Source: a virus
Direction: 5' to 3' (one strand)
DNA length: 64,000 nucleotides
Virus record (IMG/VR): IMGVR_UViG_3300035698_024280
Shown: positions 1 to 64,000 of the stretch, in pieces
How positions within the stretch are numbered: position 1 is the stretch's first letter
How the letters are laid out: each line of letters starts with the position of its first letter
Notes under the pieces: generated by a model
What the model was told of the DNA's origin: nothing
The model's input: only the letters and a program-made list of their open reading frames with translations
Databases searched by the model: none
Program-made: the position numbers and the translations under genes

Positions 1-1
1 C

Positions 2-649
2 AATAATAGTAATAGCTCTTATACGTGTACATATGCTAACTGGGCAAGGGTTAACGATAAGTTTTCCGGTACTGATTTCTGGTCACCGTTCTCTGGTATT
101 GCTGCGTCGCTTATGACAAAAACTGATACTACTACATACCCTTGGATAGCTCCTGCAGGCTTTACACGCGGTAGAGTATCGGGTGTTAACGATATTGCAA
201 TTACGCCTAACCTCAAACAACGGGACGATTTGTATAAATTCGCAATGAACCCTATTACATTGTTCAGGGAGGGTATAACAGTATTCGGTCAAAAGACTCT
301 ACAGAAGATGCCGAGTGCGTTTGATAGAATTAATGTTCGTCGATTATTCTTATATTTGGAGAAAGTTACTAAGGTAACTTCTAGATATTATGTGTTCGAG
401 CCTAACACGGTATTTACACGTACTAGAATAGTAGATGATCTCAGGCCGTTATTCGAGAAAGCTAAGAACAATGATGGAGTTTATGATTACATCATCGTTT
501 GCGACGAAAGAAATAACACCCCTGATATCATTGATCAAAATGAACTTGTAATTGATATATATCTCAAACCGACGAGAGCGGGAGAGTTTGTATTAATCAA
601 CTTCTACGCTAGTAGAACTAATCAAGACTTCAAAGAGCTAGTTAACTAA
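2..649 (+). CDS. gp18: Tail sheath protein, T4 gp18-like (5' partial; frame open from window start)
   Basis: Motifs YANW..D...G..FW.P.SG, PWIAPAGFTRG, NPI...GITVFGQKTL, FDRINVRRLFL, FEPN...TR, VCDE.NNTP..ID.NEL..DIY.KP are typical of the gp18 C-terminus. The frame is open upstream of the listed ATG at 113. Confidence 0.95.
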   Translation, partial: NNSNSSYTCTYANWARVNDKFSGTDFWSPFSGIAASLMTKTDTTTYPWIAPAGFTRGRVSGVNDIAITPNLKQRDDLYKFAMNPITLFREGITVFGQKTLQKMPSAFDRINVRRLFLYLEKVTKVTSRYYVFEPNTVFTRTRIVDDLRPLFEKAKNNDGVYDYIIVCDERNNTPDIIDQNELVIDIYLKPTRAGEFVLINFYASRTNQDFKELVN

Positions 650-670
650 CTTACCTACGACATACACAGG

Positions 671-699
671 AAAGCTGAGCCGAAAGGCTCAGCTTTTTT
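671..699 (+). terminator. Rho-independent terminator after gp18
   Basis: aaagctgagcc-GAAA-ggctcagcttt perfect stem with a GNRA loop, followed by a T-run. Confidence 0.9.
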
Positions 700-774
700 G
701 GTGTATTTAGCTTAACTACACCATTAGTGTAGTCCCCACCCTGACAGGGATAGCAATAACTACGTTAGACCTAA

Positions 775-1365
775 CTAATTACTTATAATTGTTGCATGAG
801 TTATAAAATCATCAACTGCAGTCTCCAAATATGAATATTTACTATCGGATAGACCCTCAATAGTTACTGTATCTTTATTCTCACTTAACGATATAATATT
901 AACAATATCAAATCCCTCAATAGAAATAACAACTCCGGATTTTGGTACAAATTGCCCAGCTTCGTTTTCATCGCAGTATTTATCGAAGAAATCTGTGAAG
1001 GCGCCTGTAGCTATTCCATCAGACTCTTCATTCTCATTGTTTACTTTATATATATCATCAAACACTTGCTCTAAGACACTACCTCGATCTATAGGAGAAC
1101 CAGGGAGACCAGATTGATTAAACCACTCAACTGCGATCTTTATATTTTCATTGTACATATCAATGACAGTCTGCGTATCAGAATATATCATCGCTTTTTT
1201 GAGCATCTGCTGAATATCATTACCAGCATCGATATATGCATCACCAGGGCTATCAGCATTGGTGACAAATATATCTTCTAATATACTATATATTTCATCA
1301 GCTAGTGAGACCTCATTTGATCTCCCATTAAATGCCTCCCAAATTAAATTAGTTTCGTTGTCCAT
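775..1365 (-). CDS. Acidic hypothetical protein, putative head internal protein (N-terminal MDNETNLIWE tag)
   Basis: 196 aa, very acidic; TAAATA late promoter 5 nt upstream; N-terminus shared with the neighbouring gene. Confidence 0.6.
   Translation of the reverse strand: MDNETNLIWEAFNGRSNEVSLADEIYSILEDIFVTNADSPGDAYIDAGNDIQQMLKKAMIYSDTQTVIDMYNENIKIAVEWFNQSGLPGSPIDRGSVLEQVFDDIYKVNNENEESDGIATGAFTDFFDKYCDENEAGQFVPKSGVVISIEGFDIVNIISLSENKDTVTIEGLSDSKYSYLETAVDDFITHATIISN
1336..1365 (-). repeat. 30-nt exact direct repeat, copy 1 (encodes MDNETNLIWE)
   Basis: ctcccaaattaaattagtttcgttgtccat, identical to 1841-1870. Confidence 0.95.
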
Positions 1366-1396
1366 ATTCGTATTTATTAAAATCTTATTATATTAA

Positions 1397-1870
1397 TTAT
1401 CTGCCGGCTTGAGCATTCCTAAAAGCTGTAATATCTATAATATTTTCATCACCGTTTAATAATACATTAAAAGCTGATTTAATCGCTTCATCAGCTTTAA
1501 ATTGTCCCAGATCACTTATAGATAATACATATGCTACTAATTCACTCGCAATTATCTCATCTTCCTCATAAGATCTCGCACTTTCAAATGTTTCTCCATC
1601 TTCGTTCACAGGTGTGTCTGTATCAACCTGGATGCCCTTTAAAAATTCTAATGTAGCAGGATCAGATAGCTTATAAAATTCTTTACCTTCACCTCGTGGG
1701 AGCAAAACTCTTATCTGATTAGAGTTTGGCTGTATAGATATCCAATATTCTCCTAATTTATGCTTTCCGTCAGAGCGACGCTCCGAATTATCACGAATAA
1801 ACGATATAATATCGTCATGTGGTGCATCTCTATTATATGACTCCCAAATTAAATTAGTTTCGTTGTCCAT
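1397..1870 (-). CDS. Acidic hypothetical protein, putative head internal protein (N-terminal MDNETNLIWE tag)
   Basis: 157 aa; TAAATA 6 nt upstream; same first 10 codons as 775-1365. Confidence 0.6.
   Translation of the reverse strand: MDNETNLIWESYNRDAPHDDIISFIRDNSERRSDGKHKLGEYWISIQPNSNQIRVLLPRGEGKEFYKLSDPATLEFLKGIQVDTDTPVNEDGETFESARSYEEDEIIASELVAYVLSISDLGQFKADEAIKSAFNVLLNGDENIIDITAFRNAQAGR
1841..1870 (-). repeat. 30-nt exact direct repeat, copy 2
   Basis: Identical to 1336-1365. Confidence 0.95.
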
Positions 1871-1922
1871 TTATAGTATTTAATGTATTACTACTAAAAT
1901 TTTAAATATTATCAGATAATAT

Positions 1923-2069
1923 TTAACTTCCGATAGTCATTGGTATTACTACAATCCCAATAAATTTTGACATTATATAGTCTATACTAGTAAGAACTTC
2001 GTGGGATGTAATAATAATTAAAAATATAATAGACACATTTAATAGTATTTTTGGGATTTTGTATTTCAT
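1923..2069 (-). CDS. Small hydrophobic membrane protein, 48 aa (not in ORF track)
   Basis: Hand translation gives MKYKIPKILLNVSIIFLIIITSHEVLTSIDYIMSKFIGIVVIPMTIGS. The ATG lies 2 nt after the stop of 2072-2755 and the ORF fills most of the gap. Confidence 0.55.
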   Translation of the reverse strand: MKYKIPKILLNVSIIFLIIITSHEVLTSIDYIMSKFIGIVVIPMTIGS

Positions 2070-2071
2070 GT

Positions 2072-2755
2072 TTAAAAAAAGTTTCGAATTGCAGTAGCAA
2101 ACGCAGCTAATAGCTCTATAAATCTAGGGCCTAGTATTACTGTACCTAATACCATAAGCAGTATCGCAGTAGATTTAGGCTTTTCTGCTGCTGTTTGAAT
2201 AATACGTGATATAGTATTAGACTTAATTTCTTCGATCTGTCCCTCTATATTTGCAGTAACAGCAGTTATTGTAGCGCTCAATATAGCGATCTGACCCATA
2301 ACGTCTCGGCTCAACTGCTCATATGATTGGGTGATAGTTGAATATTCATCTCTTAGCAACTTAACTTCTACTACAAAAAACTCATATTTTCCCTCAGGGG
2401 GGTATCGACGCACAAAAACTTCTACAAATACTGGGGCAGCTGCTTTCGGTATATAAAACTTGCGGATAGTATACTCATTATAATCTCCCCTTACACAAGC
2501 TGCTGCAGCTTCCATGTCAGCTTTTAATGATTCATCTTTTAATGAAAAATCCTCCCAAGTTACAGGGTTATCTTTCCTAGTAAATTCTGGGAGAGAATAT
2601 CCGATAAACTTTTGAAATATCTCATTAGACCATAATACTGCGCCTCCAATATCAGCTATCAGCCACATAGTTGCAGACTTCTCAATAATCTCTGTTGCAA
2701 GATGAGGGTGATGATTAAAAAATGTTTGTAGATGAACGTTTCCCTCTGAATCCAT
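2072..2755 (-). CDS. PAS-domain protein with coiled coil and C-terminal transmembrane segment
   Basis: PAS S-box pattern IIEKSATMWLIADIGGAVLWSNEIFQKFIGYSLPEF...WEDFS...RGDYNEY...KFYIPK...VFVEVFV; C-terminal hydrophobic TAILLMVLGTVILG. Confidence 0.8.
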   Translation of the reverse strand: MDSEGNVHLQTFFNHHPHLATEIIEKSATMWLIADIGGAVLWSNEIFQKFIGYSLPEFTRKDNPVTWEDFSLKDESLKADMEAAAACVRGDYNEYTIRKFYIPKAAAPVFVEVFVRRYPPEGKYEFFVVEVKLLRDEYSTITQSYEQLSRDVMGQIAILSATITAVTANIEGQIEEIKSNTISRIIQTAAEKPKSTAILLMVLGTVILGPRFIELLAAFATAIRNFF

Positions 2756-2823
2756 AAATATTATTTAATCAATAACAGTGTATTACGGTTGAGGTTGCTA
2801 CTAATAAGAAATATCATTATTTA

Positions 2824-3081
2824 CTATACGTTAGATGAGTTCATTACTTTATGAACTCCAGAACCTCTCCCAGTATTTCTACCGTAGGGGTTATACTTTC
2901 GATGATCAGCGAATTGCTCAGGGGTGACTACTTGCATCTCTCCGGCAGTCTTACCACCATAGCACATAACCCCCCTTACCTTCGGTATACTATCAGCGCA
3001 CATAATGCAATAATTATATCCAGCTTCTATACGAGCGCTGTTTACTATTTGAGAGCAATGGCAACATTTCTTATTATTCAT
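2824..3081 (-). CDS. DksA/TraR-type C4 zinc-finger protein
   Basis: CHCSQIVNSARIEAGYNYCIMC fits the CxxC...I...R.EA...CxxC pattern. Confidence 0.65.
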   Translation of the reverse strand: MNNKKCCHCSQIVNSARIEAGYNYCIMCADSIPKVRGVMCYGGKTAGEMQVVTPEQFADHRKYNPYGRNTGRGSGVHKVMNSSNV

Positions 3082-3085
3082 TATC

Positions 3086-3341
3086 TTAGGATTTAAATAT
3101 ATCAGGAGCTTCAGAAGTATCTGACATCTCTCTTACAGCCTGCTTATATAACTCAATCTGTCTTCGATCTGCGATTTCGTCTGCATCATTATTTTTTTTT
3201 AGTTTCTACTGCCTCTATAAAACATCTTAGGTGAGAAGGTCTTTCGGAATAATTAGCCCAAACAGGATTTCCGCAATAAGTGCACGGGGGGCGTGGGAAT
3301 GCAGAATTAAACCGTATTCTAAAATTCTTTAGTAATTTCAT
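3086..3341 (-). pseudogene. Small Zn-finger (CxxC...HxxC) gene interrupted by one extra A in an A9 tract
   Basis: The frame MKLLKN...PCTYCG...SHLRCF...ETKKK stops just after the A9 run (3192-3200). Removing one A gives an 84-aa ORF ending ...EAPDIFKS at 3086, which fills the gap exactly. Confidence 0.65.
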
Positions 3342-3378
3342 TTATAAAATAATTATACAGTGGTTCCGTATATGTTAG

Positions 3379-4356
3379 TTAATTGTTATTAATATACCAA
3401 CTTACAGTATTTTCAATACTCTTATTAAATTTAGTGACTCTTTTCCATCCTAATTCACGAGAAATTTTATTTGCATTAATTGCATATCTTTTATCGTGAC
3501 CGGGCCTATCTGCAATATACTCAATAATACTCGTGCATGGTTTTGCGGTTTGTAAAGATACCTCAAACATAACTCTATTAGCTATCGATAGATTTGTACA
3601 TTCACATTTACCCCCTATATTATATGTTGACCCAGAAACACCTCCTTCAAGCACTCGGATTAAACCATCGCAGTGATCTGTAACATATAGCCAATCTCTT
3701 ATTTGGAGACCGTTTCCATATAAAGGTAAATTTTTACCAGCAATAGCATTTAATATTAACTTAGGTATTAACTTCTCTCTATGTTGACGGGGCCCGAAAT
3801 TATTTGAGCAATTGGTAACAATTGCATCTATGCCATAAGTTCTTGACCAAGATTTTACTAGATGATCCGCAGCCGCCTTAGTAGCAGCATATGGTGAGGA
3901 TGGTCTATACGGTGATAACTCTGTAAACGGGGATTTATTTAAATCTAAATCCCCATATACTTCATCAGTACTGACGTGAATAAGTCTAACACTCCTACCG
4001 GTAGTTTGCTTTAATTCTCTTATGGATTCTAGTATATTATATGTGCCTATAATATTTGAATCTACAAAAGGTTTAGGTGATGCAATTGAATTATCTACAT
4101 GTGACTCGGCTGCTAGGTGAATGATACTATCAATGCCCTTATCATGTAGCAATTCTCTTAATAGTGGCCTCTCAGATATATCACCGACAATGAGAGAGAC
4201 GTTTGATAGCCTACTACACATATTCTCAGCAAACTTAGAGTTGCTAGCATACCCCATCTTGTCTAAGATAATTATTTCGTAATTAGAGTCTGCTAATATT
4301 TGAACTAATGCAGATCCGATAAAACCGGCGCCGCCCGTTACTAATATTTTTTTCAT
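3379..4356 (-). CDS. rfbB: dTDP-glucose 4,6-dehydratase
   Basis: GGAGFIG, HLAAESHVDNSI, STDEVYGDL, PSSPYAATKAAAD, NCSNNFGPRQH.EKLIP, DRPGHD.RYAI. Confidence 0.95.
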   Translation of the reverse strand: MKKILVTGGAGFIGSALVQILADSNYEIIILDKMGYASNSKFAENMCSRLSNVSLIVGDISERPLLRELLHDKGIDSIIHLAAESHVDNSIASPKPFVDSNIIGTYNILESIRELKQTTGRSVRLIHVSTDEVYGDLDLNKSPFTELSPYRPSSPYAATKAAADHLVKSWSRTYGIDAIVTNCSNNFGPRQHREKLIPKLILNAIAGKNLPLYGNGLQIRDWLYVTDHCDGLIRVLEGGVSGSTYNIGGKCECTNLSIANRVMFEVSLQTAKPCTSIIEYIADRPGHDKRYAINANKISRELGWKRVTKFNKSIENTVSWYINNN

Positions 4357-4622
4357 AGACTATCTGACTCTATTGGTGTGTTTATAGCTATAAAATTTAG
4401 CAGTAGCTCCCTATCAGTTATTCTAATATCCTTATGAGGTACCCTCGCAACTTTATTAGATTTATGATCTTGATAACGCTGCCTATTGATACAGTTAGAT
4501 ACAGACATGGTGATGGCTGTATCGCCATAATTATCCTCACCATTTATATCTAATGTAGGCCACGGCTCGTAGAATTTTAAGAATTTAGAATCTCTTTGAT
4601 CTAATAATGCTTTTATATTCAT
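4353..4622 (-). CDS. Hypothetical protein
   Basis: 89 aa; overlaps both neighbours, suggesting coupled translation. Confidence 0.6.
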   Translation of the reverse strand: MNIKALLDQRDSKFLKFYEPWPTLDINGEDNYGDTAITMSVSNCINRQRYQDHKSNKVARVPHKDIRITDRELLLNFIAINTPIESDSL

Positions 4623-5206
4623 TAAAACTTATGAACTTTTTTATCAGTAGATGGCGAGATTGCCTTAGGTATTTCTATAAATAGTACTCCGTTATTAAGG
4701 GTCATACAAAGATCGTCAAGATTAAACTCGGGAGATACAAAGAAGCTTGAAGTTAATTTCTGTTGCGGTATCTTACTTTTTGCAGTGTGATGTTTTATAT
4801 TAAACGAAGAGCTGCAGTTTCGAGTAGCGGATATATCTAAAATACCTGTAGACTTTGTAGTATTTACATTAATCGATGAGCGGATAACCCCAGGTAGATC
4901 AACACTAATAATGAGGTCTTTACTGTCAGTGTAATATGACCTAGATCTAATAGTAAACGTTTCCTGGGACTTTGGTTTAGAGCCGTCGGTTAGGTCTCCA
5001 TTAAAGTGGTTGGGCTGGGCAGATTGACAATCTTCACCAGGGGGTGATTTACGCTCTCGACGATTCGGACCGGCTGTAGTGGTCACTACAGTCCATAAGC
5101 CGGTATTATGCAGTGATTGACAATCACCAGTGTTTCCTAAGTCGGGGTTAGTAGTGTTGAGCCGTTCAAATTCTTTTAGTATATTTTCGTAGTAATCCGT
5201 ATTCAT
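4622..5206 (-). CDS. hsp20: Small heat-shock protein (Hsp20/alpha-crystallin domain)
   Basis: C-terminal LIISVDLPGV..SSINV...GILDISA.R...SFFV...FNLDDL...LNNGVLFIEIPK. Confidence 0.8.
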   Translation of the reverse strand: MNTDYYENILKEFERLNTTNPDLGNTGDCQSLHNTGLWTVVTTTAGPNRRERKSPPGEDCQSAQPNHFNGDLTDGSKPKSQETFTIRSRSYYTDSKDLIISVDLPGVIRSSINVNTTKSTGILDISATRNCSSSFNIKHHTAKSKIPQQKLTSSFFVSPEFNLDDLCMTLNNGVLFIEIPKAISPSTDKKVHKF

Positions 5207-5265
5207 ATTTGTTGTTTGTTACATCTATATTATGATGAGGTTCCGATCTAAGTCCACTGTAAGTT

Positions 5266-5436
5266 TTAATCTTCTGTAAATTCTTCTAAAATATCTTCGA
5301 GTTGTACTGCACAACTTAATACTGCCGCTTCAATTAGTTCAGTATTCTCCATATCTTCACCCATACCAGTAGGTAGCTCATAATCGAACCACTCCTGAGA
5401 TAACTCCGTCAATTTTTTTATTAGTTCTGTCTGCAT
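5266..5436 (-). CDS. Small acidic hypothetical protein, 56 aa (not in ORF track)
   Basis: MQTELIKKLTELSQEWFDYELPTGMGEDMENTELIEAAVLSCAVQLEDILEEFTED; TAAATA 6 nt upstream. Confidence 0.65.
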   Translation of the reverse strand: MQTELIKKLTELSQEWFDYELPTGMGEDMENTELIEAAVLSCAVQLEDILEEFTED

Positions 5437-5501
5437 AAGTGGTATTTAGCCGATTTAGGTTAATTGTCTGCGGTTTTTTAATAAAAACGGAGGTATAAAC
5501 C

Positions 5502-5507
5502 TAAATA
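5502..5507 (+). promoter_or_regulatory. T4-type late promoter core TAAATA (representative of more than 25 sites)
   Basis: TAAATA 5 nt before the ATG at 5513; the same 5-6 nt spacing recurs before most structural genes. Confidence 0.8.
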
Positions 5508-5512
5508 TAGAT

Positions 5513-6034
5513 ATGCAAGACATAACTTCATTTTTCGAGCGGGCAGTTGCTAGAGAGTTCTCCCGTGACTTTCTATTTCGAGTGATCGGTATTAACATTC
5601 CTGGGTTTTCTCTTTCTGAAGATGATTTAGTTTATGCAAAATCTGGCTCCATCCCAAATAGGACGATTGAAAATGTTACTGCGCCTTATCAGGGGCTAGA
5701 TTTTAATGTTGCAGGTCGAGCAGTATATGAAAATTCTGCATCCTATCAAATTGACTTTTATTGTGATGCAAACTCAGATATTCATTCTAAGATGATAGCA
5801 GAAACAGAGAGAGTTTTTGGTAATGATGGTCGCGGCGATTATAATATTGGTGGGCCAGATTCTATTATATCATTAGCTCAAGTTGATAAGAACCTTGCCC
5901 CTGTAAAGACATATAAGCTAATAGGTGCAGCAATTAGAAGTACCGGAGCATTAGATTATACTATGGCGGCAGGTACTGGTCAAATTGTAAGCTTTAGTTC
6001 TACATTTGCATACCATTATTACACTAGTGAGTAG
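5513..6034 (+). CDS. gp19: Tail tube protein, gp19-like
   Basis: FSRDFLFRV, K..SIP.RTI..V..PY.G..FNVAGRAVY, YKLIGA.I...G.L.Y, F..TFAYHY; size matches gp19. Confidence 0.8.
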   Translation: MQDITSFFERAVAREFSRDFLFRVIGINIPGFSLSEDDLVYAKSGSIPNRTIENVTAPYQGLDFNVAGRAVYENSASYQIDFYCDANSDIHSKMIAETERVFGNDGRGDYNIGGPDSIISLAQVDKNLAPVKTYKLIGAAIRSTGALDYTMAAGTGQIVSFSSTFAYHYYTSE

Positions 6035-6062
6035 ATAATAAAAAAATGACATAAATAGATTT

Positions 6063-6635
6063 ATGTCTACTCGCAGTTTCCTGGAAAATCTCGGCAATCC
6101 GAGGACCAACATACCTCTACACACGTCGTGGGAGGTGGAGTTTACACTCCCTGGTAGGTTGAGTGAAGTAAGCGAGCTAGAGAGTGTGTCCTGGGGCAAT
6201 GTGGATAATATACCTGGAGGTAGTGTGAAGCTATTAGCAGCTTCATTAACCCACGCTAATGATAACTATAATGCTGGCAAAGCAACAATTTTAAACAACG
6301 GTGGGTTGCTACCCGGGGTAATTAACTCTGGCAGATCATCTACTGACAGTAGACCTTTAGTTATTCAATTCATAGAGACTGAAGAGTCATTTGCAGACTT
6401 AGCTCTTAGAGCGTGGGTAATAGTATCAGCTCATTATGGTCGTATTGCAGATGCAAATGATCTAAAAAAGACCATAACTGCAACGCATTTAGGTAGAGAT
6501 GGATCACCGCGAAAGACGTTTAAATATTATAATGCATCCCCAACAGCTGTAGAGAGTGTATCATATACGTACGATTCTTCAAAAGTAGACCTAATAGGTA
6601 CTTCCTGGGTGTATGATAATTATAGCGTATCTTAA
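6063..6635 (+). CDS. Second tail-tube-fold protein (gp19/gp54-like)
   Basis: L.IQFIETE.SF.D..LRAW, KTFKYYNASP..V.S..Y.YD, SWVYDNY resemble the tube fold; position in the tail module. Confidence 0.6.
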   Translation: MSTRSFLENLGNPRTNIPLHTSWEVEFTLPGRLSEVSELESVSWGNVDNIPGGSVKLLAASLTHANDNYNAGKATILNNGGLLPGVINSGRSSTDSRPLVIQFIETEESFADLALRAWVIVSAHYGRIADANDLKKTITATHLGRDGSPRKTFKYYNASPTAVESVSYTYDSSKVDLIGTSWVYDNYSVS

Positions 6636-7483
6636 TGGAGTATTATACAACAATTAAAGCGCCGCAAACGAGGCGAGATGTTAAAGTAAAGCCTATTAGT
6701 AATTATATATTTTATATGATTTGCAAATTTATTGGCGATAATGATGATAATGATTCAATTTGTAAGTTTTTAGATGAAACGCTCCTGAACCTAGTTATTA
6801 ATGAGGAGGTCATACCGGAATTAACAAAAATAGATAAATTTTTTATATGGTTATCTCTATATGAAAAATATGTAGATAAATCAATATCTCTAATAGGTAA
6901 GGATGTTAATGGCAATAATCAGACTATAGGTGTCTTTTTATACACTATATTAAATAATTGTAAGCAACTACCTTTAGATATTTTAAATATAATTGAATAT
7001 CATGATATTAAAATTACTCTAACAGCTCCGGTTAATATGTTTCATAGTACAGTTGCTGATGCATATATTAGTATGATATATACTATAGAGTCTGACATAG
7101 GTGAGGTTTTATATTTTGCTAATTTTACAGATGAAGAAAAAACTAAGTTCCTAGAATCTTTAGACTTTGACCTGGTCGATATATGTAATAATATTGCAGT
7201 TGAAGATACTAATACCTTAACACTTCTCCCATCTGCGGCGGAAGGTTCACAGGTATCTTATGATAAGATTGAGTCTGGTATTTTTGATAACAATTTATTC
7301 TTTCTTTTAAAATCTCTATTTTCTGTTGATGAAGATGCTTTTTGTGAGAATGTATATATTTTCAGTAAGGTTATAGGTGGGAGCTACGATCAATTTTGTA
7401 AAATAACCCCCCGAGAATTTAATAAAATTATAAGCATTCATAAAAAGTTTGAAGAGACTAATAAGAATGGAGTTGATTCTTAG
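6635..7483 (+). CDS. Baseplate hub assembly protein, gp26/gp51-like
   Basis: ELTKIDKFFIWLSL (gp26-like) plus a C-terminal SY.QF..ITPREF segment (gp51-like). Confidence 0.55.
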   Translation: MEYYTTIKAPQTRRDVKVKPISNYIFYMICKFIGDNDDNDSICKFLDETLLNLVINEEVIPELTKIDKFFIWLSLYEKYVDKSISLIGKDVNGNNQTIGVFLYTILNNCKQLPLDILNIIEYHDIKITLTAPVNMFHSTVADAYISMIYTIESDIGEVLYFANFTDEEKTKFLESLDFDLVDICNNIAVEDTNTLTLLPSAAEGSQVSYDKIESGIFDNNLFFLLKSLFSVDEDAFCENVYIFSKVIGGSYDQFCKITPREFNKIISIHKKFEETNKNGVDS

Positions 7484-7510
7484 AGATACAACTATAATTA
7501 ATATATATAT

Positions 7511-8254
7511 ATGAGCACGAGTACCCTTCTAGATAAACTTAATGAGATAAATGAGTCGACCACACATAGTATATCTGTACCTACTGCTAAAAAAGAGTTT
7601 GAATTTAGAGGTCTTAATGTAAACCAACAAAAAGAGATAATAAAGACTGCTGCAGATGGCCCGTCAAGTGGTATTACTCTTACAAATGTACTTAATGAAA
7701 TAATAGTAAGCAATGCAAGCGCAGACTATAATTTTTCTATTATTGATAGATACCCTATTATACTAGCGTTGAGGTCTTTGTTCGTTGACGATGTAATCAA
7801 AGTAGCTGGTAATAAATTGAGTATAGCTAAGCACTTAGCTACAGTTACTACTAACTACAACAGCTTATTAGATGGCCTCGTTTTAAAAGATTCAATTGTA
7901 GTTGATGGTATAACTGTACATATTGAGGTACCATCTCTCAATAGAGATATAAAGGTAAATAAAGCTATAGAGAGAGTTAATGAGGTGAATACATCCATAG
8001 GGGACACCATAGGTAATTTGTATATTTATGAAATTGATAAATTTATACAAAGTATAGAGTTTGGAGATGATACATATAATTTTGCTGATGGTATGAGTGC
8101 GTCTGCTAAAAGATCCATAATTGAGGCTATGCCTAGTAGTATAAACAAAGATATTATAGATTTTATCACAAAAACCCGGAAAATCGAGAATTATTACTTA
8201 GATACTGAATTTGGTTCTATAGAAATTGATGCGGCTTTCTTTACTAGTGAATAA
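7511..8254 (+). CDS. Baseplate hub subunit, gp26-like
   Basis: SVPTAKKEFEFRGLNV.QQKEII, FSIIDRYPIILALR, final IEIDAAFF. Confidence 0.65.
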   Translation: MSTSTLLDKLNEINESTTHSISVPTAKKEFEFRGLNVNQQKEIIKTAADGPSSGITLTNVLNEIIVSNASADYNFSIIDRYPIILALRSLFVDDVIKVAGNKLSIAKHLATVTTNYNSLLDGLVLKDSIVVDGITVHIEVPSLNRDIKVNKAIERVNEVNTSIGDTIGNLYIYEIDKFIQSIEFGDDTYNFADGMSASAKRSIIEAMPSSINKDIIDFITKTRKIENYYLDTEFGSIEIDAAFFTSE

Positions 8255-8262
8255 ATAATTAT

Positions 8263-10464
8263 GTGGACCAAGATGTTACAAAATTAATTGCTGCTTTAGC
8301 TGAAGCAGTTAAAAAGCTAAAGGATGTTGCGGGTCTCCCTGCAGCTAATCAATCATCTGCAAATTATGATGATGTACGTTCACCTGATTTTGACAATAAG
8401 AACGAACGGTCTATAAAGAAGAAAGGGCCCTCTCTCTCGACCAATGAGGCCTCCCGTTGGGGGACTATATCCAAAATATTTGCAAGGACTATGTTCAATT
8501 TCTCAAAAGAGAAAAATCCAGATTTTGGTGCGAAGAAGACACGTAACATACCGTCAGTAATTAATGTAGATATTCCTAAGTCTGATGATGCATGTTCTAA
8601 GTCTTTACTAAAAGGCTTAGGGGGTATTTTATTAGTCTTGGGGGGTTTAGGTCTTGCAATTGCAGCATTTTTTACTGGTCCTGGAGCTGCAGGAAAATTG
8701 ATGCAAATGTTCAGTGGTGGCTTAGTAAAGCTCGGGGGTATATTCTTAGAGAGTATTAAAAAGAGACTCGGTAGATTAGTCACCAGTGCAATTAATATAT
8801 TAAAAACAGCGACATTTGGAATTATAGATAAGGTGACAAAAGCATTCCCTAAAGCTGGTAAATTCTTAAAAATATTTTCAACATTGGGTAGTAAATTAGG
8901 CGGCCATATTTCTAAAGTTATCAGATTTTTACCGGGTGTAGGGGCGTTGGTTGCTTTTTGGTTTGCCTATAAAAATATAAAAGCGGGTGATATTATAGGT
9001 GGTGTTGGGGAGATTGCTTCTGGATTACTAAGCTTAGGTACACTAATCCCAGGGGTGGGGGCTATTACAGGCCCTTTAGGCATTGCTTTAGATATTGCTC
9101 TATTAGGGCGATATGCTGTAATGAGCCCAAGTGCTCGAGTTAAGCAGTCAGAAAAATTTGGTTCAATGTTCAGTAAGCTAGCTGGATGGGTTGGAGATAA
9201 GATATCAAAATATGGTAAATATATACCTGTAATATCCTCTCTGATGTGGTGGTTCGAATCTTGGAAGGCCTTTAATAGAGGTGATATAAAATCTGGATTT
9301 GAAAATATAATAAAGGGTATCTTTCCATACGCGCCGCTTTTAGCGGAAGGGGTAAGTAAGGGTTATAGTATAATTTCGTCTCTTAGTATGTCTAAAATTA
9401 CTGATTCAGTAAATTTTTCAAATATAAAAGACTTTGGAATGAGTGCAAAAAATTGGATCAGTAATAAACTTAAAAATCTGCCATATTTCCTAGCTAAACC
9501 ACTTGAGTGGCTAGGTCTCATAGAAAAAACCGATAACGGTAAGAGTCTTGAGTTAACTCAAGGTACAAATGAGTTTATATCAAAAATAAAGGCCTTTTTC
9601 TCCCCTCTAAGTTCTGCAGGAGAAAAAATTAAAAACTATACAAATAATATTATAGATAAAATTAAGTTACCTGGGAGAGCTATATTTGATACAGTTAGTC
9701 AAAATATAAGGATATTTATAGATAATATAAAAACTGCATCTGCTGATGTATTTAGTAATGCTAAATCTAAATTAAAGGGGCTTGATGCTATAGTAAAAGC
9801 CAAAGTTACCAATGTAATCGCTTCAGGTAGTGATTTATTGAGTGATGCAGCTGCCCGTATAAAGAATTCAAGTACGTTCATTGCTAACCAATTAAAGTTA
9901 GGGAAGGATATCTTAGTAAATAGTTCAACTACAGTTGCTAACTGGCAAAAGAATATGACGTCGAGTATTACTAATTTTATAGCTAGTAAAGCTATGTCTC
10001 TAATAACTAGCATACCTAAGATGTTGAAAGCTTCAATAGGCCACGCAAAAGATATTATAGCTAAAATAATAGCAGTACCTAGAGAGACAGGCGCTGCTAT
10101 CGCAGGTCATATTGCTGAAGCGGGTGCAGATTTTGGGAGTAAAATACAAACAAATGTAGATAAAGTTAAATTCAATATTGAAGGCGACTTTAAAGTTATC
10201 GCTGATCTTAATAGGGCATCAGTCAAAGAGTTGTCTAAACTTAGAAAGGATATTATTACTGCATCGAATAATCAGGTACAGATATTAAAAGATATTAGAT
10301 CCGGTCTTTCAAATATTGCTTCCGTTAATAACTCTGCAGGTAGTACAGCGCCAATGATGTTCGGTGGGGGTGGGAATAGTAGTGGGACAGGTGGTGGTGG
10401 TGGATATCCAGCAGATACAAACGACATGTTCTTCAACGATAGAGTATCTAAGGGGATTTCATAA
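8263..10464 (+). CDS. Tape-measure / gp29-like baseplate hub protein
   Basis: 733 aa, helical, Gly/Ala/Lys-rich with hydrophobic segments; GTG start 5 nt after TAAATA; position between the gp26- and gp48-like genes. Confidence 0.65.
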   Translation: MDQDVTKLIAALAEAVKKLKDVAGLPAANQSSANYDDVRSPDFDNKNERSIKKKGPSLSTNEASRWGTISKIFARTMFNFSKEKNPDFGAKKTRNIPSVINVDIPKSDDACSKSLLKGLGGILLVLGGLGLAIAAFFTGPGAAGKLMQMFSGGLVKLGGIFLESIKKRLGRLVTSAINILKTATFGIIDKVTKAFPKAGKFLKIFSTLGSKLGGHISKVIRFLPGVGALVAFWFAYKNIKAGDIIGGVGEIASGLLSLGTLIPGVGAITGPLGIALDIALLGRYAVMSPSARVKQSEKFGSMFSKLAGWVGDKISKYGKYIPVISSLMWWFESWKAFNRGDIKSGFENIIKGIFPYAPLLAEGVSKGYSIISSLSMSKITDSVNFSNIKDFGMSAKNWISNKLKNLPYFLAKPLEWLGLIEKTDNGKSLELTQGTNEFISKIKAFFSPLSSAGEKIKNYTNNIIDKIKLPGRAIFDTVSQNIRIFIDNIKTASADVFSNAKSKLKGLDAIVKAKVTNVIASGSDLLSDAAARIKNSSTFIANQLKLGKDILVNSSTTVANWQKNMTSSITNFIASKAMSLITSIPKMLKASIGHAKDIIAKIIAVPRETGAAIAGHIAEAGADFGSKIQTNVDKVKFNIEGDFKVIADLNRASVKELSKLRKDIITASNNQVQILKDIRSGLSNIASVNNSAGSTAPMMFGGGGNSSGTGGGGGYPADTNDMFFNDRVSKGIS

Positions 10465-11339
10465 TGAGCCTATATACAATAGAATCTTCTGGAGGTAAAA
10501 TGTCAGCAAGGCCGTCAGGTAGCGGTCTTGTTAACATTATAGGTAAATATTCTACCGTTAAATCTATAGACATTCCAGAAATTAGATTAAAGGAATCAGA
10601 AATACTGCAAAGCTCTATTGTTACTCAAGCTAAATATTCAACAGCTGTTGCATCAGGTAGCTTTAATAAGATTTTAGAACTCTGTCCAGCTGGAGTAAAG
10701 GGTAAACTGAAAGATATAATGTCAGCAGCAGATATTCCAGACTCTGACGATCCTTTTGATGGGCTATATGATAGTGAGCCTACAGGGTTTATATACACAT
10801 TACCGTATTATAATGAAGGACCTGTATTTACAAAATCAGCTGATTTTGCGGAAACATATAAAGGTGACGGGCTAATGGATGCAGCGAGTGATCTATATAA
10901 TGCATTTAAGAAGATTTCTATTGGGACAAACCAGCTCGTTAAAACCTTAACTGAGCCGGGGGTATTTCTTTTAAAGCCGAGATTTTATGATCCTGGCAGT
11001 AGTACCCAATCAGTCAGCTTTTCATTTCCGCTACTCAATACGCTAAATGAAGAAGACATTCAAAGTAATTACGATCTTGTATGGCTACTTTTATTTCAAA
11101 ATTGTGTTAAGCGATTGGACCGTAGCGCCTTTGTACCTCCGTGTATATATGAAGTAACAGTCCCTGGATATACCTATATGAAGTTTGGATATGTAGAGTC
11201 TATTTCAGTTGATTTTCTAGGCACAAGAAGAACTATGGATATAGGCGGTGTTAATACTATTATTCCAGAAGCTTATAATATATCCATTACATTAAGACAG
11301 CTTACAACGGACGTTGCTGAGTTTTTCGATAAGGTATAG
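10464..11339 (+). CDS. Baseplate tail-tube cap, gp48-like (paralog 1)
   Basis: EPGVF...PRFY, FSFPLLNT, PPCIYEV.VPG, GTRR...IIPEAY.I.I; shares these blocks with the next gene. Confidence 0.6.
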   Translation: MSLYTIESSGGKMSARPSGSGLVNIIGKYSTVKSIDIPEIRLKESEILQSSIVTQAKYSTAVASGSFNKILELCPAGVKGKLKDIMSAADIPDSDDPFDGLYDSEPTGFIYTLPYYNEGPVFTKSADFAETYKGDGLMDAASDLYNAFKKISIGTNQLVKTLTEPGVFLLKPRFYDPGSSTQSVSFSFPLLNTLNEEDIQSNYDLVWLLLFQNCVKRLDRSAFVPPCIYEVTVPGYTYMKFGYVESISVDFLGTRRTMDIGGVNTIIPEAYNISITLRQLTTDVAEFFDKV

Positions 11340-11369
11340 GAATAATTAATATTTGAATAAATATTATTA

Positions 11370-12305
11370 ATGGCAAATGTTACTACTACAAATCCTGGAG
11401 CTCCGAGCAGCTCAGCTGGTAGATCATCATCTTCAAATCAAAATACAACCCCTAGTGGAAATACTGGAGGTAATGGGGGGAGCAGCTTCGATATAGTTAA
11501 TGGGTATGATTGGTCCTTAAATAAGCCGAAAGATCCACCATATATAGAGTTGAAGGAGTATAAAGTATCTACTAGTCAAGTTACACAAGGCTTTGCTCAC
11601 TTTATTACATCTACATTAGAAAATCTAGGCGGTACAGTCTGCGATTTTGTGGATGAGTGTATTGCAGGTGAACTAGCAACTGGTGGTAATAGTGAGAGCT
11701 CTCCACATTTAGAGCCTTACGGGGGGATGTATAATCTATTAGAATCTGGCAATACCTTTAAGTTACCTTATTTTGAGAACTCAGTAAGATCGAGGACTAA
11801 TAGCTGGGCAACTACATTCGGCGGCGATAGTAACAATTTAATCGCGGACTTTGCTGCGGCGGGGGCTAAGTTTGTTAATCAGCATATGGCTGGAAGCAAT
11901 TACGGATTTAGTGGGTTGCTGGAACCTGGGGTATTCGTCGAGAGGACCAGATTTTACCAGCCATCCGCTCTATCTGAAGAGCCTATATCTTTAACATTTC
12001 CTCTTCTCAATACTCAGGAATCAGGGAGTATACAAAAAAATAAAGAATTTATAAATACACTTGCCAGAAATACTTCACCTAGTCGTAAATCAAAAACGCA
12101 ACTAGACCCTCCCCATTTTTATGAAGCTCTAATACCGGGTATTAGATTTATAAAATATGGGTTTATATCTTCCTTTAAAGTTGAGATGGCAGGCACACGA
12201 AGAATGATTGGAGGTGATATCATACCAGAGGCTTATCAAATAACTATCGAAGTGAAATCACTAACAGAAGAATCTGGAAACTTTTTAATAGAGGCACAAA
12301 AATGA
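11370..12305 (+). CDS. Baseplate tail-tube cap/initiator, gp48/gp54-like (paralog 2)
   Basis: EPGVF...RFY, LTFPLLNT, PPHFYEA.IPG, GTRR...IIPEAYQI. Confidence 0.6.
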   Translation: MANVTTTNPGAPSSSAGRSSSSNQNTTPSGNTGGNGGSSFDIVNGYDWSLNKPKDPPYIELKEYKVSTSQVTQGFAHFITSTLENLGGTVCDFVDECIAGELATGGNSESSPHLEPYGGMYNLLESGNTFKLPYFENSVRSRTNSWATTFGGDSNNLIADFAAAGAKFVNQHMAGSNYGFSGLLEPGVFVERTRFYQPSALSEEPISLTFPLLNTQESGSIQKNKEFINTLARNTSPSRKSKTQLDPPHFYEALIPGIRFIKYGFISSFKVEMAGTRRMIGGDIIPEAYQITIEVKSLTEESGNFLIEAQK

Positions 12306-12679
12306 TAATACAACTGAAGCAAAATGACATAGAGGAATTGCCTAATCTCGATATACGAAGATATGAAAATATATTTAATGTGTATACTCAAGGAAATGGG
12401 AAGGGCACATCATATTACTATTTTAATATACTGAGAAAAATATCAATAGATAGTAATAATATTGATCCTGAAGTTTTTAATTATGTGGAGATAGCTAAGC
12501 CGATTCCCTGGACGACAATCAGTCATGATGCCTATGGCACTCAGCACTTATGGTGGCTTATACTAGCTATTAATAATATAATAAACCCAGTAGTATTGCC
12601 TAAGACTGGAGATACATATAAGGTAATTAAAAAGGAGTATTTAACTTCAATACTAAACCAATTAAAAAATTCATTATAA
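12302..12679 (+). CDS. gp53: Baseplate wedge protein gp53 (LysM-like)
   Basis: WTTISHDAYGTQHLWWLILAINNIINP. Confidence 0.85.
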   Translation: MIIQLKQNDIEELPNLDIRRYENIFNVYTQGNGKGTSYYYFNILRKISIDSNNIDPEVFNYVEIAKPIPWTTISHDAYGTQHLWWLILAINNIINPVVLPKTGDTYKVIKKEYLTSILNQLKNSL

Positions 12680-14038
12680 ATGGCAAAGATAGCACAAATA
12701 GATGATCGATCGTTTACATTCGATATATCTCTAGGGTCGGGGGTATCTCTTACTAAATCATCCATCAGATACTTAGAGATAGACTCTCGTCTTCCCTCTA
12801 CTGGTTTTGTAGAAGGATTTATGGTTGTAGATAATACTGCAGGTGCTCTAGACAACTTAATAAAATTTGGTGGTGATCCGTTTACTGATTTGATGTATAT
12901 ATATATACAAGCAAATGATGGTGATGAGGGCGAGATTTCTACACCACCTGTAGAACACGCGTTAAGTATTTATAAGGTAGATAATTTACCAATAGGGGAA
13001 TACCCTAGAAGTATGAAGCGGATATACTTTAGAGAAATTGGAGGTCAGGCATTAAGAGAAATAAAATCTACTGTATCTATTGAGGATTTTAAAGAGATAA
13101 CAGATAGTGAAAATGATATCACTAATATGTCTAATAACGAGAGAGGAGTTAGAACAGATGTATATCTCAGGAAGGTATTTGAAAAGGCAGGCATCCCCGT
13201 AAGTAAAGATAATTGGGCAAAGGGGAAACATTATACACCACCTCTCTCGCCTTTCGGTAATGAATATTGTTATGATGTTATTAAAAAAATACACTCACGA
13301 CATATATCAGAAGAAGCCCCTCATGACTTTATTTACACATATTGGGATAATAAGGATAATGAAATGAAGTCGTACCCCATGCATCAGGTTTTCGAGAAAT
13401 TCTCACAGGATGCAGAGTGGGTACTAGAGTCATTTATATTAGGTGATATGGGAGTTAGAGGCGACGGTGGTTCAGGCGGTATAAAGGTTGCAAAGAATGC
13501 TAGTAGCGATTTAAGCGTTATTAAGTCGTTTAATCATGAATACCCTAACGGTGGGGAGCTTGGCAGAAAGATGTCGTTATATATCCCAGTTACAGAAGGC
13601 GCAACTGGGTCAAGATTTAATAATGGAGCTAAATTTTTAGATAAAACACTTTCAGATTATAAAAAATATTTTGTTGATCCGCTTGGTGATAATTCGGCGA
13701 TAGAGTTTAATGATCAATTTAAGAATAATATTTTAGAATCAAGTAATACGTTTAAATCTACATTTCTTCGACCCGATTATGCGGAACAAGTAGATACTAA
13801 CGCTGTATTTTTTAACAATTTAATTAACAATTCTCATAAGATTAATATAACTACAAGAGGCATGCCGTATAGACGGTCAGGGCTATTTGCAGATATAGCT
13901 TCAATAGAGGGAGGTGATGCTACAGAAAGGCATAGAAATATATGTGGGCGGTATTGGATTACAAGCTGCAAGCATATATTCAGTGATGAAAAGTATTGGA
14001 ATGAAATATCTGGAGTAAAAACATACGCAAGTAAATGA
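12680..14038 (+). CDS. Baseplate hub protein, gp27-like
   Basis: 452 aa following gp53; C-terminal INITTRG...R.SG.F..I...CGRYWITSCKHIF is typical of hub/late-control-D proteins. Confidence 0.6.
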   Translation: MAKIAQIDDRSFTFDISLGSGVSLTKSSIRYLEIDSRLPSTGFVEGFMVVDNTAGALDNLIKFGGDPFTDLMYIYIQANDGDEGEISTPPVEHALSIYKVDNLPIGEYPRSMKRIYFREIGGQALREIKSTVSIEDFKEITDSENDITNMSNNERGVRTDVYLRKVFEKAGIPVSKDNWAKGKHYTPPLSPFGNEYCYDVIKKIHSRHISEEAPHDFIYTYWDNKDNEMKSYPMHQVFEKFSQDAEWVLESFILGDMGVRGDGGSGGIKVAKNASSDLSVIKSFNHEYPNGGELGRKMSLYIPVTEGATGSRFNNGAKFLDKTLSDYKKYFVDPLGDNSAIEFNDQFKNNILESSNTFKSTFLRPDYAEQVDTNAVFFNNLINNSHKINITTRGMPYRRSGLFADIASIEGGDATERHRNICGRYWITSCKHIFSDEKYWNEISGVKTYASK

Positions 14039-15357
14039 TAATATCTAAAACAGCTCTCCCATTCATATTTACTCATTTACCATATTCGTATTATGTAGAT
14101 AGTTTTGGCTTATGTCAGGAAATAAGTGCATTTAAAACCATAATCGATTTAAATAATCAATTTTATTCAATTATGTCATCAACCTCGCCAGATGAGGCAG
14201 CTACTGAATTTGCAATTAATCTATTAGAAATATCGTCAGATTTACCACCAGATGTACTAATTGAATATTCTGAAGAGTATAATAGACTACCATATAATAT
14301 AAAAAGTGGCGGTCTTAGAATAGGTGAGGCGCCTATAATAGATGTAATTGCAACAGCTGCTAATAATACAGGTAACGCTGGTGGGGGCTCCGGGTCAGTA
14401 GAAGAAACTGAGGAAGAATCTACGAGTGATAGCAGCGGTGGTGGTGGCGGTGGTGGTGGCGGTGGTGGCGGGGGTAGGTGTAACCCGCTAAAACCACCAA
14501 CAGATCGGCTTGCTTATCTATCTAGAGATAAAGAATACAAGCAATATAGAGCGCATAGAGTTGCAGAATACTCAGAGGGGTATAGGGACTGGTTAGGTGG
14601 GGATATACCGTCGCCAGACGCTATAGAGATTTTTAAAAATGAAGCAGAGGGCACATACCTTAAGAGCTTAGTCGGCGGTGAGTCAATCGCAGAAGCGTGG
14701 TTTAAGAAATCACCGGTAGGTCTATTAGAGGTTCCGGAAAAGCGATGGAACTCATCTACCGCTGGACAGAAACGGAAAATGCAAGGGTTATGTTTTCAAG
14801 TAAATGCGGCTGATGCTCTGTCAGATCCAGAAGCAATAGATACTGCGAGAGTAGAATCGGAAGTTGAAGAGGAAGATACATTTGCTGAAACTTTAGCAAA
14901 TGTAGCACATAATATAGTTGGTTCTTTAGAGAGATCTATTAGCCCCTTTAATGCAGCGGTAGAGGCTAGAGAAGAGATTAGGAAAAACACTGAAAAGGAT
15001 GTAGGTAGTAAATGCTTTGAGATTAGTGATTTTATTCTCAAATATAGCCCACACGACCCTGATCACAGAATTAATGACAAACCAGCAGAGTTAATGATTG
15101 ATGAAAACCCTGATACACATGGGGAGGACACTGCTACTAGTGTACATAGGGGAGGTAAGGCTGTTACTACATTTATATATAAGCCAACTGAAGATTATTT
15201 TGTTGTAATGTCTGAAAGGTCAGCTGATGATGAGTTCAGTCGAGTAGATAGAGATGATACTATTAAAGATGGCGCAGATTCAAGCGAAGTTGGTACTAAA
15301 ACTAATATCAATAATGATCAAGGTGGGGAAGATGCAAATCCAACTCTAATCACTTAG
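14035..15357 (+). CDS. Hypothetical tail-associated protein with poly-Gly linker
   Basis: 440 aa; ATGA overlap with the hub gene; Gly13 tract; acidic. Confidence 0.5.
   Translation: MIISKTALPFIFTHLPYSYYVDSFGLCQEISAFKTIIDLNNQFYSIMSSTSPDEAATEFAINLLEISSDLPPDVLIEYSEEYNRLPYNIKSGGLRIGEAPIIDVIATAANNTGNAGGGSGSVEETEEESTSDSSGGGGGGGGGGGGGRCNPLKPPTDRLAYLSRDKEYKQYRAHRVAEYSEGYRDWLGGDIPSPDAIEIFKNEAEGTYLKSLVGGESIAEAWFKKSPVGLLEVPEKRWNSSTAGQKRKMQGLCFQVNAADALSDPEAIDTARVESEVEEEDTFAETLANVAHNIVGSLERSISPFNAAVEAREEIRKNTEKDVGSKCFEISDFILKYSPHDPDHRINDKPAELMIDENPDTHGEDTATSVHRGGKAVTTFIYKPTEDYFVVMSERSADDEFSRVDRDDTIKDGADSSEVGTKTNINNDQGGEDANPTLIT
14437..14475 (+). repeat. (GGT/GGC)n tract encoding Gly13
   Basis: ggtggtggtggcggtggtggtggcggtggtggcgggggt. 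Confidence 0.9.
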
Positions 15358-15816
15358 TTCCTCTACTTCAGCTTCTACCACATCTTCAGTAATAAGATCT
15401 CGTGATTTAGATATAAGTTGACGTAAAACCTCCTCACGGCTAAGTAACAGCTTCGCAGTTATTTCTTTATCCATATTTTTTGATGAGCTGTCTATCTTCA
15501 TTTGTGCTATTTCGCGGGAATTTATATTTTTCTCTCGAGAAATCATAATCTTTTGCAATATATCAATTGATGAGGCTGATGCCCTTATAAGCGATGCTAG
15601 AGATTCACTACTATCTGCATCGGGAGCTGATGCTGTAAAGTCAATCATATTCTGAACGGATTCAACGCCACCCTGAACCAATTTACCTATATTTGCTAGT
15701 AAAAAATCTTCAATATTTTCCCTAGCTAAATCTATATCTGTACCCTCGGCTCTATCCCTAGGGGGATCACTTTGCAGCTGGGCTAGTAAATCTTTTACTG
15801 TATTATCATCATTCAC
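15346..15816 (-). CDS. Terminase small subunit, gp16-like (putative)
   Basis: Helical, with an NI...L..L...G.ESV..M...A...ESLASLI...L.KI...C-terminal SREEVLRQL pattern; GTG start 5 nt after TAAATA. Confidence 0.5.
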   Translation of the reverse strand: MNDDNTVKDLLAQLQSDPPRDRAEGTDIDLARENIEDFLLANIGKLVQGGVESVQNMIDFTASAPDADSSESLASLIRASASSIDILQKIMISREKNINSREIAQMKIDSSSKNMDKEITAKLLLSREEVLRQLISKSRDLITEDVVEAEVEELSD

Positions 15817-15874
15817 AAAATTATTTAATGTAACTGGTGGCCTTTTTCAACTCTGATACTATTATTAAATTACG

Positions 15875-16414
15875 ATGATTAATATATTTTTTACGAAAAC
15901 ACACGATAGGGCGGAAATACCTATTAGGAGTCATATAGGTATTGATAAAGAGGGTAATTCGGGTACCGGCGACTCTGGATATGATCTGGTATCTGTTGTT
16001 AATACTACTATACCAGCAGGATCACAGGGAGCATCAACTATTGAGGAAGTTCCACTTAGTAAGTATACAGACATTAATAAGCATTATAAGGTAGGCTCGG
16101 CGATTGTTGATGTAGGATTAACAGTTGCATATATACAACCAGGGTACTGGTTCAGAATTGAAGGTCGCTCAGGTTTAGGGTTTAAACATGGCATATCTCC
16201 ACATTTTGGTATAATCGATAATGGATATAGGGGAGATCTCGCAGTAAAGTTATACAATTTTACTGATGTAGATTATAATGTTAGTATCGGGGATAGAATT
16301 GCTCAAATAGTAGTATACCCACTGATTGATGCTAATATGTCCTTTAGTGCCTTTAGTATTAGCGATAGTGTCTCCGATCGTGGTGACGGTGGGTTTGGAT
16401 CAACAGGTAAATAA
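15875..16414 (+). CDS. dut: Trimeric dUTPase
   Basis: All five motifs: GDSGYDL, EGRSGL, GIIDNGYRG, GDRIAQ, RGDGGFGSTG. Confidence 0.95.
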   Translation: MINIFFTKTHDRAEIPIRSHIGIDKEGNSGTGDSGYDLVSVVNTTIPAGSQGASTIEEVPLSKYTDINKHYKVGSAIVDVGLTVAYIQPGYWFRIEGRSGLGFKHGISPHFGIIDNGYRGDLAVKLYNFTDVDYNVSIGDRIAQIVVYPLIDANMSFSAFSISDSVSDRGDGGFGSTGK

Positions 16415-16419
16415 AAAAT

Positions 16420-17361
16420 ATGGAAAATAGTGGTGGTATAAAAAATATTTGGGCTGAAAAATATCGGCCTAAAATATTAGAAGAAATTATTCTTAGCGAT
16501 TCGTCGCGAGAAGTCCTAGATAAAATAGCGATTGATGGTAATATGAGCCATCTACTACTCCAGGGGCCTCCGGGGATAGGTAAAACTACTGTAGCTAAAG
16601 TAATTGTTAATGATATTTTGAAATGTCAGCATTTATATATAAATGCAAGTGATGAGAGCGGTATAGATACTGTTAGAAACAAAATTATAGGCTTCGCTCG
16701 TACTAAGAGCATCGATGGTAATATTAAGGTGATTATACTAGATGAAGCAGACGGTATCACTCCTGATTCTCAGAGAGCTTTGCGGAATGTAATGGAGGAA
16801 TACTCAGAGTATACAAAATTCATTTTAACTGCTAATTTTAAGCACCGTATTATTGCTCCGTTGCAGAGTAGAGTACAAGAAATAGATTTATCTCCTCCAG
16901 TTGCAGGTATAGTAACGAGGTGTATGTCTATATTAAAATCTGAAGATATAACGGTAGAAAAGGAAGATCATTTAAAATTTGTAGAATTAGTTAGAGGCAT
17001 CTATCCAGATATAAGAAAAACTATAAATCTACTACAGAAATTTAGTTCATCAGGAAAACTTAATATAAATAAGTCAGAGACTATAGACCATGTGGCTGAG
17101 AAGGTTTATAGTAAATTAGACGACCCTCTTGCCTTAAGAACATATGTTATTCAGCATGGGATAGATTTTCAAAACGACTATCAAACGCTTCTTAAAACAT
17201 TGTTAGATATAATATTTAAAAAGACAGATATAACGGCAGATAAAAAGCAGGACTGCATATTATCTATATCTGAACATTTATATAGAGCTGCTTTTGTTGT
17301 CGATCAAGAAATTAACTTTACAGCTTGCACCATACAACTAAACAGGGCTATTTTTGCATAG
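16420..17361 (+). CDS. gp44: Clamp loader large subunit (RFC-like AAA+), T4 gp44
   Basis: WAEKYRP, GPPGIGKTT, INASDESGID.VR, IILDEAD, Q.ALR..ME, SRVQ, YPDIRK.IN.LQ. Confidence 0.93.
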   Translation: MENSGGIKNIWAEKYRPKILEEIILSDSSREVLDKIAIDGNMSHLLLQGPPGIGKTTVAKVIVNDILKCQHLYINASDESGIDTVRNKIIGFARTKSIDGNIKVIILDEADGITPDSQRALRNVMEEYSEYTKFILTANFKHRIIAPLQSRVQEIDLSPPVAGIVTRCMSILKSEDITVEKEDHLKFVELVRGIYPDIRKTINLLQKFSSSGKLNINKSETIDHVAEKVYSKLDDPLALRTYVIQHGIDFQNDYQTLLKTLLDIIFKKTDITADKKQDCILSISEHLYRAAFVVDQEINFTACTIQLNRAIFA

Positions 17362-17950
17362 CTATATATGCATCTGCCAAGCATTCTACATCCCGCTCTT
17401 TAGACTCTCTAAAGTATACAGCTTGCTTAGGGGGTGTAGGGCTTGGTATTTTTGTATCTTTTACTGGATTGGAAGCCTCTACCGGCTTTAGCTTACCATT
17501 ACCGTCATTTGCAGTACCGGTTTGCTTTTTAAATTCCTCACCTTCATAACCAGGGACAACCTCTGGTTTAATTGTAATTGCATTATCACGACGAAGTGCA
17601 TCTGGAATTGGAGCGAGATTAGGATAAAATTCAATTGGAGTACAACTCTCTGGAGGTACTGGGAATCTACCGATAATTCTACCACCTCCATAATCTACAC
17701 CTAGAAATATAGTAACATCGCCGGTGTTATTAAGTTGACTGCCAGGCTTATCAGATGGTGTGTTATTGACTATATCAATAACTCTAAGATTTAAACCTAA
17801 ATCAACATATTCTTTTAGGCCGGATCTAATTTTCTCTGAAACTTTTGATAGATCTGAGATCTCGACAACGTCTCCAACGAGAAATCCCGCCCGATCTAAG
17901 CGGGTGAGCGCAGCTTCACAAAGTTTTATAAATTTTTGGTCGTTCTTCAT
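17348..17950 (-). CDS. Hypothetical late protein, putative head-associated (N-terminal KFIKLCEA)
   Basis: TAAATA at 17957-62 favours the second ATG (17950); CTS-like N-terminus. Confidence 0.5.
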   Translation of the reverse strand: MKNDQKFIKLCEAALTRLDRAGFLVGDVVEISDLSKVSEKIRSGLKEYVDLGLNLRVIDIVNNTPSDKPGSQLNNTGDVTIFLGVDYGGGRIIGRFPVPPESCTPIEFYPNLAPIPDALRRDNAITIKPEVVPGYEGEEFKKQTGTANDGNGKLKPVEASNPVKDTKIPSPTPPKQAVYFRESKERDVECLADAYIAMQK

Positions 17951-17984
17951 CATTGTTATTTATTCTATCTCCTTAAATATTTTC

Positions 17985-18470
17985 ATGGGAAACGTTAAAA
18001 TAACGTCGTTGCCGAAAGCTCGTGAATATACAAGAGATTTTTCGTACTCCGACTTACATCTAGATATTGCTGCCACCTTTACATCCAGAGATGAGGTATA
18101 TGCGGATAATGAGAGAAAAGATATTCAAATTGACTATGATTTAGGGGCTATCAGAAATTCAATAATTAATATAATGACTACCTCTCCAGGGGAGAAGATA
18201 TTAAATCCGCTATTCGGCATTGATTTAAGAGATGTACTATTTGAGCCAATATCCGAAAGTGTTAGGGTAACTATTGTAGAGAGAATAAGGTCAGGTCTAA
18301 TAGAACAAGAACCTCGTATTGAATTTATAAAACCCCCAGAGGTGATTTCGCGTATAGAAGACGAAGCATATATAGTAAATTTATTCATTCGCGTACCCTT
18401 TTTAGCTGGAAGTGAATTATTATTATCGGGGTTACTCAACTACGAAGGGTTCGCTGTATTAAATAACTAA
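17985..18470 (+). CDS. gp25: Baseplate wedge subunit gp25
   Basis: AIRNSI.NI.TT.PGEK.LNPLFG.DL...LFEP...IR..L...EPRI; start corrected to the ATG at 17985, 5 nt after TAAATA. Confidence 0.9.
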   Translation: MGNVKITSLPKAREYTRDFSYSDLHLDIAATFTSRDEVYADNERKDIQIDYDLGAIRNSIINIMTTSPGEKILNPLFGIDLRDVLFEPISESVRVTIVERIRSGLIEQEPRIEFIKPPEVISRIEDEAYIVNLFIRVPFLAGSELLLSGLLNYEGFAVLNN

Positions 18471-18476
18471 GAAGAT

Positions 18477-20327
18477 ATGAGTACTGAATTTGTTGAATTT
18501 AATTTACCTAAAGGAGCCTATGCATCTTTTGACGCTGTAACGCTGAAGGACTACATAACAGATAGGCTAACTGAAAATACTGTATTTACCGATCAGAATT
18601 TTGAGGGAAGTAACCTTGCTGCATTGACTGATATTTTTGCCTTTACATATCATATACTACTGTTCTATTTGAACCAAACATCATCTGAAACAATGTTTGA
18701 TCAAACTCAGCTATATGAGAATATGAATAAGTTGGTAAAACTTATAGATTATAAGCCTGAAGGGCCTAAGACTTCAGTTGTAAGCTTTCAAGCGAAGGGG
18801 ACGGCAGAACTACCGGTCGGGGCATATGGTATAAAGAGATACTCTTATATTAATTATAACGGATTTACATATTCATTTTCTAAAGATGTATCATTTGAAA
18901 AAACAATTACTGGTAATGAACCCCTTACTACTTTTTCAGACAAGACGTTGCTATTTCAGGGCGTATTTACTGAATATCCGGAATATACAGCGATGGGTGA
19001 GAGTTATGAAGTATTAACATTAATACTTCAAGATGTAGACAATAAAAATACCCAATTTATAGATTATAATAATATTAACATTTATGTTAAAAATATAGGG
19101 GATAATACCTGGTCGCAATGGGAAGAGATAGATAGTCTATATTATGCTGGCGGTACATCGGATGTATTTGAAAAGAGAGTAAACGAAAATGGTCGTGTAG
19201 AGTTAAAGTTTGGTAATAATATTACCGGTAAAAAGCTTAATGAGGGAGATATAATATATGTATTCTATCTATTGAGTGATGGTAGTGAAGCTTATATTGA
19301 TATATCAGGGCTGCTTAAGGCATCTTCTATCAAACAATACAACTCCCAAAGATTTCAAGAATTAAATTCAGCATTGTATAGCGATTCCACTAATATCAAT
19401 TTTGTTGGATCTAATACAATAGCTGGCAGGATTGCATCTGAAGAGATAGAATTAAATAATACCGCAAAATCTACCCCATACTCAGACTATGAATTATTAG
19501 AAGATATTAAACAAAACGCGCCTAGAGTATTTTCTGCGCAAAATAGAGCGGTGACTATAGATGATTATGAATCATTATTAAAAAAGCAATTTAGTAACCT
19601 GTTTCAGTCTATAAAAGTTGTCAATAATAATAGCTATATAGATAATGTAATAAAATATTACTACGACATTGGGCTATCACGACCTAACGAAGATACTAAT
19701 GTATCAATTAACCAGTTAAAGTTCGCAGATGCATGCGACTTTAATAATATATATGTTTTTGCATTACCATCAGCAGGATCCATTATAAATGAAATTGCGC
19801 CGGTAGCAACGCCACAATCATTAAAAAAGGCCATTAATGATTATATAGATCGTGTAAAGATGGTTACGAATGAGATTGTAATTTGCGATCCAGTTTATAC
19901 TGCGGTAGACTTAGGGGTAGAAATACAATCAAACGACCCAAGGTCAATTTCGGAAATTAGAGACAATACGACTTTAGTAGTTAATGCAGATAGGGGCATA
20001 AATATATCCCTAGATGATATAAAGACCTCCATCAATAAAATTATATTAGACTATTTTGATAATAGTAATATAACTCTCGGAATGGTAATAGATTTAGCTG
20101 ATTTATCTAGACGAATAATAGATATATCAGGGGTAGATGAAATATACACATCTACAACTTATGAAGGCAATACTATTAAAAAACCCGGCATTAGTCTACT
20201 AACGTGGAATACACTATATCCGGAAGATGATATAAATATTACAACCCAAAATATACAATTACCGTTCTTTAAAGTGCCGTTTTTCTACAAAGGTTCGGAA
20301 CTTGCTGCGAAGATAATAATTAATTAA
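18477..20327 (+). CDS. gp6: Baseplate wedge subunit gp6
   Basis: FTDQNFEGSNL..L.DIFA, YKP.G..., F.KR.NE.G..EL.FG.N..GKK, IK.NAPR.F.AQNRAVT.DDYE. Confidence 0.9.
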   Translation: MSTEFVEFNLPKGAYASFDAVTLKDYITDRLTENTVFTDQNFEGSNLAALTDIFAFTYHILLFYLNQTSSETMFDQTQLYENMNKLVKLIDYKPEGPKTSVVSFQAKGTAELPVGAYGIKRYSYINYNGFTYSFSKDVSFEKTITGNEPLTTFSDKTLLFQGVFTEYPEYTAMGESYEVLTLILQDVDNKNTQFIDYNNINIYVKNIGDNTWSQWEEIDSLYYAGGTSDVFEKRVNENGRVELKFGNNITGKKLNEGDIIYVFYLLSDGSEAYIDISGLLKASSIKQYNSQRFQELNSALYSDSTNINFVGSNTIAGRIASEEIELNNTAKSTPYSDYELLEDIKQNAPRVFSAQNRAVTIDDYESLLKKQFSNLFQSIKVVNNNSYIDNVIKYYYDIGLSRPNEDTNVSINQLKFADACDFNNIYVFALPSAGSIINEIAPVATPQSLKKAINDYIDRVKMVTNEIVICDPVYTAVDLGVEIQSNDPRSISEIRDNTTLVVNADRGINISLDDIKTSINKIILDYFDNSNITLGMVIDLADLSRRIIDISGVDEIYTSTTYEGNTIKKPGISLLTWNTLYPEDDINITTQNIQLPFFKVPFFYKGSELAAKIIIN

Positions 20328-20330
20328 TAC

Positions 20331-23300
20331 ATGGAGCACCCTCAGACAGACTACACATTTTTTAATATAAGAGATTTCACTGGGAATTTCTCACTCTCTA
20401 GCTATGCTCTAGATATATGCCCATTTACATTTATACCTCAGATAAACCCTAATTCAAATACAGGTCAGGTATTGTGGGATTTTGGAGATGGTACTACCTC
20501 TCAAAGCTTATGTGCAACTCATAGTTATAATTTTTCAGGAATATACAAAGTTACATTATATGTATACAATACAGGCGGTGATGCGCATACTAGCTCATTT
20601 ACAAAAAGCCTCAAAATAAGCGACTTTGTAACAAACACAATTTCTCTTAGCTCAAAATCATCTTTTATACAACCAGCTGGCTCTACAGGTCACGACGAGG
20701 GCATAGACCTTCAAATATATAATAACTGGCAAACTTATAATTCGCTATCTGGTTCAGGCATTACTGTTAATTTATATGCGTCAGGAGGGGATTTTTTAAC
20801 ACATGATCAGTATTACTCCAACAAATATGCTCACCTAATACCTAGTGTCAAATTTTATAGTAGATGTTTTAATACTATTACCTCTACAGCTGAATATAAA
20901 GTAATCGATAGCATTACAACACACCCTAAAGATATAATATATGCAAAAGTATCTGGGGATAATATTGTAAGATGTCGTAAGTGTGATACAGACGCGGAAG
21001 TTGCAGGAACATATAGTACAGAAAGAGTATATATTAGCTCCGATAAAATAACAACCGATAATAAATGGTTGAAAGATAGATCTGCTATATTAGGTCTTAT
21101 AAGATTTGATACATCTAAATTCGATGATAGAGTATCTTATGAAAATAACTATTACAAGAATATATATAATAGATCTGAGCTACCAACGCTAAATACGGCT
21201 GCAGCCAGCTTTAATCTAACTATAACCCCTCATTTGAGTGTTAATACCTTAACATTTTCTCAAAACGGTATTGATGGTATTGAAGATAATATAGATACAT
21301 TTAAATTATCTAATATTCAATACACTGATACACGTATACCTTTTGTTATAAGATTAAAGGATGCAAGTAAATATGCCTCCAATTATTTACCCACTTTAAC
21401 CGCAGTAGGTAATATTACACAACCATATCAAATAAAAATTAATGTTGTATCTGGGGCAGGTGTTGCTATACCTACATCTGCGCAGCCATCTATTATAAGC
21501 ACGTACACAGATAATCTATCGAGTGCAGGGGGCTACTGGAAGGGGTATATGCACTTTTCAAATAGTTATTTATCATCCGATAGTAATTTCACGTTGAATG
21601 ATTTATACCTATCTGCAGATACTATAGTTAATGAAACATATAACTACTCCGATACCGTCCCAATGCTTGGAATCGTAGGATGTGGCGATATTAATAAATC
21701 TTTAAATATAAGTTTTGCACTAAAGACTCAATTCGGGTCTGATAGTATTATTGTAAAGGAAACTATTCCAGTAGCTAGTTATGTATATGACACCCCAAAT
21801 TACAATAGCACATATATACCACATAGCCTATTCCCAGAAGATAATACACATACAGGTTCCTATTATTCAGCCTGGGCAGCTTTGAAGTCTGGAATTTTGC
21901 AGAAATATGATGCGTTCTCGACCCCGCTATCTACAACACATTTATCCTCTTTCGGTCTAACCGTAGCAGCGGGCAATAGTGGGTCAAATATTGCTATAGA
22001 TGGTAATAAAGATATCTGGGGATCATTTTATAACAGCTCTAGCGCTATAAAGATTGATAATGATAATAATCTACTAGCTGTAGTTAGTCTAGATAATTAT
22101 AGTGCGGGGCCGATTGATACTGATATCAATAATAATATATGGATGACATATTCTACATCCCTCACATCTAAATTGGTTAAATACGATACCTTAGGTAACA
22201 CATTGAGCTCTATAAGTTTGACTGGGGGGTATACTCCAGTAGACCTCTGCATAGATACGAGTAATAATATATGGATAATCGCTCAAGACGAGAGTACATA
22301 TTATGAAGCTCTTTCTAGTTATAATGATAAAATTTTTCACCATAACGATGCTTCAGGTGTAACAACTGCAGTATATTCTATATCTGGGAGATCGAGCCAT
22401 ATTACTATTGATACAGACGATCATGCTATCTTTAATATAAATGTTAATGATTATGGTATCCTAAATTTATCTGGAGTTGAATTAAAAAATATATCAACTA
22501 TTACTACCACCAACTCTTCAAGTGATATAACTGGAGTAGGTACAGTTGGTACTGGGGATATAGTATTTGTAAATAACTCAACAAAATCTATAACTGGGGT
22601 TGCTTCAGGATCTTACGTTGAAACTGGCAACACTACAATAGCTACTGTAAGTAGTAATTCTTTAATTGAGGCAAGAGGTGACTGGACCGGGATGAGGTGG
22701 GCATTAAAATATGCTACAACTACATTCAGTATGTCTGCTGTAGCGACTGGTATGAGCTCAAACTTTAATATATATAATTCTAATAAGTATCAAGTAGAGA
22801 AAAAATCAGAATCCTTCGATAGTACAGAACACTATAAGAGTTTAAGATATCAAGAGGCCTTGTTTGACGATACGGTAATGTTTGATGAGTTAATAGGGTC
22901 TATAGTAGGTAATTTAAGCTCATCCCCAAACACTCTAGGTAAGCGAGTATATGATAAAATTTCAGATTTTGTTAGTAATAATTCTGATGTGGACTTATGT
23001 AATATAGATTCTCTATATAATATGTATAGTATGCTCGGGTTTAATCTAGAGTCCTTTGAGAATTTTAGATTTTCTATACCGTCCAATTTAAAACGATTGA
23101 TGGATATATTCTCAATTAAACAATCTCGTTTATGGGCTGGTAGAAATCAATATACTAATAATTTCGATTCACAAAATTACCCGATACCTAATAACTTTTA
23201 TGGAACTAATCTCAAATTAAAGATCGACAATATGGAGACTACTTTATTAACTGCAGGAGAATTTTCCGAGCCTATAGTTGCGAAGAGTAAATTTAGTAAT

Positions 23301-23654
23301 AATTATAAATTACTTAATACTAATATTTTGAGTGCATATGCAGGTGAAATGAGACTTAATCAAACATTTCCGTTGAGTAGTTTTGACGCTGGTTGGGGAT
23401 GGCCGTTAGTATTACCAGTGAGTGCTACATATATGGATATAGAAAAGTTATATGATTTATATACAATTAACTTTACTCCAGAGAACTCGCAATTAGAAGG
23501 TATACTGAACTGGGAAGACTCTAATTTTCATAATTTAAATGAGGCTCTAAGCTCAAATGCGGAATGGGTAGGTAAAGATGGTTCGGTAAGTGAAGCTTTA
23601 AGATATACTTTAATTGAAGGTACTGGTTTATTTACCACATCTCTTTGCTCTTAA
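20331..23654 (+). CDS. Large baseplate wedge protein (gp7-like) with N-terminal PKD domain and NHL/Vgb-like propeller
   Basis: WDFGDGTTS...HSY..SG.Y.VTL (PKD); repeats IAIDGNKDIW, IDTDINNNIW, LCIDTSNNIW; C-terminal FV.NN.DVD.CNI.SL. Confidence 0.6.
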   Translation: MEHPQTDYTFFNIRDFTGNFSLSSYALDICPFTFIPQINPNSNTGQVLWDFGDGTTSQSLCATHSYNFSGIYKVTLYVYNTGGDAHTSSFTKSLKISDFVTNTISLSSKSSFIQPAGSTGHDEGIDLQIYNNWQTYNSLSGSGITVNLYASGGDFLTHDQYYSNKYAHLIPSVKFYSRCFNTITSTAEYKVIDSITTHPKDIIYAKVSGDNIVRCRKCDTDAEVAGTYSTERVYISSDKITTDNKWLKDRSAILGLIRFDTSKFDDRVSYENNYYKNIYNRSELPTLNTAAASFNLTITPHLSVNTLTFSQNGIDGIEDNIDTFKLSNIQYTDTRIPFVIRLKDASKYASNYLPTLTAVGNITQPYQIKINVVSGAGVAIPTSAQPSIISTYTDNLSSAGGYWKGYMHFSNSYLSSDSNFTLNDLYLSADTIVNETYNYSDTVPMLGIVGCGDINKSLNISFALKTQFGSDSIIVKETIPVASYVYDTPNYNSTYIPHSLFPEDNTHTGSYYSAWAALKSGILQKYDAFSTPLSTTHLSSFGLTVAAGNSGSNIAIDGNKDIWGSFYNSSSAIKIDNDNNLLAVVSLDNYSAGPIDTDINNNIWMTYSTSLTSKLVKYDTLGNTLSSISLTGGYTPVDLCIDTSNNIWIIAQDESTYYEALSSYNDKIFHHNDASGVTTAVYSISGRSSHITIDTDDHAIFNINVNDYGILNLSGVELKNISTITTTNSSSDITGVGTVGTGDIVFVNNSTKSITGVASGSYVETGNTTIATVSSNSLIEARGDWTGMRWALKYATTTFSMSAVATGMSSNFNIYNSNKYQVEKKSESFDSTEHYKSLRYQEALFDDTVMFDELIGSIVGNLSSSPNTLGKRVYDKISDFVSNNSDVDLCNIDSLYNMYSMLGFNLESFENFRFSIPSNLKRLMDIFSIKQSRLWAGRNQYTNNFDSQNYPIPNNFYGTNLKLKIDNMETTLLTAGEFSEPIVAKSKFSNNYKLLNTNILSAYAGEMRLNQTFPLSSFDAGWGWPLVLPVSATYMDIEKLYDLYTINFTPENSQLEGILNWEDSNFHNLNEALSSNAEWVGKDGSVSEALRYTLIEGTGLFTTSLCS

Positions 23655-23678
23655 GCGTAATATGCTATAAATATTAAT

Positions 23679-26675
23679 ATGCAGCCTATTCCTGTATATG
23701 GATCTATCAGTGTATCTAACTCAATTACAAATCTATCTACAGAAGAAGATAGGTGGTTGGATTTTAGTGAACCGTTTACTTTTAATGCTTTTGTAAAGCA
23801 GGTTGAAAATATAGGAACACCTCAACAATATAATAATGCATATAAAGATTATCTAGAAGCCTGGTATGTACATAAGGGTGAATCAAAGGAGGCTGTAATA
23901 TTAAATGTAAAAAATCAATACATTGATCTACTGCGTAATATCGCCTTAAATTATACTACATTAGAGGAGAAGAGATTTTTAAGTAATATAGATTATGATA
24001 GTGAAGAAGATTTAGCGATCGCTATCCCATTTTTCAGCTTAAAACTTTCGGATATATGTGAATTTTATATTGAAAAGAGAGAGAAACTGAAGACTAGAAC
24101 TGCTTCAGTCAAATCCAAAGGAACCACTCAGGAGTCTACTCAGAGAATTTTCGATACAATTTATGACTATGTATTTGTTGAATATGGTTATAATAACTAT
24201 AATCTTTTAAATACTAGTTTATCTGCAATAATTCAAGATTTAGATATAGAAATAGAGGAGCTATATGATACATATTCTGAATATTTTGATATCAGTGCTG
24301 ATTCGAACGCAAGTGATTATAACGCTACCGGTAGGCGTGCAGCATATTGGTCTTCAAATACGAATGTTTTTGAGCTCGACCTCTTTACTGATTTTGAAGA
24401 GTCTCTAAAGAGGGATATTTTTAAGAAGCCGATAATTATAGATAATATAGATTTATTTAAGGTAAATTATAGCCCAAGTTTAGTAGATCTAATATGTACA
24501 CCTAGTAATACATTAGAGCAGACAATAAGAGACGGTAAACCTAATAGTGAATATCGATTAGATATAAGAAAGAAAATATTATCAAAATATCTAGGTACTG
24601 ATATTTACTTTTTATCTACTAATAGTACATTGACTGATTTCACATCCGGTATATTAGCAGAAGCTGAATCCCCTGCAAAGAATTATTCAAATAAAAGATT
24701 CCCATCTACAGCCACTATACCGGAGGGGTCGAGGAAATCGGCGAGAGAACTTGGTCTGTTTTTTAAGCCAGATAAGTTAGGGAAGCTGACATTTAAAACG
24801 GCTATTGAGAACTTTTCAATAAAGGATATTGGTCAGCTTGAACCTGATAATATTTATATATTTCCAGACCCAAATCTATATGGTAACGTATCTAATTTTA
24901 CAGAAGATACACTCAAGAATTACCCTCTTGAGTTTTTTATAAATGAAAGTAAACTTAAAAAATCAGCTGGTCATGGGTTTTCCGTAAATGATGTATTTAG
25001 TACGCCATATGATACACTAGCCTATAGCTATAACAGCAATGAAAATACACAAAATAATCAAAATACTGTATTTACTCCACTGTTTACTAAGCTGTATAAT
25101 TCTGGGATATTGGCAAATTTAAAACATGATTTATATGGGAATCAATTTGGCCTTATAAAAAAATCTACCGGTAGAAGATCAATAGAGAGTGCTAGTTTAT
25201 TGATAAATAGTGCTAAGGATAAAGATCGCATATTATTTGACGGTCATGTATTTTATGATGATATAGAGGGGTATAATTTTAACTATAGCTTATCTAGTGA
25301 TGATCTATACTTAGGGTATGCGACGCGTACAGGTCTTACAGCAAGAACTATAGAAGAGGTACCATATGGTAGTGGGAACTACTCCACCGGATACAATTAT
25401 TTGAGTACTCATATGTTTAATCTCACAGGAGATGATATTAGTTCCTTATATTTCAGAGAGTTCTGCCCCTATATTGAAACTACATATAATGAGTCATTAG
25501 ATTATCTTTTAGAGAAAAGTGTAATATATGATGGCGGTGGTTTCCGGGGAGTTGATGAAATGAGCGCTGATGACATCAGATTCAATAAAGAACATGATAA
25601 CGCTGAAGTCTATTATAGTATACTTATAGAGGCGGGTATAAACCCTAATAATTCGAATATATCCTCACCTATAGACGAAGCGAGTTTTACAGCGGCTCCA
25701 ATATTATCTTCCAACAATTTTTTTATCATAGATGGTAAGAGCTTCGGGTTGGATATATTATATAGAGGCGAAACACTATATACTAACGATATATACCCAC
25801 GATCTGATGAAGAGATACCCCATTCAACAACAATTTTTGATAATTCAAGCGAAGCTGCTATTGATAAATCGCTTAGCTATATACAGCAGTTGTCAGGTAA
25901 TGTATTCGTTCATAACTTTAAGACTAATACGATTTTACCGTTGAGCGCTGCGCTGAGTGGGGTGTTTAGTTCATATGATAGTATAGTAAGAGATTCTATA
26001 TACGACGGAGATATTACATATTTTGATATATTATACAATACCATAATTATTGAAACGACTAATGATTTTATAGTTCAAGATTTCAAATTTGCGGATAATC
26101 AATTTAAATCTTCAATCGGTATATCTGATAATTTTGTATATAATGTACCCTTAAGCGATCCATTTAAATGGGTGAGTAATCCATTTTATGTTAACTCCTA
26201 CAATAAATTATATTTTTGCACTACTTCGTTATTAAGTACACTTTCCTCTTCAAATAGTAAAAGTGTATTTCCAGAAATATATGCTTATGATATTTCTGGA
26301 AATAAGGTCAAGAAGATATACCCGGTAGGTGATGATTATAATAAATTGTCATCACTATTCTCTCTTAGTGCTATAGGTATAAACATAACTAATATTACCA
26401 AGCCATCTCTAACTCACAACTCAAGAAATAATATTTTCTCATTAACGTGGGCAGGAAATGATGGTAATTATCAATCAACATTTTTTAATATGAGATTTAA
26501 TCATAAGGATAATGATAAATCTATCAATATACAAAGCATAAGGGCATACCCAATGTCACAAAACGGTTATAGCTATAACTTTTTTGACAGTATGAGTGCT
26601 TCATTATTGTCTGGATCTGAACTTAATACAGATCCTATACATTCAAAAGATACAGGTGAATATAAATTTAATTAG
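23679..26675 (+). CDS. Large virion structural protein (baseplate/fibre associated)
   Basis: 998 aa; TATAAATA late promoter 5 nt upstream; inside the structural module. Confidence 0.5.
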   Translation: MQPIPVYGSISVSNSITNLSTEEDRWLDFSEPFTFNAFVKQVENIGTPQQYNNAYKDYLEAWYVHKGESKEAVILNVKNQYIDLLRNIALNYTTLEEKRFLSNIDYDSEEDLAIAIPFFSLKLSDICEFYIEKREKLKTRTASVKSKGTTQESTQRIFDTIYDYVFVEYGYNNYNLLNTSLSAIIQDLDIEIEELYDTYSEYFDISADSNASDYNATGRRAAYWSSNTNVFELDLFTDFEESLKRDIFKKPIIIDNIDLFKVNYSPSLVDLICTPSNTLEQTIRDGKPNSEYRLDIRKKILSKYLGTDIYFLSTNSTLTDFTSGILAEAESPAKNYSNKRFPSTATIPEGSRKSARELGLFFKPDKLGKLTFKTAIENFSIKDIGQLEPDNIYIFPDPNLYGNVSNFTEDTLKNYPLEFFINESKLKKSAGHGFSVNDVFSTPYDTLAYSYNSNENTQNNQNTVFTPLFTKLYNSGILANLKHDLYGNQFGLIKKSTGRRSIESASLLINSAKDKDRILFDGHVFYDDIEGYNFNYSLSSDDLYLGYATRTGLTARTIEEVPYGSGNYSTGYNYLSTHMFNLTGDDISSLYFREFCPYIETTYNESLDYLLEKSVIYDGGGFRGVDEMSADDIRFNKEHDNAEVYYSILIEAGINPNNSNISSPIDEASFTAAPILSSNNFFIIDGKSFGLDILYRGETLYTNDIYPRSDEEIPHSTTIFDNSSEAAIDKSLSYIQQLSGNVFVHNFKTNTILPLSAALSGVFSSYDSIVRDSIYDGDITYFDILYNTIIIETTNDFIVQDFKFADNQFKSSIGISDNFVYNVPLSDPFKWVSNPFYVNSYNKLYFCTTSLLSTLSSSNSKSVFPEIYAYDISGNKVKKIYPVGDDYNKLSSLFSLSAIGINITNITKPSLTHNSRNNIFSLTWAGNDGNYQSTFFNMRFNHKDNDKSINIQSIRAYPMSQNGYSYNFFDSMSASLLSGSELNTDPIHSKDTGEYKFN

Positions 26676-26676
26676 G

Positions 26677-27213
26677 ATGAATATGCAAACAGTACATTTA
26701 ACCGGCGGCCCAGCAGAAGGTAATCAGACCTATAATACTCTTTATATAAAGGGAGAAACGGATGTTACATTTAACTTCGCCTCACTGGCATTAGATAATA
26801 CAATCGTATCACGTATACAGATAGATTATGGCGACGGGTCTGCTATAGAGTATAAAAATTATAAAGTTGAAAATGACCATATTAATACCCCTATAACATA
26901 TAATTTTGCACGATATAACACATTTTTAATATCTACCGGGGCAGATCATACATTTAAATTTGATGAGAGCCATTACCCCGTTGAAGATAATAATATAGAT
27001 TATGGAGCAATAACAGCACAAATACTTGTTAGATATTCCGACTATAGAGAGGTGTTACATAGCATCCCAATTAATATTTATAAGGATAGTTATTATGATA
27101 CTTTAGGGGATGTTAGCATAATTAATACTCAATTAACTGATACTACCAATAATAACGTTTTTTGTATAGTAGAGACTGAGTCTGGTGACGTTATAAATAT
27201 AGTATTATCCTAA
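26677..27213 (+). CDS. Structural protein with PKD-like motif
   Basis: IQIDYGDGS motif; start corrected to the ATG right after the upstream stop. Confidence 0.5.
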   Translation: MNMQTVHLTGGPAEGNQTYNTLYIKGETDVTFNFASLALDNTIVSRIQIDYGDGSAIEYKNYKVENDHINTPITYNFARYNTFLISTGADHTFKFDESHYPVEDNNIDYGAITAQILVRYSDYREVLHSIPINIYKDSYYDTLGDVSIINTQLTDTTNNNVFCIVETESGDVINIVLS

Positions 27214-27225
27214 ATATAAGTGTAA

Positions 27226-30200
27226 ATGGATACCGTATACTTTAGTACCAGCGCTCGTAGTTTAAGCGCAAGATTTGTTGATGAGGAGTTCTCTATTAAA
27301 TCTACTAGGCATATTATTGAATCGACAAATATATCGATACATAAGCCTGCCGCTCTTCAAGATGTGAAGGCTGCAAATATTAATAATTATAGTGCGCTTT
27401 TTTTATCTAAAAAAATTAGAGGGAGTGATATATTAAATTTTAATAATATATCGAATATAATTAATAATATAGTAACTCCTATATATATAGATAATTGTGA
27501 AGGTGATGTTGAGTCTCGTAAATATATATATATCAGTGAAAGTACGAGTGACTTCTCAAAGGATACATACCCATGCTTAGTCAAACAAGATGATAGTATA
27601 TCAGACGAAAGTCGTAAATATTTTGAGATTAATCTAATTAACTCAATATTTTGTCGCGTATCTCATCAATCTAAAAATAATATATTTTATTTAACCGTAA
27701 ATCAAGACGATAAATTGATGTTTAATAAGCAGGTAGTAGTAGAGGGTATACCGACTACCATCGATGATACATTATTTGAATATTATATAGATAACAATAC
27801 ACTAACCCTTGTGAAGTTAATAAGCGGAGTTGAAGGTGAGTATAGGAAAACGGTAAGCGTCGTTAATGATCAGCTTACTCTTACAAATTACAATTCCTCA
27901 GGAGGTAGTATATTGTTTAACTCGACGACTAAATTTAGCATAGATAATATAAATATAATTCAAGATATACACCCTAAAATAGATACTTCATGGGTATCAT
28001 ATAAGGACTTTAATAATAAAATTGACAATAGTCGAAGCATTTTTAATCAATCTACTAACTACTTTTTATCTACACAATATAGTAATATAACTGGGGACTA
28101 TATAGAATTAAATATGCTGCCTCTTAAGAATGCTTTAAGTAATGATAATACTATAATGCGAGGGGACTACATGACCCAATATAATTCAGAAAAAATACCG
28201 AATGTAGATCTAAGATCTTATGAAGGGATGCAAACCGGAAGCTTCGAAGAAAAAGGAAACACTGATATATCCTTTACATATACATATTATAATCAAAATT
28301 TTAAATTTTATCCAGATACATATAACACATTTACAACGCCGAAGAGCTTATACCCATATACACAGATAAATATTAATGATACATTATTTGCCAGGTGTGG
28401 AAGTTTCCCTGGGGACTCTCCCCATACTGCAGATAGATTATATACAGCGAATGAGGGGGTAATGCCGGGAGCGGCTACCGGAGAATACTTATGCACCTGG
28501 CTATCAGGTGGTGGTGGTGGTGCTAGCGTGTGGCTGGATAGGTATTATATACCTGAAGCTATTAATAAATTCAACGCTCTTTCATCTAGCGCAGTGAGTC
28601 ACGGGTATTTCTCTTCATTAGGAGAAACAATAAAGGCAGAAAATAATCTAGATGAATATTTTGATATCAAGAGTACTTTAGCTATTATACCAGATAGCAA
28701 ATATATATATCAGCGGATTGGCTCTACCTATATAAAGCAATTTTTAGAGCATTTAGATGATGAAATAATTTTAGATAGATTACAACTTAAATCATCACGG
28801 GGAGGATTACAGCCAGCTATTAGCGATGATGATGTGGATAGCAATATATATAATTTAGATAATTCTTACTACCTAACCAACGATAATGAATTAATTAATA
28901 GAAATTCTGAATTAACAATGTCATTCTGGCTTCGTAGACTCGATTGGAAGAAGTCAATAAATCATCAAATTTTAGGGTCCTACAACAATCGAGGCATTTC
29001 AGTGACAAACGATGAGGCTATAACCCCATTTGTTGCGGTTCAATCTGAATCTAAGCAATCGATTGATATATATAATACAAATGGTAGACGGCTACATACA
29101 GTCAGGCCCATCAGGACAAGCAGCAACCGTGAAAAAATTATAGATCTAATACGAACTGATCATTTAGATGATATGTATGCTATAACAGATAGTTTTAACA
29201 TTTATAAAATCCAATCAAATGGCCCTATATATAGCAGTAAGAAGCTTACTGAAATAACCGGATATATAAACTATTATAATTTTGGTGGGAAGTTGTATAT
29301 ATTGGAAAATGAAGAGGGTAGAGTAGTAGAACTAGATTTACATACAGAGGAGGTCACCATATTAGATCCAGTTATTATACCAGAAGAAAGTGGAGAAGTT
29401 TATAAAATTAGATCAATATCTATGGATATAAATGGTAACATTGTTGGGTTCCGAGGTGATAAGACTATTAAATTTAACGATTTATATGCTCTGACTCTCA
29501 TTGAAAATGTTACACTAGCTCTCGAATCATATGATCACTCCTCACGTCAGATTTTATTAAAAAATAATAATACATTAAATTCATTTACCTTAAGTAGGCA
29601 AGGTATCGTACTACCACCCACTCCCCTATCAGGAGTAGCTATTAAAGATTTTGCTGTTTTTGATAATAATATTTTTATAATTAAAGGTGAGAGCTTAATA
29701 AAAATGCGAGATAATGGTACAACAGTATATAATCTCCCTCTATTTGCTGGAGCTCCTTTAGCAGAAAATGAGAGCCGTAATGCAATTGCTGTAGATATTG
29801 TTCGAGAGTATATTAACGGCGAGTTATATGAATACCCTATTGTTATTGCAAACAGTACTATTAGTGAAAAAAAGCAGAATAATTATCTTATTAAAATATT
29901 AGAAGATAGTGTAGGTAACCCTTTAGTGGAGTCAGTATCTATAGAGACTAATGTAGTGTTTAATAGTAAGTGTGATGGGAGTAGTTATAGGTACAATTTA
30001 ACTAACTTTAAATATCTTCAAGATCAAATTGATGAAAAAAATCAGCTACACTTTAATTTTAAGATAGACAATACAAGAAATAGTACAGATAAATTAATTG
30101 CAAAATTTAATTATGATTTAGAAGAATTCCTACCCGGGAGTAAGCACCATTTTGCAATTAGGGTAGATACAAAAAGGGGGACAATAACCCTCTTTATAGA

Positions 30201-30672
30201 CTCTCATCAGGTCGAACAGTATATATTTAATCCTGCAAAGTATAATATTGAGTCGTTATTAACAGATGGTCTTTGTGTGGGAGGTACAAACTTCTTTAAT
30301 AATTTATTATTAGCGGATTACATAAAAATGCCAGGGTCATACTTATGTAGAGGTCTTCAAATGGAACAACCAAAATTTTACGCGACTGCAGTCGATGATA
30401 TAGATATAAAGTTTTTATACTATAACAATATAGATATGCCTAATTTAACCGTTTCACTTCCGGCGGGGGAAAATAATCAAATGGAGACAATTAAAGCGTA
30501 CTATAAGTGGCAGGGAGCGCCTAGCAAATCAAATGATATTAATATAATAATAAAGGGGGAGTTACTTGAGGATCTTCCTGATTCTAATTTAAAAGAAGCT
30601 ATAGTATTAGATATAACCAAAACCCTACCTGCATCCGTCAATATTAAAAATATCGAATTTAAATCTTATTAA
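27226..30672 (+). CDS. Large structural protein with LamG/concanavalin-like and propeller domains
   Basis: LTMSFWLRRLDW...ILGSYN.RG and HHFAIRVD..RGTITLFIDS...LCVGG are LamG-type blocks flanking beta-repeat regions. Confidence 0.55.
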   Translation: MDTVYFSTSARSLSARFVDEEFSIKSTRHIIESTNISIHKPAALQDVKAANINNYSALFLSKKIRGSDILNFNNISNIINNIVTPIYIDNCEGDVESRKYIYISESTSDFSKDTYPCLVKQDDSISDESRKYFEINLINSIFCRVSHQSKNNIFYLTVNQDDKLMFNKQVVVEGIPTTIDDTLFEYYIDNNTLTLVKLISGVEGEYRKTVSVVNDQLTLTNYNSSGGSILFNSTTKFSIDNINIIQDIHPKIDTSWVSYKDFNNKIDNSRSIFNQSTNYFLSTQYSNITGDYIELNMLPLKNALSNDNTIMRGDYMTQYNSEKIPNVDLRSYEGMQTGSFEEKGNTDISFTYTYYNQNFKFYPDTYNTFTTPKSLYPYTQININDTLFARCGSFPGDSPHTADRLYTANEGVMPGAATGEYLCTWLSGGGGGASVWLDRYYIPEAINKFNALSSSAVSHGYFSSLGETIKAENNLDEYFDIKSTLAIIPDSKYIYQRIGSTYIKQFLEHLDDEIILDRLQLKSSRGGLQPAISDDDVDSNIYNLDNSYYLTNDNELINRNSELTMSFWLRRLDWKKSINHQILGSYNNRGISVTNDEAITPFVAVQSESKQSIDIYNTNGRRLHTVRPIRTSSNREKIIDLIRTDHLDDMYAITDSFNIYKIQSNGPIYSSKKLTEITGYINYYNFGGKLYILENEEGRVVELDLHTEEVTILDPVIIPEESGEVYKIRSISMDINGNIVGFRGDKTIKFNDLYALTLIENVTLALESYDHSSRQILLKNNNTLNSFTLSRQGIVLPPTPLSGVAIKDFAVFDNNIFIIKGESLIKMRDNGTTVYNLPLFAGAPLAENESRNAIAVDIVREYINGELYEYPIVIANSTISEKKQNNYLIKILEDSVGNPLVESVSIETNVVFNSKCDGSSYRYNLTNFKYLQDQIDEKNQLHFNFKIDNTRNSTDKLIAKFNYDLEEFLPGSKHHFAIRVDTKRGTITLFIDSHQVEQYIFNPAKYNIESLLTDGLCVGGTNFFNNLLLADYIKMPGSYLCRGLQMEQPKFYATAVDDIDIKFLYYNNIDMPNLTVSLPAGENNQMETIKAYYKWQGAPSKSNDINIIIKGELLEDLPDSNLKEAIVLDITKTLPASVNIKNIEFKSY

Positions 30673-30673
30673 C

Positions 30674-32668
30674 ATGAAAATATCTGAACTCTTTAAAAAG
30701 CGATATGCATATGCTGATAGCGGTGAGCTATTATTAGATGGTAGTGCATATGAAGGATTTTTTAATATCAATAATGGTGTGTTTACTACTGGTAAGTATA
30801 GAACCGATAAATCAAAATTATTAACTAGTAATAATAAGATTGAATGTGATTACTACCAATCTAAATATTTTAAAGATCGTAAAATATCGGATAGTCTGCT
30901 ATTCCCGTATACTCGTGAAAATATATTAGTGCCTGCTAATGAGTCGATATCATATACTGCATTTAATAGTGTACTTAATAGGGTATATGAAAATACAATA
31001 TTTTTATATAGTAAGCTATTTATAGCCTCCAATAATATACCATCCGGTGAGACGTTTTGGGCAGGTGTTTCGGCAGATATTGATGTGTCGACGGCAACTG
31101 AGATATTAACAGCAACAGCTGATGGAGGGTTTGATTTGAAATGGCACGCGGGGGAATATATTGCTGATACAGTGTCTAGCAATGAAGTCGGCCTAAATGA
31201 TTTAGATTTAATCCGGAGGTTTGATAATATACAGACTAATGATGGTAATAATATAATTTTTGCATGTACTGGCACTAAATTAATAACATTATCCTCAGAT
31301 AGTGCATATAATACTATTAATGTTACATTTAGTGGGTCTAAAATTGATAGCAATAAGACGCTAGAATTTAAAAATATAGTAGATGTATGTATTGAAGGTA
31401 AGAAGATGTTTATTGCCGATTCCTCTAATAATACTATATTTAAATACGATATATCTAATTTCTTTAGTGATGGTTCAACAGATAAAAAGCTACTACTAGA
31501 AGAGAGTGTTGGTGGGGCTATAGATCGATCAAATCAAAAGAATTTATTTAGTAATATAGAACGTATAGAGTCTGCAGATGATACTATATACGTACATGAT
31601 TCAGGGGCAAATATAGTTAGGGTTTTTGATAGCTTTTTCTCGTGGATAGCTGATATTAAAATAACGGGTAAAAATGAAAAGATTTTAGCCTGCAAATATA
31701 ATAAATTTAATGATATATTATTTGTATTATCTTCTGCACCTAGAGTACCTCTACTCACCCCTCAGGGGTTGGCCTCCCCAACATTCAGAGGTGTTGGTAG
31801 TTCTATATATTATATAAATACGTTTAATAAATCTGGCTCAATACAGTATGAAAAATTTGAAATTCAGCTTGAAGATAATATTAATAAATATGAAACGAGT
31901 ATAGAATTTAGTACAGAAAACTCGAACGTCTTTTATATCCAAACGACATCTAATATTTTTAAATATTTCATATCTAACTTTTCTGAGCCTATAGGTAAAT
32001 GGCAAATAGAAAACACTGGAATATCTCTTAGAAATATATGGAATTTAATTGACGATTTATCTTATAGTCAGGTTACTGTTAATTGGGACGAAATGAAAGC
32101 ATTATCTGTATTCGGAGGAGATAATATAATTGCTCGAATTAATGACTTTACAATTAGTGAGAGTGGTAAATTCGATAGAATTTTTGCTGCGCTAAATGTA
32201 GGTACTCCGAAGATAGTAAATATTCAAGGGAGAAGAATGAATACGACAGCCCCTATAAGGTTTATTAGCGTATCAGAGAGTACCGTATTCGATACAATAT
32301 TAAAGACAACTGATATTAATATTTATACTAAGGATAAGATCGGTCCAGAAATAAATGGCTACATAGGGCCACTTTCCATTAATAGCGAGATATACAAACA
32401 AATATACAATTTATTTCAACTCAAAAGCTTATTAAAGGGTAGATTTATAGGGGAATATGACATTAATGGGGATTTGCTATATAAGCAGTACGAGTATACA
32501 TCTTTTGATAGTATTAAGTCAATTGATACAAACAATCTATATATTCATGAGAACGAACATTTATCAGTTGGAAATATTAATAGATGTCTCAATATTATAT
32601 TTGATCTGCAGGAAGATATATTAAATATAATTAATACAAAAGTAAAAAATCTGTATCCTATTAAATAA
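30674..32668 (+). CDS. Structural protein with NHL-like beta-propeller
   Basis: KMFIADSSNNTIFKY, TIYVHDSGANIVRVFD repeats. Confidence 0.5.
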   Translation: MKISELFKKRYAYADSGELLLDGSAYEGFFNINNGVFTTGKYRTDKSKLLTSNNKIECDYYQSKYFKDRKISDSLLFPYTRENILVPANESISYTAFNSVLNRVYENTIFLYSKLFIASNNIPSGETFWAGVSADIDVSTATEILTATADGGFDLKWHAGEYIADTVSSNEVGLNDLDLIRRFDNIQTNDGNNIIFACTGTKLITLSSDSAYNTINVTFSGSKIDSNKTLEFKNIVDVCIEGKKMFIADSSNNTIFKYDISNFFSDGSTDKKLLLEESVGGAIDRSNQKNLFSNIERIESADDTIYVHDSGANIVRVFDSFFSWIADIKITGKNEKILACKYNKFNDILFVLSSAPRVPLLTPQGLASPTFRGVGSSIYYINTFNKSGSIQYEKFEIQLEDNINKYETSIEFSTENSNVFYIQTTSNIFKYFISNFSEPIGKWQIENTGISLRNIWNLIDDLSYSQVTVNWDEMKALSVFGGDNIIARINDFTISESGKFDRIFAALNVGTPKIVNIQGRRMNTTAPIRFISVSESTVFDTILKTTDINIYTKDKIGPEINGYIGPLSINSEIYKQIYNLFQLKSLLKGRFIGEYDINGDLLYKQYEYTSFDSIKSIDTNNLYIHENEHLSVGNINRCLNIIFDLQEDILNIINTKVKNLYPIK

Positions 32669-32673
32669 TAACA

Positions 32674-33636
32674 ATGGCCTTTAGCTTTAAAAATACTTCC
32701 CCTGCAGATACATACAAAAGTATATTACACGCTTCAGGAAATGAATTACCTATATCCGGTGTTGTACCTATATATGACGGGGATGGTAGTAAGTCTGCAG
32801 TATTAATAGGTAGAGAGGGTCAGGGTATATATTGTCAGGGTCTCTCTGCTTCCGACCTAACAGTCTCAGATCTGTTATACCCTCCAGGGTATGGTGAACG
32901 ATTTGGTGTCGTATTTCAAACTACTAACGGTTCTAATGGAACGGCCCAGCTAGGTTTAAGCTCAATATCGCAAATACTAAAGATTTCAGGTGTAGGGGTA
33001 ACTTTTAATTCTTATGTATCATTATCTTCTAATAGAATACCTTTTCTACGGGCAGAGAACGGGATAGTTACAGAAATAGCCAGTAAAGAAATAACTACTA
33101 TTACAGAGAGTGCAGGAGGTACATCCAGATTAGGTGCTCCAGATGAGGGATCCCCTCAATATGTAGTTGATATAGATACAAAAGGAGGGCTAATTACAAA
33201 AGTGTACTATGGTAATTTATTGACTTCTTCTGCTATAGTTAGATCTCAGGTTCGAACATTTTTCTTCGATCTTAGATTAGATCCTGATGTACCATTTTCA
33301 AAATCTACAAAAGCAGGAAGATATTACGAGAGCTCGGCAGTAGATGCATATGTAAATAGTGTATGGAATCTCGAACATTCAACTGCTCCGATTACAGGGG
33401 ATTGCGCTATAATTATAGCTACAAGAACAGGTAATACTACTAAAGCAGTAGCGGCTGAAAATGGTGTAGTTTCTATAACAGTAACAGAAACGGGGATGAA
33501 GGCATGGGGGTATAGGTGGACCGGTAGTGAGTGGGAGCTTTTAGGTACTAGAGAAATAGAACCTGGAGATGATCCTACGTCATGGCTGGTTGACTCTGCG
33601 CCGGTTGTTGGGGAAACTAACTGGCCAACCTCGTAA
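32674..33636 (+). CDS. Putative tail fibre-associated protein
   Basis: Late promoter 6 nt upstream; beta-rich; precedes the fibre genes. Confidence 0.45.
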   Translation: MAFSFKNTSPADTYKSILHASGNELPISGVVPIYDGDGSKSAVLIGREGQGIYCQGLSASDLTVSDLLYPPGYGERFGVVFQTTNGSNGTAQLGLSSISQILKISGVGVTFNSYVSLSSNRIPFLRAENGIVTEIASKEITTITESAGGTSRLGAPDEGSPQYVVDIDTKGGLITKVYYGNLLTSSAIVRSQVRTFFFDLRLDPDVPFSKSTKAGRYYESSAVDAYVNSVWNLEHSTAPITGDCAIIIATRTGNTTKAVAAENGVVSITVTETGMKAWGYRWTGSEWELLGTREIEPGDDPTSWLVDSAPVVGETNWPTS

Positions 33637-33654
33637 TTATTATTAAATAAAAGT

Positions 33655-34134
33655 ATGTTCGCAATTTTCAACTCAACTAAGCAGTTTCTATACGTAGCTG
33701 ATGCACCTCCGGTAGATGATAAATATATATATAAGGAGCTAGACGATTTCATATTTGGTAGAGATAGGTGGGTCGGAGATTTCGATAATGGTTACATTAT
33801 CAGACTAAATGCACCAGTTCCAGAAAGTTTAGGAACGGTGAAAACCGTTACGAAGACGATGGTAGCAAATCATACATCTAAAAACATTTTGAAACATTAT
33901 GATATTCATGATCAATTAAATATTATATGTAATTGTATTGAAGGGGGAGGAACAACATTAACTCCAGAGTTTATTAAGATGAGGGAGTTTTTAACCGCTC
34001 AAATAGATCAATATAATAATACTATAAATATTTCAATGTCAGCTGATGATATACATTTTATTGATGACACAAATATGAGTAATGTAATTACAGGTGTATA
34101 TGAAGAATTTAGTGAGTTTAAAGAAAAGGTATAA
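33655..34134 (+). CDS. Putative tail fibre assembly chaperone
   Basis: I...Y.IHDQLNII...M.EF...I..YN pattern resembles fibre chaperones; adjacent to the fibre genes. Confidence 0.4.
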   Translation: MFAIFNSTKQFLYVADAPPVDDKYIYKELDDFIFGRDRWVGDFDNGYIIRLNAPVPESLGTVKTVTKTMVANHTSKNILKHYDIHDQLNIICNCIEGGGTTLTPEFIKMREFLTAQIDQYNNTINISMSADDIHFIDDTNMSNVITGVYEEFSEFKEKV

Positions 34135-35636
34135 TGTCTAATATAATAATAGCAAAAATTAAGGCTCGGAGAGGTTTAGATTCTGAGAGGGTGGGGACCG
34201 TCCTAGAGCAAGGCGAATTTGGATATACTATTGATACTAAGAGAGCCTTTATAGGGGATGGTATATTATCTGGAGGCGAGACTGTAGGTATACATGTCCA
34301 TAATATTCTTCCAGTATCAGGATCTCGTGTCGGGTTAGTAAATGCATATAAAAATGATATAGTTTATGAAAGTAACCTAATGTATCAGCTAACTGGAGAT
34401 AGCCCGGCTAATTTAGATAGTTGGGTATTTGTGGGGACGAGAGCCGATGATAGTACTTTAGAATATAATACTGCTGGGAAACTTATAATTAAACAGGCCG
34501 GAGTCACAAATTTACAAATTGCAATGCAAACTATAACTCCGAGCAATTTAAGTGCTGGTATAGTTTACAGTTCAGGTGGGTTATCTTTAAATCCAAATTT
34601 AGGTTTATCTGCTAATGTAGATAATAATACAATATATATAGACCCAGTAAGTAAATATTTAAGTATAAAGCCTGGCGGCGTCTCAAATTCAGAGCTATCG
34701 GCGGGGGCTGTAGATCAAGGCAATATTTCGATTAATGCAATTGGTGATGGTCTATCTGGCGCGGGGCCAGATAAAATATTTGTACATACAGATAACGAGA
34801 CTATTATAATCGAGGATGGTAAAGTCGCAGTTGGTACTATTTCTGCAGATAATATACAATTAGGTGTAGGTATGGAGAATAATCTAGGTAAACTGGAGCA
34901 TTTTGTACAGACAATAGATCCAGATGATTTAATTACTGCCGCAGGTAAATTAGAGCTAGCTCAGAAGTTTGATTTTAACTCACAGACATTTCATATGCCT
35001 AATGTTACTCTAAATAGTAAGGGCACTATAATAGGAGCTAATAATGGGACAATAATGCCACTCTCGTCGAATTACGCTGGATATGGCGGCTTTCCAACAC
35101 AAAGAGAGGGATCCGAAACTAATACTACAGTAGCAGTCGTTACTGGTGTGAGTGCCTCCAATGTACAAATATTATCTTCTGCCGGTTTTATGATTCTGAA
35201 TGTAGGTACACCTACTATTACTGATGGAGATGTTAGGAATTATGATAATGCTCAATATCTAGCTATACAAGCATTTACTATACCACAAACTCTAATAGAT
35301 ATTATAGATAATAAGTTTACCTTCGTAGAAACATACCCATATGAGTGGGTCGGTTATAGAGCGCACGACCCAACCCTTAATGATTACACTGCTAACGGTA
35401 ATACGCTAAGCTCTGCAGCATGCTCAGGGAGCGATGATTATACTGGATTTGCAGAGGCGGTTATTATATATAGCGACACACCTAGTTTAAGTGTAGGTAC
35501 TAATTTTGCTGCAACTCCTACTTCTTTAACATCATCTGAGTACAATTCTTTATCTGGTTGGATAAATATTGAAGGTGAGCGACTGTATCTAGTAGATGGA
35601 AGTAACATAGTACAATCAGTCAGCACATGCCCATAA
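34134..35636 (+). CDS. Tail fibre protein with Mtd N-terminal-like domain and shaft repeats
   Basis: KIKARRG...LEQGEFGYTIDTKRAFIGDG; repeated (V/T)DN.TI.I shaft motifs. Confidence 0.7.
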   Translation: MSNIIIAKIKARRGLDSERVGTVLEQGEFGYTIDTKRAFIGDGILSGGETVGIHVHNILPVSGSRVGLVNAYKNDIVYESNLMYQLTGDSPANLDSWVFVGTRADDSTLEYNTAGKLIIKQAGVTNLQIAMQTITPSNLSAGIVYSSGGLSLNPNLGLSANVDNNTIYIDPVSKYLSIKPGGVSNSELSAGAVDQGNISINAIGDGLSGAGPDKIFVHTDNETIIIEDGKVAVGTISADNIQLGVGMENNLGKLEHFVQTIDPDDLITAAGKLELAQKFDFNSQTFHMPNVTLNSKGTIIGANNGTIMPLSSNYAGYGGFPTQREGSETNTTVAVVTGVSASNVQILSSAGFMILNVGTPTITDGDVRNYDNAQYLAIQAFTIPQTLIDIIDNKFTFVETYPYEWVGYRAHDPTLNDYTANGNTLSSAACSGSDDYTGFAEAVIIYSDTPSLSVGTNFAATPTSLTSSEYNSLSGWINIEGERLYLVDGSNIVQSVSTCP

Positions 35637-35639
35637 TAT

Positions 35640-37544
35640 ATGTCAGTAGAAATAACTAATAATACAATTATAAAGCTGCTCACGAGGAGAGGCAGCAATG
35701 CGGAGAGAGTTGGCGTTTTACTTGCAGAAGGTGAGGTCGGGTTTACTGTAGATACAAAAAGATTATATGTAGGAGATGGGGTCACGAAGGGTGGAGTACC
35801 TACCAGTAATATATTTCTAGGGTCTACTGCAACAATAACCGATTTTGGGGGTCGATCGCATATAGGTGATATCGTCTTTAAATCTGATACAAATGAGCTA
35901 TTTAGACTTAAGAGTAATGACGGTAGTACTATAACAGATTGGGAGATGGTTGCTTCTCATAAGTTTGCAGTTACAGATAATGCTACTTTAAGTGCAGATG
36001 TTGATGGGGTACTACATGTAAACATAATTGAAGGTAGCAATATATCGAATGACTCATTCGGTAGTGGTATAGTATTAGCTAGTGGAATAATTTCATTATC
36101 TGCCGCCATTCCGATAGATATAATTAAGTTAAAAGATAATTCTAGCTTAGAGATACCTAATGCTATAGTCTTTAATGATGGTACATCTACAGAGAGCTAT
36201 AAGTTTCCAGTAGGTCAACCAAAATATAACGGTTATAATTTAATAACAGACCTGTTAGGGAACTTAACCTGGCAAAAGCCTATTTCCGCTCAGGCAGGTA
36301 CAGTATATATTAATAGTGTTTCTGTACCAGTAGGCACAGTTACGCCTTATGTATCACAAGCTCTGGTCGAGCCGGATGGTTGGCTGTTTTGTGATGGTAG
36401 ATCCGTAGTCGGTGCAACATACCCTGCTTTATCAGCCGCTATTGGTAGTATGTTCGGTGGGGATGATATAAATTTTAATTTACCGAATATTATGCCAGGT
36501 AAGGTTCCTTTTGGCGCATATACAACGGAAAATTTAGGGACGGAATACCCAATACTGACTGGTGTTGATGCTAGTACTGAATTAACAGGTACTTCAGCCA
36601 CATCTTTATCCGCACTATCCGCGAATACTACAGAGACCTATACAAATTCCCTATCCGGATTCAGTACATACTACTTAATTAAGCATCAAGCTGAAATATT
36701 ATTTGAGGATATATTTTTAGAAACTACTAATCAGGTACTTACTGCAGAGGGGCTGTCTGCATACGATATTAATGCAAGCTCATCAACAGACACGACCGGC
36801 CCATCTGGTCAGTTTGCATTGGGTATACCTGCTGGGGATATAGGTACTGGTAATTCCAGGGTAGTTGAGGCTATACAGAGAGCAAGAGTACCTACAATGT
36901 CTGAGTATAAGGTACCAGGTATATATGAATATATAATACCTAATCACACATACAAACTCAAGGTTACAGCGACCGGTGGGGGTGGTCATGGGTATGTTAG
37001 ATACGCGGCTGATTTTTATAGAGCAGATGGTACTCAGGGCGGAGCAGGTAGCACTGTTATAGCTTATATTGATGTAATACCTGGAGAGTCGTACAGATTA
37101 AGTATTGGTGAGGGTGGTGTTGCAAATAGAACATCTAAGCTGCAAAATACTTTAAGTGGTGTAGGTTTAGGTACAACTTCTGTTTTCGGTCTTAGTACAA
37201 ATGCTGCTACAATATATAACGATATTTCTGCTAATGGTGCGCGAGAGACTAATACATCGAGGATGGTTGATCATGCAGGTGGAGGCTATGCATATGAGGG
37301 ATTCGGTGGTGGTGTAGGGTCAGTGCCTAATCAATCAGGTCGTATTGAGTCATCTATTATAATTAATGGTGGTAATGGTGGAAACTTTACAGATGGTCGG
37401 ACTCCGGAGGGTGTTGGTGGATCTGGATTTTGGGGTACAGGGCCTGCACCTGGCGGTGGGGGTGCTGGTTGGTCTACAAAGAGCAGATCCGGAGAGACTA
37501 TAGCTGAAGCAGGAAATGGTATTATTATAGTTGAAACATTATAA
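35640..37544 (+). CDS. Tail fibre with Mtd N-like domain, phage tail collar domain and Gly-rich C-terminus (gp12-like)
   Basis: LLAEGEVGFTVDTKRLYVGDG; PVGTV.PY...PDGWLFCDG...YPAL..AIG...FNLP; Gly-rich GGGG...GGAG...GNGIIIVE. Confidence 0.8.
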   Translation: MSVEITNNTIIKLLTRRGSNAERVGVLLAEGEVGFTVDTKRLYVGDGVTKGGVPTSNIFLGSTATITDFGGRSHIGDIVFKSDTNELFRLKSNDGSTITDWEMVASHKFAVTDNATLSADVDGVLHVNIIEGSNISNDSFGSGIVLASGIISLSAAIPIDIIKLKDNSSLEIPNAIVFNDGTSTESYKFPVGQPKYNGYNLITDLLGNLTWQKPISAQAGTVYINSVSVPVGTVTPYVSQALVEPDGWLFCDGRSVVGATYPALSAAIGSMFGGDDINFNLPNIMPGKVPFGAYTTENLGTEYPILTGVDASTELTGTSATSLSALSANTTETYTNSLSGFSTYYLIKHQAEILFEDIFLETTNQVLTAEGLSAYDINASSSTDTTGPSGQFALGIPAGDIGTGNSRVVEAIQRARVPTMSEYKVPGIYEYIIPNHTYKLKVTATGGGGHGYVRYAADFYRADGTQGGAGSTVIAYIDVIPGESYRLSIGEGGVANRTSKLQNTLSGVGLGTTSVFGLSTNAATIYNDISANGARETNTSRMVDHAGGGYAYEGFGGGVGSVPNQSGRIESSIIINGGNGGNFTDGRTPEGVGGSGFWGTGPAPGGGGAGWSTKSRSGETIAEAGNGIIIVETL

Positions 37545-37564
37545 CATAGGTATTAAATACCATT

Positions 37565-37816
37565 ATGGATAATATATCAGATCTAAAACAACCAAACTCG
37601 TCAAATATTAAGGAAACTACTGAGTTGGCAGGGGCAGACAAATTACCTAACCCTAGTGATGATGATATATTTGCCTTTACTGTTCAGGATCTGCAGCTTA
37701 TAACAAGTCTGATTAGCGTTGCTGCAAAAGAAGGTATTATAACTGCAGGGGATATGAGTGTTTGTGGAGATCTTTATAATAAAGTTATTCGTATTATAGA
37801 AGAAGTTGCCGGTTAA
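37565..37816 (+). CDS. Hypothetical late protein
   Basis: 83 aa; TAAATA 5 nt upstream. Confidence 0.55.
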   Translation: MDNISDLKQPNSSNIKETTELAGADKLPNPSDDDIFAFTVQDLQLITSLISVAAKEGIITAGDMSVCGDLYNKVIRIIEEVAG

Positions 37817-37842
37817 GACTAGATGTTTGAGTAAATATACTC

Positions 37843-38922
37843 ATGGCGACGTATTTTATCCCTAATAATAGCATTGTAAATAATATATCCCATAATAAGG
37901 GGTATAATGCTAATTTTGATATAGTGTGGTCGTTTGACTATGCATTAAGTGGTATTCCTGATAAATCGCAGGGGTCCTTTACAACCTTCTTATATGATGC
38001 TGACGTAGAGAGCTTAGTTGGAGGGGGCCCTGGTAAAGCAGGTGGGTATCTCCCGTTAGAATCTCATTCAATTGGGGCAGATATACCCGGAGTTTCAGGA
38101 GCTAAATTAGGAATTAATTTTGATACTGCGGGTATGTTTGCCATAAGCGGTAATGGTGTAGATGGTAATTTTAATGCAAAAAATAAATCTTTAACTATAC
38201 GAGGCGGCGCTACCGGGTTTCAATTATTAACGAGTATTGAATTGTCAGCGATTGATAGTTCATTTATATTTGAAGAGGCAGAAATTAATTATAATCGGTT
38301 AAGATTCAGATTAACTGATGTTGGTAATACCTTAAAAATACATTATAAGACCGAAGGTGGGCGATATGTAGAACTACTAACATATCAGGTCTCATTATCT
38401 GTTAATGATACTACAGCATTTAAAGTGGGTGTAGGTTATTCTGCTCCTGTTAGTGGAGCTGCTACACCTTATAAATTTTCCATTAGAAATTATCATGTCG
38501 AGGGCGTACATAACAACCCCGTAGCAGCAGAAAGAAGTCTAATACCAATAGCTTTTCCAGCTTATCAATATCAACAATCTACAAATGTCGTTGCCCCATC
38601 AGCGGTTCCGATTGTCCGATTAGAAAAAATAACGCTGTATGATTGTCCCGATGATCCGGAGATATTACTTAGTGATCCTGATAAATGCTCAGTTACATTT
38701 ATAACATTATCAGCCGGCAATGAAATACCGATAGCTGTAAGACCTCCGATCATTACTGGGGTGTATGTAAACTTACTACCGTCAACTCCTGACCCAACTA
38801 CTACGACTACTACGACTACGACGACTACGACGACAACTACAGAGACGCCGTATCCGTATTATAGTGCCCCTGGTGCCTTTGCACAGGCACCGACAGACTA
38901 TCATACTGAAATATTTCCATAA
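37843..38922 (+). CDS. Legume-lectin-like protein with C-terminal Pro/Thr-rich (Thr15) tail
   Basis: FDIVWSFDY...GSFTTFLYD...GGGPG..GGY...LGINFDT.G resembles the L-type lectin fold; PSTPDP-T15-ETP tail. Confidence 0.6.
   Translation: MATYFIPNNSIVNNISHNKGYNANFDIVWSFDYALSGIPDKSQGSFTTFLYDADVESLVGGGPGKAGGYLPLESHSIGADIPGVSGAKLGINFDTAGMFAISGNGVDGNFNAKNKSLTIRGGATGFQLLTSIELSAIDSSFIFEEAEINYNRLRFRLTDVGNTLKIHYKTEGGRYVELLTYQVSLSVNDTTAFKVGVGYSAPVSGAATPYKFSIRNYHVEGVHNNPVAAERSLIPIAFPAYQYQQSTNVVAPSAVPIVRLEKITLYDCPDDPEILLSDPDKCSVTFITLSAGNEIPIAVRPPIITGVYVNLLPSTPDPTTTTTTTTTTTTTTTETPYPYYSAPGAFAQAPTDYHTEIFP
38797..38841 (+). repeat. (ACT/ACG/ACA)15 tract encoding Thr15
   Basis: actactacgactactacgactacgacgactacgacgacaactaca. 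Confidence 0.95.
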
Positions 38923-40406
38923 TGTTCAACTATACCTTTTTAATTCCCGTATTTAATTTAAAGGGATTTCGATATGATAATTTTTTATTTACTACAAATA
39001 AAATAAGAGGAGCGACAGATAATATATTAATTATAGAGCAGGTATCCGATATAAAGGCTGCAAGCAAAATTAAAGATTATGCGGAAAAATATAATATTAA
39101 ATATCACTCAGTTCATGATGCTGGTAATAGAATAAATAAATCCAAATTAATAAACATAGGCACTAAGTTAATAGATACTGAGTATATATGGGTAAATGAT
39201 GCTGATTGTCTATTGAAGTTCAATAAATTAATAAAGGATTTAGAGAGTAGTCGGGTAAATCATGATTTTATTCAGCCTTATGAAAATGTAGAGTTTATAG
39301 ATAGTGTAAAATCAAAACAACTACGTAAAGATAACCCCGTAGAGTGCTCTTATAAAAATCAACCATATGCTCATATGGGGTGTATGTACGGAGCTCTTTC
39401 CTTTATATTTAAAAAGTCAGCTTTTATTGATCTGGGTATGTTCAATGAGAATTTTTTAGGGTGGGGGCATGAGGATACTGAGTTCTGCTATAGATTAATT
39501 ACTAATAATAAAGATATCCACATATTATTTGAAAGTTATGGTGTACATCTATACCACCCTATATACTCCAATAAAAATCGAGGTGACCTAGTATTAAACT
39601 CCAATATATTTCTGGCGCTATATAGCGCCAGTTCAATTGAAAAAATTACAGCGGTTATATCTAATTATTACATCGAGATGTTTAAATGTAAGCCCTTAGG
39701 TATAGGTATTATAACATTATTTAGAGGTAATATTCAACTGCTGAGAAACATATTTAAATTTTATAATACTAATTTAAATACTATACATAATATAAATCTA
39801 ACATGGATCGTTAACAGTAGTAATATATTATTTAGAGGTCTTACGCGATTGGCTAAGTATAAATTGCAAAAAAAATATAACATCGATATTCTTATTATAT
39901 ATAATAAGGCAATAAGTAAGCGCTCTAAGGATAATTATTTTACTGACGTTCATTCTGATATCGGTAAAATATATACAGAGGTTCTTGCAGATCAAAATAG
40001 TAGATCTGTTATAATATTAGAAGACGATGTAACACCCCCTGATGATGGTATAAACCTATTAATTAATTCATTTTTTGATAATACTGACGCCAGTGCAATT
40101 GCAGCAGTTTATATAGACCGTAATGCGCTACAATATGCTAATGAAGGGGAAAAAGTATGCGGTAAGTTTGAAGATGATGTACATAACAATTTAGCATATA
40201 ATTTAATATCTAATAGTGGAATATATAGAGCAGATAGAATACCAGGAGGCTTTACTATATACAATACGTCTCATGTAAAGGCTAACCTTCCAGTATATTA
40301 TGATGCGGAAACGAGAGTTGGGTGGGATTGGCTACTCAGCTCTAGGTTATTAAAATCTGGTAACCTATATTTAGATACAGATATATCATGCATTCACCAT
40401 ATATAG
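38922..40406 (+). CDS. Two-domain GT-A glycosyltransferase (GT2/GT7C-like)
   Basis: FLIPV, KSKLIN.G, WVNDADC (DxD), GMFNENFLGWGHEDTEF..RL, VHLYH; second domain IILEDDV...GGFT...D.W...CIHH. Confidence 0.85.
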   Translation: MFNYTFLIPVFNLKGFRYDNFLFTTNKIRGATDNILIIEQVSDIKAASKIKDYAEKYNIKYHSVHDAGNRINKSKLINIGTKLIDTEYIWVNDADCLLKFNKLIKDLESSRVNHDFIQPYENVEFIDSVKSKQLRKDNPVECSYKNQPYAHMGCMYGALSFIFKKSAFIDLGMFNENFLGWGHEDTEFCYRLITNNKDIHILFESYGVHLYHPIYSNKNRGDLVLNSNIFLALYSASSIEKITAVISNYYIEMFKCKPLGIGIITLFRGNIQLLRNIFKFYNTNLNTIHNINLTWIVNSSNILFRGLTRLAKYKLQKKYNIDILIIYNKAISKRSKDNYFTDVHSDIGKIYTEVLADQNSRSVIILEDDVTPPDDGINLLINSFFDNTDASAIAAVYIDRNALQYANEGEKVCGKFEDDVHNNLAYNLISNSGIYRADRIPGGFTIYNTSHVKANLPVYYDAETRVGWDWLLSSRLLKSGNLYLDTDISCIHHI

Positions 40407-40407
40407 T

Positions 40408-41253
40408 ATGTTAACAATAGGGATGCCAGTTTATGACGATTTTGATGGGGTGTTTTTTACGATTCAATCCATTAGATTAAATTGCCCTGATATGAATATA
40501 CAATTTGTGGTAATTGATAATAACCCAACTAGTGCAGATGGTAAGGCTACTAAGAAGTTTATAGAAACAGAGGTAATGGGCAAATATGTTGAATATACAG
40601 AGCGTATAGGCACCAGTATAAAGAATGAAATATTTAAACACTCTGAAACTAAATTTACATTATGTATAGATTGTCATATTCTATTACCACAAGAGAGCAT
40701 TGAAGCTCTCATCGAGTTTTATATGGAGAATCCTCTAACTGAGGATTTAATTCAAGGGCCGTTAGTATCAAATAGTCTCACTCATAGATATACACACTTT
40801 AATGAAAATTGGGGAAGCTTAATGCACGGCCAGTGGGATTTTGATGAAGTACAATATAAAAGGGGTAAGCCGTTTGAAATTAAATCGATGGGGATGGGGT
40901 TATTTTCATGCAGAACAGAGGTATGGCCTGAGTTTCATTCTCTAATGAAAGGCTTCGGGGGGGAGGAGGGCTATATTCATAAAAAATTTATGAAAAGAGG
41001 TAGTAAGTGTTTATGTATACCGCAGCTACAATGGGTACATCGTTTCGACAGACCTAGAGGTATACCATACCCAAATATTGCTGAAGATCGATTGTGGAAC
41101 TACTTTATTGGTGCATTTGATATATATGGAAATTTTACTCATTCGTATATTAGCGAAATAAAGATGAACTTCGCTAATATATTACCAGAGCTGACTATAA
41201 ATCATATTTATAACACTGCCGTCAATGAATATATTACATTTAGTAATAAATAA
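40408..41253 (+). CDS. GT2-family glycosyltransferase
   Basis: LTIGMPVYDD, FVVIDNNP, LCIDCHIL, GMGLFSCR, GFGGEEGYI, WVHRF.RP. Confidence 0.85.
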   Translation: MLTIGMPVYDDFDGVFFTIQSIRLNCPDMNIQFVVIDNNPTSADGKATKKFIETEVMGKYVEYTERIGTSIKNEIFKHSETKFTLCIDCHILLPQESIEALIEFYMENPLTEDLIQGPLVSNSLTHRYTHFNENWGSLMHGQWDFDEVQYKRGKPFEIKSMGMGLFSCRTEVWPEFHSLMKGFGGEEGYIHKKFMKRGSKCLCIPQLQWVHRFDRPRGIPYPNIAEDRLWNYFIGAFDIYGNFTHSYISEIKMNFANILPELTINHIYNTAVNEYITFSNK

Positions 41254-41258
41254 TAATA

Positions 41259-43340
41259 ATGGAGGTACACCTGCACACAAACATTAACGGCTATTTTGCA
41301 TACAATATATTTTCAGAGACTCCTGATAATGTTACATACAAATCGCCTGAATATAAAAATTTAATATTAGATACAGGTCTATCACATTTATACAATAAAT
41401 CTGTGGATGAATGTATACGGGTCATAGATTTTGGAATATCAAATAAACGTGTGGAATCAACTCAGACTGGAGTAGTTAGCTCGGCATACCCGAACGCTAC
41501 TCTATTTACTAATCTATCTGCTCTTAACTATAAATCGACGATTGATTATGAAAATTCGAAAACAATTTTTACCTCATTCTTTAGAACTAATACAACATTA
41601 AGGGATTTATCCTTACAGGAATTCTCAATTAAACCGAGCGCGTTTGAATCTGGATTTTCTAGGCAGCTTCTAGATATACCACTCAAAGGAGGAGACGGTA
41701 TTGAGTTTTCTTATAGAGTAGAAGTTGATTGGCCAGAGTATACAAACGTAAACGATTTTGAAATATCATATAGGCTAGGTCTCGAGGGGAACGAATATAA
41801 TGCTACCCCTGCAACATTTCCTACTGATTGGACTATTGCTGAGGGAATCAGTGGCATGAATGGGACGGGTATTGCAAGCGATGGTAGTAATATTGTTGTA
41901 GTTTCATCAGGAGAGACAGACCCTAAGAATGTAATGTTCTCATTAGATACTGGAGAGACCTGGTCGCCTATAGCTACAAATCTATCAACACTAAATTTTA
42001 ATGATGTAGTAAACGGGTATGATGAAAGCCTGGAAATTAATAAATTTGTAGCTGTTGGGGATGGTCGCGTGGCATATACTACTTATAACATTACTCAGTG
42101 GTACGTTGCTTTCCCTGCATATACAACAAATTGGACTGGGGTTACGTATGGAAAAATTATAGATGATACAGCCGCTGGGACATTTGTTGCAGTAGCTGAT
42201 AGTGGAACTGCCCGAGTTATGTATTCTACAACTGCCGCTGATTGGACTAGCGGTGGTAGTGATAATATAACCGGTAATTCGGAATGGTCTTCTGTTACAT
42301 ACGGACCAGTTGGAGGGTTTGTTGCTGTTGCAGCAGCTGGTAGTAATCCACAGGTAGCTTTTTCGAAGGACGCTATTACCTGGCTATCAGCAGGATCTCC
42401 CGAAGATAACAATTGGAGAGATGTTACATACGGTAATGGTAGATATGTAGCTATATCTAACGATGGTGCAAATAGAATAATGTATGCAGATGAATCCAAT
42501 CTTACTTCCTGGCTATCTGCCTCAACCCCATATCCGAATAATTGGCAGGGTATAGAATTTGGCAATAATTTGTTTGTGGCGATTGCTTCAGGGGGGACAG
42601 ACTCTTCAATGCACTCAGTGAATGGTATAGATTGGTTGCCTAATAATAGCAATATAGGATCTAAGCCTTGGGTGAGTTTAACATCTACTGGTAGTGGTGG
42701 GTTTATAGCTGTATCAAATATAAATGAATATGAAAGTATTGTATCTCATACTAAGTATATACCAACTGTTTACCCCACAACTGTCACTTCAGTATCATCA
42801 ACCCTAATTAAAATTCCATTAAGCGGTCATGTATACAATAGAGATTATTTACTATACACATTATCTGGTATGGATATGCCGATTGAACCGACGTCTGGTG
42901 CATATTTACCGCATATAAACTTTAGCACAGGGTCTGAAGAAAATTCATATACTCAGTCTGATGATACTCTTATGTATCCCAATACTGCTATTAATACTTT
43001 TCATTTCGATCACCTAAATGGTTACGGGCCCATAAAGGGCGGTATTATTACTCATGGGAGAATAGAAGATCGAACATATACCACATATAATACAGACGGG
43101 ACAAAAGTAGTTCAAATATTACCCGGGATTGAAAATGGTGTATGGCTATTTAAATGGAATATACCACGTGTACTCCAAGGTACGCAAGCTACTACTGGAC
43201 CATTAGAGTCTACATACATAATAACACCAGAGCCGGGCTCATTAGTAAAGCCGATGTTCTCAGAAACTGGTGATCAATATGCAGAAGATCTCAGTCTAAC
43301 AATAAATGTAATACATACTTGGGGGCCGTACCGTGGTTAG
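41259..43340 (+). CDS. Virion structural protein with Asp-box/BNR-like beta-propeller
   Basis: Repeats W..V.YG..G.FVAV...G...(M/A)(Y/F)S.D...W (FSLDTGETW, FSKDAITW, HSVNGIDW); late promoter 6 nt upstream. Confidence 0.6.
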   Translation: MEVHLHTNINGYFAYNIFSETPDNVTYKSPEYKNLILDTGLSHLYNKSVDECIRVIDFGISNKRVESTQTGVVSSAYPNATLFTNLSALNYKSTIDYENSKTIFTSFFRTNTTLRDLSLQEFSIKPSAFESGFSRQLLDIPLKGGDGIEFSYRVEVDWPEYTNVNDFEISYRLGLEGNEYNATPATFPTDWTIAEGISGMNGTGIASDGSNIVVVSSGETDPKNVMFSLDTGETWSPIATNLSTLNFNDVVNGYDESLEINKFVAVGDGRVAYTTYNITQWYVAFPAYTTNWTGVTYGKIIDDTAAGTFVAVADSGTARVMYSTTAADWTSGGSDNITGNSEWSSVTYGPVGGFVAVAAAGSNPQVAFSKDAITWLSAGSPEDNNWRDVTYGNGRYVAISNDGANRIMYADESNLTSWLSASTPYPNNWQGIEFGNNLFVAIASGGTDSSMHSVNGIDWLPNNSNIGSKPWVSLTSTGSGGFIAVSNINEYESIVSHTKYIPTVYPTTVTSVSSTLIKIPLSGHVYNRDYLLYTLSGMDMPIEPTSGAYLPHINFSTGSEENSYTQSDDTLMYPNTAINTFHFDHLNGYGPIKGGIITHGRIEDRTYTTYNTDGTKVVQILPGIENGVWLFKWNIPRVLQGTQATTGPLESTYIITPEPGSLVKPMFSETGDQYAEDLSLTINVIHTWGPYRG

Positions 43341-43603
43341 TCAAAAGTTTCTGCTAAACTCTTACTAAAAATTCCAGTTTCCTTTTCATGCTGTATTCTA
43401 AGTCGCATTGAGGGGAACATTTCTTTTATATAACTGTTATACGCAGATGGCTTGATCCACTTATATGATTTATTCGGATCAATTCCATTTTCTTCAGCAT
43501 AAGTGGCAGATATATTAACAGCATTCATCAAGCATAACCATCTAGCTTGCTCATCCGTCTGCATTTTATCCCATCCCTTTTTTTCTTTAATAGGTATTTT
43601 CAT
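43337..43603 (-). CDS. Hypothetical protein (weak resemblance to gp33 late co-activator)
   Basis: 88 aa; YAEENGIDP..K.IKPS recalls gp33, but the similarity is weak. Confidence 0.4.
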   Translation of the reverse strand: MKIPIKEKKGWDKMQTDEQARWLCLMNAVNISATYAEENGIDPNKSYKWIKPSAYNSYIKEMFPSMRLRIQHEKETGIFSKSLAETFD

Positions 43604-43604
43604 A

Positions 43605-43991
43605 TTATGCGAGTAATGTTCGAATCATTGAGATCATTTGATCTTTACCGACATTAAATTCATCATCTTCTAATATTAAAAATAGACTACGTATACAATT
43701 TATAATTTCTTTTAGTTTTTTAGACTTTCTCATATCTATATTATACCCCTGTTCCTTTTTTATTAATTCTTCATAACAATTGAGTGTTACTCTTAAAATA
43801 TCATTTGAGGAACCAATTTTACTGAACTGACTCTTGTGAAGATTTGCTAAGTTTATAGCGTCCATGGATTCCGGACTCGTTCTTGCAACCATCTTCAAGT
43901 ATGCACTAGTTATATCTTCATCTGAAATTAAGTCAATTGGCTTAGGACCAATTGCTGATGGTTTAGTTTCCTTATAGTCTATATTTGTCAT
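43605..43991 (-). CDS. Hypothetical protein
   Basis: 128 aa, tightly packed in the operon. Confidence 0.6.
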   Translation of the reverse strand: MTNIDYKETKPSAIGPKPIDLISDEDITSAYLKMVARTSPESMDAINLANLHKSQFSKIGSSNDILRVTLNCYEELIKKEQGYNIDMRKSKKLKEIINCIRSLFLILEDDEFNVGKDQMISMIRTLLA

Positions 43992-43992
43992 A

Positions 43993-44226
43993 TTAACAAA
44001 CCCTTAACCCTATATAATTACAAATTGTACACTTAACATCTCTCTGCGGTGGATCTGTACATAATATATACATTAAAGTGTCTTGGAGCTGGTTATTACA
44101 CTTAGGGCAAGCTAAACCTGTATCTCTTGGATACTCTGATAAGTAATACCTAGTCTTTGTAGCATTCCAAAGCTCAAGCGGCATCAGGTTTGGTATGGGT
44201 GGGGGTGGGGGTGGTTTTGTCCTCAT
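43993..44226 (-). CDS. Small Zn-ribbon protein (start may be ATG at 44184)
   Basis: CPKC...CTIC motifs. Confidence 0.55.
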   Translation of the reverse strand: MRTKPPPPPPIPNLMPLELWNATKTRYYLSEYPRDTGLACPKCNNQLQDTLMYILCTDPPQRDVKCTICNYIGLRVC

Positions 44227-44659
44227 CTGTAGAATCCCGAGTAGTTATTAAGCTGTTATATATTTCATTAATATTTTTATTTGACTGATTAATATCAACT
44301 GGGATCGTAGCAAGTATAGATGTAACATCCACTTCTACGTTTATTTGTTTATTACACACATTACAATCAAATGTGTTATCTGTATTTAGAATAATTGGTA
44401 TAAATTGCTTATTTTTCTTGAAGCATGGGCAGGAAATCTCCATACCTTGTTTCTCTAAGGTCTCTAATTCTCGGATTTGCAATTTTCTACTATATAGATG
44501 AATAAATGGTAACGAGCTCCAATATACTAATAGCTGTATTATAGTTGTAATTGCAAATACTTCAATAAATCCATGCTTTATAAAAATGAGAGCTAATGTA
44601 CTACTTATTACGCATATTGTTCCCATTGCGCGAAATATATTAAAGAGCATTTTTACCAT
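44174..44659 (-). CDS. Membrane protein with two N-terminal TM segments and Zn ribbon
   Basis: Hydrophobic residues ~10-55; CPC...CNVC. Confidence 0.6.
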   Translation of the reverse strand: MVKMLFNIFRAMGTICVISSTLALIFIKHGFIEVFAITTIIQLLVYWSSLPFIHLYSRKLQIRELETLEKQGMEISCPCFKKNKQFIPIILNTDNTFDCNVCNKQINVEVDVTSILATIPVDINQSNKNINEIYNSLITTRDSTDEDKTTPTPTHTKPDAA

Positions 44660-44665
44660 AAACTA

Positions 44666-44693
44666 ATTTTATAGTATAAAATCAACCTTTCAA
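44666..44693 (-). promoter_or_regulatory. Sigma70-like promoter TTGAAA-N16-TAAAAT
   Basis: -10 ends 6 nt before the ATG at 44659. Confidence 0.55.
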
Positions 44694-45047
44694 CTGTAAA
44701 AGATCAATTTTAATCGTTAAATCTGCCAATATCGTATTTACAGTATCTAACTCCCCGTCTATATGGGAGATTACCTCCATATGCTCTTTTTTTATGGTAG
44801 GATTTTCAAGAGATGAGTTAAATGTCTTTTTTATATCTAAAACAGAGATAAATACATCACCTATTTGATCAATAACACTATTTAACTGGTAGGGTAATCC
44901 AGATGGTGCAAGATTATTATCATTATGTTGCTGCTTATTCTTTGCAAAAATGTCACCGTTTGGCAATCTACTCTCTACATCATCTGCTGAAGAGCTCCCA
45001 ACTCCTGAACCGGATTGGCTTCTTTTTGAATTAGCTATTGTATCCAT
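44682..45047 (-). CDS. Hypothetical late protein, C-terminal helical bundle
   Basis: TAAATA 6 nt upstream. Confidence 0.6.
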   Translation of the reverse strand: MDTIANSKRSQSGSGVGSSSADDVESRLPNGDIFAKNKQQHNDNNLAPSGLPYQLNSVIDQIGDVFISVLDIKKTFNSSLENPTIKKEHMEVISHIDGELDTVNTILADLTIKIDLLQLKG

Positions 45048-45104
45048 TTATATTATTTAATCAAAAAAATAGAGAGAAACATTCCATAAGGAATAAATAA
45101 TAAT

Positions 45105-45542
45105 ATGAGTAGTCACTTATATGAAAAAGCTTTCAAAATTCACCTCGAGCAGGATGAAATGGAAATCGGTATTAATCCAGGTGCTGAAGCGGCGGCTATG
45201 TCGGATACACTAGATCCAGGGACAGATGCGAGCTCTTTAGGTGCCCCTGAGGGGGCGGGCGGGGATGTACAATCTGCAATGGCAAGAAATAACCAAGCAA
45301 TGAAAGATTCCCTAACACATTGGATTAACGAAATGGATGGTTTTGTTGAATTTTTGAACGGTCTTGATGATATGTCTGTTCAGTCCCAGTTAAAAAATTC
45401 TATACCTGATACAATTATGGATAAAATTAGATCTTCAGAGATGAAGAAAATTTCCCGAGTTTCTATGGAGGTTGCTGGATTAAAAGAGATACTGCGCGGC
45501 TATTTAGCTAGCTCGGATGACAGTAAATATAAATTTGTGTAA
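45105..45542 (+). CDS. Hypothetical late protein, putative head internal protein (N-terminal HLYEKAF)
   Basis: TAAATA 5 nt upstream; acidic; CTS-like start. Confidence 0.55.
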   Translation: MSSHLYEKAFKIHLEQDEMEIGINPGAEAAAMSDTLDPGTDASSLGAPEGAGGDVQSAMARNNQAMKDSLTHWINEMDGFVEFLNGLDDMSVQSQLKNSIPDTIMDKIRSSEMKKISRVSMEVAGLKEILRGYLASSDDSKYKFV

Positions 45543-45563
45543 TAATTAATATACCAGCAATAA

Positions 45564-45591
45564 TTGCAAAATAAGGGAAAGTTCGTATACT
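45564..45591 (+). promoter_or_regulatory. Sigma70-like promoter TTGCAA-N16-TATACT
   Basis: -10 ends 5 nt before the primase ATG. Confidence 0.6.
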
Positions 45592-45596
45592 AAGGT

Positions 45597-46619
45597 ATGG
45601 ATATTCCTAGAGAATATACCGTATTAAAATTTTTTCAGTACGGTCATAACACTAAGCATAATAAGTATAATGATTCATATCAGGCGGGATGCCCGGTATG
45701 CCGTGAGGGTAAGTCATTAGGTAAAAAGCAGAGATGTTACTATATACCAGCTAATGATATTATATACTGTCATAATTGCGGGTGGTCATCCAAGTCTATA
45801 AAATGGATTAAAGAGGTAGGATCACTAACTTATGATGAAATCTTAGAGGAAGCTCGAGATTTTGATATTGATGTAGATAAATACCTAAAGACTCGAGAGA
45901 ATGTTGAAAGCAGACGAGTTGTAAAAACATTACCTGATGACTGTATAAATTTATTTGATCCGAGTCAAGTAAAATTTTATAGTGATAATAAAGTTATACA
46001 GCAGGCACTACAAGTCATAAAGGGACGGTATATTGATACGGCCGTTAATCGACCTAAAGGTATATTTGTTTCCTTATCTGATTTCGTTCATAAAAATAGG
46101 CTGATTATACCTTTTTATGATAATTCTGAAAAGATTATTTTCTATCAATCTAGATCCATTATGGATGATAGCCTTCCAAAATATTTATCGAAAACTGACG
46201 GTATAAAGAGCTTGTACGGGTTTAATAATATAGATCCTTCCTTGGAGTATATTTTCTTATTTGAGGGGCCGATCAATAGCTTTTTTTGTAGGAATGGTGT
46301 CGCTGTTGCAGGTATACAAGAAAAGTCAACAACTAGCTTTACGAACGTCCAACAATCTCAGCTTCAAGAACTCCCATTATATAAAAGAATATGGGTTTTA
46401 GATTCTCAACAAAAAGATAGAGCCTCTAGATTAAAATCTAACATACTTGCCGATTTAGGTGAAAATATATTTGTATGGCCGAGAGGTCTAGGTAATAAGT
46501 ATAAAGACTTTAATGATATTGCAATAGACCTAAAGATAAACGAGCTACCAACAAAATATATAGTTGATAACTCGTTTAGAGGTATGGGAGCTAAGATTGC
46601 TATATCAGCTGAGGCTTAA
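45597..46619 (+). CDS. gp61: DNA primase, T4 gp61-like
   Basis: CPVCREG...R.YY...YCHNCG Zn finger; RLIIPFY...FYQSR...PKY; FEGPINS; WVLD; KDFND. Confidence 0.9.
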   Translation: MDIPREYTVLKFFQYGHNTKHNKYNDSYQAGCPVCREGKSLGKKQRCYYIPANDIIYCHNCGWSSKSIKWIKEVGSLTYDEILEEARDFDIDVDKYLKTRENVESRRVVKTLPDDCINLFDPSQVKFYSDNKVIQQALQVIKGRYIDTAVNRPKGIFVSLSDFVHKNRLIIPFYDNSEKIIFYQSRSIMDDSLPKYLSKTDGIKSLYGFNNIDPSLEYIFLFEGPINSFFCRNGVAVAGIQEKSTTSFTNVQQSQLQELPLYKRIWVLDSQQKDRASRLKSNILADLGENIFVWPRGLGNKYKDFNDIAIDLKINELPTKYIVDNSFRGMGAKIAISAEA

Positions 46620-47716
46620 GAAATATGAGACTCTACTAAATATAATGCAGATGCATCTAATAATGATAAACACTCATTATACAAAGAGATAATTAAATCT
46701 CTCTCAGAGGCTTGATCTAACTCAATATCATCTACTATACTAATAAGGCTCTCACGGCCATTATCACTCAGTATAGCTTTTGCTGCTTCGTAATTATTTT
46801 TACTAAGAGCTTTCTTTAGCTCTTTAGCCAATTGCTGTACGTCTTTAGATAATTTACTTCTAGCGGCCTCAGGAGCTGCCATCGGGTCACTTTTTTGCTT
46901 TCTAACACGAGCCGTAAAATCCTGAGAGGTCTTTGCAGACTTAGCAAAAGTTGTTAAAAACTCATAAGGGTCAAAACTCTGCCCTGTAGAATTTCCTTCA
47001 GATTTAAATTGTTGCTCTTTGAGGGTTATAAAGGATTCAAAAATCCTAGAAACCTTATCTTCTATTTCGCTGGCAGATGGCTTGCCTCCTGCAAAGTAAA
47101 TTTCATATACTAAAGTAGCCTCATCTATATTAAGGCTATCAAGATCAGCCTCTGATATATCATTAAAGCTTTTTGCCGTCTTTATATTATTTCTATCACT
47201 AGGCGACGCAGCTAGATATAAACTTCTTACAGCTTTTGTTATAAGCTTCGATAATATGGGCTTATTAGATTTATGAGCAGCTTGAATTTCAACCCTGGCA
47301 GTTTCAGCCTCTTGCTTATACCTATCAAAATTTATATTACCCCCATATAGGCTTTTTGCATTCTTTGGATCTGCTAAAATAAAAGAAGCTTGTCGAAATC
47401 TCCTAATAGACTCAAGTATATTACTTAGCGTAGATTCTAACTGATCTCCCATATCTTGTTTATAGACAATTCTCATTGCTGTAACAAACTGGTTAAACAG
47501 TTTCATATGATCTGAGACCCCTGCGTCTCTCGGATCTTTTATATTACTTTTACTGGGGGACTCTGGATTGAAATCAGATCTACCTACAGGAGAAGCTCCA
47601 GGTGATGGTGATGGGCCTGCGTTTGTCCTAGCTGAGTGGTACCGAGCGCCAGATCTACCATCTCTTGCTTCATTTATTTTATGACGTCTCATAGTATTAT
47701 GAATATAGTTTCTCAA
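46616..47716 (-). CDS. Hypothetical protein, putative head internal protein (likely starts MRRHKINEAR)
   Basis: Helical; I-N-E motif near the N-terminus; follows a late-promoter gene. Confidence 0.5.
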   Translation of the reverse strand: MRNYIHNTMRRHKINEARDGRSGARYHSARTNAGPSPSPGASPVGRSDFNPESPSKSNIKDPRDAGVSDHMKLFNQFVTAMRIVYKQDMGDQLESTLSNILESIRRFRQASFILADPKNAKSLYGGNINFDRYKQEAETARVEIQAAHKSNKPILSKLITKAVRSLYLAASPSDRNNIKTAKSFNDISEADLDSLNIDEATLVYEIYFAGGKPSASEIEDKVSRIFESFITLKEQQFKSEGNSTGQSFDPYEFLTTFAKSAKTSQDFTARVRKQKSDPMAAPEAARSKLSKDVQQLAKELKKALSKNNYEAAKAILSDNGRESLISIVDDIELDQASERDLIISLYNECLSLLDASALYLVESHIS

Positions 47717-48131
47717 TATCAGCTTCTACCTTACTAAATATACTCTCGAAGTCATCATCAGGGTGTAGAGATGGGTTTTCTACAACTACATCATCATACA
47801 TTTGTTGTATATGCTTAGACGCCTCTCTCTCTTGCATAGTGTTAGGGTGATTCATAACATCATAGGCATCGATCTCGCCGTGCGCAATCGATAATAAAAT
47901 ATCACGTACAGCGTCAGGGCAGCTGACGGAGTTATTACGCTCAACAGATTCGTTTAATTCGTGGTGAACTGTCGATACTATACCCTTTCTTAAGAAGGTA
48001 CCCACGCTAGGGTCTATCCATCGTGCTTCAACTACAGTTCGATCTCTATATTCAATTGTCCTTAAAGTCGGTGATACAGGATGCCCTGTAATAGGCGAAA
48101 TTATTTTTACTGGACGTACATTTTGTTCCAT
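47697..48131 (-). CDS. Hypothetical late protein (two-part, junction ELNES)
   Basis: TAAATA 5 nt upstream. Confidence 0.55.
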   Translation of the reverse strand: MEQNVRPVKIISPITGHPVSPTLRTIEYRDRTVVEARWIDPSVGTFLRKGIVSTVHHELNESVERNNSVSCPDAVRDILLSIAHGEIDAYDVMNHPNTMQEREASKHIQQMYDDVVVENPSLHPDDDFESIFSKVEADIEKLYS

Positions 48132-48184
48132 AATACTATTTATGGCAGATAGTAAAATCTTCCCTATTTAACCGTATTATTATA

Positions 48185-49051
48185 TTACGAAAATAGTTTC
48201 GCTATAGTATTATTTAGTACATTATCCATAAAAAATAAATTATGCCAGGATGACTCTTGTTTTAAAGTATCATATAAATTATTAGAATTACACAATTTAA
48301 CAAATATATTAAATTTGGGGTTAGGTAGCCCAACTGCTAGCTGGTTGTTATAAGTCTCATATTCATTATCCCACTCAGGTAATCCAATATTATTAAGATT
48401 AATTAACTTTAAATTGTTTTCGACAATTAAATTTTGATCCTCAGTTAGAGCAGTTTCACCGTTTAAAACTTTTAATGCCTTTTTGTTGCCAAACTTATAT
48501 ACACCTAAAATATTATCAGCTTTATCTCCTGTTATAGATTTATATTTTGCATACTGGGTAGGCTTCATGTTATACTCCGTAGTAAATTTACTAACGTCAT
48601 ACATTACTTTTTTAATTGGGGAGAAAACTGAAGTATTACTATCTATAAGCTGTAGCATATCTGTATCTACTGTTACTACTATTTTTTTGCCTTCTAGCTT
48701 ATTAGTGAGATAAAATATTATATCATCTGCCTCCCCTCGCTCTGGGTGTATATTTAAAATACCTAAGGACTCAAATATTTTTTCAATTTCCGGGGCTAGC
48801 TCATAAACTTCTGCATTATAAACCGCATCCCGATTACCCTTATATTCTGCATCTTCTGATTTACGGAAAGGCTCTTCATCACTCAACCTCCGATCCCACG
48901 CGCAATAAATATCGGTCGGTTTAAATTTTTCCTTATACATTTTAATCGATTTAAGTAAAATAGAAATATGATTTAAATCTGGATTTATATTAGATACCCA
49001 GAATGCACGATGTAACAGGTTATTACCGTCAATTATTAAGTTACTTTTCAT
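48185..49051 (-). CDS. rnh: RNase H / 5'-3' exonuclease (FEN family), T4 Rnh-like
   Basis: LIIDGNNLLHRA, AWD, YKGNR, EADDII, D.DMLQL, GDKADNI.GV. Confidence 0.92.
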   Translation of the reverse strand: MKSNLIIDGNNLLHRAFWVSNINPDLNHISILLKSIKMYKEKFKPTDIYCAWDRRLSDEEPFRKSEDAEYKGNRDAVYNAEVYELAPEIEKIFESLGILNIHPERGEADDIIFYLTNKLEGKKIVVTVDTDMLQLIDSNTSVFSPIKKVMYDVSKFTTEYNMKPTQYAKYKSITGDKADNILGVYKFGNKKALKVLNGETALTEDQNLIVENNLKLINLNNIGLPEWDNEYETYNNQLAVGLPNPKFNIFVKLCNSNNLYDTLKQESSWHNLFFMDNVLNNTIAKLFS

Positions 49052-49283
49052 TTTTCAAATATTGCAATTTTGATGTTTCAAATACATAAGATGGTATACT
49101 CTTGATATGTTTTACAATTCCCGACTCTATACCTATATCAAATGTAGGCTTATCGAGTTTACGATTCACCATTACAGGTACGGCTAAAAATTGATAGTTA
49201 TTATTATCTTCACTGCAAAATATCCACAGCTCGCCAGCGTAGTCCCCTTTATGAACTCCGAATATATCACAGTCTTTAGGCAT
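49041..49283 (-). CDS. Hypothetical protein
   Basis: 80 aa, coupled within the operon. Confidence 0.6.
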   Translation of the reverse strand: MPKDCDIFGVHKGDYAGELWIFCSEDNNNYQFLAVPVMVNRKLDKPTFDIGIESGIVKHIKSIPSYVFETSKLQYLKNEK

Positions 49284-49289
49284 TATATT

Positions 49290-49649
49290 CTAATTCGGAA
49301 TTATCGTTTCTGATCGATCCTTTATAAATTTACTATTATCACCTAACTGCTGAGCGCCATGCTTCATAAGCACTTCAACTAACACTTCCATAGATGATGT
49401 TTTTAGCTTATGGTTAACCCCAAAAGATCTACCACCGTCATCAAATGAAAATACTACCTCCTTATTGTCAAATTGATCATTACTGCATGTAATAAAAATA
49501 CTGGTATTTCCTGGGTCTACTAATACTGTCCACCTTCGAGGGTCATGTTCAGCAAATTCGTTATACATTTTAAGTACTATAAATCCGCAATCTCTCAACC
49601 TCTTTAAAAAATAACCTTGAGTATAAATATTGTTCTTTGTTTTTTTCAT
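49290..49649 (-). CDS. Hypothetical protein
   Basis: 119 aa; ATGA overlap with gp45. Confidence 0.6.
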   Translation of the reverse strand: MKKTKNNIYTQGYFLKRLRDCGFIVLKMYNEFAEHDPRRWTVLVDPGNTSIFITCSNDQFDNKEVVFSFDDGGRSFGVNHKLKTSSMEVLVEVLMKHGAQQLGDNSKFIKDRSETIIPN

Positions 49650-50377
49650 GATATAACTGATGTAACTATATATTGAAGCCTCGTAGACCCAACATTAATA
49701 TCAAATTTTGCGATGCCATACTCATTATTAATACAAACCGTCGCTGGTTGTCTAAGGGTCGAGAATGAGCGGATTGCATCTAACATTAACGGTATAGGTG
49801 TTGTAATCTCATTACCTGTATGACCTTCGATGAGGCAAAATGAAAACATATCACTATTATCAATTGTCCTGTCTGTTAACTCGGCGTATATATTTTGATC
49901 TTTCGAGTAAAAATAAACTTTATTTGCATCTCCTGCTACCGTAGAGCTTTTAACTATCTGGTTAATAAGTTCCGCACTAATCTCAAATTCTACATCATAT
50001 TTAAATGCGTTAATCTTATCTATGTTGAGCTTTGGTATGGATAAAATACCATCCTCATATAAGTGGTATTTAAATTTAAATAAATTTGATTTATACTGCA
50101 GATTATTGGTATTAATAATTAAATTAATTTCATTACCTTCAATCAGCTTAAGAGAATTAACAAGTTTATCTACGCTAGGTACATTGATTGTAATATCCTC
50201 ATCATCTGTAACTCCGGTTAAATGCCTTGTGTATAGTATCGTTGAGTTATCGACAGAAGACACAATACATTGCATCTCTCCGTTCTTATTATTAAATACA
50301 GCAGTTTCAGAAAATTGTGTTATAGGCTTTAAAAAATCTCTAATGAATGTCTCTTTATCGTTAATTTTTAAATTCAT
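49646..50377 (-). CDS. gp45: Sliding clamp, T4 gp45/PCNA-like
   Basis: 243 aa two-domain beta/alpha pattern, FKYHLYEDGI interdomain region; replication-module context. Confidence 0.8.
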   Translation of the reverse strand: MNLKINDKETFIRDFLKPITQFSETAVFNNKNGEMQCIVSSVDNSTILYTRHLTGVTDDEDITINVPSVDKLVNSLKLIEGNEINLIINTNNLQYKSNLFKFKYHLYEDGILSIPKLNIDKINAFKYDVEFEISAELINQIVKSSTVAGDANKVYFYSKDQNIYAELTDRTIDNSDMFSFCLIEGHTGNEITTPIPLMLDAIRSFSTLRQPATVCINNEYGIAKFDINVGSTRLQYIVTSVIS

Positions 50378-50380
50378 ATA

Positions 50381-51067
50381 TTACCAGTTTGTTATCATTT
50401 TTTCGGAATCCTGAATTCGAACATCTTTAGGTGTTGCCTCTTTAGGTGTTGGAGCTTTAGGTGTTGGAGCTTTATTAGATTTTTTCTTTTGTGCTCGCTT
50501 TGTTTTAGCTCTTTTTCTCGCTGAGTCTGACAATTCTTTCTTTTTATTAAGTAATATATCTAGAGACCCTTTAATATACTTTAATTCTAATTTTAATTGA
50601 TTAATTTCGCTTATTAAAATTTTAGTTTGAGCTGAGGGCTCAGTAAATTCAAACTCTAGCTGATTCTCCCCACTTATAGTTGGTGGTATAGCAGTCCCTT
50701 TATCTAAATCTAAATTAGGCCTTCGTATGGCAGTACCACTACCTAAATCGGGTATTGTTATATTATTACCACTACCTAAATCGGGCATTGGTATATTATT
50801 ACCACCATCTAAGTTATCTGATGGGTCATATTGATGTGGTGGAACTATAGGGGCATTAACTTCATCTATAGCGCTATATGTCGGTGTATTATAATTAGGA
50901 TTTCCAAATTTAGTATCTATATCATTCGCAGCTTTAGCTATAATAGCTTCTGAATTCTGCTTAGATGTAGGTACTACTGTAGATTTATCTAACTCGGCGG
51001 ATCTACTCATAAAGGCCCCTAGAAAATTTGCTAGGGCCCTTTTATCGTTTTCTTTATTATTAGTCAT
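50381..51067 (-). CDS. Hypothetical Pro-rich protein with internal repeats and basic tail
   Basis: 11-aa and 5-aa repeats; Lys-rich C-terminus. Confidence 0.6.
   Translation of the reverse strand: MTNNKENDKRALANFLGAFMSRSAELDKSTVVPTSKQNSEAIIAKAANDIDTKFGNPNYNTPTYSAIDEVNAPIVPPHQYDPSDNLDGGNNIPMPDLGSGNNITIPDLGSGTAIRRPNLDLDKGTAIPPTISGENQLEFEFTEPSAQTKILISEINQLKLELKYIKGSLDILLNKKKELSDSARKRAKTKRAQKKKSNKAPTPKAPTPKEATPKDVRIQDSEKMITNW
50425..50469 (-). repeat. 3 x 15-nt tandem repeat (APTPK/APTPK/EATPK)
   Basis: ctttaggtgttgcct ctttaggtgttggag ctttaggtgttggag. Confidence 0.9.
50734..50799 (-). repeat. 2 x 33-nt tandem repeat (NNIPMPDLGSG/NNITIPDLGSG)
   Basis: taccactacctaaatcggg(t/c)att... repeats with period 33. 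Confidence 0.85.
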
Positions 51068-51953
51068 CGTTTAAGCTTGCAAGCAATTTTGCTACTTCAG
51101 GGGGAAGCTCTTCATCTTCTGGTTGCTCAGGTGGCGCTGCATCAGCGACTTGTGAATTTGCAATTGCTGAATCCACTATAGAAGCGTTTGGTGTATCTGA
51201 CTGACCTGGCGATGCAGGCTGATCAGGTTGATCTTCGGTATTATTGCTACCACTAACCAAAAAATGCTCAGTCCACATAGCCTCAAGATCTTCAAACGAT
51301 TTAATCTGGAATACGGATGAGAGATCAAACCCTCCCCCATAAATTTTTTCTATTTGATCGTCTGAGAGTTTTAAATCACCATCCGCAGTTGTAAATCTAG
51401 ATGAAACGTAAGTTGGATATTCTCCTTGCTTCTCTACTTTTATTTTAAAGTTACAACCGTCGGGCGATAAATCAAATATTCTACCACCGAATTCAACAGA
51501 ATCTTCACCATCAATCGCCTCACGAATGATCTTATCTACCTGCTTACCATATCTGAGCATTTTTACTTTCCCATTATTATCAGCATCAGTAGGATCATCA
51601 ACAATATAAGCGTTAATAAGCCATTTTTCACCCCGCTTAACTTTTGTGACTTTTGCCTTATCAGATTCCGAACCGTGCTTATAAATTTTAAAGCGATTCT
51701 CTAAAATAGGGTCCCGCTCCTCAAAAGTAGTAGGTGATACGTATTGTACATATTGCCCAGTAGCAAATGATTCCCACCCTACATTAAAATATCTGTAAAA
51801 TGTATCAGATGGGGTCTCAACATTAGGTAGTAGCCTAACGGTATATGTATTACCTGGCTTCATTGTTAATATATCGCTAAAGTTACTCTTGGACTCTTGA
51901 GATGCAAGGGCCCCCTTTATGCTATCGAACATGGATGAATTGAATTGCTTCAT
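51060..51953 (-). CDS. gp32: Single-stranded DNA-binding protein gp32
   Basis: VRLLP, NGKV....YGK...K.I, FDLSPDG.NFKIK, YP.Y..S.F; acidic tail ending LLASLNDD. Confidence 0.9.
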   Translation of the reverse strand: MKQFNSSMFDSIKGALASQESKSNFSDILTMKPGNTYTVRLLPNVETPSDTFYRYFNVGWESFATGQYVQYVSPTTFEERDPILENRFKIYKHGSESDKAKVTKVKRGEKWLINAYIVDDPTDADNNGKVKMLRYGKQVDKIIREAIDGEDSVEFGGRIFDLSPDGCNFKIKVEKQGEYPTYVSSRFTTADGDLKLSDDQIEKIYGGGFDLSSVFQIKSFEDLEAMWTEHFLVSGSNNTEDQPDQPASPGQSDTPNASIVDSAIANSQVADAAPPEQPEDEELPPEVAKLLASLNDD

Positions 51954-51959
51954 ATTATA

Positions 51960-51987
51960 ATTATAATTGCTTTTATGTGGTTATCAA
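51960..51987 (-). promoter_or_regulatory. Sigma70-like promoter TTGATA-N16-TATAAT
   Basis: -10 ends 6 nt before the gp32 ATG. Confidence 0.7.
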
Positions 51988-52629
51988 CTTTTTAAGTATC
52001 AGTTTTATTGTTTTTTTTGCTATTTTGTTGTTTAAATATTTAAATCTACATACTTCAATTCGATCGAAGAAGTCGTCGCCAAACATAAGACGCACTACCT
52101 CTATATCGCATCGTTGTATCATCTTACTAAATTCGTTAAACTCTAGTAGGGCATATATCCATACTCGCCTCTCTTTGATGTGCTTAATAGTAGTTGGTAT
52201 AGTTCCAGACATCTCATTAAAGTAATCACTAACAGTTATTTTATGTTCCATACAGTATTTATTAATAAATCTAAGAGATGAAATTACTCTCTCTAAAATC
52301 TCAGGAGCATCTGGTGGTAATGATTCTAAATACTTCATATACCTCATATATGAATTCATGGACTTCATTGAGGCAAAATATTCCAAATTTATTCGAATTG
52401 ATCTATCTTCATAAAATGGGGCATAAAAAAAGTCGGATAGAGATATCCAGGGAAACTGAGTCAATTTTAAGGAAATCTTACGACAATACATTAGATTAAC
52501 TTCCGGGAATTTATCGAAATTTAATCTGGGTCTCCAGGGCTTATTTTGTACACCTCTAGTAGTTGATAAATATGTATTATAAATTTGTTTCTCAAAATTT
52601 GTTATTTTATCACCAGTTCCTGCGGACAT
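51973..52629 (-). CDS. Helicase loader gp59-like (putative)
   Basis: 218 aa, basic, immediately upstream of gp32 as in T4; IYNTYL...FDKF...KIS.K...FFY pattern. Confidence 0.5.
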   Translation of the reverse strand: MSAGTGDKITNFEKQIYNTYLSTTRGVQNKPWRPRLNFDKFPEVNLMYCRKISLKLTQFPWISLSDFFYAPFYEDRSIRINLEYFASMKSMNSYMRYMKYLESLPPDAPEILERVISSLRFINKYCMEHKITVSDYFNEMSGTIPTTIKHIKERRVWIYALLEFNEFSKMIQRCDIEVVRLMFGDDFFDRIEVCRFKYLNNKIAKKTIKLILKKLITT

Positions 52630-52901
52630 TTATTCAGATATTTTGAAATATATTTACTTTTAGATAAAGAGGGATCGTATTGTATGAATCTCTTAAATGT
52701 ATCATAGTTAGTATCAATTCCAGTCATGGCTTGGAATAACGTTCTATAATTCTTATTCTCTAATAATAATAGGAATATATTTGGAAGATTCAACTTTTTA
52801 TTATGTAAAATACAAACAAAACTGCAGAAGCATAAGAGTTGGTGATCACTCTCAGCGAAGTTAATACTGTCTATCGGATTAAATGTATTTCTTGGAATCA
52901 T
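52602..52901 (-). CDS. Hypothetical protein
   Basis: 99 aa, overlapping neighbours. Confidence 0.55.
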   Translation of the reverse strand: MIPRNTFNPIDSINFAESDHQLLCFCSFVCILHNKKLNLPNIFLLLLENKNYRTLFQAMTGIDTNYDTFKRFIQYDPSLSKSKYISKYLNKCPQELVIK

Positions 52902-53770
52902 ATCGGTTTAAGTGTTTTACAAAAGGTAAAAAATGTATCGGTTAAAGTGCCTCCGGCGGCGGCCTCATGCCCCCCTCCTGCTGCTAATTTACTAGCTAAT
53001 TTATTAACTGGTATGTTACATTCTTTAGATCTTCTAAATGATACAGTCCCAGAATTTGGGTTAACTACTATACCAATATCAGCAGAATGGGTTTCAATTA
53101 TATTATGCGCCACATCATTAAGACCGAATGATGCAACTGTTGAAACTACCTTTACATTTTCGTCACCTATAGTTACTTGACCGGTATGTATTTCTAGCCC
53201 CTCAATAGTCTCTTTTAGCTTTACATTATAAAAATTAATTATATTACTATGGGTATATGTAAATCCGGTAAATCCATTATAGAAAGCATCAGCAAATTTC
53301 TGAACGCGATTGCCAGAAAATCCCCAAAACAATTTATTTAGATCTGCGGATAGTTCATATTTTAATTGATAGCTATCATAATCATCAACTAGCTCAATAA
53401 GTAGCTTCTGCTCTTTAAACAGAGATAATGAATCTTTAAAAAACTCGTATATTAGCTTAGTTGTGGATCCTGCCTCTTTTATTATAGTTTGGGCCTTTTT
53501 ATATTTACCGACATGCTCCATATGACTATCGTGATGGTCAAATATAAATATATTATGCTGGTCGACTAGATCCATACACCCACTAACATCCATATCACAT
53601 ATAAATATTTTATTATATTTATGGCCTTCATGATTATACCAACTTTTAAAATCTCTCTCAAAAGTCTTACAAGTAGTTACCTTGGTGGGTGCTGATTTTC
53701 CCATAACCCAGGAGAGCATTAAGCTCGCTCCAGCACCATCTAAATCTGCGTCCGTCCAAACAAATATCAT
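52898..53770 (-). CDS. DHH/DHHA1 phosphoesterase
   Basis: WTDADLDGAG, ICDMD, FDHHDS, DDYD, GGGHEAAAG. Confidence 0.9.
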   Translation of the reverse strand: MIFVWTDADLDGAGASLMLSWVMGKSAPTKVTTCKTFERDFKSWYNHEGHKYNKIFICDMDVSGCMDLVDQHNIFIFDHHDSHMEHVGKYKKAQTIIKEAGSTTKLIYEFFKDSLSLFKEQKLLIELVDDYDSYQLKYELSADLNKLFWGFSGNRVQKFADAFYNGFTGFTYTHSNIINFYNVKLKETIEGLEIHTGQVTIGDENVKVVSTVASFGLNDVAHNIIETHSADIGIVVNPNSGTVSFRRSKECNIPVNKLASKLAAGGGHEAAAGGTLTDTFFTFCKTLKPI

Positions 53771-53801
53771 TATAAATTATTTATATATACATCCTAAAAA
53801 A

Positions 53802-55133
53802 TCAACTATCTGCTAACATTTTAAAGCTATTATATATATCATTTTCTTCGCCATCAATAGGTAGCAAATCTGAGTCGACTAACTCACTAAGAGTTAGTGT
53901 AGTGTAGTCAATTTTAAATCGAGACGATCCGATTGCTCTACCAAATCGGTTTTTCATTACCCCGACATGTATAGTTTCATATTCAACATCTTCTTCATCC
54001 TGCCATAAGCTAGCTATAAAATCTGAAGTGGCTGCAACCCCTACTGATTCAGATAAACTATTCATACCTGGTTTTTCCTCATCCATCCCCCCTCGGTTTA
54101 ATTGTGTAGCTGTAATAATAGGGCATTCGTAAATATAACTCATCGCTCGAAGCTGTTCAATTATATCTTTAACTCTCTCATATGAATTAGAGCCGTTAGT
54201 AGAGTGGAGTAAATTTAGATAGTCAACTACAATAGCATCAAAGTTGATGCCAGTAGATTCCATTTTTTTAACAAATGCAGATAACTGTTTTGTTGTTACA
54301 GTTGATGGGGGAAATTCTTTTATAAATATTCGACGATCTGGATGACTCTCATTTATTTTATTTATCTCTCTTTGCATTGCGGTCGTCGAACTTGGTAGTT
54401 CTGATATAGGTATTGCTGTAATATTAGAACACATTCTTTTTGCATATACCATTTCCGACATTTCTAACGTAACAACTAAAACGTTTTTATTTTTAGTAGA
54501 TATATTATTAGCTATGTTGCCTAAGAATATGCTCTTACCTACATTAGGTCTACCTGCAAAAACATATATAGCACGACCCACTTTTTGAAAACCTCCCCCT
54601 AGCATCTCATCCATCCAATCCCACCCAGAAGATATTACTGGGTCTTTCTTTGTAAGATCTTCTGCAATTTTATCAATATCACCAAATACTTCAATGCCGT
54701 GATCAGTAATAAGATTTATATTACACGCGTCTTCAAATTTTGTAAGTATGAGTGATGTATCTGCATCACCATCACTTATAGTTTTTGCAGTTTCAAGTAG
54801 GGTATTATAAACTCTACGTTCTTTAATAAATTGTTCTGTATTTCTTATGAGCTCTTCATTATTGAATTTTACATCTACATCCTTAACTTGCTCTATAGCA
54901 GATTTAAAGGATTTAATAAGCTCTTCGGTAGTAAGTAGAGTTTTTACTTCGGTTAGACTAGGGCAAGTATTATTCCTATCATGAAAATCAGATATAACCC
55001 CTATAATGTCACTAATATGCCGATCTTCAAAAATATCTGGAGTTATAAAGTCTATGACTGCAGCCAAATAACCCTCGTTAGTTAGAGCTCTGAAGAGAAT
55101 AACTCTCTCCATAAAATTATGATCAATCTTCAT
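53802..55133 (-). CDS. gp41: Replicative helicase, T4 gp41/DnaB-like
   Basis: AGRPNVGKSIFL.NIA, TLEMSE, IKEFP, VDYLNL, TATQLNR.G, SES.G...T.DF, MKNRFG. Confidence 0.95.
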   Translation of the reverse strand: MKIDHNFMERVILFRALTNEGYLAAVIDFITPDIFEDRHISDIIGVISDFHDRNNTCPSLTEVKTLLTTEELIKSFKSAIEQVKDVDVKFNNEELIRNTEQFIKERRVYNTLLETAKTISDGDADTSLILTKFEDACNINLITDHGIEVFGDIDKIAEDLTKKDPVISSGWDWMDEMLGGGFQKVGRAIYVFAGRPNVGKSIFLGNIANNISTKNKNVLVVTLEMSEMVYAKRMCSNITAIPISELPSSTTAMQREINKINESHPDRRIFIKEFPPSTVTTKQLSAFVKKMESTGINFDAIVVDYLNLLHSTNGSNSYERVKDIIEQLRAMSYIYECPIITATQLNRGGMDEEKPGMNSLSESVGVAATSDFIASLWQDEEDVEYETIHVGVMKNRFGRAIGSSRFKIDYTTLTLSELVDSDLLPIDGEENDIYNSFKMLADS

Positions 55134-55139
55134 ATGTAT

Positions 55140-55168
55140 ATTATATGATATACTATTGTATAAATCAA
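55140..55168 (-). promoter_or_regulatory. Sigma70-like promoter TTGATT-N17-TATAAT
   Basis: Near-consensus; -10 ends 6 nt before the gp41 ATG. Confidence 0.8.
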
Positions 55169-55172
55169 TTTT

Positions 55173-55862
55173 TTAACCCCACTTAGTCAAAAACCATTTT
55201 TTACCGTTTTCAAACTCAGTAGTAATTTTAGATAAGCCTGCAGATTTATGTATTATTGGTATATCACATACCCCTATCTTTAAACCTGCTTTATTGCAAT
55301 CCAAACAAAATGCTAAATCGTAAAAATGAAATTTAGCTGGATTGGATTCATCAAATCTAACTCGTTTTAATGATGATTTAGTAGCAGCAATAAATACACC
55401 ATCTATTAGTGTTGCTCTTTGGTTTAAATTTCCGAAAGTAGTCATATTATAAGGCTCATGTTCATAAGGGTTGGGGTTTGAACTATGAGCAACACACCCT
55501 AACAAGCTTTCTCTCGGAGCCATTAAATGCCATAGTCCAGGCTCTTTAATCTCTGCAGTAGCTGATCCAGCAACACCTACTATATCAAATTTAGCAAAAT
55601 AAAGGCCTAACTTATAGTGTATATCCTTACAGTTAAGATAAACATCATCATGTACAAATATAAATGCAGTATCATCTTCATATTTATCTAGAGATGTATC
55701 AATAAATTTATTATACTGAGTTGATAAACCTGATGTATTATGTGGTATTTTATAAATTTCATAATTTTCTATATTCAGGTCTTCAATACTCCTTTCAATT
55801 AATGTCGGGTTACTCTTATTATTTTTGGTACAGATAATAAACACTACTTTTGGTATCTTCAT
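55173..55862 (-). CDS. GT-A glycosyltransferase (GT2-like)
   Basis: FIICT, GLSTQYN, FIFVHDDV, DIVGVAG, LIDGVFIA, FDE...FHFYDL.FCL, IIHKS.G. Confidence 0.85.
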   Translation of the reverse strand: MKIPKVVFIICTKNNKSNPTLIERSIEDLNIENYEIYKIPHNTSGLSTQYNKFIDTSLDKYEDDTAFIFVHDDVYLNCKDIHYKLGLYFAKFDIVGVAGSATAEIKEPGLWHLMAPRESLLGCVAHSSNPNPYEHEPYNMTTFGNLNQRATLIDGVFIAATKSSLKRVRFDESNPAKFHFYDLAFCLDCNKAGLKIGVCDIPIIHKSAGLSKITTEFENGKKWFLTKWG

Positions 55863-55866
55863 AAAT

Positions 55867-56535
55867 TTATATTAATAGGTAGGGGCTATTTTGCTTAAAC
55901 TGCCCCACTAATATTGGTCCCTTGTTACTTAATTTAAATATCTTGCCTTCTGGGAGTTCATCCCAGCTGCCTCTACTGTCTGTTGAAGAAAAATTCCCAG
56001 ATTTATCAGTATATAATGTTGACCCTTGTCGACTAATATAAATTACACCTGATTTTTTATTAAATGCCCAGATTGCAAATGTACCTTCTAACTTAGATAG
56101 AGCAAGTTCTAACGATTTAACTTCAGTTATGCTATGGTCTCTTGCAGCTATCTTCTGAGCCATTAATGGTATTAATTTAGAATCAACTGTTACAGTATTA
56201 CTGCTATTATATTCCTCTATTATACTTTTATGGTTAGTTATTACTCCGTTATGAGCCACTACCCAATCTCCAACAGTAAAGGGGTGAGTGGATTGCTCAT
56301 CCCATGTCCTATTAATTCCGGTAGGTGCTTGCAGGTGACCTAAATATACTCCATAATCTACGTTCGTGAGGATTTTATCAATCTTACCAACGCCCTGCCA
56401 TTTTTCAATATTATAAATATGCTTATTGTTTAATATTGCGCCTAGATAGCTACCCGCCCAGGGCCCTCTAGAGTAATTGCATTCGTGCAATATTTCAAAC
56501 ATTGATTTATTAAAAGAGCCGTATATTGCGCACAT
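55867..56535 (-). CDS. Class II (Ntn) glutamine amidotransferase, stand-alone
   Basis: True start MCAIYG (N-terminal Cys) lies 5 nt after TATAAATA; RG, HLQAPT, HPF, AHNGVITN, VDS, LEGTFAIW. Confidence 0.85.
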   Translation of the reverse strand: MCAIYGSFNKSMFEILHECNYSRGPWAGSYLGAILNNKHIYNIEKWQGVGKIDKILTNVDYGVYLGHLQAPTGINRTWDEQSTHPFTVGDWVVAHNGVITNHKSIIEEYNSSNTVTVDSKLIPLMAQKIAARDHSITEVKSLELALSKLEGTFAIWAFNKKSGVIYISRQGSTLYTDKSGNFSSTDSRGSWDELPEGKIFKLSNKGPILVGQFKQNSPYLLI

Positions 56536-56612
56536 ATCTTTATTTATAACTATTATTAACATAATTATATACAATAGTATTAAAAAATCCACTCAGAGTA
56601 ATAAATATCTAT

Positions 56613-58379
56613 ATGATAAACTGGCAAGATGATATTTTTAATCTATATGTGGAGCAAAAGGGTAGAGTTGGTAGAGATTATACTATAGGTGGGAAAGTGC
56701 CGGAATTACAATCAGTAAAGAAGGATGTAAGAACAGCTGGAATGTCTGTACCTACTAGAGACGCTATGCTATTTATCACACATCTCTTAAATGTTGTTGG
56801 ATCTTTTGATGATGATCTTGCAACTACTATAGAGAGAACGCATAACTCTAAAGCTCGTGGAGAGCTACTAATGCAGGCATTAAATGACCATTCAGAAGAT
56901 ATTATATCGAAGAGAGATCAAATATCTGATAAATATCAAGGAGAATTTACAAAATTTATTAATAGGTCTGCTGTTAATCGCGGTAGGGGTGGTAAGGATA
57001 GTACAGGTAGAAAAGATCAATACCAAGCTCAAGCTGCCGCAAGGGACTTAGCTAAGCAGCAAAAAGCGCTGATGAAACAAATTAAGGTCAGTGGAGTAGA
57101 TACAAGTGTGGCTGATTCGATTGAAGATGCAGTATTAGACTCGATGGAAGCATCTAGGGATAGGACTCTAATATCTATACAGGTTAAAGATTTAGATAAG
57201 CAAGATAAACTAATAGAGGTTATTAAAAATATAGGTGTTGAAGAGGACAATATAGGCATTGATAGAATGGGAAATGGTAATGCTGTTATTGACTTCTTTC
57301 TACCAATCGGGGATCCAGCTGAGGTTCAATTTTCGTCGATGGAGCAGGAAGATTTAGACGAGCTGTTCGGTCAATTTAGCTCATCTGGTGTAGCGATGGT
57401 CGAAGTACTACCACCAGATAAAGAGATTGATAATGCTATATCGTCACTTGGTGATGAACTCCAGAAGAATAATAAACCTACCAGTGATGAAAGCGATGGG
57501 GAAGATGAAATTGAAGATATACCGGTTAGTAATATAGACGATATGGAGTTTGATCCTGAGACTTCTGGAGATGCGCAATTTGCAGATATAGAAGATACTA
57601 GAGATAATGAAGCTGATTCGGAAAATACAAATAGGGATGATTTAGATCAAGGCGATTCAGATGAATCAGAAGATCCAGATAGTGAGTATGATTATGATCC
57701 AATGGATCCAGACGGTGAGAATAACTGGGAGGATGAGGAGGATACATCTAATGCCACATGTGTAGATTGCGAAGGTAAAGGCTATAAAAATTATAAACAT
57801 CACGGAGAAATGGAATTTGATAATTGCAGATCCTGTAATGGTACAGGTATGCCGGGGAATAATCATATAGATTATAGGGATGAAGATCAAGAAGAAACAA
57901 CGGATACCTCCACGGAGGGCGATGAAGCTTGGGAGGCTGTAATTAGTAATGATAATGTATTCATAAATGTATATAAAAGATTTACTGGTACTGAGTGGGT
58001 TGCAGTAGTTAATAATCGCGATGCTAATACAGTGAGTCAGGATATAAATCCTGATAAAGAAACAGCTATAAAAAATGCTATTAGAGATTATACAGGAATG
58101 AAACATTCTACTGAAGTCCATAGTCGCGGGGATGAGGACATGCAGATGCTACATGGTGAGAGTCATAATAAAAATTTGTGCACTAAATGCGGATGTGATA
58201 TTGATGATCCTAACCCAGATTGTGAATGCGACCACAAGCATAAGGAAGAATCAGCTGATATTGATACTGTTGTAGAGTCGAGAATGTCTCCACAAGAAGC
58301 AAATAGATGGATGTTAAAACAGCGTTCAGATCGCATGAGAAATAACATGAAACATGACAATAGGTGGGGTCAAAGGTAA
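56613..58379 (+). CDS. Large acidic late protein with CxxCxGxG Zn-finger modules
   Basis: Asp/Glu-rich centre; CVDCEGKG...CRSCNGTG; CTKCGC; TAAATA 5 nt upstream. Confidence 0.6.
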   Translation: MINWQDDIFNLYVEQKGRVGRDYTIGGKVPELQSVKKDVRTAGMSVPTRDAMLFITHLLNVVGSFDDDLATTIERTHNSKARGELLMQALNDHSEDIISKRDQISDKYQGEFTKFINRSAVNRGRGGKDSTGRKDQYQAQAAARDLAKQQKALMKQIKVSGVDTSVADSIEDAVLDSMEASRDRTLISIQVKDLDKQDKLIEVIKNIGVEEDNIGIDRMGNGNAVIDFFLPIGDPAEVQFSSMEQEDLDELFGQFSSSGVAMVEVLPPDKEIDNAISSLGDELQKNNKPTSDESDGEDEIEDIPVSNIDDMEFDPETSGDAQFADIEDTRDNEADSENTNRDDLDQGDSDESEDPDSEYDYDPMDPDGENNWEDEEDTSNATCVDCEGKGYKNYKHHGEMEFDNCRSCNGTGMPGNNHIDYRDEDQEETTDTSTEGDEAWEAVISNDNVFINVYKRFTGTEWVAVVNNRDANTVSQDINPDKETAIKNAIRDYTGMKHSTEVHSRGDEDMQMLHGESHNKNLCTKCGCDIDDPNPDCECDHKHKEESADIDTVVESRMSPQEANRWMLKQRSDRMRNNMKHDNRWGQR

Positions 58380-58399
58380 TTTTTACACTAAATAATATA

Positions 58400-59059
58400 A
58401 TGAATGATAAAGAATTAATATACGAAAGCTATAAGTCTCTCAATCTAAAGCAGGTGATGCTGGAATCTGCTGCTGATACGTTTATAAGGAACTCTCAAAA
58501 TATTAATACAATTGAAGAGGCAAATGCAATATTAGAAATTCATAGAGAGTTAGTTTCAGAGGGGATACTAGGTGGCTTGAAGTCTATGGGGCAGCGGGCA
58601 GTAGCTGGCGCTTCAAAGGCTGGTGCAAACATTGCTGGTGCTGCAGGTCAAGCTGCTAGGACTGCAGGCGCAGTTGGTAGTGCAGTAGCTGGTCAGATCG
58701 GAGATAATGCAAAAAATATATACCAGTCTGGATCTGATGATCAGAGTGCTCAACAGGTAATTATAAAAGCAAATGCTGCTGCGCAAGAGCTTGCTAATTT
58801 AATAAATTCCGCGATTGAGAAATACCCCGATGTTTTTAGTGGTGGCTCTTTAGGCAGCGGCGGTGATGTTATGAGTCAACGCTTAGGTGATATTATTAAT
58901 CGCTTAGTAGATGTACAAAGTCAAACAAAAGCTAATATGGAAACATCCCAAAATAAAGGATATTTCGGTGGTGTAGGCGATGCTGCTAAAGCAGCTTATA
59001 ATGCACCTCCAGCGTCAGGTGGGATGCCTACATCAGGTAGACAGCCAACTACAACTTAA
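58400..59059 (+). CDS. Ala/Gly-rich late protein with N-terminal MNDKELIYESY tag (putative head/ejection protein)
   Basis: Start corrected to the ATG at 58400, 5 nt after TAAATA. Confidence 0.6.
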   Translation: MNDKELIYESYKSLNLKQVMLESAADTFIRNSQNINTIEEANAILEIHRELVSEGILGGLKSMGQRAVAGASKAGANIAGAAGQAARTAGAVGSAVAGQIGDNAKNIYQSGSDDQSAQQVIIKANAAAQELANLINSAIEKYPDVFSGGSLGSGGDVMSQRLGDIINRLVDVQSQTKANMETSQNKGYFGGVGDAAKAAYNAPPASGGMPTSGRQPTTT

Positions 59060-59813
59060 AAATATATGTCTCGTAGTCTATTAAGCCTACACCTAATTCG
59101 TTATATTTGTCTGTTAACTTTCGCTGATCCTTATATATTAAAGGGTCAGCGAATCCAGCATCTATAAACCCTTGCAATCTTAAAGAGCTGCTAGCGGTAG
59201 TATAATCAGGTAAATTTGACCCATCATAGCAGGTCCATGTCTCGCTGAATTTGACTTTATGATTTATACCTTCTCTTACAATATCTGCCTTAGACATCTC
59301 AATTAATGGGGCTTCTACAACGACTGGCGAAGCTCTGTTTAGATTTAATATATTATTTATACTATCTAAGAACTCAACAGACCCGTCCCAGTAGCCAGCT
59401 AACGAATCAGCCTGAGCTGCGCCATGCCATATTGTGGTAGCTCCTACAGCTTCAGCCCTAGCGGCAGCTATACTAAGAAATAACATATTTCTATTTGGTA
59501 CATACGTTTTAGGCTGCGCTTCGCCTTGAATATCTCTTATATTAGGAGTATCTATACTATCATTTGTAAGCGAACTAGTAGGCGCAAGCTCTTTAAGGAA
59601 CCTTATATCTAAAACCTGGTGATATACCCTCTTATGTTTCTTTCTAGCATACCCTATTTGCGTTTCGGCGCAGGTAATTTCTTTACTATGTCGCTGCCCG
59701 TAATCAAAAGTAATACAATATATTTCATCGAACTCTAATAAGGCCTTGTGTAACAATACTGTACTATCCATCCCTCCAGACATAGGTAGTACTAATTTTT
59801 TTATTTTACTCAT
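59049..59813 (-). CDS. queC: 7-cyano-7-deazaguanine synthase QueC-like (Zn-ligand Cys mostly lost)
   Basis: SGGMDST, FDYGQRH, TYVPNRNMLFLS, APLI..SK..IV, TWTCY. Confidence 0.9.
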   Translation of the reverse strand: MSKIKKLVLPMSGGMDSTVLLHKALLEFDEIYCITFDYGQRHSKEITCAETQIGYARKKHKRVYHQVLDIRFLKELAPTSSLTNDSIDTPNIRDIQGEAQPKTYVPNRNMLFLSIAAARAEAVGATTIWHGAAQADSLAGYWDGSVEFLDSINNILNLNRASPVVVEAPLIEMSKADIVREGINHKVKFSETWTCYDGSNLPDYTTASSSLRLQGFIDAGFADPLIYKDQRKLTDKYNELGVGLIDYETYIFKL

Positions 59814-59825
59814 TTTTTTATATTA

Positions 59826-60590
59826 TTATGGCAGCGATGGGTCTAAACTCCAGGCTTCGACAACATATTTTCTAACATAATCCCAAGGCATCTGAAACGT
59901 TCCTGAATCTCCCCAATTTTCCCCCCAGGAATTGACTACCGTAATACCCTCCTCATCAACCCCATCAACATACACCCAATGATAACCTACAATCGGGTCA
60001 TTTATATTGGGGGTTAATAAGCTTCCGGTTTCTGATGTATAAGTCTCAAATGATGCATGAACTGCCATTGTTATACCAATAGGTAGCTGCTCAACAGCTA
60101 TACAATATGCAAAGTCGTTTTTTGTATTATCGAAATTATCTTTATCAATATGTATTCTATGATATGATTTAAATTTAATAAGATCACTGTCTGGCAATTT
60201 CGGTGGCGCTTCAGAATAATTAGTAGGTGACCAGGTTGGGTTTTCACAAACACCCCTACTTATAAGATTTTTAAACACATCCCTAGGGTATGCTCCTGTA
60301 TTATTTTTCTCCCAACCGTTTGATCGACGCGCCCAATACCATATCCAGAAGGGGTTAAAATCAATATTAATGCCTGTAATTCTTTTATAGGTAGAATGCA
60401 ACATTCCAGCTGTGCCATGACCGGTACACGATCCCCAACTTCCCTGATTTAATATACCGCCCCTATATTCCCTCAGAGAAGATTCAACTATTGGGGTAGT
60501 ACTACCTGCAACATATATTCTATCTCTCTCATCAGGTAATGAGGGCATTACAAATGAGTATTTTTTTCTTAATTTTCTTTTAAAATTCAT
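59826..60590 (-). CDS. Papain-like (C1) cysteine peptidase
   Basis: NQGSWGSCTGHG (Gln, catalytic Cys), YHWV..DG (His), VNSWGENWGDSG (Asn); N-terminal PSLPDERD. Confidence 0.9.
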   Translation of the reverse strand: MNFKRKLRKKYSFVMPSLPDERDRIYVAGSTTPIVESSLREYRGGILNQGSWGSCTGHGTAGMLHSTYKRITGINIDFNPFWIWYWARRSNGWEKNNTGAYPRDVFKNLISRGVCENPTWSPTNYSEAPPKLPDSDLIKFKSYHRIHIDKDNFDNTKNDFAYCIAVEQLPIGITMAVHASFETYTSETGSLLTPNINDPIVGYHWVYVDGVDEEGITVVNSWGENWGDSGTFQMPWDYVRKYVVEAWSLDPSLP

Positions 60591-60907
60591 TGCCCTCTAA
60601 ATTTAAGATTTACTAATATGTCCATCGCTTTAATTAAAATATCTCGATCTTTTTCTTTTGACCAAGCCTCAAGTTTCCATAAAGATGGGTATGCTGATAA
60701 TGTATGGTCTTTATATGCATCAGCAAATAGTTTTATTTTTGTTTTATCTTTTGTAATATACGTCATCTCAGTAATATATTTTGCAATTAAAAAATTATTG
60801 CTAGGCTCGACTGTAGTTTGTACTGGTGGTTCTGGAGTTGAATTGGTATTAATTACACCACAACTCTGGAAAAGACAAATACTAATACAAAATATTAAAT
60901 ATCTCAT
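60587..60907 (-). CDS. Putative lipoprotein
   Basis: Signal peptide MRYLIFCISICLFQS-C followed by a Pro/Thr linker; TATAAATA 5 nt upstream. Confidence 0.7.
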   Translation of the reverse strand: MRYLIFCISICLFQSCGVINTNSTPEPPVQTTVEPSNNFLIAKYITEMTYITKDKTKIKLFADAYKDHTLSAYPSLWKLEAWSKEKDRDILIKAMDILVNLKFRGQ

Positions 60908-60954
60908 ATTAGTATTTATAGGTTATTTAAAATATTACTATTATAAAATATACT

Positions 60955-62106
60955 TTATGTTTTTGCTATCTCTTCTGTATCGGTTACATCGGCACTATCT
61001 AAAATAGCTAATTCATCTGGATCTACCTCAGGAGGTATATCATTATTTTCCAAATTAGCATAGTTCCATTCAGCTTTCATACGTTGTTCTATTATAGGTA
61101 TAATTGTATTTTCCCACAACTCTGTATTTGATCTGAATGCTTTATAGTATCCAATCTTTTTACCACCCTCGAGGGTGTATGTAGAGCCGGTCTGTATCAA
61201 CGCACCTAACCCGGTAGCTATATCTAGTAAACCATAATATCTATCAAGGCCTGAAGAAAATGATAAATATATCTCTCCCTCCAGGTATTGTTTAATAAAT
61301 CTATTCTTTAATGTGAGAGCTCTGATTATAATACCTGGGTATTTTTTCTGACTAACAGCTAACTTTGCATCAGAGATTTTACCACCATCATCCTTCATAG
61401 GTTTTCTAGTTAACTGAACTGTAACAGATGGTAGATATTTAACTGATTTTCCACCCGACATATTTTTTTCAATAGACGGATACATAGCTGAAGGATCATC
61501 ATATACATGATTAGTAATTAAAACTGTTGTATTAGTTATACTTCCTAAGTTCGTACATGTTTGCATTAGAGATTTAATAGCCCTTGCCCGTGACCCCATA
61601 TCAGATGAGGTATTATCATTAGTCATTCTCTTAAGCTCTAACTCAGATTGAAGATTACCGAGGGAATCTATGGCAATAATAAATTTACCTTCCAGCCCGT
61701 TCTCTCTAACCTTCTCAAGAAAATTGTAAATTGAATTTCTAGTCTGCTCAATACTTGTTGTAGGTACATATTTTACATTCTTAATATCTAATCCTAATCT
61801 TGCGGCTCCTGCCGGATCTATCGCATTTTCAGTATCAAATATTACCGGTATAAGTCCCTGCTTTTGTGCAGAGGCTAATATCTTGCAAACAAATAATGAC
61901 TTTCCAGTCATACTCTCACCAGCGAGCATTGTTACTCGTCCCTTAGGTATGCCTCCAGAGGTACTTCCAGATATTATTGCATTTAATACATAAGAGCCGG
62001 TATCAATCCACTCATCTACAAAACTCAGCGAAGAGTCATCTAGGTATGACGCAAATGGATTAATCTTATCAATTTCATCCAATACACTTTTTATATCTTT
62101 TTCCAT
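60955..62106 (-). CDS. uvsX: RecA-like recombinase UvsX
   Basis: DTGSY.LNA.ISG, AGESMTGKS, FDTE.A, IDSLGNL, DM..RA..IKSL, NHVY, SGG..V.Y, GLDRYYGLLD.A. Confidence 0.95.
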   Translation of the reverse strand: MEKDIKSVLDEIDKINPFASYLDDSSLSFVDEWIDTGSYVLNAIISGSTSGGIPKGRVTMLAGESMTGKSLFVCKILASAQKQGLIPVIFDTENAIDPAGAARLGLDIKNVKYVPTTSIEQTRNSIYNFLEKVRENGLEGKFIIAIDSLGNLQSELELKRMTNDNTSSDMGSRARAIKSLMQTCTNLGSITNTTVLITNHVYDDPSAMYPSIEKNMSGGKSVKYLPSVTVQLTRKPMKDDGGKISDAKLAVSQKKYPGIIIRALTLKNRFIKQYLEGEIYLSFSSGLDRYYGLLDIATGLGALIQTGSTYTLEGGKKIGYYKAFRSNTELWENTIIPIIEQRMKAEWNYANLENNDIPPEVDPDELAILDSADVTDTEEIAKT

Positions 62107-62112
62107 AAATTA

Positions 62113-62496
62113 TTATACATCAAAAAGATTAACTACCTTACTAGTCTCTGGGGGAATTATCTGTGGTGATTGAACATATCCAAATGTTCGGTTGTACTGA
62201 TTTACTAAATTATCAGCTAACTCTATAGGTTTATCAGATTGAACAATTTGGGATGTTTTAAAATCCCATTGTACTCCGGTTTTCCTCTGATTGCCTGATA
62301 GCAACTCAGAAAACCAGAGAGGGAATAATTGTACTTGTATTTGACCCCCCTCTACTGCATTTAAGTGTACTGCTACTGGATTTTTTACAGATAATACATC
62401 TTTTGTCTCTTTAACAAGTTCACCTATAAGGCTTCGCTCGTTTTGAATAAAACTAACTAATTGATTTGCTTTAATTTCTTTTGAATCTTCGCTCAT
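62113..62496 (-). CDS. T4-like conserved hypothetical protein (possible Sm-like fold)
   Basis: LIGEL...L.VKNP...Q.QL.P...L..QYN..FG pattern. Confidence 0.55.
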   Translation of the reverse strand: MSEDSKEIKANQLVSFIQNERSLIGELVKETKDVLSVKNPVAVHLNAVEGGQIQVQLFPLWFSELLSGNQRKTGVQWDFKTSQIVQSDKPIELADNLVNQYNRTFGYVQSPQIIPPETSKVVNLFDV

Positions 62497-62502
62497 ACAT
62501 AT

Positions 62503-62530
62503 ATTGTAAAGTATAATACGTATAGTTCAA
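62503..62530 (-). promoter_or_regulatory. Sigma70-like promoter TTGAAC-N16-TACAAT
   Basis: -10 ends 6 nt before the ATG at 62496. Confidence 0.6.
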
Positions 62531-63663
62531 GCAAATAAATCAAACAAATCGGTCTTTATTTGGTCATTAGGTTTTCTAGCTACCCAATTAACGCGCTTAT
62601 AAAATCTCTCTACTACGTTGAATATAATTTTACTAAACATCTTCTCATAGTCAATTTTAAACATACCCTCTAACTCTACTGGAAATTTATCTTTAAACCC
62701 TATAGCTGATACTCCGTATTTATTACCCTTTTGAACATACATCCATCTTAACTTATCACCTTGAGCAGCGGGCTCATATATTTTATCTAAATTATTATCT
62801 TTCAATACACAATTATAAAAATATCCAGCTTTTGCATGAATTGGCATCCCCTTACATGTATTAAAATTATGACAATCTTTAAGATATTTATCGAATGAAG
62901 ATAAACCAACAACAAATGCAGTATCCTCTACAGGTAATGATATAAACACATCATATGCCTTTTTAACAGCCTCATCTGTATCCTTCTGCTTCCGTCCTAT
63001 CAGCATAGTTTCAATTATATCCTTTACATATGGCTTTACTGCATCTGGCATAGTTGTTCTAACTACTTCTACCCCAGTATATTTAAACTTGTCCATAGTA
63101 ATACCTTCATCATCTAAGATATGCATAGCGTATCTTTTTTTCTCTAAAAAAAGACTTACATCACTAATAACTTCTCTCTTAAATAATAATCGACAGTCTT
63201 CAGAGTTAAAGGCTGACTTAGCCCATTCTATTATCTTTTCATTTAAATATACCGTTAATTTTTCACAGTAATCATAAACCTCCGCCGTTAATTTATTATT
63301 ACTATCTACAAAATTCGGGATTTTACCTGAATCTACTAATGACTTTAATGATATATAGCAGGAGTCTGTATCGTTGTATAAAATAGGGCTGTTTTTAGAC
63401 ATATAAACATTAGATACTCCTGCTTCTTTTTGTAAAAACTCAGCAGCAAACTTATTAGACTGCTTAATCACTGCCTGACCAGATAGCGTTATGCTACTTG
63501 CTATATCATCATCACCGATAGGTGAGTGTTTATTACCAAAATATCCATAGGCGCTATTTATAAGCACTTTTATAGTAAGTTGTTTTGTATCTAATCGATT
63601 TTCCTCCATCCGGAGCTCATGACGCTTTTGCTTTAGCGCTACTATCTTATCTTCAATATGCAT
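62527..63663 (-). CDS. gp43B: Family B DNA polymerase gp43, C-terminal subunit (gp43B)
   Basis: QLTIKVLINSAYG (motif B), YNDTDSCY (motif C), KKRYA, KYTGVEVVRT. Confidence 0.93.
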   Translation of the reverse strand: MHIEDKIVALKQKRHELRMEENRLDTKQLTIKVLINSAYGYFGNKHSPIGDDDIASSITLSGQAVIKQSNKFAAEFLQKEAGVSNVYMSKNSPILYNDTDSCYISLKSLVDSGKIPNFVDSNNKLTAEVYDYCEKLTVYLNEKIIEWAKSAFNSEDCRLLFKREVISDVSLFLEKKRYAMHILDDEGITMDKFKYTGVEVVRTTMPDAVKPYVKDIIETMLIGRKQKDTDEAVKKAYDVFISLPVEDTAFVVGLSSFDKYLKDCHNFNTCKGMPIHAKAGYFYNCVLKDNNLDKIYEPAAQGDKLRWMYVQKGNKYGVSAIGFKDKFPVELEGMFKIDYEKMFSKIIFNVVERFYKRVNWVARKPNDQIKTDLFDLFA

Positions 63664-63674
63664 TTTAATATATA

Positions 63675-63714
63675 CCCCTCTTTAATATGGTAATGTGTAA
63701 ATTTGGTAGATCAA
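63675..63714 (-). promoter_or_regulatory. Internal promoter TTGATC-N16-TACCAT and SD-like AGAGGGG for gp43B
   Basis: Both lie in or at the 47-nt gap between the polymerase halves. Confidence 0.45.
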
Positions 63715-64000
63715 CTTAAGACACCTAAGGCATTTTTCTTATTAAGTTTCTCTAATTTTTTGATAGCCTTGTCTACCTCATTTGCCTCTATTTTTATAGC
63801 CTGCAATGATTTTTTAATTTCAACGCGCTTATTATAATAAAAATCTACCATCTCGGGCATTATGCCTTTTTTCTTTTGAGAGAATAAAATGCCAGCTTTA
63901 GATATAGCTATTTTTTCCTTATGTACTAATCTACCGAATTGTTCTAAAGGTAATTCGAATGTCTCACCGTTTACATACCTGACTGTAATTGTCTTATCGT
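63711..64000 (-). CDS. gp43A: Family B DNA polymerase gp43, N-terminal subunit (gp43A; 5' part outside window)
   Basis: Hand translation gives ...AISKAGILFSQKKKGIMPEMVDFYYNKRVEIKK...NALGVLS-TGA. This is the gp43 segment that precedes the first fingers helix. Confidence 0.88.
   Translation of the reverse strand, partial: DKTITVRYVNGETFELPLEQFGRLVHKEKIAISKAGILFSQKKKGIMPEMVDFYYNKRVEIKKSLQAIKIEANEVDKAIKKLEKLNKKNALGVLS

What the first reader, a model, noticed from the sequence alone, without database searches (positions are those of the whole stretch)
2072..2755. Late-expressed stand-alone PAS sensor with a C-terminal membrane anchor
Seen: a clear PAS domain, then a heptad-like helix and a hydrophobic C-terminus, with no kinase, GGDEF or HTH output domain. 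TAAATA lies 6 nt before the ATG, implying late expression. Known: PAS domains sense ligands, redox, oxygen or light and are unusual in lytic phages. The coiled coil plus single C-terminal TM is the layout of XhlA-like lysis proteins. Inference: a signal-gated lysis-timing/holin-like protein, or a decoy that heterodimerises with host sensor kinases.
Basis: partly seen in the sequence, partly recalled or inferred. Interest (0 to 1): 0.8.

Follow-up and report, generated by a model that had tools for sequence, protein, structure and literature searches.

The report
Membrane-anchored PAS sensor protein of phage
A large uncultured T4-like phage encodes a small sensor-type (PAS) protein held in the cell membrane by its tail; it belongs to an undescribed phage family whose relatives tend to sit near the genes that burst the host, so it may help time lysis, though nothing has been tested at the bench.

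Summary
The minus-strand ORF 2072-2755 encodes a 227-aa protein. It has N-cap helices, a true PAS fold (AF2 pLDDT 94; over 500 Foldseek PAS/LOV hits), a 57-residue amphipathic helix and a conserved C-terminal membrane anchor, with no output domain. Pfam misses PAS in this sequence, but 48 of 57 relatives hit PAS models.

It belongs to a family of about 184 clusters, nearly all on uncultured phage contigs. None is in the INPHARED deposited-phage collection (four members tested).

TAAATA 6 nt before the ATG is real. The hexamer sits at -11 to -13 in 22 of 70 window genes, including tail tube and tape measure, so late expression is plausible.

No lysis gene lies near the gene in this window. In relatives, every contig with a recognisable lytic hydrolase has it within 4 kb of the PAS gene (p about 0.003-0.005).

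XhlA, holin and releasin membership all fail by sequence. The linker length varies without heptad register.

Best reading (about 0.4): a late, membrane-tethered cytoplasmic sensor that modulates lysis timing. The host-kinase decoy idea was not tested.

Earlier notes of this scan report comparable membrane-anchored PAS proteins in lysis cassettes of other phages; I found no shared sequence with them.

The parts
2072..2755 (-). Gene for the 227-aa tail-anchored PAS protein (P0001); stop codon at 2072-2074
   Evidence: ORF list and translation. 184 relatives at E<=1e-3, most 190-250 aa and matched over their full length.
2762..2767 (-). TAAATA hexamer 6 nt upstream of the ATG; candidate T4-type late-promoter core (context ATTAAATA)
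   Evidence: Read directly. The same hexamer sits at -11 to -13 in 22 of 70 window genes, including structural genes. The exact T4 octamer TATAAATA is not enriched in the window.
2681..2755 (-). Residues 1-25: two N-cap helices preceding the PAS core
   Evidence: AF2 model has H3-15 and H17-25.
2354..2680 (-). Residues 26-134: PAS core. Family signature G38 N44 Y53 E57 W67 D80 G90 Y95 K99 Y101 K104 V115 R117 P119.
   Evidence: AF2 secondary structure; Foldseek PAS hits; Pfam PAS hits in relatives; conservation counted in 140 members.
2183..2353 (-). Residues 135-191: one long amphipathic helix (J-alpha-like stalk)
   Evidence: AF2 H135-191. Periodicity of 3.67 residues. The family linker length varies from 67 to 123 residues with no heptad register.
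2075..2182 (-). Residues 192-227: conserved Pro-Lys, hydrophobic membrane segment, Gly-Pro-Arg-x-x-Glu, then a short amphipathic C-terminal helix
   Evidence: Hydropathy; AF2 H193-208 and H211-226; motif conserved in the family, P193 80% and G209 76%.
1923..2069 (-). 48-aa hydrophobic ORF starting 2 nt after the PAS stop codon; possible coupled membrane partner, unproven
   Evidence: ORF list and hydropathy. Public gene callers did not call it. Tightly coupled small downstream ORFs recur in most relatives, and some have a TM segment.

Best explanation
The gene encodes a late-expressed, tail-anchored inner-membrane protein. A cytoplasmic PAS sensor domain (with N-cap helices) sits on a long amphipathic helical stalk, and a single C-terminal hydrophobic segment plus a short amphipathic helix holds it in the membrane. 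It is a member of an undescribed, almost exclusively phage-borne family. The most likely role is accessory control of a late membrane event, namely lysis timing. In that reading the PAS domain reads a cytoplasmic cue (ligand unknown; no LOV cysteine or haem histidine is conserved). By self-association or by binding other small membrane proteins, such as holin-type proteins or the coupled 48-aa peptide, it would advance or delay permeabilisation. This is comparable in logic to antiholins or to the membrane-tethered Mu releasin. Shown: the fold, the architecture, the family, the shared late-type start signal, and the enrichment near lytic enzymes in relatives. Inferred: topology (N-in), dimerisation, sensing, and any effect on lysis.
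For: The PAS fold and anchor are shown. The family is conserved over its full length, including the anchor motif. The contexts are viral: terminase, portal, tail, RNAP and replication genes. TAAATA at -12 is shared with structural genes in a T4-like phage. Relatives lie near lytic enzymes. A CHAP endolysin is directly upstream in L003/L004. A CHAP endolysin is one gene away on the P0002 contig. An Amidase_2 endolysin is one gene away in L031. In L046 an Amidase_2 endolysin is 1.8 kb downstream with two 2-TM proteins between. In L045 a 2-TM protein, a 1-TM protein, a papain-type peptidase, a lipoprotein and a TM protein lie directly upstream, and the two small TM proteins are conserved in L040. 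In whole IMG/VR records the only Amidase_2, C1 and S8 hits lie 0.2, 4 and 3.3 kb from the family gene. Fisher combination of the distances gives p=0.005 for canonical endolysins and p=0.003 for all hydrolases. A precedent exists for a membrane-tethered cytoplasmic lysis factor: Mu gp25 releasin (PMC9239132).
Against: In this window no endolysin, holin or spanin is recognisable within 10 kb, and tblastn with relatives' lytic enzymes finds nothing in the 64 kb. About half of the relatives' loci show no lytic enzyme nearby; they sit by tail, packaging or sugar-nucleotide genes. No neighbour family is conserved across the whole family. No holin, XhlA or releasin model matches. The stalk length is unconstrained, which speaks against rigid PAS-to-membrane signalling. 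The statistics rest on few contigs, and counting proteases as lytic enzymes is an assumption. One member lies in a Planctomycetaceae chromosome contig without phage hallmarks.
Confidence: 0.4

Rival explanations
1. It is a membrane-localised sensor serving another late or accessory function unrelated to lysis, such as superinfection exclusion, control of virion assembly at the membrane, or defence/counter-defence. In this reading its nearness to lysis genes only reflects the clustering of late accessory membrane genes.
For: In the window it lies in a minus-strand accessory island between the sheath and tube genes, with Hsp20, a sugar dehydratase and small Zn-ribbon-like ORFs. Many relatives sit among tail or packaging genes. 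No partner is conserved across the family.
Against: Spacing to lytic hydrolases is closer than chance in every contig where one is recognisable. There was no hit for the window protein in PHROGs, the only viral library it was scanned against; PADLOC was not run.
Confidence: 0.22
2. It is part of an envelope-glycan module. The tethered PAS protein would regulate or localise phage sugar-nucleotide enzymes that modify host surface polysaccharide or virion glycans.
For: An NAD-dependent epimerase/dehydratase gene lies near the family gene in four independent loci. In the window it is 3379-4356, two small genes upstream. In L049 it is directly upstream. In L009 it is four genes upstream. In L010 it is 5 kb upstream. 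Glycosyl-, sulfo- and methyl-transferases lie nearby on the P0002 contig and in L047 and L050.
Against: The epimerases are only 25-35% identical to one another and are not always adjacent. Most loci have none. No known mechanism links PAS tethers to such enzymes. Both could simply be co-resident accessory genes.
Confidence: 0.13
3. It is a decoy or hijacker of host signalling. The tethered PAS domain would heterodimerise with PAS domains of host membrane sensor kinases or cyclases and block or re-route them during infection.
For: The family PAS is a derived PAS_3-type domain. Its profile matches PAS domains of 600-1500-aa sensor proteins at E 1e-16 to 1e-20 in 13 of 301 Planctomycetota genomes and matches long multi-PAS proteins in the representative search. 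The membrane tether would place it next to membrane kinases.
Against: The family-specific signature (W67, Y-x-P-K, R-Y-P) differs from the kinase consensus (F-x-D-I-T-H-P-D-D, K-D-G), so recent capture from a host kinase is not indicated. The host of this phage is unknown. Late expression would be an odd time for host takeover. No complex prediction could be run.
Confidence: 0.12
4. It is itself the hole-forming holin of this phage: a new class with a large cytoplasmic PAS head and one C-terminal TM segment.
For: It has a single TM segment, a late signal, a coupled hydrophobic 48-aa ORF that could act as an antiholin-like partner, and a size close to that of T4 holin T. T4-like phages scatter their lysis genes (established knowledge).
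Against: Relatives inside lysis cassettes coexist with typical 2-TM holin candidates. The hydrophobic run between PK and G is only about 15-17 residues, and the C-terminus is not the charged tail typical of holins. No holin family matches.
Confidence: 0.08

Closest known systems
Short PAS/LOV proteins without an effector domain (e.g. PpSB1-LOV 8q5e/3sw1, PF5-LOV 7r5n) and PAS-J-alpha sensors such as YF1 (4gcz)
   Same: PAS core followed by a long C-terminal helix and no enzymatic output. Foldseek aligns 137-207 columns, including the helix.
   Different: There is no flavin-binding cysteine or other conserved cofactor residue. This protein ends in a conserved membrane anchor and is phage-encoded. 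Its linker length is not register-constrained.
Phage Mu releasin gp25 (DUF2730; Chamblee et al. 2022, PMC9239132)
   Same: A membrane-tethered, mainly cytoplasmic phage protein that controls lysis without being a holin (abstract read).
   Different: gp25 has an N-terminal TM segment and acts on SAR endolysins. Here the anchor is C-terminal, no DUF2730 match exists, and endolysins next to relatives lack N-terminal hydrophobic segments.
XhlA of Bacillus PBSX-like prophages (PF10779)
   Same: Layout of a helical/coiled N-terminal part plus a single C-terminal TM segment in a lysis-associated protein (established knowledge).
   Different: XhlA has about 90 aa and no PAS domain. No HMM match was found for the whole protein or for the C-terminal halves of 10 members. 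No XhlB-type holin or endolysin lies next to the window gene.
T4 holin T with antiholins RI and RIII (lysis inhibition)
   Same: Signal-dependent control of lysis timing in a T4-type phage, with lysis genes scattered among late genes (established knowledge).
   Different: T has an N-terminal TM segment and a periplasmic domain. RI senses in the periplasm. There is no sequence or fold similarity: all top Foldseek hits are PAS.
VqmA-Phage of vibriophage VP882 (PMC8284805)
   Same: A phage-encoded PAS-domain receptor that couples a small-molecule cue to the decision to lyse (abstract listed).
   Different: VqmA-Phage is a soluble PAS-HTH transcription factor of a temperate phage. This protein has no DNA-binding domain and is membrane-anchored.

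Membership tests
PAS fold (Pfam clan PAS_Fold) | Five-stranded antiparallel beta-sheet with intervening helices in the order b-b-a-a-a-a-b-b-b | tested here: met
   The AF2 model has pLDDT 94 with E30-34, E39-43, H45-51, H55-59, H75-89, E94-101, E109-118 and E126-133. At least 500 Foldseek PDB hits are all PAS/LOV, with target TM up to 0.82.
PAS fold (Pfam clan PAS_Fold) | Significant match to a Pfam PAS model | tested here: inconclusive
   P0001 itself has no PAS hit at E<=1. 48 of 57 aligned relatives hit PAS_9, with best E values of 4e-9 (PAS_9) and 9e-11 (PAS). The family profile hits PDB PAS domains at 2e-8.
Cofactor-binding PAS subtypes (LOV, FixL/DosP haem) | Conserved flavin-adduct cysteine on E-alpha, or haem-ligating histidine on F-alpha | tested here: not met
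   There is no conserved Cys or His among the family invariants. C87 occurs in only 35 of 140 members and is otherwise L, V or I.
XhlA (PF10779) | HMM match | tested here: not met
   No hit for the full protein, for 57 relatives at E<=0.01, or for the C-terminal halves of 10 members at E<=5.
XhlA (PF10779) | Gene adjacent to a holin (XhlB) and an endolysin | tested here: not met
   No endolysin or holin family lies within 10 kb in this phage.
Holins (any class) | Small membrane protein with at least one TM segment and a charged hydrophilic C-terminal tail, encoded next to the endolysin | tested here: not met
   One TM segment is present, but the C-terminus is hydrophobic/amphipathic. There is a 190-residue cytoplasmic head, no endolysin adjacent in the window and no holin HMM hit.
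Mu releasin gp25 (DUF2730) | N-terminal TM segment, DUF2730 homology, partner SAR endolysin | tested here: not met
   The anchor is C-terminal. No DUF2730 hit. Endolysins beside relatives have no hydrophobic N-terminus.
T4-type late promoter | TATAAATA at about -10 of the transcription start, upstream of late (structural) genes | tested here: inconclusive
   The sequence here is ATTAAATA, with 6 of 8 positions matching. The TAAATA core at a fixed -11 to -13 from the start codon is shared by 22 of 70 genes, including tube and tape measure. No transcript data could be obtained.
Tail-anchored membrane protein | Single TM segment within about 30 residues of the C-terminus, no signal peptide, N-terminal domain cytoplasmic | tested here: inconclusive
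   The hydrophobic segment at about 195-216 of 227 and the non-hydrophobic N-terminus are shown. Actual insertion and topology cannot be tested with these tools.

The most novel reading that the evidence does not exclude
Tail-anchored PAS proteins are a widespread, so far undescribed class of phage lysis regulators. A cytoplasmic sensor domain tethered to the inner membrane would tune when holins fire or lytic enzymes are released according to an intracellular chemical or redox cue. That would give even strictly lytic T4-like phages a signal-dependent lysis clock.
Probability: 0.35. Interest if true: 0.8.

Novelty: new variant of a known kind. Interest (0 to 1): 0.62.

Why it matters
Known timers of phage lysis are holins, antiholins, pinholins and the Mu releasin. 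None of them carries a generic small-molecule or redox sensor domain. A PAS domain wired to the membrane step of lysis would mean that phages read the host's internal state to decide when to burst. That bears on burst-size ecology, on phage therapy kinetics and on engineered lysis switches. The family is large (about 184 clusters at 50% identity), is absent from the INPHARED deposited-phage collection (four members tested), and I found no paper describing it. The protein is also small, well modelled and easy to test. Separately, the window suggests that this T4-like phage starts many late genes 5-6 nt after a TAAATA box, which could mean leaderless late mRNAs.

Tried and rejected
- Direct Pfam, PHROGs and PDB sequence searches with the single protein gave nothing useful. 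The weak OB-fold and HamA hits were below cut-off and were dismissed.
- The single-sequence AF2 model was poor, with pLDDT 52, and was replaced by the alignment-based model.
- tblastn of four family members against 50,697 deposited phages found no match.
- The search for homologous proteins found only one relative; the exhaustive representative search was needed.
The one metagenome scan that ran gave only one phage type.
- No whole genome is held for the window, and the 195-kb contig record is not searchable.
- The ESM Atlas search on the C-terminal part gave no hit. The Atlas search by shape returned only multidomain PAS proteins.
- I looked for a partner gene conserved across the family. Only subclade-level conservation exists: L002/L046, L033/L047 and L040/L045.
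- I tested for heptad register conservation in the PAS-to-membrane linker; none was found.
- The exact T4 octamer TATAAATA is not enriched, and sigma-70-type promoters are not enriched in the island.
- PHROGs gave no hit for holin-like neighbours of relatives.
- Complex prediction (homodimer) was unavailable on five attempts, so nothing was folded.
- All contigs carrying the gene are 100% identical over the island, so no polymorphism test was possible.

Full report
**Observation.**
The ORF lies on the minus strand at 2072-2755 and encodes 227 residues. Searched alone, it gives no PAS hit in Pfam at E<=1, nothing in PHROGs and nothing in PDB sequences. A single-sequence AlphaFold model is poor, with pLDDT 52.

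An exhaustive HMMER search of 1.84 billion representatives finds 184 relatives at E<=1e-3. Most are 190-250 aa and match over their full length. A few hits are PAS repeats inside 1000-2700-aa proteins.

I aligned 57 members as A1. Of these, 48 hit Pfam PAS_9, and others hit PAS, PAS_3, PAS_4 or PAS_8; the best E values are 4e-9 and 9e-11. The family profile hits solved PAS domains such as MmoS 3ewk (2e-8), 3bwl, NifL and Aer.

With A1 as its alignment, the AlphaFold model reaches pLDDT 94. It shows:
- two N-cap helices;
- the canonical PAS order of strands and helices, residues 30-133;
- one continuous helix, residues 135-191;
- two short C-terminal helices, 193-208 and 211-226.

Foldseek returns at least 500 PDB hits, all PAS or LOV. 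NifL 2gj3 scores TM 0.81 at rmsd 2.4, and the YF1 alignment extends along the long helix. So the PAS domain is real but divergent.

The long helix is amphipathic. Its hydrophobic period is 3.67 residues, a value reached by 27 of 2000 shuffles. The C-terminus is hydrophobic.

**Family anatomy.**
In 140 members of 170-330 residues, fourteen PAS-core positions are conserved above 89%: G38, N44, Y53, E57, W67, D80, G90, Y95, K99, Y101, K104, V115, R117 and P119. No Cys or His is conserved. C87 is L, V or I in most members, so LOV-type or FixL-type cofactor chemistry is not indicated.

The C-terminal module is conserved in layout. It consists of Pro-Lys (P193 in 80%), about 15-17 hydrophobic residues, Gly (G209 in 76%), often Arg and Glu, then an amphipathic helix. 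This conservation argues that the anchor is functional and not merely greasy.

The distance between P119 and G209 ranges from 67 to 123 residues with no 7-residue periodicity. The helix therefore behaves as a stalk of free length. It does not look like the register-keeping signalling helix of PAS kinases.

Compared with PAS domains of Planctomycetota sensor kinases, which match the profile at 1e-16 to 1e-20, the family is a derived PAS_3-type domain with its own signature.

**Where the family lives.**
Four members gave no tblastn hit in 50,697 deposited phages. About twenty independent loci from metagenome and IMG/VR contigs carry phage hallmarks: terminase, portal, tail fibre, tape measure, RNA polymerase beta-prime-like genes, PhoH, RecA and primase-polymerase.

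One member lies on a 503-kb Planctomycetaceae contig without phage hallmarks. It is the only full-length member found in 301 Planctomycetota genomes.

BFVD holds short PAS proteins from uncultured Caudovirales and from Cellulophaga phages. PAS domains in phages are therefore under-studied rather than absent.

**This phage.**
The gene occurs, 100% identical, on at least 24 contigs of up to 195 kb. The window has the following T4-type genes:
- tail sheath, two tube-like genes, tape measure, gp25 and other baseplate genes;
- gp32, clamp loader, family-B polymerase, DnaB-like helicase and a RecA/UvsX-like protein.

The PAS gene sits in a minus-strand accessory island at 775-5436, between the sheath and tube genes. 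The island also holds a small Hsp20, a dTDP-glucose-4,6-dehydratase-like enzyme and small Cys-rich ORFs. A strong hairpin terminator at 667-700 closes the island.

No endolysin, holin or spanin is recognisable within 10 kb. Lytic enzymes taken from relatives find nothing in the 64 kb.

**Expression signal.**
TAAATA at 2762-2767, followed by 6 nt and the ATG, is correctly read. The hexamer begins at -11, -12 or -13 in 22 of 70 genes. All other offsets from -60 to -6 together hold only 8 occurrences. The extended consensus is A-[A/T]-TAAATA.

Carriers of the motif include the tube gene, the tube paralogue, the tape measure and eight further genes of the structural block. The four island genes at 5436, 2755, 1870 and 1365 carry it too.

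The T4 late promoter is TATAAATA, with the transcription start about 6 nt after the box (established knowledge). Here that start would coincide with the A of the ATG, which suggests leaderless late mRNAs. This is inference: no transcript data could be obtained, and the exact octamer is not enriched.

**Function.**
No neighbour is conserved across the whole family. Three associations recur.

1. Lytic enzymes.
   - A CHAP endolysin lies directly upstream in L003/L004.
   - A CHAP endolysin lies one gene away on the P0002 contig.
   - An Amidase_2 endolysin lies one gene away in L031.
   - In L046 an Amidase_2 endolysin lies 1.8 kb downstream, with two 2-TM proteins in between.
   - In L045 a papain-type peptidase is flanked by 2-TM, 1-TM and lipoprotein genes. 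The two small TM proteins are conserved in L040.
   - Subtilisin-type peptidases lie near the family gene in L001 and L048.
   - I searched nine whole IMG/VR records for seven hydrolase families. The only hits lie 0.2, 4 and 3.3 kb from the family gene.
   - Combining distances against contig lengths gives p=0.005 for canonical endolysins and p=0.003 for all hydrolases. These are small samples, and treating proteases as lytic enzymes is an assumption.
2. A tightly coupled small downstream ORF, with a gap of -17 to +6 nt, is present in most loci. It has a TM segment in the window (48 aa), L002, L046, L010 and L011, but not in L009, L033/L047, L048 or L001.
3. NAD-dependent epimerase/dehydratase genes lie nearby in four loci, including the window.

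The endolysins beside relatives have no hydrophobic N-terminus. Separate holin candidates coexist with the PAS gene in those cassettes. The PAS protein is therefore more likely an accessory regulator than the holin or a releasin of SAR endolysins.

**Comparison with known systems.**
The closest analogies of logic are the Mu releasin (PMC9239132), XhlA and the T4 antiholins. None is matched by sequence, and their defining features are not met.

VqmA-Phage is the known PAS-based phage sensor tied to lysis, but it is a soluble transcription factor. Full-text searches found no paper that describes a membrane-anchored PAS protein in phage lysis.

Earlier AI notes of this scan describe membrane-anchored PAS proteins in or near lysis cassettes of other phages. 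They share no detectable short words with this family's members. I treated them as leads only. The neighbourhood evidence reported here was gathered independently.

**Verdict.**
Late expression is plausible. A lysis-related role is the best-supported guess (about 0.4), but it rests on relatives and not on this locus. The XhlA and holin labels fail membership tests, and the decoy idea is untested.

The thing itself is a new, well-defined family of tail-anchored PAS proteins of phages. I file it as a new variant of a known kind (phage lysis or membrane accessory factors, PAS sensors), with moderate to high interest.

Noticed in passing
window-wide, e.g. 5502-5507(+), 6052-6057(+), 8252-8257(+), 23668-23673(+), 2762-2767(-): TAAATA starts at -11 to -13 from the start codon in 22 of 70 genes, mostly structural ones; the consensus is A-[A/T]-TAAATA-N5/6-ATG. 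With T4-type late promoters the transcript would start at the ATG, so leaderless late mRNAs are possible. Few genes show a Shine-Dalgarno sequence.
   Followed up: partly
window 775-1365(-) and 1397-1870(-): Two adjacent genes of unknown function (196 and 157 aa) share an almost identical 13-residue N-terminus (MDNETNLIWE...) but diverge completely afterwards. Both carry the TAAATA start signal.
   Followed up: partly
window 775-5436(-): A minus-strand accessory island is inserted between the tail sheath and tail tube genes. It holds Hsp20 (4622-5206), a dTDP-glucose 4,6-dehydratase-like enzyme (3379-4356), and Cys-rich 85-aa and 50-aa ORFs (2824-3081, 3189-3341).
   Followed up: partly
window 667-700: A strong 15-bp-stem hairpin with a T-run lies between the end of the sheath gene and the end of the minus-strand island. 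It is a likely terminator, possibly bidirectional.
   Followed up: no
window 3379-4356; L049:5005-5964; L009:4615-6759; L010:3571-4509: NAD-dependent sugar epimerase/dehydratase genes recur near the PAS-anchor gene in four independent loci. They are 25-35% identical to each other.
   Followed up: partly
IMG/VR records behind L034, L036 and L053 (169, 69 and 64 kb; 92-100% complete): These near-complete phages carry a family member but give no hit to Amidase_2, Phage_lysozyme, CHAP, SLT, Peptidase_M15_4, Peptidase_C1 or Peptidase_S8. Their lytic enzyme is unrecognised.
   Followed up: partly
L045:2891-5813 and L040:69-1624: A module conserved at subclade level lies upstream of the PAS gene: a 2-TM small protein, a 1-TM protein of about 155 aa, then an enzyme of about 280 aa. 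In L045 the enzyme is a papain-family peptidase, followed by a lipoprotein-like 297-aa protein. This could be a protease-based lysis cassette.
   Followed up: partly
P0002 contig and L046:6077-8502: The closest relatives of the window protein sit in phages that encode a multisubunit-RNA-polymerase beta-prime-like protein (RNA_pol_Rpb1_5, with an intein in L046). That is a different phage type from the T4-like window phage.
   Followed up: no
window, structural block; exact genes not mapped: The Pfam tally of window proteins shows two Mtd_N (major tropism determinant N-terminal) matches, a tail collar domain, QueC and several glycosyltransferases. The Mtd_N matches could mark variable receptor-binding proteins.
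   Followed up: no

Follow-up and report, generated by a model that had tools for sequence, protein, structure and literature searches.

The locus described here probably encodes a phage protein together with the enzymes that decorate it. Within the window, i.e. the whole 64,000-nt stretch of DNA that was analysed, a lectin-fold protein with a run of 15 threonines (P1) is followed by two glycosyltransferases (GT1 and GT2), which, judging from gene neighbourhoods and predicted structures, most likely glycosylate P1 in the cytoplasm. The features of the locus are as follows:

34134-37544, plus strand: two tail-fibre genes with Mtd_N N-termini, the second also with a Collar domain; located 5' of P1 in all relatives
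37832-37837, plus strand: TAAATA late-promoter-like element, beginning 11 nt 5' of the P1 ATG in a leaderless-type layout
37843-38922, plus strand: P1 ORF, 359 aa
37843-38517, plus strand: P1 residues 1-225, L-type (legume) lectin-fold beta-sandwich (model pLDDT >90)
38518-38796, plus strand: P1 residues 226-318, low-confidence middle region (pLDDT 38-56)
38797-38841, plus strand: P1 Thr15 tract, residues 319-333, candidate O-glycan acceptor and linker
38842-38922, plus strand: P1 C-terminal tail of 26 residues ending in EIFP, plus the stop codon; conserved motif
38922-40406, plus strand: GT1 ORF, 494 aa
40408-41253, plus strand: GT2 ORF, 281 aa
41259-43340, plus strand: 693-aa protein with its own TAAATA (41247-41252), closing the variable slot in relatives

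The first-pass annotation had placed three genes, a Thr15 run, a TAAATA element and two gene junctions here, and each was found at the stated position. P1 and GT1 meet in a TAATG, in which the P1 stop codon TAA (38920-38922) and the GT1 ATG (38922) overlap by 1 nt, and a 1-nt gap separates the GT1 stop codon TAG, ending at 40406, from the GT2 ATG at 40408. Over the window, TAAATA occurs at position -11/-12 of 20 of the 68 ORFs, compared with about 0.2 expected from hexamer density. A scan of the ORF starts found no such element in front of GT1 or GT2, the next one being located at 41247. Read from this arrangement, P1, GT1 and GT2 are one late unit, and the three proteins would be made together, late in infection, from a single leaderless-type transcript with translational coupling.

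For P1, the lectin-like character originally noticed in the sequence is borne out by the predicted structure. Residues 1-225 compare with legume lectins at a Z-score of 15.5 and an rmsd of 2.8-3.3 Å over 171-184 residues (VIA), and Foldseek matches at E ~3e-6 include peanut lectin, a lectin domain from M. jannaschii, YwfG and the L-lectin module of SraP; among Pfam, PHROG and NCBIfam models no match to this region was found. As to metal- and sugar-binding residues, F93-D94-T95 are invariant among the aligned homologues and, by eye, resemble the E-F-D-T strand of lectins with Asn in place of Glu. In every related T4-like contig a gene of the P1 family follows immediately on the fibre genes, and the lectin domain is the conserved core of this family. 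In the middle region, a CP.DP...DP..C segment is kept in the closest homologues. The Thr15 tract, which uses mixed ACT, ACG and ACA codons and is framed by PSTPDP before and ETP after, aligns with a T10 tract in one homologue (P0001) and with Pro- or PT-rich linkers in others; in general, Thr tracts can also be plain linkers. The tail motif Y.P..IP...DH.E.FP is conserved in homologues as well. According to this organisation, P1 would be a protein of the tail-fibre module, presumably present in the virion, in which the lectin-fold core is followed by an exposed disordered stalk made of Thr15 and the 26-residue tail. Relatives of P1 were not found among 185,579 prokaryote genomes, which therefore provide no clue to a host or a prophage.

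GT2 is a single-domain, soluble protein of 281 aa with no hydrophobic segment in its sequence, and its assignment as a glycosyltransferase stands: with 26.4 bits it exceeds the PF00535 gathering threshold (23.3 bits; relatives reach 35-46 bits), and PF00535 is the only family matched, even with permissive thresholds. The sequence contains the motifs D88-x-H90, GGEEGY and W..HRF, and across 37 family members D88-x-H90, H211 and G184/E186/E187 are invariant; D88 and H90 would, by analogy, form the metal site. The Atlas model (pTM 0.91) shows a GT-A fold, with TM 0.83-0.92 to GT2 clusters, and a ppGalNAc-T-like cluster is among the structural neighbours (TM 0.79). No sequence-level match of GT2 to solved GalNAc-Ts was found; among solved proteins, profile comparison places TarP closest to it, a GlcNAc transferase that acts on wall teichoic acid and is encoded by a phage. 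The family is large and virus-dominated, with >500 matches in IMG/VR and >1000 in metagenomes, and the GT2 of the window forms a long branch on its tree. About half of the sampled family resides in replication modules without an adjacent tract, in the order DnaB, primase, dNMP kinase, PD-(D/E)XK nuclease, then GT2, PAP2 and a GNT-I-like enzyme.

By genomic neighbourhood, GT2-family genes are strongly and repeatedly linked to poly-Thr/Ser proteins encoded immediately upstream on the same strand. GT2 sequences were clustered at 90% identity and tracts counted from 8 residues upwards; of the 60 family clusters, 12 have a poly-S/T ORF immediately 5' of GT2 on the same strand (gap -10 to +43 nt), against a background of 18 among 1967 other ORFs (Fisher 8e-12, uncorrected; odds ratio 27). 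Wherever a tract gene and GT2 are adjacent, the tract gene comes directly before GT2 (12 of 12 cases). These partners are mutually unrelated and comprise P1 fusions, Cys-motif ORFs of 93-250 aa, giants of 1490-2426 aa and proteins with InlB-repeat, FGE-sulfatase/Gly-rich, Calx-like or BNR-repeat domains. On the GT2 tree the poly-S/T state changes 10 times, and concordant gains and losses of GT2 and tracts are seen in unrelated phage backbones. As GT2 is gained and lost together with Thr runs in other phages, the phage probably glycosylates P1.

The same pattern emerges from the loci anchored on P1. Among 45 evaluable ones, 11 have both tract and GT2, none the tract only, 6 GT2 only and 28 neither (Fisher 1.2e-6), and all independent pairs in this set are concordant (4/4), with only four contrasts and a sign-test p of 0.125. 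This strict count, which drops contigs cut inside giant open-ended ORFs, has less power than a looser one; the looser independent-pairs test (p 0.03) was discarded, as it was inflated by contigs cut inside giant ORFs that had been scored as lacking both traits. A reverse scan detected a GT2 relative in 5 of 120 T15-encoding IMG/VR stretches (stored stretch only), located downstream on the same strand wherever the tract-bearing ORF was callable. The complete relatives G016 and G017 are without GT2 and without a T10 tract (positive control used), and the complete genome G031 has kept GT2 without a T10 tract. GT2 accompanies the tract in 11/11 tract loci, but the outcome named beforehand as a refutation, glycosyltransferases kept by relatives without a Thr-rich protein, is partly seen: 6 P1 clusters and the large replication-module clade have GT2 without an adjacent Thr-rich protein. 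The few independent contrasts in the P1 set and the many GT2 family members without nearby tracts would also suit a scenario in which Thr runs and glycosyltransferases are common passengers of a fibre hot spot, functionally unconnected and co-occurring by shared ancestry or recombination. We consider this quite improbable in view of the 27-fold enrichment over all other ORFs of the same loci, the constant gene order with tight spacing and the concordant gains and losses in unrelated backbones.

GT1 had been described as a two-domain GT-A enzyme, and Pfam, the structural model and fold matches spanning both domains agree with this. The N-domain (residues 1-215) contains a DxD at D93/D95 and a WGHED motif and is followed by a helical linker; it matches the Pfam families Glyco_tranf_2_2, Glyco_transf_7C and PF00535. 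For the C-domain (residues 261-494, with EDD at 366-368) a Pfam match was obtained only in an orthologue (L005, PF00535). D93 and D95 are invariant in 19 sequences, and D368 of the EDD is at least 90% conserved. The model (pLDDT 87) shows two alpha/beta domains, and the best Foldseek matches extend over both of them: K4CP (E 4e-19), LARGE1, PmHS2, LH3 and ColGalT1; the N-domain also matches GalNAc-T1, T2 and T3 at E ~1e-8. Like K4CP (the E. coli K4 chondroitin polymerase), P. multocida heparosan synthase 2 and LARGE1, GT1 is a single chain in which both GT-A domains have an acidic motif of the DxD type, but identity to these enzymes is only 9-15%, and an alternating two-sugar polymerase activity of GT1 is putative. 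The LARGE1 polymer is built on the O-glycans of a mucin-like domain. In terms of gene neighbourhood, GT1 is linked to the C-terminal tail of P1 and not to the Thr tract: a GT1 homologue lies directly downstream of 4/4 tail-bearing P1 genes versus 0/6 tail-less long ones, an association based on 10 loci. More distant N-domain relatives from other phages (30-33% identity) are preceded by a 714-723-aa protein instead of P1 and are uninformative on this point.

The earlier proposal that the glycosyltransferases build a glycan on the Thr tract or on virion proteins thus gains from the links of GT2 to the tract and of GT1 to the tail and from the shared late unit, and is weakened by the GT2 genes without an adjacent Thr-rich protein. 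The latter could mean that GT1 and GT2 act on other virion proteins, such as the fibres, the 693-aa protein, capsid or tail, with Thr15 serving just as a flexible linker. Consistent with such targets are the 6 P1 clusters with GT2 but without a tract in the slot and the T10 tracts that lie ~50 kb from GT2 in some replication-module phages, and in mycobacteriophages the glycan acceptors are reported to be the C-termini of capsid and tail-tube proteins (as cited in PMC12619734). Nevertheless, the only long S/T tract within the 64-kb window is that of P1, adjacent tract genes always directly precede GT2, and GT1 follows the P1 tail, which makes targets other than P1 about as improbable as a purely incidental co-occurrence.

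Slightly less improbable, but still unlikely, is a remodelling of host envelope glycans (LPS, capsule or teichoic-acid-like polymers) by GT1 and GT2, e.g. for receptor masking, in which case the position in the fibre slot would be incidental. Some homologues are named 'capsule/cell-wall biosynthesis' glycosyltransferases by their sources, TarP is the best solved relative of GT2 by profile, GT2 neighbours a PAP2 phosphatase and a GNT-I-like enzyme in another phage lineage, and the fold neighbours of GT1 are polysaccharide polymerases. On the other hand, neither enzyme has a membrane segment, their late promoter and their coupling to a fibre-module gene place expression shortly before lysis, and a host target does not explain why the order poly-S/T ORF then GT2 recurs beside unrelated tract proteins.

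Against a role of GT2, and perhaps GT1, in glycosylating modified bases of the phage DNA, it had initially been argued that T4-type DNA glucosyltransferases are GT-B enzymes. This argument is weak because phage GT-A enzymes that glycosylate DNA have been described, whose best solved structural relative is likewise TarP (Pyle et al., bioRxiv 10.1101/2023.12.21.572611). Many GT2 relatives are moreover encoded between dNMP kinase plus nuclease and polymerase genes, and the window encodes QueC and other base-modification candidates. Set beside the R...DDD...EDY/F motifs of the GT-A DNA enzymes, motif by motif, GT2 has a DD near the N-terminus, D-x-H and EEGY. We regard a DNA target as very unlikely on other grounds: the GT2 of the window is late and coupled to a structural-module gene, the locus is without hydroxymethylase, dioxygenase and methyltransferase, and the replication region has a different glycosyltransferase (Glyco_tranf_2_5, 55173-55862). 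Among the window genes scanned, neither a cytosine methyltransferase with a dioxygenase nor a thymidylate-synthase-like hydroxymethylase was found, and the neighbouring genes belong to the fibre module. In addition, tblastn against 50,697 records of cultured phages yielded no match for GT2, and a DNA target leaves the link to poly-S/T ORFs unexplained.

Returning to P1 as the candidate acceptor, GT2 would attach a sugar to the Thr hydroxyls of the tract while P1 is still cytoplasmic and unassembled, giving rise to a mucin-like stalk. GT1 would also act on P1, either glycosylating the conserved tail or extending the glycan as two-site enzymes of the same architecture do. Such a system has several counterparts. 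Freeman and colleagues reportedly described virion glycosylation in the mycobacteriophages Che8, Corndog and Myrna (Cell Host Microbe, 2023). As in these phages, phage-encoded glycosyltransferases adjoin structural genes in the window, and acceptors that are terminal extensions of particle proteins, modified in the cytoplasm prior to assembly, are what we propose for P1. Unlike them, the phage considered here is an uncultured aquatic T4-like myovirus with a different host group, and the proposed acceptor is, instead of a capsid or tail-tube C-terminus, a lectin-fold protein of the fibre module whose Thr tract is homopolymeric. The tblastn search found no homology to the Che8, Corndog or Myrna enzymes, GT1 giving only weak cyanophage and Tunturiibacter-phage matches. 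With the GT27 polypeptide GalNAc-transferases, whose acceptors are dense Thr/Pro tracts, the locus shares a Thr tract as candidate acceptor, and GT2 shares a GT-A catalytic domain in which D-x-H is combined with a distal His and a motif of the GGE type; however, GT2 has neither a C-terminal ricin-type lectin domain nor a type II membrane anchor, and a secretory pathway is absent. Similar to serine-rich repeat glycoproteins of the SraP type, Gram-positive adhesins that are glycosylated in the cytoplasm, an L-type lectin module is combined with a hydroxy-amino-acid tract and the enzymes are encoded alongside; the SraP lectin module is in fact among the best fold matches of P1. In contrast, the primary enzyme of the SraP system, the GT-B pair GtfA/GtfB, and its SecA2/Y2 export are not present here, and the P1 tract consists of Thr, is short (15 residues) and C-terminal.

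To our knowledge, experiments have demonstrated that phages glycosylate their own particles only in a few mycobacteriophages, and full-text literature searches yielded no publication in which phage glycosyltransferases are connected with T4-like phages or with poly-Thr tracts. When cultured phages were searched at the nucleotide and protein level, the region, P1, GT2 and fibre B remained without a match, so that no annotated relative was usable. Single-sequence scans of IMG/VR with P1 or GT1 found nothing, and their relatives there were recovered by alignment-based searches. If our interpretation of P1 is correct, glycosylation in T4-like and other aquatic phages would be the work of another enzyme family, unrelated to the first and far more widespread, with simple Thr/Ser runs as acceptors. 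Models of fibre and adhesin proteins from uncultured phages would then have to be revised, and there may be a bearing on particle stability, stickiness and host recognition in water. Besides, a compact soluble enzyme and a minimal peptide tag would be directly testable in E. coli and maybe useful for protein glycosylation. A broader idea, somewhat doubtful, is that the almost purely viral family of small soluble PF00535 proteins represents dedicated poly-Thr/Ser O-glycosyltransferases and that many uncultured aquatic phages put mucin-like glycan stalks on their fibres or surface proteins; here, Thr tract and tail would each have an own enzyme, the tandem enzyme building a repeating polymer.

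As a source of deoxy-sugar precursors, the phage RfbB (3379-4356, minus strand; TIGR01181, 407 bits) had been suggested. It lies 34 kb from the locus on the opposite strand without a late element, and RfbB-like genes are also present in complete relatives with neither GT2 nor poly-Thr; the link was rejected on this co-occurrence.

Finally, the placement of the block between tail fibres and a structural gene is confirmed upstream, by the Mtd_N-type fibre genes, while downstream the structural role of the 693-aa protein, which has no family match, is presumed. By eye, this protein displays Asp-box-like S.D.G.TW repeats.

The three genes lie exactly as the first-pass annotation had described them, including the Thr15 run, the TAATG overlap between the first two and the 1-nt gap before the third:

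37843-38922, plus strand: P1, 359 aa, with the Thr15 run at residues 319-333
38842-38919, plus strand: conserved C-terminal tail of P1 (25-26 residues), Y.P..IP...DH.E.FP; also at the related loci L001, L005 and L261
38922-40406, plus strand: GT1, 494 aa
40408-41253, plus strand: GT2, 281 aa

Their source is a deeply divergent, uncultured T4-like myovirus. The window encodes a clamp loader (at most 38% identity to any cultured phage), a gp6-like wedge protein, gp32, gp41, UvsX and gp43, and GT2 is recorded on a 195.5-kb contig in the protein database. The hexamer TAAATA begins at position -11 or -12 relative to the ATG in 20 of the 68 window ORFs, against about 0.2 expected (examples are the minus-strand ORF 775-1365 and the ORF starts at 5513, 6063, 11370, 23679, 33655, 37565, 41259 and 56613), and its occurrence before P1 is not due to chance. 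Since TAAATA precedes P1 and the next gene (hexamer at 41247), with none before GT1 or GT2, P1, GT1 and GT2 form one late, leaderless-type unit, in agreement with the single late promoter proposed earlier. As this spacing leaves no space for a Shine-Dalgarno site, it implies that many late genes of the phage would be translated from leaderless or near-leaderless mRNAs.

The most probable reading of this unit, in which we place moderate confidence, is a cytoplasmic O-glycosylation of P1, in which GT2 would act on the Thr tract and GT1 on the tail or in glycan extension. Such a system would work like mycobacteriophage virion glycosylation and like the glycosylation of mucins and serine-rich adhesins, without being a member of any of these families. 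Rival explanations, each judged less probable, are remodelling of host glycans, DNA glycosylation, other virion proteins as acceptors and the absence of any functional link. For P1, a structural model based on a 47-sequence alignment substantiates the suspected lectin-like nature: residues 1-225 form a beta-sandwich (pLDDT >90) with an L-type lectin fold (VIA Z 15.5; Foldseek E ~3e-6 to peanut lectin), and residues 230-359 are disordered. Further Foldseek matches comprise an archaeal lectin domain, YwfG, Emp46p, ERGIC-53 and the lectin module of the serine-rich adhesin SraP. No family in Pfam, PHROG or NCBIfam matches the sequence, and homologues come from metagenomes only. Across 60 IMG/VR and 80 metagenome loci, the P1 gene directly follows two Mtd_N-type fibre genes in conserved order and is itself followed by a variable slot, usually closed by a relative of the 693-aa protein at 41259-43340. 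The N-terminal domain is universal among homologues, and the C-terminal part adds 0 to 550 residues. At the linker position, where P1 carries the Thr15 run, homologue P0001 has T10 and others have a Pro- or PT-rich linker together with one or two additional domains. The conserved tail ends the protein in most close relatives.

GT2 is a soluble enzyme that matches only the PF00535 family. Its relatives number more than 1000 in metagenomes and more than 513 in IMG/VR; its look-alike clusters are 90-97% viral, and tblastn against 50,697 phage records found it absent from cultured phages. Invariant residues include D88-x-H90, H211 and GGEEGY. By profile, TarP is the closest relative of solved structure, with the match confined to the N-terminal 120 residues; structural neighbours include GT2/Glyco_transf_7C enzymes, GT2-LanC fusions and a ppGalNAc-T-like cluster (TM 0.79).

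The link between GT2 and the tract is carried by co-occurrence. In 12 of 60 GT2-anchored clusters (90% identity), a protein with a poly-Thr/Ser run is encoded immediately upstream on the same strand (gap -10 to +43 nt), against 18 of 1967 other ORFs at the same loci (odds ratio 27, Fisher 8e-12, uncorrected for ancestry). The trait changes 10 times on the GT2 tree and is present within every major clade. These tract proteins share no homology with one another:

P1 with T36 (L002)
small Cys-motif ORFs, 93-250 aa
giants, 1490-2426 aa
proteins with InlB-type repeats, FGE-sulfatase plus Gly-rich, Calx-like or BNR-repeat domains

The small ORFs, located between a short P1 and GT2, combine poly-Thr/Ser runs with C.PC(L/M)P and a C-terminal C..C(N).L.(F/Y), and look like free-standing glycan-carrier peptides:

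L027:1325-2392
L028:8851-9207
L038:10714-11504
L024:10742-11140

We also used P1 as an anchor blind to both traits, restricted to loci with a demonstrably complete slot. Here, 11 loci have tract and GT2, none a tract without GT2, six GT2 without a tract and 28 neither (Fisher 1.2e-6); independent pairs on supported branches were concordant in 4 of 4 cases, too few to reach significance. Every tract-bearing P1 locus here has GT2; the six loci keeping GT2 alone, and the clade described below, partly match the outcome named beforehand as refuting the proposal. Two complete or near-complete GT2-free relatives (G016, G017) contain no T10 tract, with a positive control included. Among 120 IMG/VR stretches with 15 consecutive Thr codons, five hold a GT2 relative within the stored stretch, downstream of the tract and on the same strand wherever the tract ORF was callable.

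Counter-evidence comes from roughly half of the sampled GT2 family, which forms a clade sited in a replication block of a different phage lineage (L085:5395-15968 and some 30 loci of the same kind within L068-L140). Its genes run DnaB, primase, dNMP kinase, PD-(D/E)XK nuclease, GT2, an uncharacterised 283-aa protein, PAP2 phosphatase, a GNT-I-like glycosyltransferase and Pol III alpha, and no tract adjoins GT2. T10 tracts occur tens of kb away in some of these records and are missing from the examined fragment in others, and the complete genome G031 keeps GT2 but lacks any T10 tract. Two clade members located elsewhere (L090, L109) do have poly-Thr neighbours, so the family may reach tracts wherever they are encoded, or may use different acceptors in different lineages. 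On the rival of DNA glycosylation, the earlier contrast with GT-B DNA glucosyltransferases is a weak argument, because phage GT-A enzymes that glycosylate DNA are known (bioRxiv 10.1101/2023.12.21.572611) and the fold alone excludes nothing.

For GT1, the model (pLDDT 87) shows two alpha/beta domains connected by helices, with acidic motifs kept in both, as expected for the two-domain GT-A enzyme annotated before; an orthologue scores PF00535 in the C-domain. Structurally, GT1 is closest to two-site enzymes, namely chondroitin polymerase K4CP (E 4e-19), LARGE1, heparosan synthase 2, LH3, mimivirus R699 and ColGalT1, and the N-domain also matches ppGalNAc-Ts. Full-length orthologues are rare. 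GT1 tracks the P1 tail, not Thr tracts: a GT1 homologue overlaps or abuts tail-bearing P1 in 4 of 4 cases (window, L001, L005, L261) versus 0 of 6 tail-less long P1. The window P1 has both tract and tail, beside both GT2 and GT1. The tail may serve GT1, the tandem enzyme, as a docking peptide or as an acceptor.

A supply of sugar precursors by RfbB, suggested previously, is unsupported. This confirmed dTDP-glucose 4,6-dehydratase (3379-4356, minus strand) is encoded 34 kb away on the opposite strand without the late element, and complete relatives lacking both GT2 and Thr tracts carry close homologues as well. Two genes upstream on the same strand lies an Hsp20/alpha-crystallin-like small heat-shock protein (4622-5206, E 4e-5), separated from RfbB by an 89-aa ORF (4353-4622).

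Besides, in the region of 55173-55862, 55867-56562 and 59049-59813 (all minus strand), a third glycosyltransferase (Glyco_tranf_2_5, E 3e-14; 55173-55862) adjoins the gp41 helicase and a glutamine amidotransferase, and QueC lies 3 kb from it; this is a candidate for a separate replication-region sugar or base-modification system. The slot after P1 also collects glycan-tailoring candidates:

L064:9992-11497: GT2-FkbM methyltransferase fusion
L005:13725-14339: weak sulfotransferase-like ORF
L002:13216-14139: weak capsule-synthesis/polysialyltransferase-like ORF

Downstream of GT2, the 693-aa protein has, by eye, Asp-box-like S.D.G.TW repeats, which suggests a beta-propeller; clear repeats of this kind occur in a poly-Thr protein beside a GT2 relative (L182:3053-4108, minus strand).
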